Below are positions 1 through 28,274 of a stretch of DNA of 28,274 nucleotides, piece after piece; position 1 is the stretch's first letter, and every line of letters begins with the position of its first letter. Where the stretch lies: IMG/VR virus record IMGVR_UViG_3300006143_000348; one strand, given 5' to 3'. The position numbers and the translations under genes were made by a program. The stretch is from a virus (taxonomy: Duplodnaviria; Heunggongvirae; Uroviricota; Caudoviricetes). The notes below the pieces were generated by a model, which saw only the letters and a program-made list of their open reading frames with translations, was not told the DNA's origin and did no database searches.

Positions 1-2936
1 CCGCTTTTAATGTTCATCAGACACTCATCATTCGGATTCACCGTGAACTCATGCCTCTCGTTCGAAACATGAATCCCATCCTTATTAAATCCCATATTTG
101 ACGAACCGCTATTCAGTGACAGCTCGAAGAAATTATCAACATCATTTGGATTCACTTTAAGCCAATTTGTATTCTCGGAATTTCTAATATCAAGCCCATC
201 TTCGGTAAATTTCATCGTGTTCGCAGCATTATAGATTCCCAGGGTCTGCCCCAGAATCAGCTTGCCTACAAGGACTTCGCCGTTCACACCGTAACCTTCC
301 TTTGCAACACCGTTTTCCGGGTCGTAGTAAATAATCTTGCCCACGGCAGTCTTTGAGGTCTCCCAGTTATCATCGGTAATCGCAAGTGTGGAATTAATGA
401 TTTTCATCTGCTCGTCAGTATACGAATCCGTGACGGCATCATACTTCCTAAACAGCATCCCGTGCGAATCCCAGGTCTGCGTCTGGTTGTCCGCCCCGCC
501 GATAATCTTCGTATTGGTCGCGTCAAGCCCGTTCTCGACCCAGCTATTCAGGAGATTCTTGCTTTCTTCGCCTTTTTCCGCCTGCTTTACGACGGTGCTG
601 TAGGTTGAGGACATAGCCCTGGCCTTGAGAAGCGTCCGCCGTATGTTGCTTGTGCTGTCGGTGGCTTTCATCGCATTCGAGAACTCGATTTGAATGTTGT
701 CTAGGTCAGTGAAATCGATGGTGTAGGAGCGGAGCCTCAGTCGGTAGAGTATTCCGTCAACCCTGATGCGAATCCAGTTCCCGACAGAAAACTTATCAAC
801 AATCGGGGCAAACTCCGGCATCACCAGCAAGTTCCTCAGGGTTGCCGAGATAGAAGGGTGGGGCGTGCTAGCCTCGATGATTCTTCCTTGCACGACATCG
901 AGGAATGTCTGCGCGTTCTTGAACAGCTTGGCGTTATCAAGTCCGTCGGAAACATAGCTGTCGCCCTTGAAGGTTGTCTCGCGGCGGTATGCGATGAATT
1001 CGAGCCACAGGTCTTCGCCGAAGAAACGGGGGAAGTCCAGAATCCTCTGGATACTGTTCTTTACCCTTACAACGAAGGACTGCAGTCCTTCCTGCTTCAC
1101 TTCCCCGTCGGGGCTGTAAACGCCTTCTACGATGGCGAGTTCAGACTCACGCAGCCGGATTTCCTTCTCAAGAGCCATCAGCTTGTTGTAATACGGTTTG
1201 TACAGGGACTCGTACAGGTTTGGGTCTTTGTCTGCCCATGTCTTGTTGTCTGCGATGCCCTGCTCAACCAGGATGTCCAGGCATGACTGGCACGCGTCGT
1301 GGAATGTAACAAGGCTGTCAAGGCAGAACAGCTTTATGCTGTCGGTGAACAATTCCATCCCCATGCTGAAAAGCGGGATGATGCTGTTTGCCAACACCCC
1401 TTCGTCAGAGCCTTTCAGTATCTGTCTCATCTTCTGGCGGCAGAATGTTTCGTAATCGTCATTCAGGGTAATCCGAATCTCAACGGTATCCGCGGTGTCG
1501 ACTTCATCTGAATAGTTGGTTATGGTAAGCACGCCTGTCCATACCTTCCCTTCCAAAACCCCTCGTTTTACCTTTACCTGGTAGCGCGGGTCAACAGACG
1601 TACGGGCACAGGCAGCCACGGCGTTGGATGCGGTGGCGGTTGAGCATGTAGCCAGGTTCTGGACGGCAGTCCCTTCAAGTGAGACGGAGTTAAGGCGGGA
1701 TGCCTGTATTTCTGCGGTTGTATCACCAAACTTTGGGTTAGGCATAAAGGAGCTGCGCAAGAAAAGGGAGAAGTCGATGGCGTCGTAATATGCGTTCATT
1801 AGCTCTGAATATCCGGTAATATTAACCGGGAGCGGATGCAGTTCATCATTGCCATCCTTATCCTTTTTGTATGGCTGGTACTTTTCTACCAGTGCGTTGT
1901 ACGGGTTACGCACGGAGCTGCGGAGTATTGTTATATGCCTGTCCTGGTAGTATTCGTATGTTTTCTCGTATTCCGTGAGCCTTGCAACAAGCTCCTCGGA
2001 CATATCCTTCTTTGCCTCCTCGGAGATACGCCAGATGTACTGGCTTCCGTTTGGGTTGGAGTCTATGACGGCGGCAGTCATGAGTCCGTCGCCGGTTTCG
2101 AGGCGGAAGCAGTTGCTGACGGCATCCACGTCGGTTTTAAGCGTGATGGAGTCCGCGAGGTTCTCCGTGGAGACGTAGATGGTTGTATCTTCCCCGTACC
2201 CAGGACGAACGTGTATGCTTCCGCATTCCGGGCAGTTTCCAATGAAATTCCCACGGTGGCCGCATGTGTCACAGTATGCTTCCAGGTCATATACGCTGAT
2301 GGAGCGGCTGATGGAACCGTCCGGGTTTGAACAGGAATCAATGATGAAGACGCAGTCAAGGTCATCCGATATTTTCTGGAATGCATCGTATATGGATATG
2401 TCGTCAAAAGAGAACGTGCGCTGTTCTTTAGCGAGATGGGCATCCACATGGCGGATGGTGTAGTGCGGGACTTTTTCCATGATTCTGTGGAGCATGGACG
2501 CCTCTGGCATGTCCGGGCGGTAGAGAATTGTAGGGAACTTCTCATCGTAATCAGGGCGGTTGATGTCATCTTCCGTGTTGATTTCGATGTTGTACAGGCT
2601 GGTCTTGGTAAGCTCGGCTTCCCCGATGGAGTAGCAGATTACGTTCTTGACGGTGCTGTATTCGGTCTGTACTTCGATATACATCTCGAACCATAAGTCC
2701 CAGTCCTTGCACCAGCAGAGTTTGAAGTCTGTTATCTTGTCCCATAAGGTGGGGTCGCATTTGTCGCAGTCTTCTTTATATATCTGGAAGACCATCTCGA
2801 AGCGTTCGTTGAAGGTATCCTTGATAGAGATGTTTGCTGCCGGGAGGTAGCTGATTTTATGCCCGCTCCGGGTAGCCAGTACGAGCGTTGGTGGGATTAC
2901 ATGGTGTGAAGCGCTAAAATTAATTTTAACTGCCAT
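1..2936 (-). CDS. Large tail-tip / baseplate hub (Tal-like) protein, 3'-truncated by the window edge (at least 978 aa)
   Basis: Manual translation from ATG at 2936 (SD-like AAAGGA upstream) gives MAVKINFSASHHVIPPTLVLATRSGHKISYLP... and I found no stop to position 1. The ORF track lacks it, presumably because there is no in-window stop. It follows the Dit-like gene and the tape measure, the usual Tal position. The C-terminal part (...YGVNGEVLVGKLILG...) resembles siphophage minor tail proteins. Confidence 0.8.
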   Translation of the reverse strand, partial: MAVKINFSASHHVIPPTLVLATRSGHKISYLPAANISIKDTFNERFEMVFQIYKEDCDKCDPTLWDKITDFKLCWCKDWDLWFEMYIEVQTEYSTVKNVICYSIGEAELTKTSLYNIEINTEDDINRPDYDEKFPTILYRPDMPEASMLHRIMEKVPHYTIRHVDAHLAKEQRTFSFDDISIYDAFQKISDDLDCVFIIDSCSNPDGSISRSISVYDLEAYCDTCGHRGNFIGNCPECGSIHVRPGYGEDTTIYVSTENLADSITLKTDVDAVSNCFRLETGDGLMTAAVIDSNPNGSQYIWRISEEAKKDMSEELVARLTEYEKTYEYYQDRHITILRSSVRNPYNALVEKYQPYKKDKDGNDELHPLPVNITGYSELMNAYYDAIDFSLFLRSSFMPNPKFGDTTAEIQASRLNSVSLEGTAVQNLATCSTATASNAVAACARTSVDPRYQVKVKRGVLEGKVWTGVLTITNYSDEVDTADTVEIRITLNDDYETFCRQKMRQILKGSDEGVLANSIIPLFSMGMELFTDSIKLFCLDSLVTFHDACQSCLDILVEQGIADNKTWADKDPNLYESLYKPYYNKLMALEKEIRLRESELAIVEGVYSPDGEVKQEGLQSFVVRVKNSIQRILDFPRFFGEDLWLEFIAYRRETTFKGDSYVSDGLDNAKLFKNAQTFLDVVQGRIIEASTPHPSISATLRNLLVMPEFAPIVDKFSVGNWIRIRVDGILYRLRLRSYTIDFTDLDNIQIEFSNAMKATDSTSNIRRTLLKARAMSSTYSTVVKQAEKGEESKNLLNSWVENGLDATNTKIIGGADNQTQTWDSHGMLFRKYDAVTDSYTDEQMKIINSTLAITDDNWETSKTAVGKIIYYDPENGVAKEGYGVNGEVLVGKLILGQTLGIYNAANTMKFTEDGLDIRNSENTNWLKVNPNDVDNFFELSLNSGSSNMGFNKDGIHVSNERHEFTVNPNDECLMNIKS

Positions 2937-2963
2937 ATGTATTTTTTTCCTTTCTTTCTTGGT

Positions 2964-3779
2964 CTATGTTGGAGAGTTCTTAACAACAGGCGAATACCAC
3001 ATTTTCAGCCTGCATGGGAGGGATACGGTAATCCGGTTGTCCCTGCCGTTTATCGTGTTTCCGATTCTTAAAAATTCAAAGTTAAAGTCATCTTGGATGC
3101 GGTGGTTGTTCTGTGAAGAGATAATGGTATGCGATACGCCTTCAATGCGTATAGTCTCCCCAACCTGACAGTTCTTCAATGTCATCGTGCATCCTTCAAG
3201 TGCATTATGGATAGAGAGTGTTCCGCCCTGCTTTACCGTGATTTCCATGGAAGGGTAGGAGTACCCGATTTCGTCGGACATATCCCGTAGGATATATGTT
3301 TTCGATGTGTCCTGGATATCCCACGATACGGACAGTTCTTGCCCATCGCCAAAAGGCTTATTTGTTTCCATAGTCAGCTCCAGGCCGTAAAGGACTCTGT
3401 TCACCATAATCTTGCTGATATTAAAGCTTGCTTCGTATGCACAGGTTTCCTGCTCAGTGTCCCATTCGTCGAGCATACGGAACTTCAGGAACTCCCTCCG
3501 GTTCAGCCATCGCATGATATCCGTGTATTCATCGCGGCTAATCTGCAGGTCGTCATATAGTTCCGGGTTCTTGCAGATTTGGAAGGTAGCCTGGATGCAT
3601 TCCTCATAATGTGTTCCGGTCAGGCTAAACCTTTTCCCGAAACTCATGGGCACCGTGTTGAACGTGATTTTGGAGCCTGCGCTCACCACATCCATGTCGG
3701 AAGCGCCTCCGAAGTTGCAGATTACAAACCCGTAATCGCTCAGGTATCTTCCGTCGTATTCAAAATCTAAAGCATACAT
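2964..3779 (-). CDS. Distal tail (Dit)-like protein, 271 aa
   Basis: The N-terminus MYALDFEYDGRYLSDYGFVIC and a beta-rich composition fit the Dit family. It lies between the tape measure and the tail-tip gene, with SD AGGAGG upstream. Confidence 0.7.
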   Translation of the reverse strand: MYALDFEYDGRYLSDYGFVICNFGGASDMDVVSAGSKITFNTVPMSFGKRFSLTGTHYEECIQATFQICKNPELYDDLQISRDEYTDIMRWLNRREFLKFRMLDEWDTEQETCAYEASFNISKIMVNRVLYGLELTMETNKPFGDGQELSVSWDIQDTSKTYILRDMSDEIGYSYPSMEITVKQGGTLSIHNALEGCTMTLKNCQVGETIRIEGVSHTIISSQNNHRIQDDFNFEFLRIGNTINGRDNRITVSLPCRLKMWYSPVVKNSPT

Positions 3780-3794
3780 GCAGCACCTCCTTCC

Positions 3795-4103
3795 TTATTT
3801 CTGTGATTTCAGGCTGCGGATAAGTTCTTTGAACTTGCACGCGTATTCGTTCTTCATGTCCCGTGCTTTGGCTACAGCTTCTCGGTATTGTTCTTTTACC
3901 TGTGTGATTTCTGCGATGCAGCGTTCATATTCCGCACGTACTTCTTCAACGGCCGCCATCCGTTCTTGGTAAGCGGTGATTTTGTCTGACAGCCCTCTGT
4001 TTTCAGTACGCAGGGCAGCGTTTTCATTCTTTAACCTGTCAATCTGGGAACGCAGGGACTTCATGCGGCGTTCCTGCATGTCGATTTTTCTATATAAATC
4101 CAT
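3795..4103 (-). CDS. Coiled-coil hypothetical protein (about 102 aa; start re-assigned to the ATG of MDLYRK)
   Basis: Charged heptad-like sequence. GGAGGAAAGG directly precedes the ATG at 4103, whereas the track start at 4115 is a TTG at the edge of that SD. Confidence 0.7.
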   Translation of the reverse strand: MDLYRKIDMQERRMKSLRSQIDRLKNENAALRTENRGLSDKITAYQERMAAVEEVRAEYERCIAEITQVKEQYREAVAKARDMKNEYACKFKELIRSLKSQK

Positions 4104-4121
4104 CCTTTCCTCCAATCAAAT

Positions 4122-4146
4122 AGGGAGGCACGGAACATGCCTCCCT
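4122..4146 (-). terminator. Hairpin after the tape measure gene (probable intrinsic terminator, weak U-tract)
   Basis: Perfect 9-bp stem AGGGAGGCA/TGCCTCCCT with a 7-nt loop, followed by ATTTGATT, about 10 nt after the TMP stop. Confidence 0.6.
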
Positions 4147-4155
4147 GTAATATTG

Positions 4156-7100
4156 TTACCAGTTGCTGAGTCCTTTTGATAGGCTGGTGTTTCCATCCAC
4201 GCGGTCTGAAGTCATCGAATGAATCATCTTCTCAAACTTCCCATCCCTGCGCATCTGGTTCGCAAAGTCATTGTAGTCAGACACGTGGTCAATAGGGATG
4301 TTTACCTCATAGGTAATATTGCTGGCGGGTGCCTGGGCTGGGCTTGACGGAGCGTCTATTTTTCCAATAGAGCCGATGATGTCGGGTACTGGGTTCTCTG
4401 CGAAGATATTCGTCAGCGGGCTGGTTCCGTCGGCGATACGCTGCAAAGCGTCCTTCAGCTCGATGAAGTTTGCGGTGTCCTTGGAGTTCAGCACAAGCTC
4501 CGGCTCTCCGGGCGTACCGTCAAGCTGCGCAAGCCCGGTGTAATCCACGAGTCCGCCCTTCTTGAACTTGTTGTAGTGGTACGGCGCAAGGGATTTGATT
4601 CCGTGGTATTTACCAGGCCATGTGCCGTTCTGTACATACCCATCCTTGCCCATTTTATTAACGATAGATTTGACGCGGCTGGTGTCAAACCCTTTCGCTT
4701 TCAGCCTTTTCGACTGCGTATCCCCGGTGCCCCATCCGTAGCCTCCGTTCCAGATAGCAAGTGCTACACCGTGGTTCTCTTTTTCAGTGCGTTTCTTTTT
4801 CTTCTCAGTGGAAGAGGGCTTTTTAGGCTTGCTATCGTTTAACGTGGTTGCAGTTGGTATATTGCCGAAGGAACCTAAAATGGGGTGTTTTGTACTTTGC
4901 GTGGTAACTACGGCTGTTATGTTTCCAGAAGAGCTGGAGCCTGAGTTAGAGTTTTTATTAGGGTCATCCTTTTTGTCTTTGCCGGAAGAGCCGGAGCCGT
5001 TCCCGTCAGTGTTGTTTGCGGTATCGCCAGCGGCAGCTAACAGGGCTACGTAGTTAGCGATGCTGTTCAAGACGCTATTGACAGAGGTCAGGGAGCTGCT
5101 GAAGGAATCGCCATATTTCATGATGATAGAGGCGGTGTTTTCACTAGACATCCAGATATTCTGCATGTTTTCGGATAGGGTATACCCAACTTTCTCGCTT
5201 TCAGCAGTGAGTGTAGTGCTGATGGAATCCGCATTTGCGTTGATTCTGTCAATCATGTCTGAGAGCAGCACGTCGGTATTGTCCAGACGCTGGTTTAGAA
5301 CCTCCTCATATTCGGTGTAAAGGCTGTCGAGCAACTTCTTCTGTTCAGTGATGTAGTTCTCGTATTGCGTTTCTTCTAAGTCAGCTTCCGCTTCTTCAAG
5401 GCTGACCTGGAGTCTTTGTATGACTGCACGGTTTTCTTCGGATGTGTCACCAGCGTATGCGGCAAGCTGTTTCCGCAGCTTGGAGATTTCGGATGTCTGG
5501 CTTGACACTTTCTTCTGGTAGTCGTACAGGTCTTTCGCGCTGTCGAGTGCATCCGTGTAGGTGTCAATCAGTTTTTGCAGGGCATCAAGCTCGATGTTGA
5601 TTCCTTCCTCGACCATATCCCGGATGGCTTTTTTCTCTCCGTTGGCAGCAAGGATGGATTCACGCTGGGCTTCAATCAGCTCCTTACGCCTGTCCAGGAG
5701 TTTTGTGTTGTAAGGGTCTTCTGCGATTTCCTTATCCAGCGCCATAATTTCCTTTGCGTACCTGTCGGCTTGAGCCATATACACGTTATAGTTCTGGCCG
5801 TGCATACCCATAGTTGCCATACCGGTGTCTGTGAGCTGCCCGGTATCGTCATATAGCTTGGAGTTTTCCATGAGGCTGATTAGGAATTCAGCTTCTTCGG
5901 CAACCTGCCCTATCTGTTCCTGGAGGTAGTCGAAATGCCCCCATTTGACCTCCCGGATGCTATTTCCGAGCTTGATGATTTCTATCCCGGATTCCTGGAT
6001 GGCTTCTTTGACTGCATTGATTTCCTGCTGCATTTCGTACCATGCCTCGGAACCCTTTTTGATTCTGCCGGAATTTACAGCTTCATTCATTTTCTTGGTC
6101 AGGGAGTCAAGTTCTTTCTCACGGAGCTTAATGTTCTTCCGCTCGACATCCTGAAGCGCTTCATAATATTTTGTGCTGGAGAGGTAGCCGCGTTCCTCGA
6201 TTTCAGAGATATTGTTGTTGTATGTCGTGGTGAGGTGTTCCAGGGTTGAAAGTTTGTTCTCGTAATGCGTTGCCACGTCATTGAACTTGTTCTGGTACAG
6301 CTCAGCCATGCTTTCACGCAGCTCCTGTATAGCGTCCCGGCACTCCATTGCCTTTTCATACCATTTCTGGTAATTCTCTATCTTCTCGGCGGTCTTTTCA
6401 TCGTATTTCGTGATGTCTATTGTGCCTTTGCGGACTTTCTTCTTCAGGTCTCCGGACAGGGAAACTGATTTGGCTTCCTTGCGGTACCGGTGGTATCCTT
6501 TCTTCTGTATGGACAGTTCAGCGGCCATTTTGGACAGCTCTTTGTTCGTTGCAGCCAGCCTTTTAGACAAGCCTTTGAATGGGCTTGTGGCAGTTGTGGC
6601 AAGCCGGTCGATTGCCCGCTCAATCCGGCTTATGGCGATTTCAATCCAGTCAATGATTTTGGAATTGTCCTTCTTATCTTTCTTCTTATCAGATTTTGAA
6701 TCAGAATTCGAAGAGCCCTTGTTGGAGGACGACGCCCCCGGGGAGTGCGTGCCGACGCCGGAGTTCGGCCTGCGTGAACCGCCAGTACCATTTTCATATG
6801 CATTGAGGTTCAGCGTATTGAACGCCGTCCCGTCTGCAAGTGCGCGTTTCCCGTGCCCGCCTCCTGCTGTAACCCGTCCGGATTTTAGGAGTTCCTTTGT
6901 CTGTTCGGCGGAGAAGATGATATCGCCCTTCTTGAGCTGTGCGACGTGTGCGCCGCCAGGGAGCGGATACCACTTTCCGTCACGGACGATGGATTCTGTC
7001 CCCAGCTCATTGACGAGCGCATCCTCATCATCCATCAGAGACCAGTTCTGCCCTGATGCGTATGCATTAACAGGATAGATGTGGTTTTTAGTAGAGCGGA

Positions 7101-10100
7101 AGGCAGTGCCGTCAGCATGGGCTGTTCCGGACACCTCCGCATTCTTGCTTGCTTCGGCCTTTTTTACAGTCTTTTCTACAGTCGTGACAGTTATGGACTT
7201 ATCATTCAGCTTATCCAGATTCTCCTTGATAATTTGAATCTTGGGTGATGCATTATCAACGGCGTCAATGGTGAAGGACTTGTCGTCGACATTGTTGGCA
7301 TTTACTTTGTCTACAGCGCTGTCAGCCTCGGAAGTGTCGGGCGAGAACCCCACAGGGATAGAGATGCTTTCAGGGCTGTCTTTCCATTGGTTTACGATGC
7401 CTTCCACATTGCCTACGTTCTCAGGGCGGATTCCTACTGCGACCTGGACGCTTTGCGGGAGGTTAGCTAATTGCTCCGCAAGGGATGTGATTTCGGACAT
7501 CTGGACATCTACAGAGAAGTAAAGCTCGCTGGAGGCCTGCATCTGTGCAATGATTAAGGAGGCATGGCTCAGGCCGCCGTCTGTAGACATGTTGAGACGG
7601 AAATAGTAGTCCCGCTCACATTTCGCAATTAACTCATCGAGGGCTGCAGCTGCTTTTGGGTCTGTCTCTGCATTAATTTTTATCCGTTCGTTTTTAAGTG
7701 TATTGATGTAGGACTTCAAATCTCCCAGCGGAGCTGTAGATGTATCGAAGGACAAGTCAATGTTTTTCGATACCTTCCCGGATTCCTGAAGGTCTTCGAG
7801 GGCTTCTTTTGCCTTATTAACCTGCCCGGTGAAGTCCAGGTCGCTAAGGTCGATAGCCATGCCGGAGTCAATCAGTGCGCGTTCAAACAGCTCTACAGCT
7901 TCCGTGCTGATGCCGAATGCGTCAGCGACTTCCTGCAGCTTGTCCCCATTGAAATCGAATTCGTATTTCCCATCTTCGTTGAGGTGGGCAAAGGAGTCCC
8001 CAAGTTTCAGGTTGACGTCATCAAGGAAATCAAACAGGCCGTCCGACACAAGGTTATTATCTTCGTCAAACTTCCAGTAGTCCATGATGCTGTGGCTTGT
8101 GCCGTCAATGGTCTGCGTCAGTTTCTCAAAGTCCGCTGCGGCATCCCCTGTCCTCTGTTCGGCAGACAGAAGGAGGTCAAGGTAGGCGTTCAGGGACTCA
8201 TCCCCATACCAGCCCTGCTCCAAGGTTTTCTGCATCTCTTCATAACTGCTTCCGATGCTTTCATAGGAGTCACGTTCTTTCCCACCGGATTTGGCAGTCA
8301 GCCAGGCGTTGTAGGCGGATGCCAGCCCCTCGTACTGGGATTTAAGTAGCTGTGTCTGCATCAGCTCATTTTCCAGCGCAGACGTGTCGCTGCCTTTCTT
8401 GCGCTCATCATAAATCTGTTCTTGCAGGTACTGGATTTTATCTGCGAAATTTTCAAGTTCCTTCGCATCCAGTTCTTTATTCAGCTTCTTGAGTTCATCT
8501 GAGTTCAGGTGTACCCCATTCGCGGTTTCTTCAAACAGGCGGTAAGGGTTATATCCTTCCAGGTCGCCATAAGCCTCCTGAAGCTTCTGGATTTCTTCTG
8601 TTGTCAGCCCTGTTGCGGACTTTGAGTTCGACAGGGCTGACTGCAAAGTTCCCTGCAGGGTCTTGAAGTTCTCGATACGCTGTGCCAGGGCTTGAGTCCC
8701 GGCTGCGGCTCGCGTAGTTTTGTCGTAAATGTCCCCAGTGATAATCCCAAGGTTAAGAAGTGAGCTGACAAGGAAATCCGTTGAGACCCCTGCATTATCG
8801 GCGCATTCGCCCAATTCACTAATGGCGGTGCCAACTTCTGAGGTATCGGGGTTCAGGAGCAATGCCTGGAAGTCGATGTCGTCTAATTTTGCATCTTTTA
8901 TTATCTGGAGGTATCTGGCTATACCTTCTGATGCAAGCACACCGCTTTTCTGGGCTTCATCACCCAAAGCGGCAGCTTCTTCTAATTTACTTTTGAAGTC
9001 AAAGTTTGCAATAGCTTCTGTGTTTAAAGCACCTAAAGCATTTTTGAATTGGGTAGAGAACTTGCCTAAGCCTTCGCTGTCTTCCAGCAGACCCTGGATG
9101 CTATTATCTACGGAAGAAAACTCTTCGGCGGCGGCTGATATTTCGGTGGTGTCGCCCATAGCAAGGGCAGTATTATACCTTTCAATCGCTTTCGTATAGT
9201 CATCCATCCAGTCGGCAGCGGACTGGGCTTTGTTTTTGGCATCAGTGTATATACCCATGTCCCCGGTTACGGCTGCTGCTTTGGATTGTTCGTACAGACC
9301 GCCATCTTCCGCAGTAATTTTGTTTACTTCTTCGAGGCCTTCCTTGACGGAATCGAAAATAGGCTTGAGAAATGGGGTGTCCTCAATCTCCCCAGGAATT
9401 TGGCGCAATTCCGTCATTAAGTCATTTAATGCATTTTCAGCCTGCGTGGCATCTGCGTTGAGGTAGAGGTATAACCCTCCGTCTGTCCCGTCTACCGTGG
9501 TAATCACGTCGCCATATTTATCTTTGATTTTCTGGATAGCTGCCTGGATGGAGTCTGAACCTTCAGCTTCCTTATAGAAAAAGCCGATAGGATACTCCCG
9601 GACTTCTTCCATCCTTCTGGTAGCTTCATCAATCCCCTCCTGGTTTTCATTCAGGAATTTGTTTGCTTTCTCTTGGTTGATTTGATTAAGTAACCCTATC
9701 TGTTCCTGCAAAGAGCCGTTTACAAGGTCGATGCCTTCTACTTGTCGCCCATACGACTCAGAGAGTTTCTCCTGGATAGACAGCAGTTCAGATTTGGCGT
9801 TATATGCTTCTTCCTCTGATAAAGTTCCAGAAGCAAGCTGTGCCCGTAATTCTGAGATTCTGTCCGTGTAAGACTGGATGGAATTGCTAGATTCTTCCCA
9901 AGCCTTCCCAGCTTCTTTTGCTGCATCTACCTTTTGCTGGAATTCTTTGTTTTGCTTATTCTGTATTAAGAAAAAGGCAGCAAGTGCGGCGCTGACACCA
10001 GCAATTATTAAAGCTAATGGTGAAAATGCGGAAGCGAAGGCCTTTGCCCCGGCCGCCAACCTTCCTAACATACCAGCCCCGTTTGCTCCGGCTCTGGACA

Positions 10101-12000
10101 TATCGGCAATGGCATTGGTGATGGCACCGGTGATACGTGGGAAAGATTTAGTTAACGCCTGTTTGAAGAAGCTGAGTTTAGCAAATCCTTTTGCGTCTTT
10201 TGAGAGCGTAGCAAACTGCTTGATTACTTTGCCAATACCTAGCGCTCCAAGTGAAATCCCTAAAGCACCTACGGAGTCTACAACAGCATCAATGGCTTCG
10301 ACCAGTCCTTTCAAGACATCCACGCCGACTTTCATTGAGCTGGAGCTGAAGAAGTCATAGGACAATTCCTCGAAGCTTGCTTTCAACTGGTCGACGTGCG
10401 CAGACGTTGTTTCCATGTAGGTATTGTTTGCTGTCATGGCGGTTCCGGCAGAGTCCATAGCGCTTTCGTATGCGCCCATCGCATCCTTGATGTTTGTGAT
10501 GGTGGACATGATACCAGAAGTGTTCCTGGTTCCGCCAAGGATTTCAGCTACACGGGAGCGAGCCATATCGCTTTCCATTCCATCCCACGCCTGCGCAAGC
10601 TGTACGAAGATGTCATACATGTCTTTGTACGACTTCTCATCTTTCATGATATCTACGCCCGACAGGTCTTGGATTTCTTTTCGGTATTTTGACAGGCCAT
10701 CTGCGAGGCCTTCTGTCGATTCTCCCATCTCTTCAAGTTCTGTCGTAGCCCCACGGATTCTTGCGCTTACGGTCTTCCACATTGTACCGGTTGTCTGTGC
10801 ATTCTGGAGGGATGCATTGGTTGCTGCAAACAGGGCGGCGCTCTTTTCAAAGCTTGTCCCGGATGCGGCAAGGGCAGCGCCACCGCGCTGGAATGCAGCC
10901 ATCAGCTCTTCGGCGGAGATGGCATACTCCTGGCCGACTTTTACAAGCACATCAGAAATGTGTTCTGCGTCTGCTACGTCGATATTATAGCCTTTTATGA
11001 TAGATGTAAGACCAGTAGTCGCGGTGCCAGTGTCTACATTTGCTACATTGGACATGATGTTTGCATACTTGGCAAGCTCTGAAGCGTCTCCCAGGTTGTA
11101 TCCCAGGCGGCTGAATGTCTCGATAGAAGAGGATACATCGCTGATTTTCTGGCCTAGTTCCTGTGCCATGCTTGTAGCTTTAGCAAAGAATTCTTCCATT
11201 TGGGAATCCGTTGCGCCGGTTACAATCTTTATCTGTGTCATGGAATCTTCAATTTCCATGTAGGTGGCTACCATTTTCTTGCAAGTCTGTATGGCGGTCG
11301 TTATGATACGGGTAACCCCGAACCATGTTGCAAACTTTTTGCCGATGCTGCTGATTTTATCCCCGAAGCTTTGGTAGTTTTTACCGGCATCTTTAATGCG
11401 GTTAGATGCGTCAGTTACAGTGGATTTAATGTTGTTGAATCCTCTATTGAACTGTTCAACAGATAAAGTACCGTTTTGTAGCTGTCTCTGGAGGGCTTCC
11501 AAAGCTGCGATTTGGCTTTTTAGGTTTTCATAAGCCCCTCCAGTATCCCCATTTTTTGCAGCCGACCATTTTCCTACATTATTTCTGACCTGCTTTAATA
11601 GCGTATTTATTTTGCTGAGGGCAGTGTAGTATTCTTTCGCGTCTGCTGTCAGCATCTTTTGTTCGGCTGCGGCATTTCGGGTAGCGTTAGCAGCTTCGGT
11701 TGCCGCACTTGTGTTTTGTCTTCTTGCCTGCGTGTTGGCATTAATGGCAGCCGTATTGCTGTTTACATCGGATGTATTTGCGCCCATAGAGCCAGCATTT
11801 CCAGATGTAGCTCCAGATGCGGCTGCACGGTGCAGTTCCTCAATCTGCTGCCGCATTGCGCTGAGGGATGAATCATCAAGTTGTACTTTTATTTTTGGGG
11901 GATTGGCGTTGATACTGGAAACCAAGGATTGGATACCGGCTTGGAATTCTGCGAAACTAAGGGCAATATCCACGCCAACTGTCAGTAAAATATCAGCCAT
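4156..12000 (-). CDS. Tail tape measure protein, 2614 aa
   Basis: TP901-type tape-measure core (IEDSMTQIKIVTGATDSQMEEFFAKATSMAQELG...FSRLGY), long helical stretches, hydrophobic segments (LALIIAGVSAALAAFFLI) and a C-terminal GGLVDYTG...GEPELVL motif typical of TMPs. It precedes the Dit-like gene. Confidence 0.93.
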   Translation of the reverse strand: MADILLTVGVDIALSFAEFQAGIQSLVSSINANPPKIKVQLDDSSLSAMRQQIEELHRAAASGATSGNAGSMGANTSDVNSNTAAINANTQARRQNTSAATEAANATRNAAAEQKMLTADAKEYYTALSKINTLLKQVRNNVGKWSAAKNGDTGGAYENLKSQIAALEALQRQLQNGTLSVEQFNRGFNNIKSTVTDASNRIKDAGKNYQSFGDKISSIGKKFATWFGVTRIITTAIQTCKKMVATYMEIEDSMTQIKIVTGATDSQMEEFFAKATSMAQELGQKISDVSSSIETFSRLGYNLGDASELAKYANIMSNVANVDTGTATTGLTSIIKGYNIDVADAEHISDVLVKVGQEYAISAEELMAAFQRGGAALAASGTSFEKSAALFAATNASLQNAQTTGTMWKTVSARIRGATTELEEMGESTEGLADGLSKYRKEIQDLSGVDIMKDEKSYKDMYDIFVQLAQAWDGMESDMARSRVAEILGGTRNTSGIMSTITNIKDAMGAYESAMDSAGTAMTANNTYMETTSAHVDQLKASFEELSYDFFSSSSMKVGVDVLKGLVEAIDAVVDSVGALGISLGALGIGKVIKQFATLSKDAKGFAKLSFFKQALTKSFPRITGAITNAIADMSRAGANGAGMLGRLAAGAKAFASAFSPLALIIAGVSAALAAFFLIQNKQNKEFQQKVDAAKEAGKAWEESSNSIQSYTDRISELRAQLASGTLSEEEAYNAKSELLSIQEKLSESYGRQVEGIDLVNGSLQEQIGLLNQINQEKANKFLNENQEGIDEATRRMEEVREYPIGFFYKEAEGSDSIQAAIQKIKDKYGDVITTVDGTDGGLYLYLNADATQAENALNDLMTELRQIPGEIEDTPFLKPIFDSVKEGLEEVNKITAEDGGLYEQSKAAAVTGDMGIYTDAKNKAQSAADWMDDYTKAIERYNTALAMGDTTEISAAAEEFSSVDNSIQGLLEDSEGLGKFSTQFKNALGALNTEAIANFDFKSKLEEAAALGDEAQKSGVLASEGIARYLQIIKDAKLDDIDFQALLLNPDTSEVGTAISELGECADNAGVSTDFLVSSLLNLGIITGDIYDKTTRAAAGTQALAQRIENFKTLQGTLQSALSNSKSATGLTTEEIQKLQEAYGDLEGYNPYRLFEETANGVHLNSDELKKLNKELDAKELENFADKIQYLQEQIYDERKKGSDTSALENELMQTQLLKSQYEGLASAYNAWLTAKSGGKERDSYESIGSSYEEMQKTLEQGWYGDESLNAYLDLLLSAEQRTGDAAADFEKLTQTIDGTSHSIMDYWKFDEDNNLVSDGLFDFLDDVNLKLGDSFAHLNEDGKYEFDFNGDKLQEVADAFGISTEAVELFERALIDSGMAIDLSDLDFTGQVNKAKEALEDLQESGKVSKNIDLSFDTSTAPLGDLKSYINTLKNERIKINAETDPKAAAALDELIAKCERDYYFRLNMSTDGGLSHASLIIAQMQASSELYFSVDVQMSEITSLAEQLANLPQSVQVAVGIRPENVGNVEGIVNQWKDSPESISIPVGFSPDTSEADSAVDKVNANNVDDKSFTIDAVDNASPKIQIIKENLDKLNDKSITVTTVEKTVKKAEASKNAEVSGTAHADGTAFRSTKNHIYPVNAYASGQNWSLMDDEDALVNELGTESIVRDGKWYPLPGGAHVAQLKKGDIIFSAEQTKELLKSGRVTAGGGHGKRALADGTAFNTLNLNAYENGTGGSRRPNSGVGTHSPGASSSNKGSSNSDSKSDKKKDKKDNSKIIDWIEIAISRIERAIDRLATTATSPFKGLSKRLAATNKELSKMAAELSIQKKGYHRYRKEAKSVSLSGDLKKKVRKGTIDITKYDEKTAEKIENYQKWYEKAMECRDAIQELRESMAELYQNKFNDVATHYENKLSTLEHLTTTYNNNISEIEERGYLSSTKYYEALQDVERKNIKLREKELDSLTKKMNEAVNSGRIKKGSEAWYEMQQEINAVKEAIQESGIEIIKLGNSIREVKWGHFDYLQEQIGQVAEEAEFLISLMENSKLYDDTGQLTDTGMATMGMHGQNYNVYMAQADRYAKEIMALDKEIAEDPYNTKLLDRRKELIEAQRESILAANGEKKAIRDMVEEGINIELDALQKLIDTYTDALDSAKDLYDYQKKVSSQTSEISKLRKQLAAYAGDTSEENRAVIQRLQVSLEEAEADLEETQYENYITEQKKLLDSLYTEYEEVLNQRLDNTDVLLSDMIDRINANADSISTTLTAESEKVGYTLSENMQNIWMSSENTASIIMKYGDSFSSSLTSVNSVLNSIANYVALLAAAGDTANNTDGNGSGSSGKDKKDDPNKNSNSGSSSSGNITAVVTTQSTKHPILGSFGNIPTATTLNDSKPKKPSSTEKKKKRTEKENHGVALAIWNGGYGWGTGDTQSKRLKAKGFDTSRVKSIVNKMGKDGYVQNGTWPGKYHGIKSLAPYHYNKFKKGGLVDYTGLAQLDGTPGEPELVLNSKDTANFIELKDALQRIADGTSPLTNIFAENPVPDIIGSIGKIDAPSSPAQAPASNITYEVNIPIDHVSDYNDFANQMRRDGKFEKMIHSMTSDRVDGNTSLSKGLSNW

Positions 12001-12025
12001 ATATAGATTTCACCGTCCTTTATGT

Positions 12026-12055
12026 AAAGAAAAGGACTGGCTAAGGCCAATCCTT
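12026..12055 (-). terminator. Intrinsic-terminator-like hairpin immediately upstream of the tape measure RBS
   Basis: On the minus strand, AAGGATTGGC-CTTA-GCCAGTCCTT forms a 10-bp stem with one G.U pair, followed by TTCTTT. Confidence 0.65.
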
Positions 12056-12086
12056 GGATGAATTTATGTTTATTGTGTCAAAAAGG

Positions 12087-12632
12087 TTATTGAAATGCTT
12101 CGCTAACAGAAATGTCTGTTACATTATATTTAGAGGCATAACTGCTCATAAAATTCCTGATAGCGCTATCAACAAAATGCGTCCCTGGAATGGTAGTACG
12201 GCTCCATATTTCCGAGCCATGCCATTCGCCTTGTATTGGATGCATCGTATGGTCTACACCGTTATTGAAGAGTGCTGCGAGGTTGTTGATGCCCCCATAT
12301 TTCGCTTCATCTAAGGAAGGCCTGCTGAGGTTGCCTGCGAAATATACGCCTATAACGTAAGTATTTTCTCCGGTGCGTTGCGTTGCCGTATGCTCCAGAT
12401 TTGATATGGCGTCGATGGCACCAGCGCTCAGGCCGCAACTGTTGATTTCGTTTTGCAGGACTTCTATGAATTTTTTGGCAGCTTCTTCTGGTAGATTTGG
12501 AGAAGTGCCTTTCATGGCATGTAACCCAAGCATAACCTTGCATATTAGGCTGTTTGTTAGCTGTTTCCCATCTCCGCTACCCATGTAGGATTGGGCTTTG
12601 GCAAGAATGGAGGACATGTTAATCGAGGACAT
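12087..12632 (-). CDS. Hypothetical phage protein, 181 aa (possible neck/tail-completion protein)
   Basis: Intact ORF with an SD-like GGTGAG, tightly packed in the tail module. Function is suggested by position only. Confidence 0.7.
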   Translation of the reverse strand: MSSINMSSILAKAQSYMGSGDGKQLTNSLICKVMLGLHAMKGTSPNLPEEAAKKFIEVLQNEINSCGLSAGAIDAISNLEHTATQRTGENTYVIGVYFAGNLSRPSLDEAKYGGINNLAALFNNGVDHTMHPIQGEWHGSEIWSRTTIPGTHFVDSAIRNFMSSYASKYNVTDISVSEAFQ

Positions 12633-12634
12633 GC

Positions 12635-13252
12635 CTACTCACCATCCTTCGGAATTTTCTTGATTTTATCGGATTTGTGTTTTTTGATGAGGGCTTCTGC
12701 AATTTTGCCTTCGTCAATCTGCCCGCTGGTAAGGACATTCGCTAACATATTTATTTCTTCTGCGTTAATGCCAGAGAATGCATTTGCAATCTGATTCTGA
12801 AGGTTGTCGAATGCATCGTACAATTCATCCAACTGCTTGTATGCTGTTTCGATGTTCGCTTGTGCCAGATGCCTGATTTTTTCATCGGCAGACTGGATAA
12901 TCTCTTCAAACTGTACGCTGTTGATATGCTGTAGCACGAAATCCACGGCATCCGATTCGTAAATCAAGGCATAGCTTTCCGCTACATCCCCAGGAAGGGT
13001 GAAGTTTGCATACATTTCCAGGATGCATTTCTTGATGGCAAAATCTTTGACTTCCGGCATGTATGCGCCGTCGATTTCAGAAAAACAAGTCTTTACTACG
13101 GTGTCAACAAATGTAAGGACGTCCATCAGTGGGAGAGTAGGGGTGATATCCACTTCGATACCATTCCATGCCCCTGTCCATGCTTTGCTTCTGCTGTCTG
13201 CATTAACAGCACCTGCGAATACACTTGCATCAATTCTCTTTGCTTTTTCCAT
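12635..13252 (-). CDS. Hypothetical acidic helical protein, 205 aa (possible tail assembly chaperone)
   Basis: Intact ORF with SD GGAGGA, overlapping the end of the RusA-like gene, located between the tail tube and TMP genes. Confidence 0.7.
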   Translation of the reverse strand: MEKAKRIDASVFAGAVNADSRSKAWTGAWNGIEVDITPTLPLMDVLTFVDTVVKTCFSEIDGAYMPEVKDFAIKKCILEMYANFTLPGDVAESYALIYESDAVDFVLQHINSVQFEEIIQSADEKIRHLAQANIETAYKQLDELYDAFDNLQNQIANAFSGINAEEINMLANVLTSGQIDEGKIAEALIKKHKSDKIKKIPKDGE

Positions 13253-13718
13253 TTGATATTTCCTCCGTTTTTTCTAGGCTCATTACTTTGATTGTAATTT
13301 CCGTGCGCGGATGTTCAATATCCGTGCCGCACTCCAGGGTAAGTTTCGTTATGTGCTTGCTGTCGTCGTCAATAATCATCCCGCTTTCAACCAGGCCGTC
13401 CAGCACGAACTTGGGCGTGCTGTTATCTATGTCATGCCTTCTGTTGTTCGGGTAGTAAATCTTCTGGCTTATTTCGCACGTTTTGATGCGTAGGTTAGTA
13501 TAACCTTGCTCCTCAACAAACCAGCGTATGAAGCTCTTCCAGCGCTGTTTCAGGGCGTTCATCATAGGGCGCGTCATTATCATCCATGCATTGATGCTCT
13601 CGTGGTACGGGAAAGGAATTGGCTTCCTCTGTGCTTTTGGATGCACGGAAAAGTAATACTGTTCATATCTGTCAAGCACGGAATCGTCAATGACGAGCTT
13701 GATATTTTTACATTTCAT
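13230..13718 (-). CDS. rusA: RusA-family Holliday junction resolvase, 162 aa
   Basis: RRHDIDNSTPKFVLDGLVESGMIIDDDSKHI matches the RusA DxDN..K...D.L......DD catalytic signature, followed by the PRTEITI terminal strand. Confidence 0.8.
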   Translation of the reverse strand: MKCKNIKLVIDDSVLDRYEQYYFSVHPKAQRKPIPFPYHESINAWMIMTRPMMNALKQRWKSFIRWFVEEQGYTNLRIKTCEISQKIYYPNNRRHDIDNSTPKFVLDGLVESGMIIDDDSKHITKLTLECGTDIEHPRTEITIKVMSLEKTEEISNGKSKEN

Positions 13719-13732
13719 AAAGAAAACCTCTC

Positions 13733-13770
13733 AAAAAGCGGGCTGCACCCTGTATGGGAAATCAGCCCGC
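13733..13770 (-). terminator. Intrinsic terminator after the tail tube and Zn-finger genes
   Basis: GCGGGCTG...CAGCCCGC 8-bp stem (inner CCC/GGG possible) followed by TTTTT on the minus strand. Confidence 0.7.
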
Positions 13771-13780
13771 CGTCCATATA

Positions 13781-14095
13781 TTAATCATCAATCGCAGTTT
13801 CTTCAGTGTCGTCTTCGAAGTCGTCCCCGAACCACTCATCCTCTCCGTCGCATTCGTCGAGGTCACTGTAGTCCGGAACCGCTTCTTTCATGGCTGTATC
13901 ATCGTCGGAAGTGTTTTTGCCGGAAGGCACCCCAGAACGGGATGCCTGGATTCTGGCAAAGTAAGTGCTGCCGTGCTCGGCACAACATGCTACGTCCTGC
14001 CAACGGAATACGCCTTCGGTATGCCTCAGTGTGCGGCAGTACTCATACTCCCTGCCACACACCTTGCAGATTTTTGTTGACTTTGGCATAGGCAT
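13781..14095 (-). CDS. Small Cys-containing protein with an acidic tail, 104 aa
   Basis: CKVC...C...CC motif at the N-terminus, a D/E-rich C-terminus and SD GGAGG. Confidence 0.7.
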   Translation of the reverse strand: MPMPKSTKICKVCGREYEYCRTLRHTEGVFRWQDVACCAEHGSTYFARIQASRSGVPSGKNTSDDDTAMKEAVPDYSDLDECDGEDEWFGDDFEDDTEETAIDD

Positions 14096-14104
14096 ACCTC
14101 CCGC

Positions 14105-14896
14105 TTACGCTGCGTCCTCGGTATTTACGCCAAAGATGGTGTAAGTCCACAGGGAAGCATTTGCCCCGCACGCACCAGCCAGGGACTCTGCCTCGAATGC
14201 ATGTACAGTCTGGTTCTCGCCCAGCTCAATGGAGAATTCCCCGGAGAAGTCCGCTTTCGGGATGAAGAACTGGATGCGGAAGATATTGCCGCATTTGTCC
14301 TCACCGAGAGCGTCAACGTACAGGGTGCATTTCCCGGAATATACATCGCTCAGGTTCTCAAGCACATCGGCAACCATGCGCCTTTTGTAGTAAACTACGA
14401 TTTCAGAACCGGCAGCTACGTCGGTATGGAAAGCCAGTGCTTTAGTTGCTGGGTCATAAGTGAATTTCCCGGAAGCGGCAGCATCAGCCTGCTCCATAGG
14501 GTCGCTCAGTGTCCCGTCTGCATTCCTGATATAAAGCGCTTCGATTTCAGCGCCGTCAGTACCAACTGCTTTCCAGGCAGTAGAAGCAGCGCCGTCTTTG
14601 ACTGTCAGGTAGTCTGTCCACAGCACTTCCGTGGACTTTGTCTCGAACTTGCTTCCGGTCTGTACCTCAAGCATCCCGCCAGAAACCAGGCCGTTCGAGC
14701 CGCTGATATTTACGGCTTTATTACGTTTCAGGTTGGACAGCTTACGTCCGCCCTTACCCGTGATTTCTGTTTTGTCTTCCGTATTTGCGATGGTTGCGTT
14801 CTGCAGCTCATCGAGGGTAAATTTATAGTTGCCAGAGGCAAAATCAAAAGCAGTAATAGTCTCCAGGCTCGTGATTGCAATATCGCTGATATTCAT
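14105..14896 (-). CDS. Probable major tail (tube) protein, 263 aa
   Basis: Strong SD AGGAGGA, A/G/T-rich beta-type sequence, a G..G..L motif near the N-terminus, and position after the neck genes and before the TMP. Confidence 0.7.
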   Translation of the reverse strand: MNISDIAITSLETITAFDFASGNYKFTLDELQNATIANTEDKTEITGKGGRKLSNLKRNKAVNISGSNGLVSGGMLEVQTGSKFETKSTEVLWTDYLTVKDGAASTAWKAVGTDGAEIEALYIRNADGTLSDPMEQADAAASGKFTYDPATKALAFHTDVAAGSEIVVYYKRRMVADVLENLSDVYSGKCTLYVDALGEDKCGNIFRIQFFIPKADFSGEFSIELGENQTVHAFEAESLAGACGANASLWTYTIFGVNTEDAA

Positions 14897-14917
14897 ATGT
14901 AGTTCCTCCTGTATTTT

Positions 14918-15634
14918 TTATTTATGGATAAGCCAGTTCAAATCGTTTTGGCTTAACTCCTTCGGGTTAATGGTTCCGGCGTAAACGCCGTACATCCTGT
15001 TGTCATAGTCGACCTTCTTAATTATCTGCCGTACACTTTCGTTAAACTGGTAAATAGAGAGTTCTCTTGTCCCCTCGAATCCATATTTGTACTGTTCTGT
15101 GTTGACCATAGCGACTATGAGCGATTCGAGCTGCGACTCCTCTTTGCGGTTCTTGCGCCGCTTTATTTTGTCGCGTGCCCGTTCTAACAGGTAGTCTTTT
15201 GCTTCTGTATTGGCAGGCTTCCTGTGGTTCCTTTCAAGGTGGTGTATTTTCCGCAGGACGGCCGCTATCTGGCCGTGTATGGCACGGTCAATACGGATAT
15301 CATCCTCGGCATCGTAGAGCGTCAGCATCCCATTCTCCGGGTTCTCGTCATACTTGAACTTTGTCAAATCCAAATCACCGAATATGAGGCTGGTGTCCTG
15401 CATCTGTAACCCGTTGAACAGGAGCAGGAACAGTTCATACTCGTTGATAGAAGTGAAGTCGATTCCGGCGTCATCAAGCTGTACCATGAAATCTATAGGC
15501 ATTGCAGTGATGGCTGAAACCATGTTGTAGTATGTGTCTTCGTTTTCGAGGATTTCCCCGACATAGGGGATTAGGACGCGGATATCGTCATTCACCGCGT
15601 ATTGACGTTTATAGAGAAGATTGAGGCTTGCCAT
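14918..15634 (-). CDS. Hypothetical tail-module protein, 238 aa (possible assembly chaperone)
   Basis: Intact ORF coupled to the upstream gene by an ATG/TGA overlap at 15634. The C-terminal ELSIYQF motif is reminiscent of tail chaperones (inference). Confidence 0.7.
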   Translation of the reverse strand: MASLNLLYKRQYAVNDDIRVLIPYVGEILENEDTYYNMVSAITAMPIDFMVQLDDAGIDFTSINEYELFLLLFNGLQMQDTSLIFGDLDLTKFKYDENPENGMLTLYDAEDDIRIDRAIHGQIAAVLRKIHHLERNHRKPANTEAKDYLLERARDKIKRRKNRKEESQLESLIVAMVNTEQYKYGFEGTRELSIYQFNESVRQIIKKVDYDNRMYGVYAGTINPKELSQNDLNWLIHK

Positions 15635-16131
15635 CAGACACCCTTACGGTTTGCCGGGGTGTATTTCATGGGGTCGAACTGTCGGTTGAAATCCTTGGCA
15701 TAGAAAGTCATCAGCTTCCCCTGGAAGTCCGTCATTGGGGCGAATCTCTTCACAGAATGCAGGGAGAGTTCCCCAAGCCCATATTCACGGCTGCCGTTAA
15801 TCATTTTGCATATTTCGGAGCACAGGCTGTCTGTCCGGACACCACCTTCCGGCAGGCGCAGTTTGCTCCTGTGCGTGAACACCCATATATACAGCGTAGG
15901 GAGCAGGAACGTTTTATTCATAGACTCCAGTATGTCAACATCGAAACAGATGTAAGTGTTGCCATGTTCCACTGTATCGGGTATGTATTCGCATGGATAG
16001 ACGCGCAGGTATGCAAGGCTTGCGGCGTCCTCAAAGGGTACGTCCTCGTCAATCAGGCGGACGATTTCCCTGTTCGTGAGCAGATGCTCCATAAGCTTGT
16101 TTTTGTATCCAAAAAATTCATCAAGCTGCAT
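15634..16131 (-). CDS. Hypothetical protein, 165 aa (possible tail terminator)
   Basis: Intact, tightly packed ORF. Size and position fit a tail-terminator or neck protein. Confidence 0.65.
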   Translation of the reverse strand: MQLDEFFGYKNKLMEHLLTNREIVRLIDEDVPFEDAASLAYLRVYPCEYIPDTVEHGNTYICFDVDILESMNKTFLLPTLYIWVFTHRSKLRLPEGGVRTDSLCSEICKMINGSREYGLGELSLHSVKRFAPMTDFQGKLMTFYAKDFNRQFDPMKYTPANRKGV

Positions 16132-16896
16132 TTATAACCACACCTTCTTTCTCTTATCAGAAGTGGAGGTATTATCTTCGTGTACAGTGTCGGATGCATC
16201 CGCTTCCGTGCGTGGGAAATGTTTGTAGTAGTCCGCAATGCCGAGTTCTATGTTATCGTCGTCGGTCGACACTACTTCCTGCAGTACGAATGAATAGACG
16301 CCTGCGCCGTTATACGTCTTTCCGACCTTCAAAGGTTTCGTCAGGAGATATGCGGCTTTCTCAGGCGCATCCGGGTCGTCGATGAGGAAACGCCGGTTCC
16401 GGCTGAATTTGACAGTATGCTGGTTCCGGCTGATGGTCATGGCGATACGGGCATCGCCCCTTGTGACGATGAAGTTTTTATCTTCATACTCTCCAGTGAG
16501 GTACTTTGTACCGTCTTCAATGACACACCATTGTTCATGGATGATATCGTGTTCGTCTACCCATTTAAGCAGATGGTTGCACTGGAGAAGTTTTACCCGT
16601 GTATATAGCTCATTATTGGCATCCTTTTCGGTAATCAGCCAGCGGTTATCTTCCCATTCGACAAGCCCGCCGCAGGTGAAATCCTCACCCGGGAGTGAAC
16701 ACATGGTCTTTTCATTGAGGTTGTCGGAATTAATGACGGCGACAGCCCGTGGAAGCCCGTCTATGAGGACGTCATGGTATGACAGGGAATCCTTCAGCTT
16801 ATGGTTGAGCATCCTGCTTTCCCTGAGCAATGCCGCATTCCGCTTTGTGTTTCCGTGGGTCTCCATGCGGCTTGCGTATTTATCCCAGACATTCAC
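16132..16896 (-). CDS. Hypothetical virion protein, 254 aa (possible head-closure protein)
   Basis: GTG start with SD GAGGAGG, GTGA overlap with the upstream stop, beta-rich, in the neck region. Confidence 0.65.
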   Translation of the reverse strand: MNVWDKYASRMETHGNTKRNAALLRESRMLNHKLKDSLSYHDVLIDGLPRAVAVINSDNLNEKTMCSLPGEDFTCGGLVEWEDNRWLITEKDANNELYTRVKLLQCNHLLKWVDEHDIIHEQWCVIEDGTKYLTGEYEDKNFIVTRGDARIAMTISRNQHTVKFSRNRRFLIDDPDAPEKAAYLLTKPLKVGKTYNGAGVYSFVLQEVVSTDDDNIELGIADYYKHFPRTEADASDTVHEDNTSTSDKRKKVWL

Positions 16897-17237
16897 TTGG
16901 ATACCTCCTCGTCCGTGTAAATAGACAGAAGCGTATTACACACCCCGATTGCATTGAACACTTCGCTCCTTGTTTCACTGATTGTGCACTCCGGCCTGTC
17001 AATCAGATACTGTAAGATGGACAGCAGAGAAAGGTACAAGGAGTTCTTCTGAAGCTCAGGGATAAATGACTTGCATCCGAGAAGCTCTGACCGCAGGTTA
17101 AGCATATAGGCAGGCAAGGAATCTTCATTTTCCTCTCGCATAGGGAGAATCTTAAAAAACCGATTTACGAGACTTCGGAAATAATTTTTCAGAAGAACCT
17201 GCGGTACGGGGGTACCTGTGATTGTATTTATTGTCAT
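16893..17237 (-). CDS. Hypothetical protein, about 114 aa (start re-assigned to MTINTITG)
   Basis: The ATG at 17237 overlaps the TGA of the upstream gene (ATGA). The longer track ORF starting at 17426 overlaps that gene by about 190 nt and is implausible. Confidence 0.65.
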   Translation of the reverse strand: MTINTITGTPVPQVLLKNYFRSLVNRFFKILPMREENEDSLPAYMLNLRSELLGCKSFIPELQKNSLYLSLLSILQYLIDRPECTISETRSEVFNAIGVCNTLLSIYTDEEVSK

Positions 17238-17683
17238 AAATGTAATCCCCCAAGGTCTCCGGTATTGAAGGAATACTCGCGAACCATCTGCCTGTAATCC
17301 TTCTGGGCTGCAGCGTATGCGTTCCCTACCCGCATAAGCAGTTCGGCAGGAGAGTATGTGGTGAAATCCCGTGTGTTGATTGCATTCTCCAACAGTTCCT
17401 GCCTGTATACGTATGGCTTTAGCCATTGCACAATCATGCCTTCCGATACGATGTCAGCTACCTCGTCCAAGTCCTCACCGTCGATTTCGACATCGAATAT
17501 CCGGTTCTCGTCATCTCTGGTAGTTGTTAAATCATACCGGCAGTTCTTCTTAAACCCGCTGATAGCCCTTTTCATATACCCAAGAACAGTCTCGTCCCGC
17601 TCCTGCGGGGCGAGGGCAAGCAGGTCACGCTCGGTTATCTTCTCAAGGAAAGCACCGACGAATACATCAAAAGAAACGCTCAT
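17234..17683 (-). CDS. Probable head-tail connector/adaptor, 149 aa
   Basis: Small helical protein shortly downstream of the capsid gene, with SD AGGAGGG. The assignment rests on position and size. Confidence 0.6.
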   Translation of the reverse strand: MSVSFDVFVGAFLEKITERDLLALAPQERDETVLGYMKRAISGFKKNCRYDLTTTRDDENRIFDVEIDGEDLDEVADIVSEGMIVQWLKPYVYRQELLENAINTRDFTTYSPAELLMRVGNAYAAAQKDYRQMVREYSFNTGDLGGLHL

Positions 17684-17695
17684 CGTGAATCCCTC

Positions 17696-18277
17696 CTATC
17701 GTTCAATCAGTTCAACGCCGAGGGACTCCTCCAGGGCAGTGATTGCGCGGTTTGAATCAATCTTTCCTTCTGCAATCAGGATGCGTGCCCTGTAAGCGGC
17801 AGATTTCTTCTGCCCGGCGGACAGGCCACAGATAATCCCTTTTAATTCCTCAGCGTCTTTTTCGAAGATGGAATCAAACTCCTCAATGCTCACGGCGTTC
17901 CTATAGAACTGCCTTACTCCAAGGTAATCGACAATCCAATCCTCATCGAACATGAACCAGTTGTTCTCGAAGAACTTCTTGTATGAGTTCCTGGCGTTTT
18001 TCAGCTCCCGGAGTTCCATCTCCTGTTCAGAGCCAAACCCGTCCCACACGAAACGTTCCCCTGTTTTCTTACTGATGTATACCAGACGCCCCTGGAATCC
18101 GTTGCGGACGACAACATACTGGTTGGGGTCAATATCTTTCGCTACGATTGCTTTCTTCGTTTTAGGCGCGGCTATTTTTGTGCCGCGTTTCGTTTTTTGA
18201 GTCGCCGTCTCAGCCGTAGCAGCATTAGCTTCAGCGGCTGCAGGCGCTGCTTCTGTATTTGGTTTTGTCTTATTCAT
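17696..18277 (-). CDS. Hypothetical protein after the capsid gene, about 193 aa (start MNKTKPN)
   Basis: SD AAAGGA precedes the ATG at 18277. It has an Ala/Thr/Lys-rich N-terminal linker and a compact C-terminal domain. Confidence 0.7.
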   Translation of the reverse strand: MNKTKPNTEAAPAAAEANAATAETATQKTKRGTKIAAPKTKKAIVAKDIDPNQYVVVRNGFQGRLVYISKKTGERFVWDGFGSEQEMELRELKNARNSYKKFFENNWFMFDEDWIVDYLGVRQFYRNAVSIEEFDSIFEKDAEELKGIICGLSAGQKKSAAYRARILIAEGKIDSNRAITALEESLGVELIER

Positions 18278-18296
18278 ATTTTCTTTTCCTTTCATT

Positions 18297-18323
18297 CAGA
18301 AACGGGAGCCTTTGCAGCTCCCG
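18297..18323 (-). terminator. Intrinsic terminator after the major capsid gene
   Basis: CGGGAGC-TGCAAAG-GCTCCCG 7-bp stem followed by TTTCT, about 25 nt after the stop. Confidence 0.65.
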
Positions 18324-18346
18324 CTTATTTTTAGGGTGAGGACTGG

Positions 18347-19363
18347 TTACGCAGTCATCTCATAACGGCCGATGCCGGAATTACCGCCAGCAAGGATGAT
18401 GCCCATGCCGTATTTCTCCCCATAGAGATACTCCTGGGTGAAATCCGCATTCTGCATTGGGTCGCCCATCAGGACAATCGGGTTGCCTTCGTAAACAACC
18501 TTAATCGGCTTGTCGTCTCCGGCGATGATGGTCAGCACGTCGTCGTCCATGACGAACTCTGTAGAGCCGACCTTATGGCGCTGCGGAGCAGCTACAACCG
18601 GGGTTCCGTAGAACTTTCCGTAGTAACCCATGTTGTACAGGTCATCCTTAGCGCCATCGCTTACGATGGAAGATTTCAGGTTACGCAGGGCTTTCTTTGT
18701 GCCGATGATGGTAGCCTGCTTCCCGCCTGCGGCAGCTTCCACATGGGAGATGAGGTCAAGCAGCTCATCCTCGTCGTATGCCCCGGCTGTCGGGAAATAT
18801 GTAGTCCCGCCAAACTGGGCTGCTGTTGCGCCAGTCCACAGGGTATAGACATCATTCAGCAGCTTCTGCCGGAAGGATTCAGCTACCTTATTGATGAAAA
18901 CGTTGAAATCAACGCGTCCTGCAAGCACACGGTTGAGTTCCTCGTAGATTCTTACTACTTTCAGGGTAGTCGGGATGGAAGTCTCCGTTACCCCGCCAAG
19001 TCTCTGGCGTCTGATACCCTGTGTTCCGTCCGCAGCTTCAGCTACAACGAATAGGTTTTTGTCTTCAACAAGGAAGAGGTTTTTGTCGCCCTCGTTCACG
19101 TTGCGGAAATCAACCAGCGCGTTAAAATACTCATCGCCCTGAAGTCCCTCGGCTACAGTATTGCTCAGCGTCTCTTCAAGCAGCGCAAACAGCCCGTTGC
19201 ATTTCCCGTCACGGATTTTCTTATAATCCAGGACAGTGCTCCCTCCGTTTGCTTCTACCAGAGCCTGCCTAAGCAGCTCCTGGGACTGGCCTACGGAATA
19301 TTTCTCGACCCTGCCCTTGTAGCCGTCAATAGCTACTTTTACAATATCTTTCATGTCAGACAT
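18347..19363 (-). CDS. Major capsid protein, 338 aa
   Basis: Strong SD AAGGAGG, HK97-like size, a late P-domain-like segment (GKFYGTPVVAAPQ), position after the protease/scaffold and decoration genes, and a downstream terminator. Confidence 0.8.
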   Translation of the reverse strand: MSDMKDIVKVAIDGYKGRVEKYSVGQSQELLRQALVEANGGSTVLDYKKIRDGKCNGLFALLEETLSNTVAEGLQGDEYFNALVDFRNVNEGDKNLFLVEDKNLFVVAEAADGTQGIRRQRLGGVTETSIPTTLKVVRIYEELNRVLAGRVDFNVFINKVAESFRQKLLNDVYTLWTGATAAQFGGTTYFPTAGAYDEDELLDLISHVEAAAGGKQATIIGTKKALRNLKSSIVSDGAKDDLYNMGYYGKFYGTPVVAAPQRHKVGSTEFVMDDDVLTIIAGDDKPIKVVYEGNPIVLMGDPMQNADFTQEYLYGEKYGMGIILAGGNSGIGRYEMTA

Positions 19364-19384
19364 GTTAAAATCCTCCTTTGCAAA

Positions 19385-19894
19385 TTAGTCAACTTTGATA
19401 ACATAGTAGGTGTACCTGCCGACAGTCTCGACGTCGATAATCTTGCCGACAGCAGTAGAACCAGCAGTCGCGGAAGCGGCTACGCTCAGTTTATTGCCAG
19501 CCGCAAGCTCGACAATGTTCCCTTTAGCGGGAGCATCTAACCCGGCCAGAGCCTCCTTGGTCACCGAAAAGATATCGCCGGAATGCAAACGGTATCCCCG
19601 CACATTCTTACCAGCCTCGTTGATGAACTCATCCAGGTTCTTGATACGCTCATCATACGGAACTTCCGGTGCGGCAATCAGGGCTACATTGCCCAGAGTG
19701 TCTTTCGCTGTCACATCACTGCCGACATAGACCTCCCTTTCGCCAGCCACCAGTTCACCAAGTTTCACAACGCTGCCGTTCTCAATTTCAGCAGCAGTAC
19801 TGCCGTCTGCACCCATATACCTAACGGATACCAGACCAGCCCTAACGTCAGTACCAAACATATTGTCTGTTCTTACAACGCCATATTTTGCCAT
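19385..19894 (-). CDS. Probable capsid decoration/cement protein, 169 aa
   Basis: A/G/V-rich beta protein with strong SD GAGGAGG, lying between the scaffold and capsid genes. Confidence 0.55.
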   Translation of the reverse strand: MAKYGVVRTDNMFGTDVRAGLVSVRYMGADGSTAAEIENGSVVKLGELVAGEREVYVGSDVTAKDTLGNVALIAAPEVPYDERIKNLDEFINEAGKNVRGYRLHSGDIFSVTKEALAGLDAPAKGNIVELAAGNKLSVAASATAGSTAVGKIIDVETVGRYTYYVIKVD

Positions 19895-19911
19895 GTTAAT
19901 TACCTCCTCAT

Positions 19912-21474
19912 TTATTCTTTTGCTGAGAAACCGTATTCCTCAAAAACTCCACCATAAGGTTCTTTGTTGACTCCGCCAGCCCTGTCAATCGGCAGTTTCG
20001 GCGTTTTCTGTGGGGCAGAGAATTTCAGGGATGCTGACCCCTGCCTTCCACGGATTGCGAAGCATTTCTCTTCCAAGGCATCTGCTTCGTATTTCATGCA
20101 GTCAGCGTCATATTCTGTTTTCAGGGCTTCAAATGCTTCAACCCCAGACAAATCCTCGAACTGGGCAAATATCCTACCCGCCTCGGATTTGCGTTCATTT
20201 TCAGCGATGGCATGTTCTGTAGCAGCTTTGAACTGGCGCAGTTCGCCAAGTTCTTTTTCCATAGACGCAATTGTGTCCGAAGCGGCCTGGTATTTCTCTT
20301 TAACTGCGGTGTTTTCAGAAATGCTATCATGGAACTTCTCTTCAAACTGCCCCAACGTATAGGCAAAAGGGGAATCCTGTTCGCCCTCGTCGAAATCTGC
20401 GACTACATATTTCTTGCGCTTTCTGCACGCATAGTCGATGTTGATGTGGTCTCCATTTGTTTTGTATGGGAATCCATAAAGGAGCCAGTCATTTGTATCC
20501 CAGCAATAGACCTCCATAGCTTCAAAATCACAATCGACGTAACAGTAGCGGGAGCTTTCTCCCCATTCGCGCTGCACTTTTTCGGCGCTTAACTGAAGGC
20601 AGATTTCCTCGACGATGTTACTGGTCAGGGCAAACTTGTCCTGCCCAGAGCCTTCCGCCGGGGCTGTATTGCTCATCGCCTTGAACTTTTCCTCCAATTC
20701 CTCGGCAGAGAAATCTTCAACAGAGAAGTCCAAAGAGCTGACATCAATGCCATATTTGGCAATTAATTCATTTTTGTCCAATGATGTTCGTCCTCCTTTC
20801 GTTGAATATTTTTGTGAATGTATATTGTCATCCTCATTAGAGGGAGTGACCGTTGTAAAACTCTCCTTTAACTCATGCATCATCTCTGAAAGCTGTCTTT
20901 TGAAATCCTGTTTCGTGAAAGCAAGGGAAGCTGCCTCGAAGCAGGGGGTTACCCCAATGAGTGCGAATGCCGTGAATTCAAAATCATAGACGTGGTAAAC
21001 GCCGTCAATCATTTTCCCGTCCTTGACGGTGATTTCCATTGACTGGGCGCATATGCCGTCGTCCTTGATTTTGCGGTAGGCTTCCTGCCGTTTCCAAATA
21101 AGGGCTTCAGCGCATAAGTATTCGTGTGTGGAACCGTCTTCTTCATCCACCGTCTCCCAGTACACCCGCGCGCCCTGTGGGATTACACCGACAGGGTGTG
21201 TCAGGTTTACAAGGCGGAAACTTCCGTCTCCGCCGTGTACCAGTTCCATATCGTGGCCTCCAAGCGTATCAGATTCCCTGTCGTAGTTGCAGACGACAGG
21301 GCAGTTGTAGATAGTCCTGATACACTTTTCGAACGTCTGCTTCGAGATGCTGCTGCCATTCCGGTTCTTACCGGCGTATGCAATACGGAGTATCCCGGAG
21401 TCAAAAGACGAGTTGACTTCACACAAATTGGTTAAAGATGATGCATAAGTCAGGTTCAGAACCCCGTCCTTCAT
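19912..21474 (-). CDS. Prohead protease fused to a scaffold-like region, 520 aa
   Basis: The N-terminal beta domain has NRN...GGH...QSMEI...FTAFALIG..PCFE, typical of phage capsid maturation proteases. The C-terminal half is acidic and coiled-coil (ASMEKELGELRQFK...ALEEKCFAIRG). It lies downstream of the portal. Confidence 0.7.
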   Translation of the reverse strand: MKDGVLNLTYASSLTNLCEVNSSFDSGILRIAYAGKNRNGSSISKQTFEKCIRTIYNCPVVCNYDRESDTLGGHDMELVHGGDGSFRLVNLTHPVGVIPQGARVYWETVDEEDGSTHEYLCAEALIWKRQEAYRKIKDDGICAQSMEITVKDGKMIDGVYHVYDFEFTAFALIGVTPCFEAASLAFTKQDFKRQLSEMMHELKESFTTVTPSNEDDNIHSQKYSTKGGRTSLDKNELIAKYGIDVSSLDFSVEDFSAEELEEKFKAMSNTAPAEGSGQDKFALTSNIVEEICLQLSAEKVQREWGESSRYCYVDCDFEAMEVYCWDTNDWLLYGFPYKTNGDHINIDYACRKRKKYVVADFDEGEQDSPFAYTLGQFEEKFHDSISENTAVKEKYQAASDTIASMEKELGELRQFKAATEHAIAENERKSEAGRIFAQFEDLSGVEAFEALKTEYDADCMKYEADALEEKCFAIRGRQGSASLKFSAPQKTPKLPIDRAGGVNKEPYGGVFEEYGFSAKE

Positions 21475-21489
21475 CTATAACCTCCTGTA

Positions 21490-21517
21490 ATAAAAAAGTC
21501 GTATGCCTGCGCATACG
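21490..21517 (-). terminator. Intrinsic terminator after the portal and the 58-aa ORF
   Basis: CGTATGC-GCAG-GCATACG 7-bp stem followed by ACTTTTTTATT. Confidence 0.7.
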
Positions 21518-21519
21518 GG

Positions 21520-21696
21520 TTAAAATGTCAGCGTGTTTGAGTAAGCAAACGGGGGAGTATTTAGCGAGAAGTGTTTCCCAGGTTTGTTTTCAAACACATA
21601 AATGTCGTTTTTGCTATCGCTCTGGACGAGCGTATATCCGTCAGCAACCAAGGTTTCCATATCCTTTTTGCCGAATACATATATAAATTTTTCCAT
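21520..21696 (-). CDS. Small hypothetical protein, 58 aa (not in the ORF track)
   Basis: MEKFIYVFGKKDMETLVADGYTLVQSDSKNDIYVFENKPGKHFSLNTPPFAYSNTLTF*. It has the SD-like GGCTGGTGA used elsewhere in this phage and fills the gap between the portal stop and the terminator exactly. Confidence 0.75.
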   Translation of the reverse strand: MEKFIYVFGKKDMETLVADGYTLVQSDSKNDIYVFENKPGKHFSLNTPPFAYSNTLTF

Positions 21697-21709
21697 TTAA
21701 TCACCAGCC

Positions 21710-23597
21710 TTATCCCCAATCGTCTTTCTGCTCGGAAGATTGCTCTCCACTGTCTGTCAATTCTGTTCCGTCGCTTACTGGACGGCCGCCTTCATCTGTT
21801 GGGGCATCGCTGTCTTCAGAGGGAGTGCTTACCTGGGTAGAGCTTATAATAGGCTTGAACATGTCCTGCAGGCTCATAATCTGTGTCTCCAGGAAGCTCA
21901 TGCTGTCAAGTTCAGACTGCCCAAGCCCCTGTGACGCAGCATACATGGATATTGTCGGAAGCCCATAGGACGCCGCTTTCAGGTATGCATCACCAAGTTC
22001 CTTTCGGTTGAACGGGCTGCAGTCCAGGAATGTGACCTTGAAGTTCTTGCCATATCCCTGCGCCTGGATGAACCGGTTCACCACGTCTTCAATGCTCTTT
22101 ACAATACCAAATGTCAGCGCCTGGTCTGCTTTGATGGAGAGCATCAGCGCATTAGCGGATGCTTTTTCATTGTTGAACAGCAGGGATGATACCCCGGCCG
22201 CTGTGAAGATGTTCTGTTCTGCGTCCACGATGGTATCGGTGTCACCAGTGTTCGAACGCTCGAAACTGATTTTGTCAATATCCATCGGAGTCAGTACGGA
22301 GCCGATTTCCTCTGGGAGCACGGAGTCCAGGTTCATCCAGAACTCCTTTGCCTTATCGTAATCTATGCCCCAGTTTCCATCGTCGTCCATAGGAAGCTTC
22401 ATGGATAGCATGGCATAGTTCTCAAGGGCTGTTTTTGTGAGTTTTAATTGTTTATCCATTTTGTTTGGAATAGTTATTTGCATAACTTTCGGGTTCGCTT
22501 TCCCGTCCAGTGTCATTTACACTTCTCCGTCTTTCGACAGAGTGCAGACTATATCTTCACCATGCCGCAGTATTGCGGTTTAGGGTTCCCCATTTCGGGG
22601 CGCTTGCCCCTACTCCCTTGCGGGATAGTCGTTGAACCTTCCTCTGTTCAAGGCTTGGCTGCTGATTGCCCATTATAAAAAGAGCAGGGGATTTAACCTC
22701 GCTCCTATACAATCAATTTTTTCTGTTTTCACAACCGTCACGCCTGCACTTGTTTCATTGCTACGTTGTGGTCTGATTGTCTTTAGGGGTTTCCAGCAAT
22801 TAAAGGAATTGTTGCTATACGCCGTTTCCAACGTACCGACCTATATTTAAGTCCTCAAGGTCATACAGTTCCCTCAAAATGCCTGCAAATGGCGGGAGGG
22901 AGTATGCCAGGATGTCGTTGTTCACTTTCACCGCGAATGAAGTAGGTGAGTCAAGCTCTATCCATCTGGAGGTACGCTGTTTCTGGTATACGGCGTACTT
23001 CGTTTTAAACTCCTGGGGATAGAACTCCAACATCGCGCTGTGTGAGTCAAAGTATGAAAAATCGAAGGTTACGTTCAGCACGTTCCCTTCGATAGTAGAA
23101 ATGGCACAGTAATCGCTTGGCAGCTGCTGTATGGTAATGCTGTCATTTGTGACCCACATCGTCCCATAGAACGTATCTTCACGAAGGCAGACAGTAAGTA
23201 TTTCCGGAAACTGTGTCTTAATGTTCATAGCGGACAGTGCGTTTAAGACTTTCCGGTAATTGCGGCTGATAGTCTTCGGGCTGATGCTTTTCGGGTCTAT
23301 CTTATGCGGCGATACCACATAGGACAAATCGGACAATCCAGTAAAATATTGGATTATCCGGCGGAAATGGGCGGATGCCCCATATATGTATGTGACAGCA
23401 TTACGCAGCTGTTTCTCATACTGGTAAGGGTTGGACAGGTAAGTTGTGATATCGTCCTTAGAATATAAGGAGAATGTAGGGGTTGTGGTATTATTATTCA
23501 AATCCCTGGTAATCAGCCGGTTCAGGGCTGCAAATTTACCTGATATGCCAACCATTTTTGAGATGTCAATGCCATCCCATGTTCTTTTTCCCGCCAT
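21710..23597 (-). CDS. Portal protein, spliced: join(23597..22850, 22455..21710), 497 aa
   Basis: The two track ORFs join in frame when the group I intron is removed: GAG GAC T|AT AAA gives ...LYDLED-Y-KQLKLTKTALENY.... Exons are 748 + 746 nt = 498 codons. It lies directly after the terminase and has an acidic C-terminal tail. Confidence 0.85.
22456..22849 (-). ncRNA. Group I self-splicing intron (IA2-like, no ORF), 394 nt, in the portal gene
   Basis: The 5' exon ends in U and P1 is GACU/GGUC with a U.G pair. P = AAUUGCUGGAAAC, Q = AAUCAGCAGCC, R = GUUCAACGACUA, S = AAGAUAUAGUC. Two extra stems lie after the 5' strand of P7 (UCCC-GCAA-GGGA and GGGGC-AAGC-GCCCC). P9 is CUCUGUC-GAAA-GACGGAG and the intron ends in G. 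Confidence 0.93.
22545..22672. repeat. Copy 1 of a 128-nt direct repeat (intron catalytic core); copy 2 is at 24620..24747
   Basis: Ungapped manual alignment shows 123/128 identity at an offset of 2075 nt. Confidence 0.95.
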
Positions 23598-25681
23598 TTA
23601 GTAAACTCACCGCCTTTCTCTTATAATGTGGTGGTTTGATGATGAACATGTCAGCGCTGCCGATTCCGGCATTGTGGCGTCTGTTCATTTTGGTTTCTAT
23701 CTGTGTTGCGACATAGTAGTTGTATGAAAGGCTGGAATACCGGTCTTTCCTCATGCCAGATTTTTCCGATATCTTAATTTTGCCTCCAGACTCTTCGTGC
23801 TGGAGCTTTGTCAGTTCGTCAATCAGGAGCGTCGTTTGGATATACGGGAGCTGCATCTGCATCTTCTCGGAAGGAGAGAGGGAGCTGTATCCCCGGATTT
23901 CACCAAGGTATTCCTCAGCGTCGTATTCCGTAGCCAGAAGCCTGATACGGCCGCTCCTGAATGCTTCCCTTAACAGGAACGCGCAGTCAGAATTAAATTG
24001 GGCGCTAGCTTTGATTGACCAGATAACCTTGTCCGCCCCTGCTACGGCGCACCGTGATGCCATTTCTGCGTTGTTGCAGCATGAGAGCGCAGGATATATC
24101 TCCCCAGTCTCAGAATCCACGATTTCCCTGGCCAGGCAGTCATAGACGCCGATTCCAAGCCCGTTTGTATCCAGGACGATGTAATCGCATTCGAATTCAT
24201 CATATAGTTTCCGGATATATAATGCCTGGTCATCCGTGCGTAACCCTTCGCATGTGTCGGCATAGACAAGGCCGCTGGAATACCTTCCTGCCTTTGTAGG
24301 CACCATCTGGTTGATGAAGAGGGCGGTAGCATCGTTCTGGTTCTTCCTGCTGGACATAAGTGCGATGTCAGCGGAAAGAATCCGTATCTCCCCGTTATTT
24401 TTCACCGGGATGCGGACAAGCTGTGAGTTGTTTAACTTTGAAGCTAGTCTGCCCGGAAGCATCGGGTACTTAATTTTCCTGTTCTTTGAGATAGTGTTGT
24501 AATCAAAAAAAGAGCCGTCGGCATTTCCATACCACAGCGCTTCGTATTCCCAGTAATGTTTATATGAGGCCGCTAACCTCATCTGGCGTTTTTGATGCCC
24601 TTTGGCTTTCACCAAAGCTCAGACTATATCTTCACCATGCCGCAGTATTGCGGTTTAGGGTTCCCCATTTCGATGCGCTTGCATCTACTCCCTTGCGGGA
24701 TAGTCGTTGAACCTTCCTCTGTTCGAGGCTTGGCTGCTGATTGCCCAATCAAAGCCATTTTCGAGCCATCACACTTATGCATATTTCATCATTATGTTGT
24801 GGCTGGTTTTGCTGTAAGGGGTTCCCAGCAATTAAAGGAATGCTAACATATGGTTTCCCATATGCTCAGACTAATTTAATCTGGAATTTAATCTCATTGA
24901 AATCTGTCTCGGCCATCTCATCTGCAACGGTATCCCTGTCAAGGAGTCCTTCTGTGACTGAAAGCTGGTAGGGGAGGCCGCATACAAACTGATGCTTCGT
25001 ATCGTCCAGCATGAACCTGCAGGTGTCCGTGCATTTGGTATAGCTCCAATGGTCAACGAAATACGCAGAGGACAGGTACATGGTCTTATTTTTCTCTTTG
25101 TTATACTCAGCTAACTTTTCTGCTTTTGTAAGCTTTGAGTATTCAGGCATACGCCTTTGGGTAAGGAATTTACGCAGGATTGTATCTATGACGTCTTTGG
25201 ATATCATGCGGAACTCATCGAGGAGCAGGAGAGTGGCACGGTTGCCACGGGCTGTGTCCGACGCGGTTACAACTTTGATATAGGATGTATTTTTAAATAC
25301 AATCTGTGCATTGGTTCCGTTTATTTTCGTTTCTTTTTCATCAATTTCGGCGGCTAGCTCCGGCGAAATCGGCTTTAGTTCGAGGATGATTTTCTCCAGA
25401 ATGTTGATACTTTGCCCGCGTGTGCCGGATGCGATGCATATCTTTGTACCAGGGTATAAAATACACCTGATTACACAGAAGACTGCGCTCAGGAATGATT
25501 TACCGATACCACGGCAGCCTATGAACACAGTGGTCGAAGACCAGTTCATCATCATTATCAGGATTTTCTGGAAGACGTGAAGTTCAAGATGAAGGTAATC
25601 CTTCGCTAGACGGTGCGGGTTTGCGCGGTAATATGCGCACCAGAGTGCCGCACCATGCAGAACGCGTTCAGTTCTGTTCAT
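23566..25681 (-). CDS. terL: Terminase large subunit, spliced: join(25681..24879, 24550..23566), 595 aa
   Basis: Exon 1 has Walker A (GCRGIGKS), Walker B (LLLLDE) and a YLSSA coupling-motif region. Exon 2 has the RNase H-like nuclease acidic residues (ILSADIA, LDTNGLG, KDRYSS). Splicing gives TTC CAG AT|G GAA TAC = FQ-M-EYEALW. Exons are 803 + 985 nt = 596 codons. Confidence 0.92.
24551..24878 (-). ncRNA. Group I self-splicing intron (IA2-like, no ORF), 328 nt, in terL
   Basis: P1 is CAGAU/GUCUG with a U.G pair and P2 is GCAUAUGG-GAAA-CCAUAUGU. The P/Q/R/S elements match the portal intron. P9 is CUUUGGU-GAAA-GCCAAAG, the intron ends in G, and removal restores the frame. Confidence 0.94.
24620..24747. 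repeat. Copy 2 of the 128-nt intron-core repeat
   Basis: It differs from copy 1 only at GGGG/GATG, CCCC/CATC and one A/G. Confidence 0.95.
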
Positions 25682-25687
25682 AAGGCT

Positions 25688-26677
25688 TTATTCAGGCTCG
25701 TCGGAAGAGAAGATGTCAGAGAACATGGTTTCGTCATCTTCGTCTTCGTATTCGGGCATTTCTACCCGCATCCTTGCAAGCTCATCCTCGTATAGCTTGC
25801 AATAGGTGTTTTTGATGCCAAGCATCTTTGATAAGTGTCCAAAGAACCATATGGATACGTAACGGATGATACCGTCGGCATCCTGGAAGTCAGGGTCGGG
25901 TTCCGGGATAGGGCGTTCATTTTCCCACCGCCGAATCCATACGCCGAATGGCGTCTTTTCCAGGGATGAATCTGCATCCCCTTTTTTCTGCGTAGGCTTG
26001 AGGTTCAGGCTCCCAATCAGCGTGTTCAGGGAATTAACGCTTTTGTCGATTGACCTGCCCGCTGCCGCGTCGTTTGCAATGCTTACCTCAAGGTTGCAGA
26101 GCTGGCGCATCAGCACGTCGCTGCCGATATCGTCTGACTTATCGTCATGCGGGAATGCCTGCGGGAACTTTTCCATATAGTATTTCCGCCTTTGCTCCAG
26201 GCGTTCATAAGTATCTGGTGAATAGCCGGAACCCCAGAAAGCCATAACCTCATCTGTGACGGGTACAGGCACGCCGTCGCCGCGCTGTGCTGCCATTGTG
26301 GTGCTGGTTTTCCATAAAGTACCTTCGTCCATCAGGGTGTCATCGTAGCTTTTCCCGGCTGTCGAGACATGGTTGAGTTTTGCAACATACCGTGATATCA
26401 GGCTGTGCGGGGAACTCTTCTTGGCTACATTCTCATAAATTGCGTCATTCCAGTAAAGGTCTAGCTTCCGGCAGATTTGCCGGGTAGCTGCCTTAGAATC
26501 GCCACACTGGGAGAGGTACTTCTCGTACATGGATTCAAGGCATTTCTTACAAATAGGTATGTATCCAGTTCCTTTATAGGATTCTGCGTAACTAACGGGG
26601 AAATTGTATTTGCGGTTTGGGTATGCTATCCCGCATTTCGTGCATATCGTCCGGCTGGAAGCGACTTCAATCGCCAT
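25688..26677 (-). CDS. Zn-finger protein preceding terL, about 329 aa (candidate small terminase)
   Basis: CTKC...CKKC motifs at the N-terminus, a helical middle and an acidic C-terminus, directly upstream of terL. SD GGCGGTGA favours the ATG at 26677 (MAIEV). Confidence 0.6.
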   Translation of the reverse strand: MAIEVASSRTICTKCGIAYPNRKYNFPVSYAESYKGTGYIPICKKCLESMYEKYLSQCGDSKAATRQICRKLDLYWNDAIYENVAKKSSPHSLISRYVAKLNHVSTAGKSYDDTLMDEGTLWKTSTTMAAQRGDGVPVPVTDEVMAFWGSGYSPDTYERLEQRRKYYMEKFPQAFPHDDKSDDIGSDVLMRQLCNLEVSIANDAAAGRSIDKSVNSLNTLIGSLNLKPTQKKGDADSSLEKTPFGVWIRRWENERPIPEPDPDFQDADGIIRYVSIWFFGHLSKMLGIKNTYCKLYEDELARMRVEMPEYEDEDDETMFSDIFSSDEPE

Positions 26678-27140
26678 AGTCGTCACCGCCTTCCTCTTCG
26701 TCATCAGGTATTAGTGCATTTGAGTAAGAGCCGCCCTCTCCAAGTGAAAGCTCGAACATTTTCGCGCACATCCGCAAATCACTGCCGAAAATGAATTTCG
26801 GGATGTACCTTTCCGAGACTTCAACTATTTCTCCGGTTTCCGGATGCTTTGTCGTCCTGGCTTTCCGGTAGTGTACCCCCAGCGTGCCGAAGCCTCTGAC
26901 GGAGACATGCTCCCCGCGCCTTATTGCATCTTCGATAACCGCGATGCATGTGTCCATTACGGCGCTCACATCGTCGACGGTGAAAAGGACTCCTTTGTTT
27001 GACTTCTTAATAACGAAATCACTTACATTCCCATCGTCGTCAGATATATGGAACACTTTCTTCTGTGAAGAGACGGGCTTGCGGATATTATTTTCGCGCA
27101 TCACGCTGGCGACACGCTGTATTAATTCTGTTTTATTCAT
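26667..27140 (-). CDS. HU/IHF-family DNA-binding protein with an insertion, about 157 aa
   Basis: MNKTELI...GEHVSVRGFGTLGVHYRKARTTKHPETGEIVEV...PKFIFG matches the HU fold. SD AAAGGAG precedes the ATG at 27140. Confidence 0.85.
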   Translation of the reverse strand: MNKTELIQRVASVMRENNIRKPVSSQKKVFHISDDDGNVSDFVIKKSNKGVLFTVDDVSAVMDTCIAVIEDAIRRGEHVSVRGFGTLGVHYRKARTTKHPETGEIVEVSERYIPKFIFGSDLRMCAKMFELSLGEGGSYSNALIPDDEEEGGDDYGD

Positions 27141-27201
27141 ACATACTCCTTTACTTTGTGTTGGCACTCCAAAAAAAATAAAGCGTTAATATTTGGGGCG
27201 A

Positions 27202-27215
27202 TATAATGGTATAAT
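27202..27215 (+). promoter_or_regulatory. Candidate sigma-A promoter for the TA operon (tandem TATAAT, extended -10 TGGTATAAT)
   Basis: TATAAT at 27202 and TG-G-TATAAT at 27207..27215, about 80 nt upstream of the antitoxin start. No clear -35 element. Confidence 0.5.
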
Positions 27216-27294
27216 TATGGCATGATTGTGAAAACAGAAAGGATGTAAAATACCTTTCTATTGTTTATCTATTTTCGGAGAGGAGATATATGAA

Positions 27295-27555
27295 ATGCCA
27301 CAGATTATACCGATTAAAAACTTGAAGAACACTTCGGAGATTTCCGATATGTGCCACAGGTCAAACGAACCTATTTATATTACAAAAAATGGCTATGGAG
27401 ATATGGTTATTATGTGCATGAAAGTTTATGAAAACACTATGCGCCGGCTTTCAGTATATAGGGACATTGAAATGTCAGAGCAACAAATAGAAGCCGGATA
27501 CGTAAGGGATGCCCGAACAGCTTTGGCAGAAATGAGGAAAAAATATGGTTTATAG
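27295..27555 (+). CDS. Phd/YefM-family antitoxin, 86 aa
   Basis: MPQIIPIKNLKN...EPIYITKNGYGDMVIM is the Phd/YefM N-terminal signature. SD GGAGAGGAG is present and the stop overlaps the toxin start. Confidence 0.88.
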   Translation: MPQIIPIKNLKNTSEISDMCHRSNEPIYITKNGYGDMVIMCMKVYENTMRRLSVYRDIEMSEQQIEAGYVRDARTALAEMRKKYGL

Positions 27556-27856
27556 TGTGAATGTTGCAGAATATGCGGATGAATTGCTTGATAATATTTT
27601 GCACTATCTGATTTGTTAGTTTAGAAACGAGCAGGCTGCCAAGCATTTGCTGGATGAAATAGAACACATATATGACCGTCTTGAAGAAAATCCTCTGCAA
27701 TTTCCTGCTTGCAAGGATGCATATTTGGCAAAAAGAGGCTACCGTGAGGTTGTTACAGGGCAGATGGATTATGTCATTGTGTTTAGTGTCAGAATGGATG
27801 TTGTAAATATAGTCGGAATTTTTCATGAATTAGAAAACCATCAGAAGAAATTATAA
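27545..27856 (+). pseudogene. RelE/ParE-family toxin interrupted by an in-frame TAG at 27617..27619
   Basis: The ATG at 27545 gives MVYSVNVAEYADELLDNILHYLIC*FRNEQAAKHLLDEIEHIYDRLEENPLQFP...GYREVVTGQMDYVIVFSV...VNIVGIFHELENHQKKL. This is a full-length ParE-like pattern with a single stop at codon 25. Confidence 0.85.
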
Positions 27857-27876
27857 TGATGCCAAATAATTTCTGT

Positions 27877-28274
27877 TTAGCACCTGATTCTATATTCCGC
27901 GTCTACTCCGCATGGTGCATTTACAATAAGCAGCATTTGTGACGGGTCTGAATACAGCCGTTTGTTGTTTGCATATTCGTCGGTGCCGCATAGGGAGCCG
28001 CAAATCATGGATGTAACTCCAAGCTCATTGAAAGTTTCGATATGGTGCTTGTCGCCAAGCAGGATATATTCGATATCCCGGCCACACCGTTTGTGAAACA
28101 GCGTAGATAACAACCGTGGTGAGCTTTTCACAGAGTCAAGGTCTCCATGCGCTGCGCACATGTCATGACCGCAGACATTTAGAAATAAGAATTCAGACTC
28201 CGATGGCTCGGCAATAGTGATTTTTTCATAACAAGACAGTCTCTGTTTCAGCCACCACGGTATGATGCGTTCGA
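27877..28274 (-). CDS. Metallophosphoesterase-like protein, C-terminal part (5'-truncated by the window)
   Basis: The frame is open to the window edge (ERIIPWWLKQRL...). It has HGD and GDKHH motifs followed by GSLCG, as in calcineurin-like phosphoesterases, although the usual GHxH reads GDKH here. Confidence 0.6.
   Translation of the reverse strand, partial: ERIIPWWLKQRLSCYEKITIAEPSESEFLFLNVCGHDMCAAHGDLDSVKSSPRLLSTLFHKRCGRDIEYILLGDKHHIETFNELGVTSMICGSLCGTDEYANNKRLYSDPSQMLLIVNAPCGVDAEYRIRC

Follow-up and report, generated by a model that had tools for sequence, protein, structure and literature searches.

A group I intron in the portal gene of an SPbeta-like gut phage that probably lost its homing endonuclease

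Our analysis of the window, the whole 28,274-nucleotide stretch studied here, revealed a portal gene that is interrupted within codon Tyr250 by a 394-nt group I intron (22456..22849, minus strand). We propose that this intron is functional, ORF-less and of the IA2 type, and that it very probably spread by homing and then lost its GIY-YIG gene. The window comprises the virion module of a 98%-complete, 119-kb virus record, with its genes on the minus strand.

Once the 394 nt are taken out, the exons of 748 and 746 nt form a single 497-aa frame that reads YDLED-Y-KQLK across the junction. Exon 1 (22850..23597, minus strand) contributes codons 1-249 and the first base of Tyr250, and exon 2 (21710..22455, minus strand) the remainder of that codon through to the stop. 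The two halves match the portal profile phrog_2739 over positions 37-258 (E 1.2e-46) and 258-497 (E 1.9e-51), respectively, meeting at profile position 258; frame and profile together bear out an earlier note, made from the sequence alone, that had this excision rebuild a 497-aa portal. The position of the gene after terL fits a portal, and the order of the two genes is that of SPbeta-type phages. Cultured homologues belong to SPbeta-like phages, at 30-40% identity; the phrog_2739 portals of Sundance, PBC2, the Lactococcus 949 group and phiCD211, likewise 30-40% identical, lie in the same terL-portal order, and in the cultured records listed the two halves abut, with no intron at this site. 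Those Atlas clusters nearest to an intron-less homologue (L010) that carry a Pfam name are all portals, and a PDB sequence search with the portal gave no match. Judged by these comparisons, the interrupted host gene is an SPbeta-type portal (phrog_2739) in a phage of the SPbeta-like gut group. Upstream of the packaging genes, the window also encodes an HU/IHF-like DNA-binding protein (PF00216; 26667-27167).

Among 42 related viral loci spanning the site, 40 are intron-free, and their alignment to the window portal at the junction is gapless, so that a hidden mini-intron need not be invoked. Comparison with such homologues, a check named in the earlier note, gives E-D-Y-K in 36 and E-D-Y-R in four of the 40 uninterrupted loci, a consistent E-D-Y-[KR] reading that fixes both intron boundaries. 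The note also expected gene callers to report two broken genes, and two ORFs are indeed callable here; in the corrected annotation these two broken ORFs become one essential portal gene. Alternative U/G boundaries that preserve the frame were rejected, as they fail P1, P9.0 or the D-Y-K alignment.

Against the Rfam group I model RF00028, positions 22525-22859 score 83 bits (E 5.8e-20; gathering score 50). A group I intron at precisely 22456-22849 had been claimed in the note, which gave no strand and also pointed to Rfam models as a check, and both the coordinates and the model agree. The fold has a z-score of -3.6, with none of 100 shuffles equally stable. In P1 (22838..22853), exon GACU pairs with the internal guide GGUC, placing a U.G wobble at the 5' splice site in all eight portal-site alleles, and the P2 hairpin (22818..22835) changes on both sides in 7/7 pairs. 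The P3 pseudoknot (22586..22808, formed by 22803-22808 with 22586-22591) encloses P4-P6a and P7.1/P7.2, with 100% of cells paired and three compensatory pairs. P7 (22547..22631, formed by 22626-22630 with 22547-22551) contains the guanosine-binding pair G22630-C22547 and a bulged C22631, invariant in 9/9 introns, and itself encloses P7.1 (22614-22625), P7.2 (22597-22610) and P8. The P5 extension includes a 44-nt stretch (22682..22725) that is missing from the other portal-site alleles. Downstream of the core, the dinucleotide CA at 22543-22544 pairs with UG at 22457-22458 to form P9.0 (22457..22544), which adjoins the terminal G at 22456; P9 (22525-22542), P9.1 (22509-22523) and P9.2 (22490-22505) together occupy 22490..22542, and a fourth hairpin, AGUUAU-GCAA-AUAACU, lies at 22472..22487. 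All of these elements are on the minus strand. An RNA that remained unspliced would hit a stop 11 codons into the intron.

Over nine aligned introns, 92.8% of the cells for 72 named pairs are able to pair, a level reached by none of 500 shuffles and by no slid control (at most 44%), and 35 of the 72 pairs change on both sides. Because the window sequence served as the template for the structure, the covariation counts carry more weight than the percentage paired. P3, P4, P6 and P7 are 100% paired in the nine introns, the base of P8 lying outside the scoring, and compensatory changes occur in P3, P6, P6a and P8a. The note's statement that the core elements are visible thus stands, as P3, P4, P6, P7 and the guanosine-binding pair are present and the helices covary. 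P9.0 appears as CA/UG, CG/CG, UA/UA or CU/AG and is paired in 7/8 alleles; this covariation independently supports the terminal G at 22456 as the 3' splice site. P10 is weak and unconserved, 2-3 bp at best (AUA/UAU in the window, 1-2 bp in others). The marks of class IA2, namely P7.1 plus P7.2 and a domain 9 with P9.0, P9.1 and P9.2 (PMC4227781), are all found in the portal intron, in a subgroup that is itself heterogeneous (PMC11878797). Sequence and covariation confirm 22456-22849 as a group I intron, IA2-type by anatomy. A match to the LOOT RNA (E 0.11) was dismissed as a chance overlap.

By searching with the protein and scanning IMG/VR for the junction pattern, we recovered seven further distinct alleles at exactly the portal site. 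The eight distinct alleles, including that of the window, comprise five with an endonuclease gene and three that are ORF-less; an assembly artefact was rejected, since the seven others come from unrelated samples. The endonuclease alleles (L048/L002, L062, L069, L074 and L075) measure 1015-1047 nt and encode a GIY-YIG, NUMOD3 and I-HmuI-like product of ~215 aa, with GIY-YIG and NUMOD3 recognized by Pfam in 5/5, the start being ambiguous in L062, L069 and L075. These proteins share 55-59% mutual identity and at most 44% with the other GIY-YIG genes found. Besides the window copy, L058 (344 nt) and L082 (332 nt) are ORF-less. The window intron contains no homing endonuclease ORF, and a GIY-YIG search of the phage's 98%-complete genome found none, with a working positive control. 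Junction-pattern scans of metagenome and GTDB collections gave no portal loci among the matches listed, the pattern being so loose that this is uninformative on absence. The GIY-YIG frame of L075 (540-1193) has no ATG upstream of the catalytic motif (a stop, then ATA) and may be degenerating or using a rare start. The L048 phage carries, in addition to its intron-coded nuclease, a second GIY-YIG gene (6859-7866, minus strand; 335 aa) that is apparently free-standing and directly downstream of the portal. Two other candidates were set aside: in Lactobacillus phages Ld17 and LL-Ku, GIY-YIG genes occupy the interval between terL and portal but are free-standing, and the two-piece portal match of Lactococcus phage AM12 reflects a downstream partial duplicate and not an intron.

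What is the origin of the fourth hairpin? In all five nuclease alleles, P9.2 is directly followed by an arm of the form UUAUGCAAAU, which base-pairs with the 3' end of the nuclease gene, its final codons and stop, in a stem of 12-14 bp (-13.7 to -16.8 kcal/mol) that encloses 661-692 nt. In related nuclease introns at other sites (L103, L427, L429, L430), the arm changes together with the end of the gene. The window intron retains the arm, lacks the gene and goes directly into a tail resembling the one after the stop in L062/L069; its sequence can be explained by a deletion at a 2-nt AT overlap that leaves a 6-bp stem with a GCAA tetraloop. In the other ORF-less introns of the family P9.2 leads straight to the 3' tail, and the fourth hairpin is absent from those inspected (terL, L058, L082, L105, L147, L162, L013, L046). 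Since arm and post-stop tail are kept without the gene, and ORF-less relatives have no such hairpin, the fourth hairpin is very probably the scar of endonuclease loss, and from the sequence pattern we infer the direction to be loss rather than a later gain of the nuclease. A scan for a further allele with the same scar found none. The earlier note had described an extended P9 region missing from the terL intron, which is correct for the fourth hairpin but not for P9, P9.1 and P9.2. These three are also present in the terL intron, so that only the fourth hairpin is special; that intron lacks only this hairpin and the 44-nt P5 insert.

The terL intron (24551..24878, minus strand) is ORF-less and 328 nt long, matches RF00028 over 24600-24887 with 81 bits, and leaves a spliced TerL of 595 aa. 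From Q to S, its core (24621-24747) is identical to that of the portal intron (22546-22672) at 122/127 positions, and all five differences keep pairing; among the portal-site cognates, the highest identity across roughly this segment is 114/126. A third group I intron of the genome (L046:1493-1875; genome C1 43901-44283, plus strand; 82.5 bits) interrupts a small ORF two codons ahead of its stop, where splicing would change V-K-A-D-stop to V-K-A-D-N-A-stop. The P5 extension of the portal intron matches this third intron and two capsid introns of L013 at 77-79/107 positions, versus 43-48/107 for the portal cognates, mostly because of the 44-nt insert, a similar form of which is shared by those introns and absent from the cognates. 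The 3' end follows the portal lineage. Segment exchange among co-resident introns is probably the simplest reading of this mosaic. Other loci vary at terL as well: roughly where the window has its terL intron, L013 carries a 617-nt insertion of a different kind, and introns or insertions interrupt terL elsewhere in L069, L148, L151 and L171.

The distribution of the intron is consistent with homing. In a portal protein tree of 20 rows, from which the partial L062 was left out, monophyly of the intron-bearing portals is rejected (p-AU 5e-64), and the sister of the window portal is that of the nuclease-bearing L074 (support 95/90). Repeated intron loss could also produce such a patchy distribution. 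Synonymous flanking bases are shared among the intron-bearing alleles, with C at -2 in 8/8 versus 4/13, A at +8 in 7/8 versus 2/13, and A at +14 in 7/8 versus 1/13. Synonymous identity among them peaks at 0.77 over codons 0 to +4, versus about 0.35-0.45 further out, and is 0.57 over the same codons in intron-less alleles. The common C at -2 is explained by P1, which requires it. The other shared bases fit the short co-conversion tracts expected of homing, but they could instead reflect pairing needs or codon bias and, because related alleles are not independent, are only supportive.

Based on these data, the GCAA hairpin might still be viewed the other way round, as the ancestral empty state of a real, splicing intron into whose loop the GIY-YIG gene entered later and elsewhere. 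GCAA is a canonical GNRA loop, mobile introns are generally held to have arisen when endonuclease genes invaded peripheral loops (PMC3984707), and two further ORF-less alleles exist at the portal site (L058, L082). We nevertheless regard this order of events as unlikely: GCAAAU is exactly the segment that pairs with the final F-A-stop codons of the endonuclease in the cognates, the arm tracks the end of the gene in other family members, ORF-less relatives have no fourth hairpin, and the nearest portal relative (L074) carries the nuclease.

Two further readings concern what the intron does, and both appear far less probable. Introns in both adjacent packaging genes might suggest that the intron serves as a switch, a role that has been proposed for phage introns (PMC11878797); the absence of an intron from 40 of the 42 loci spanning the site, its patchy occupancy there and an Rfam scan in which no ligand-sensing element was seen make this very improbable. 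It is even harder to credit that the RNA stays unspliced and that the portal is made as two chains, of 260 aa and of 268 aa from an ATG at 22516, or that the phage is defective. Two ORFs are callable, and GGAG stands 8 nt upstream of the internal ATG, but that ATG falls inside the P9.1 hairpin and is not conserved among the other alleles, the catalytic core is intact and invariant, with all differences from the terL core keeping pairing, and the frame is exactly restored in eight independent alleles.

In conjunction with established group I chemistry, we favor the following model for the ORF-less, formerly mobile intron. Guanosine bound at the P7 G-C pair would attack the U.G-marked 5' site in P1, and exon 1 would then attack after the terminal G held by P9.0, yielding an mRNA for the 497-aa portal. 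Spread by homing would have been driven by a GIY-YIG endonuclease encoded in a terminal stem-loop after P9.2. In the window copy, a deletion would have removed some 660-690 nt with the nuclease gene, so that a GCAA tetraloop now caps the remaining stem base, and parts were probably exchanged with other introns of the family, giving a core like that of the terL intron and a P5 like that of the third-intron/capsid type. Such a copy would be a passive passenger, dependent for any further movement on nuclease from a co-infecting phage. Most likely, the homing cycle has run its course here, and what remains is an ordinary mobile intron stripped of its mobility gene.

Related introns extend well beyond the portal. 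The exact core pattern has matches in 92 IMG/VR stretches; among the upstream exons are those of major head proteins, DNA polymerases, reductases, terminases and tape measure proteins, and within the phage clade introns also occur in terL, in a putative capsid gene and in further genes of the virion. L013 has three group I introns (9340-11300) in its homologue of window ORF 18347-19363 (putative major capsid, phrog_4088), a gene that in L105, L146 and L166 has one each at residue 289. The homologue of window ORF 16132-16896 is interrupted near residues 131-140 in L103 (4764-5756), L151 (2296-3323) and L162 (4131-4484), a second site at which family introns occur both with and without a nuclease gene. 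A related, unannotated group I intron with a GIY-YIG gene lies between two hypothetical ORFs of Enterocloster phage CB457P1 (L421:2957-4376), a cultured phage that could possibly serve as a laboratory model.

How does the portal intron compare with known systems? Class IA2 introns of phages and Firmicutes, such as those of T4 td, nrdB and sunY and the IStron ribozyme (PMC4227781), likewise have P7.1, P7.2, an extended domain 9, a 5' U.G and a terminal G; the portal intron differs in its long P5 extension and its host gene. In IStrons, the insertion-sequence cargo occupies the place where the portal cognates hold their ORF, downstream of P9.2 in an AU-rich terminal stem (PMC4227781), but that cargo is TnpA/TnpB (IS200/IS605 or IS607), whereas the cognates carry GIY-YIG plus NUMOD and the window copy neither; an IStron identity was rejected, as no TnpA/TnpB ORF follows P9.2. 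The group IA introns nrdF IVS6/I-BthII and nrdE IVS3/I-BanI of the Bacillus cereus group (PMC2248736) offer a published parallel, with a GIY-YIG gene complete in a few strains and deleted in others, and in both cases a screen of relatives brought the missing gene to light. In the Bacillus introns, the ORF is located within P6a, the hosts are nrdE and nrdF, and experiments demonstrated both splicing and cleavage; in the portal intron, the ORF would have lain after P9.2, its loss is complete, and the case is known from sequence.

The usual hosts of phage introns are genes of DNA metabolism and the terminase (PMC11878797). Virion genes with introns include Twort orf142 (tail tube), a capsid gene of mycobacteriophage LittleE and a tail gene of BAKA (PMC11878797), together with the major capsid gene of crAss-like phages (PMC7886860) and genes of the Jug phages (PMC12880540). 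As here, the published examples are group I introns, often ORF-less, that split late structural or packaging genes and are mis-called as two ORFs. The Jug paper goes no further than to call portals fragmented and/or divergent (PMC12880540); a group I intron in a portal gene is mentioned in none of these works, nor did our literature search, which covered part of the PMC11878797 supplement, turn up such a case. The note's impression that a portal is an unfamiliar host is upheld to that extent, and is tempered by the capsid and terminase introns of relatives and the published capsid and tail hosts.

The type of element and its mechanism are textbook, and the host gene is rarely reported. The portal is added to the usual hosts of phage introns, which fits introns following conserved essential sites over one metabolic class. 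A single site displays several states of the endonuclease cycle, empty, nuclease-bearing, scarred and traceless, and with five putative GIY-YIG enzymes and a predictable target the cycle should be easy to test there. In a broader reading, to which we give even chances, the portals of SPbeta-like gut phages host an undescribed homing system, in which a distinct GIY-YIG clade cuts intron-less portals and the window copy is an end-stage derivative rebuilt by domain swapping, with ends of the portal lineage, a terL-type core and a P5 of the third-intron/capsid type. If this is true, the portal-cutting GIY-YIG clade could serve against co-infecting relatives.

Follow-up and report, generated by a model that had tools for sequence, protein, structure and literature searches.

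Near-identical catalytic-core blocks in group I introns of the adjacent TerL and portal genes of an SPbeta-like gut phage, probably homogenised by gene conversion

An SPbeta-like temperate gut phage of 119 kb has a small group I intron in each of two neighbouring genes, TerL and portal, and the two introns are nearly identical over a 128-nt block of the catalytic core. The best reading of the comparative evidence, to which we assign a probability of roughly 0.68, is that DNA recombination, or gene conversion, homogenised the core halves of these co-resident introns. Here, "the window" refers to the whole stretch of phage DNA that was analysed, 28,274 nt from the IMG/VR virus record IMGVR_UViG_3300006143_000348; its relevant features are listed in Table 1. 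The pair does not amount to a new type of system.

Two matches to the Rfam family RF00028 lie on the minus strand of the window, at 22525-22859 (83 bits) and 24600-24887 (81 bits). Both score above the gathering cut-off of 50 bits for the full covariance model, and both introns cover model positions 1-253. The matches stop short on the 3' side; the true lengths are 394 nt for the portal intron and 328 nt for the TerL intron. In-silico splicing gives a TerL ORF of 595 aa that lacks internal stops and is colinear end to end with its counterpart in an intron-less relative, L004 (81% identical), and a portal ORF of 497 aa that is likewise colinear with that of L004 (76% identical). For the separate exons, identity to L004 is 85% for TerL exon 1 (L004 residues 3-272), 78% for TerL exon 2 (residues 268-597), 80% for portal exon 1 (residues 35-269), and 72% for portal exon 2 (residues 271-513). 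The portal junction, GAGGACT/...G/ATAAAC, yields ED-Y-KQLK, and the TerL junction, CCAGAT/...G/GGAATAC, yields FQ-M-EYEALW (slashes mark splice sites), both matching intron-less homologues. An earlier, sequence-only reading of this DNA had placed genuine group I introns with these splice sites in the two genes, and the Rfam scores and exact excision show that it was right on both counts.

Table 1. Exons, introns and intron parts of the TerL and portal genes in the window
Feature	Position	Strand	Landmarks	Basis
TerL exon 1 (ATPase domain)	24879..25681	-	ends ...CCAGAT, codon phase 2	Pfam TerL_ATPase and PHROG terminase matches
TerL group I intron, 328 nt	24551..24878	-	no ORF; 3' end ...CAUUACUG (omega-G)	RF00028, 81 bits; boundaries set by intron-less homologues
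TerL intron, IGS	within 24865-24874	-
TerL-intron core block, 128 nt	24620..24747	-	P5'-P4'-P6-P7-P7.1-P7.2-P3'-P8-J8/7-P7'
TerL intron, P6	24712-24729	-		Rfam alignment and RNAalifold consensus
TerL intron, P7.2	24672-24685	-		Rfam alignment and RNAalifold consensus
TerL intron, P9	24600-24617	-
TerL exon 2 (nuclease half)	23566..24550	-	begins GGAATAC...	PHROG matches
Portal exon 1	22850..23597	-	ends ...GAGGACT, codon phase 1	phrog_2739 portal, profile positions 37-258
Portal group I intron, 394 nt	22456..22849	-	no endonuclease ORF; 3' end ...AAAAUGG (omega-G)	RF00028, 83 bits; homologue-based boundaries
Portal intron, IGS	within 22836-22844	-
Portal intron, P5-extension insert, 44 nt	22677-22720	-
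Portal-intron core block, 128 nt	22545..22672	-
Portal intron, P6	22637-22654	-
Portal intron, P7.2	22597-22610	-
Portal intron, P9	22525-22542	-
Portal intron, P9.2 mini-hairpin	22473-22486	-
Portal exon 2	21710..22455	-	begins ATAAACAA...	phrog_2739, profile positions 258-497

A consensus fold of five family members (RNAalifold) recovers P2, P4, P5, P6, P7, P7.1, P7.2, P8, P9, and P9.1, with compensatory changes on both sides in 30 of the 75 consensus pairs. P3 is missed by this pseudoknot-free method; both of its strands are visible in the Rfam alignment. In each intron, P1 has a U.G pair at the splice site (GACU/UA with UAGGUC for portal, CAGAU/UA with UAGUCUG for TerL), and each ends in a terminal G, or omega-G (...UGG for portal, ...CUG for TerL). 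IA2 introns are distinguished by additional helices, P7.1 and P7.2, between P7 and P3' and by extended P9 elements; in the consensus, covariation backs both P7.1 and P7.2 as well as P9/P9.1, an assignment made on structural features. From these features, we infer that both are conventional group I introns of the IA type, equipped with P7.1 and P7.2 and capable of self-splicing. The internal guide would pair with the 5' exon around the U.G to make P1, the omega-G would set the 3' end, and each intron would leave the late mRNA by guanosine-initiated, two-step transesterification, giving full-length TerL and portal proteins. "Twin-ribozyme" introns, the term used in the sequence-only reading, are a different entity: in Didymium and Naegleria rDNA, one intron holds GIR1 and GIR2, with distinct roles, and a homing endonuclease. 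This architecture can be ruled out for two separate introns in two genes with one splicing ribozyme each; the likeness is in name only.

The phage was initially suspected to be crAss-like, a placement ruled out by tblastn, which points to an SPbeta-like phage; TerL and portal have homologues in SPbeta, in yonF and the neighbouring genes. SPbeta itself reportedly has introns in bnrdE/bnrdF, as Lazarevic is said to have described in 1998. It resembles the window phage in type and in having group I introns but differs in that its introns lie in ribonucleotide reductase genes rather than packaging genes. Among about 50 IMG/VR relatives of the window phage, TerL is uninterrupted in 41, and only two have a split portal gene. 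Portal introns at the same site as in the window occur in L016, L017, L113, L120, and L122. Those of L016 and L017 are about 1030 nt long and encode GIY-YIG and NUMOD3 proteins; L113 has introns at both sites, with a GIY-YIG gene in each; and L107, L115, L116, L120, L121, and L122 have an intron with a GIY-YIG gene at one or both sites. In L035 and L036, TerL is also interrupted at the site used in the window phage, but that intron belongs to a different lineage and was rejected as an orthologue. Orthologues with GIY-YIG homing endonucleases are the signature of selfish mobile introns. An ORF check found no endonuclease ORF in either window intron, and the phage's own 119-kb genome has no homologue of the relatives' intron endonuclease. 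Because the orthologous introns encode GIY-YIG and NUMOD proteins and the window copies do not, the window introns are endonuclease-less derivatives of a mobile subfamily. Both belong to a single subfamily that moves within the SPbeta-like clade by means of a GIY-YIG/NUMOD homing endonuclease inserted in P9.2, and both copies in the window phage have lost this endonuclease. The presence of same-subfamily introns, usually with a GIY-YIG homing endonuclease, at these exact two sites in related phages also disposes of the earlier suggestion of an undescribed system.

The best ungapped diagonal between the two introns aligns 24747..24620 with 22672..22545. The resulting block is identical at 123 of 128 nt, and its two copies are spaced 2075 nt apart; the window contains no other large direct repeat. 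All five differences sit on predicted pairs. In P6, a U.G pair in one intron corresponds to C-G in the other; the remaining four make up two compensatory pairs in P7.2 (GGGGC/GCCCC versus GAUGC/GCAUC). By contrast, P1/IGS, P2, the P5 extension, and P9 are only about 48-54% identical between the introns, yet they are homologous, with covariation. The sequence-only reading had described both the pair-preserving differences in the block and the divergence of these other parts, and both descriptions stand.

Could the repeat have been collapsed or copied by a metagenome assembler? Beyond the general risk that repeats pose to metagenome assemblies, nothing points in this direction, and we regard the chance as negligible. 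TerL and portal are intact after splicing, and the five block differences are structured. Moreover, the introns and their flanks recur unchanged in two independent assemblies of the same phage from other samples, which excludes an artefact: the portal intron of L119 and the TerL intron of L123 are identical in sequence to those of the window.

The full block is at most about 75% identical to GenBank phage introns, and at most 79% identical to sampled IMG/VR family members, except for L016 and L017, whose portal introns occupy the same site (87-89%). The identity of the window pair is therefore far above that seen among unrelated phage introns. To compare histories within the subfamily, block identity was set against periphery identity for 66 intron pairs. 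The window pair, with 96% identity in the block and 48% in the periphery, is the top outlier (z = 2.7-3.3); in the three other pairs whose blocks are 96% identical or more, the peripheries are 94-99% identical. Co-resident pairs in other phages have block identities of 87% and 78%, and cross-site block identity in the subfamily is otherwise 78-93%, with 9-16 differences versus five in the window pair. In absolute terms, the excess of block identity is modest.

High identity might arise with no exchange at all, if constraint on the ribozyme is strongest in the block and the two introns simply kept a near-ancestral sequence there. This would fit the generally high cross-site identity of the block in the subfamily, and also the finding that only two block positions have derived states exclusive to the window pair, although that is a weak test. 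However, P6, P7.1, P7.2, and P8 vary freely among orthologues, with covariation, and therefore the block is not frozen. Furthermore, the P7.1 and P8 loops are identical in the window introns and different in every other family member compared. Together with the outlier position of the pair and a family-wide conflict between the block tree and the site lineages (see below), these observations make shared constraint improbable as an explanation.

Phylogenetic comparisons show that core and periphery have separate histories. The window introns are mutual nearest relatives in the block. The TerL-intron block is 88% identical to portal-site introns versus 85% to TerL-site introns, whereas the TerL-intron periphery is 56% identical to portal-site introns versus 64% to TerL-site introns. 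In triplet tests, block and periphery favour different nearest neighbours (Fisher p = 0.008 to 2e-6). Four insertion-site changes are required on the block tree, where a TerL-site clade is rejected by the AU test (p = 3.8e-5); one change suffices for the periphery tree and for the tree of the 3' periphery alone. With IGS columns removed, the combined periphery has three site changes and weakly follows insertion site, and the P5 extension alone carries no insertion-site signal. Across the family, the intron ends follow the insertion site and the core block does not.

The nearest-relative status of the two blocks would also be expected from a recent duplication, in which one intron reached the second site by reverse splicing or endonuclease-driven ectopic insertion, and the arms (P1, P2, P5 extension, P9) then diverged fast while the core was constrained. 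A sister relationship of the window introns in the periphery also survives the AU test (p = 0.056, or 0.31 without IGS columns), and the two guide sequences are only a few bases apart. Nonetheless, the IGS is the same and the P9 region similar in introns that relatives carry at the TerL site (L113t, L115t, L107t, L116t, L120t), and the TerL-site lineage is therefore older than the window phage. In addition, the peripheries of the window introns are less alike (48%) than either is to its same-site relatives (56-68%), and retargeting would not require changes in P2 or P9. We consider duplication unlikely.

Gene conversion, which the sequence-only reading had raised as an ongoing process, is favoured because the block is decoupled from the insertion site while the exon-proximal ends track it. 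There would be two site-specific lineages, the exon-proximal ends matching the TerL-site and portal-site introns of relatives, and the 3' half of the catalytic core would have been recently homogenised by homologous recombination between copies 2 kb apart. The most likely direction of conversion is from a portal-type core into the TerL intron. The five differences would have arisen later in P6 and P7.2, two variable helices, by changes that kept the pairing intact. Four of the five are clustered in P7.2, which a single clean conversion tract alone leaves unexplained. Exact-pattern scans of IMG/VR and metagenome contigs with the TerL intron 5' end and the shared P8 region found no "pre-conversion" relative and matched only the window phage's own genome. 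The closest extra contigs, L119 and L123, represent the same strain, and their identical introns are silent on the order of events.

The sequence-only reading had further proposed that, through the shared core, a single input (for instance GTP, Mg2+, an RNA chaperone, or a factor that binds the block) could gate packaging. On this adaptive model, the core stays identical so that TerL and portal are spliced under joint control. TerL and portal, which overlap by 32 nt (TerL 3' end and portal exon 1), are on one probable late transcript and both require splicing, and a role of phage introns as a "molecular on-switch" has been proposed previously, as speculation (PMC11878797). Even so, adaptive co-regulation is very improbable. 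Most relatives make TerL and portal intron-free, orthologues encode homing endonucleases and have the hallmarks of selfish elements, and the co-resident pairs of other phages lack such homogenisation. Dependence on GTP and Mg2+ is shared by any two group I introns, and identity adds nothing in this respect. No aptamer or other RNA family adjoins the introns: an Rfam scan of the whole window at gathering thresholds gave the two RF00028 matches only. The gating model is thus unsupported. An allosteric group I ribozyme, such as that of Clostridioides difficile, in which a ligand-binding aptamer is joined to the ribozyme (PMC3984707), is ruled out by the same scan for known families. A related idea, equally far-fetched on present evidence, is that the identical core is maintained, the two genes having interchangeable ribozyme halves on one transcript. 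One factor could then co-control TerL and portal splicing, or pairing across introns could skip exons. In the latter case, the 5' half of the TerL intron would combine with the 3' half of the portal intron, the intervening exons would be skipped, and the product would be a truncated, ATPase-only TerL (residues 1-267 followed by I and a stop). In both cases, the introns would serve to set the timing or dosage of packaging.

Conversion of this sort is not new among phage introns: in T4, different introns have reportedly recombined between their conserved cores (Bryk and Belfort 1990). Unlike the window pair, for which the evidence is comparative only, T4 introns are in nucleotide-metabolism genes and have cores that are far less alike. 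In other respects the systems are similar: the T4 td, nrdB, and nrdD introns are spread by intron-encoded homing endonucleases (GIY-YIG/HNH) and are sporadic among relatives, and copies with absent or defective endonucleases persist (PMC2988022; PMC3984707). The introns of orf142 in Staphylococcus phage Twort (subgroup IA2; Landthaler and Shub 1999, cited through PMC10136302) are also small, related, and endonuclease-less, located in late structural genes, and marked by identical patches, introns 2 and 3 being described as highly similar (PMC10136302). In our direct comparison, Twort introns 1-3 have an identical last ~36 nt and ~70% identity per alignment column. This shared 3' stretch is a precedent for homogenisation between co-resident introns, although it comprises the P7'-P9 end, as opposed to the 128-nt 3' half of the core in the window. 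The Twort introns lie in one gene, with very short exons between them, and show exon skipping (PMC10136302), whereas the window introns are in two adjacent genes, 2 kb apart. Lastly, the TerL genes of Bastillevirinae and other Herelleviridae contain one to three group I introns, frequently accompanied by GIY-YIG or HNH genes; a study of them confirmed splicing both in vitro and in vivo, observed exon skipping, and discusses an "on-switch" (PMC11878797). The main text of that paper leaves the portal gene unmentioned and does not address core homogenisation between genes. The window clade differs in consisting of SPbeta-like siphoviruses of gut Clostridia, and the intron sites differ.

If the conversion reading is correct, the intron family is a clean natural example of introns whose exon-proximal ends stay with the site while the catalytic core passes between sites, which is relevant to how endonuclease-less introns remain functional and how introns acquire new sites. 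There is also a consequence for annotation. TerL and portal are split genes in the window phage and in many related gut phages; standard gene callers give four fragments, and hundreds of such TerL and portal fragments are present in public protein sets.

Exactly two matches in an Rfam scan of the window exceed the threshold; each is a group I intron, and each lies on the minus strand. Intron-less IMG/VR relatives served as the reference for splice sites, among them the related locus L004, with a 598-aa large terminase (TerL) and a 513-aa portal protein. In tblastn of such proteins against the window, breaks fell at FQ/M/EYEALW in TerL and ED/Y/KQLK in the portal; these breaks, once the U.G pair of P1 and the terminal G are taken into account, fix the intron boundaries. 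Extra P9.x hairpins carry both introns past the ends of their Rfam matches. In-silico splicing yields proteins of 595 aa (TerL) and 497 aa (portal), with zero internal stops and with 81% and 76% identity, respectively, to those of L004. The splice junctions of the sequence-only reading agree with the intron-less homologues and with this splicing, and are correct.

Features of the window relevant to the two introns
Feature	Coordinates	Strand	Length	Basis or remark
Portal intron, Rfam match	22525-22859	-		RF00028, 83 bits
Portal intron, full	22456-22849	-	394 nt	tblastn break, P1 U.G pair, terminal G
TerL intron, Rfam match	24600-24887	-		RF00028, 81 bits
TerL intron, full	24551-24878	-	328 nt	tblastn break, P1 U.G pair, terminal G
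Core block, portal intron	22672..22545		128 nt	best ungapped diagonal
Core block, TerL intron	24747..24620		128 nt	best ungapped diagonal
P5-extension insert, portal intron	22677-22720		44 nt	
P9.2 remnant, portal intron	22473-22486			GTTAT-GCAA-ATAAC
YonG-like gene	25688-26704			phrog_3314; Pfam YonG_N/YonG_C in relatives; directly upstream of TerL together with the HU-type gene
HU-type DNA-binding gene	26667-27167			directly upstream of TerL together with the YonG-like gene

The window covers the opening 28 kb of an IMG/VR virus record that is 119 kb long and 98% complete. By tblastn, the TerL and portal of this phage are similar to their counterparts in SPbeta-like Bacillota phages, SPbeta yonF among them. 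The ORFs flanking the introns are two TerL halves and two portal halves, the latter matching phrog_2739 at profile positions 37-258 and 258-497. Because in-frame starts lie inside the introns (ATG at 22516, 22514-22516; TTG at 24615, 24613-24615), gene callers give portal and TerL exon 2 as separate ORFs. These are N-terminally extended (portal, 268 aa; TerL, 349 aa), and fragments of this kind number in the hundreds in public protein sets. A tyrosine-integrase-like gene lies ahead of the YonG-like and HU-type genes in relatives. The same strain is present in two other ENA samples, as contigs L119 (1985 nt; portal intron and flanks 450/450 identical) and L123 (3291 nt; 99.88% identical throughout, TerL intron 328/328).

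The two introns are identical at 123 of 128 nt in a core block, and the window has no other sizeable direct repeat. The block begins with the 3' strands of P5 and P4, continues with P6, P7, P7.1, P7.2, P3' and P8, and ends with the 3' strand of P7. Of its five differences, one is a U.G/C-G change, in P6, and the other four make up two compensatory pairs, in P7.2; this bears out the earlier description of a near-identical core with pair-preserving differences. Identity is likewise 96% in the 5' strands of P3-P5 (25 nt), a value that is uninformative because all pairs of the TerL/portal subfamily (introns at these two sites in this phage and its relatives) lie at 92-96%. The periphery, i.e., P1-P2, the P5 extension and P9 onward, is about 48-54% identical, yet homologous with covariation. 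A core identity of 96% is far above any norm for unrelated phage introns: in GenBank phages, no match over the full block exceeds ~75%. Among ~65 family members in an IMG/VR sample, the best matches (87-89%) are the portal introns of L016 and L017, with all others at ≤79%.

We aligned 14 subfamily ribozymes, 12 of them distinct, and compared 66 pairs. The window pair, with 96% identity in the block and 48% in the periphery, is the top outlier (z = 2.7-3.3). Three other pairs have ≥96% block identity, all near-identical orthologues with peripheries at 94-99%; cross-site pairs range from 78 to 93%, and co-resident pairs have 87% (L113) and 78% (L120). A 29-nt P7-P7.1 segment is present without mismatch in 42 diverse viral contigs, so conservation of some parts of the core is broad. 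Given the outlier position of the window pair, pure constraint, with no exchange at all, is unlikely.

By triplet counts, the window introns are nearest neighbors in the block, but in the periphery they are not (Fisher p = 0.008 to 2e-6). As the sequence-only reading had proposed, we compared core and periphery phylogenies. In the maximum-likelihood periphery tree, a single change (support 85/96) is enough to divide TerL-site introns from portal-site introns, whereas the block tree breaks this grouping, with four site changes, equal to shuffled labels; an AU test on the block rejects a TerL-site clade (p = 3.8e-5). P9 onward alone tracks insertion site (one change), the periphery minus the internal guide sequence does so weakly (three changes), and the P5 extension alone does not (four changes). 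Three block types exist, each present at both sites. In the picture these alignments give, exon-adjacent ends remain tied to the insertion site and the interior, most of all the block, passes between introns. In the periphery, a sister relationship of the window introns survives the AU test (p = 0.056 and 0.31). Recent duplication followed by fast divergence of the arms is a less probable alternative.

Recombination (gene conversion) between two co-resident introns with long conserved strands in common gives the most economical account; it would have been followed by a small number of changes in variable helices, all of them preserving pairing. Gene conversion between the cores, one of the origins offered earlier, is favored because block and periphery differ in history. 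The portal intron may have been the donor, as suggested by a block nearer portal-site introns (88%, versus 85% for TerL-site introns) and a TerL-intron periphery with the reverse affinity. Bryk and Belfort reportedly described recombination between T4 intron cores in 1990. Such recombination is already known behavior among phage introns: the three introns of Twort orf142 have an identical ~36-nt 3' stretch in common. Two of the Twort introns have been described as highly similar (PMC10136302), and routes for ectopic intron movement have been reviewed (PMC3984707). A useful side result is that, in this phage clade, the ribozyme core appears to pass from one insertion site to another.

A third RF00028 intron (82.5 bits) lies outside the window in the same genome, at G000:C1:43909-44233 (+), equal to L002:1501-1825. 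With the portal intron it has in common the 44-nt insert of the P5 extension and, within the block, the 5' portion; its P7.2-P8 region differs. The insert is missing from all portal-site orthologues (L016, L017, L113, L120 and L122) and is found elsewhere in the aligned set only in this third intron, a distribution that hints at a second exchange within the genome.

Among 52 related IMG/VR loci, TerL is uninterrupted in 41 with full coverage and has one to three insertions in nine, at ≥8 different sites; the portal is split only in L016 and L017, exactly at the window's site. Those portal introns (~1030 nt) encode GIY-YIG + NUMOD3 proteins in the P9.2 loop. In L016:3286-4316, the loop closes on a perfect 11-bp stem (TTATGCAAATT / AATTTGCATAA). 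The window portal intron retains a mini-hairpin alone at this position, which looks like clean loss of the endonuclease-bearing loop. Searches with exon-1 ORFs returned hundreds of split TerL and portal fragments, and contigs fetched from these matches carry GIY-YIG genes in TerL-site introns (L107, L112-L116) and portal-site introns (L120-L122), with L113 having them at both sites. No homologue of the relatives' intron endonuclease was found in the window's own genome. Together with the endonuclease-bearing orthologues at both sites, this marks the window introns as endonuclease-less offshoots of two established lineages of mobile introns, each specific to its own site.

A different group I intron lineage, without blastn similarity to the window introns, occupies the identical TerL position, after AT of the Met271 codon, in L035 (5633-5998) and L036 (~5653-6000); the L045 intron lies 6 nt downstream and the L024 intron 8 codons upstream. 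These positions make the region around Met271 an insertion hot spot. TerL is split in L024, L035, L040, L044, L045, L046 and L051, with ≤3 introns per gene. Some insertions measure 1.0-1.8 kb and probably contain endonuclease genes. The YonB-like capsid gene of L045 also has three introns.

Nothing supports the proposal that the shared core gates TerL and portal splicing together, and with it packaging; the proposal is very unlikely. The introns are missing from most relatives and bear selfish-element hallmarks, other co-resident pairs (L113, L120) lack homogenized cores, the Rfam scan of the window detected no aptamer, and dependence on GTP and Mg2+ is already common to all group I introns. 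For introns of Bastillevirinae, the possibility of a role as an "on-switch" has been raised (PMC11878797). Rather than an undescribed system, the window elements are new examples of a known one, phage group I introns. A hypothetical hybrid splice of TerL exon 1 to portal exon 2 was computed to give TerL residues 1-267, I and a stop.
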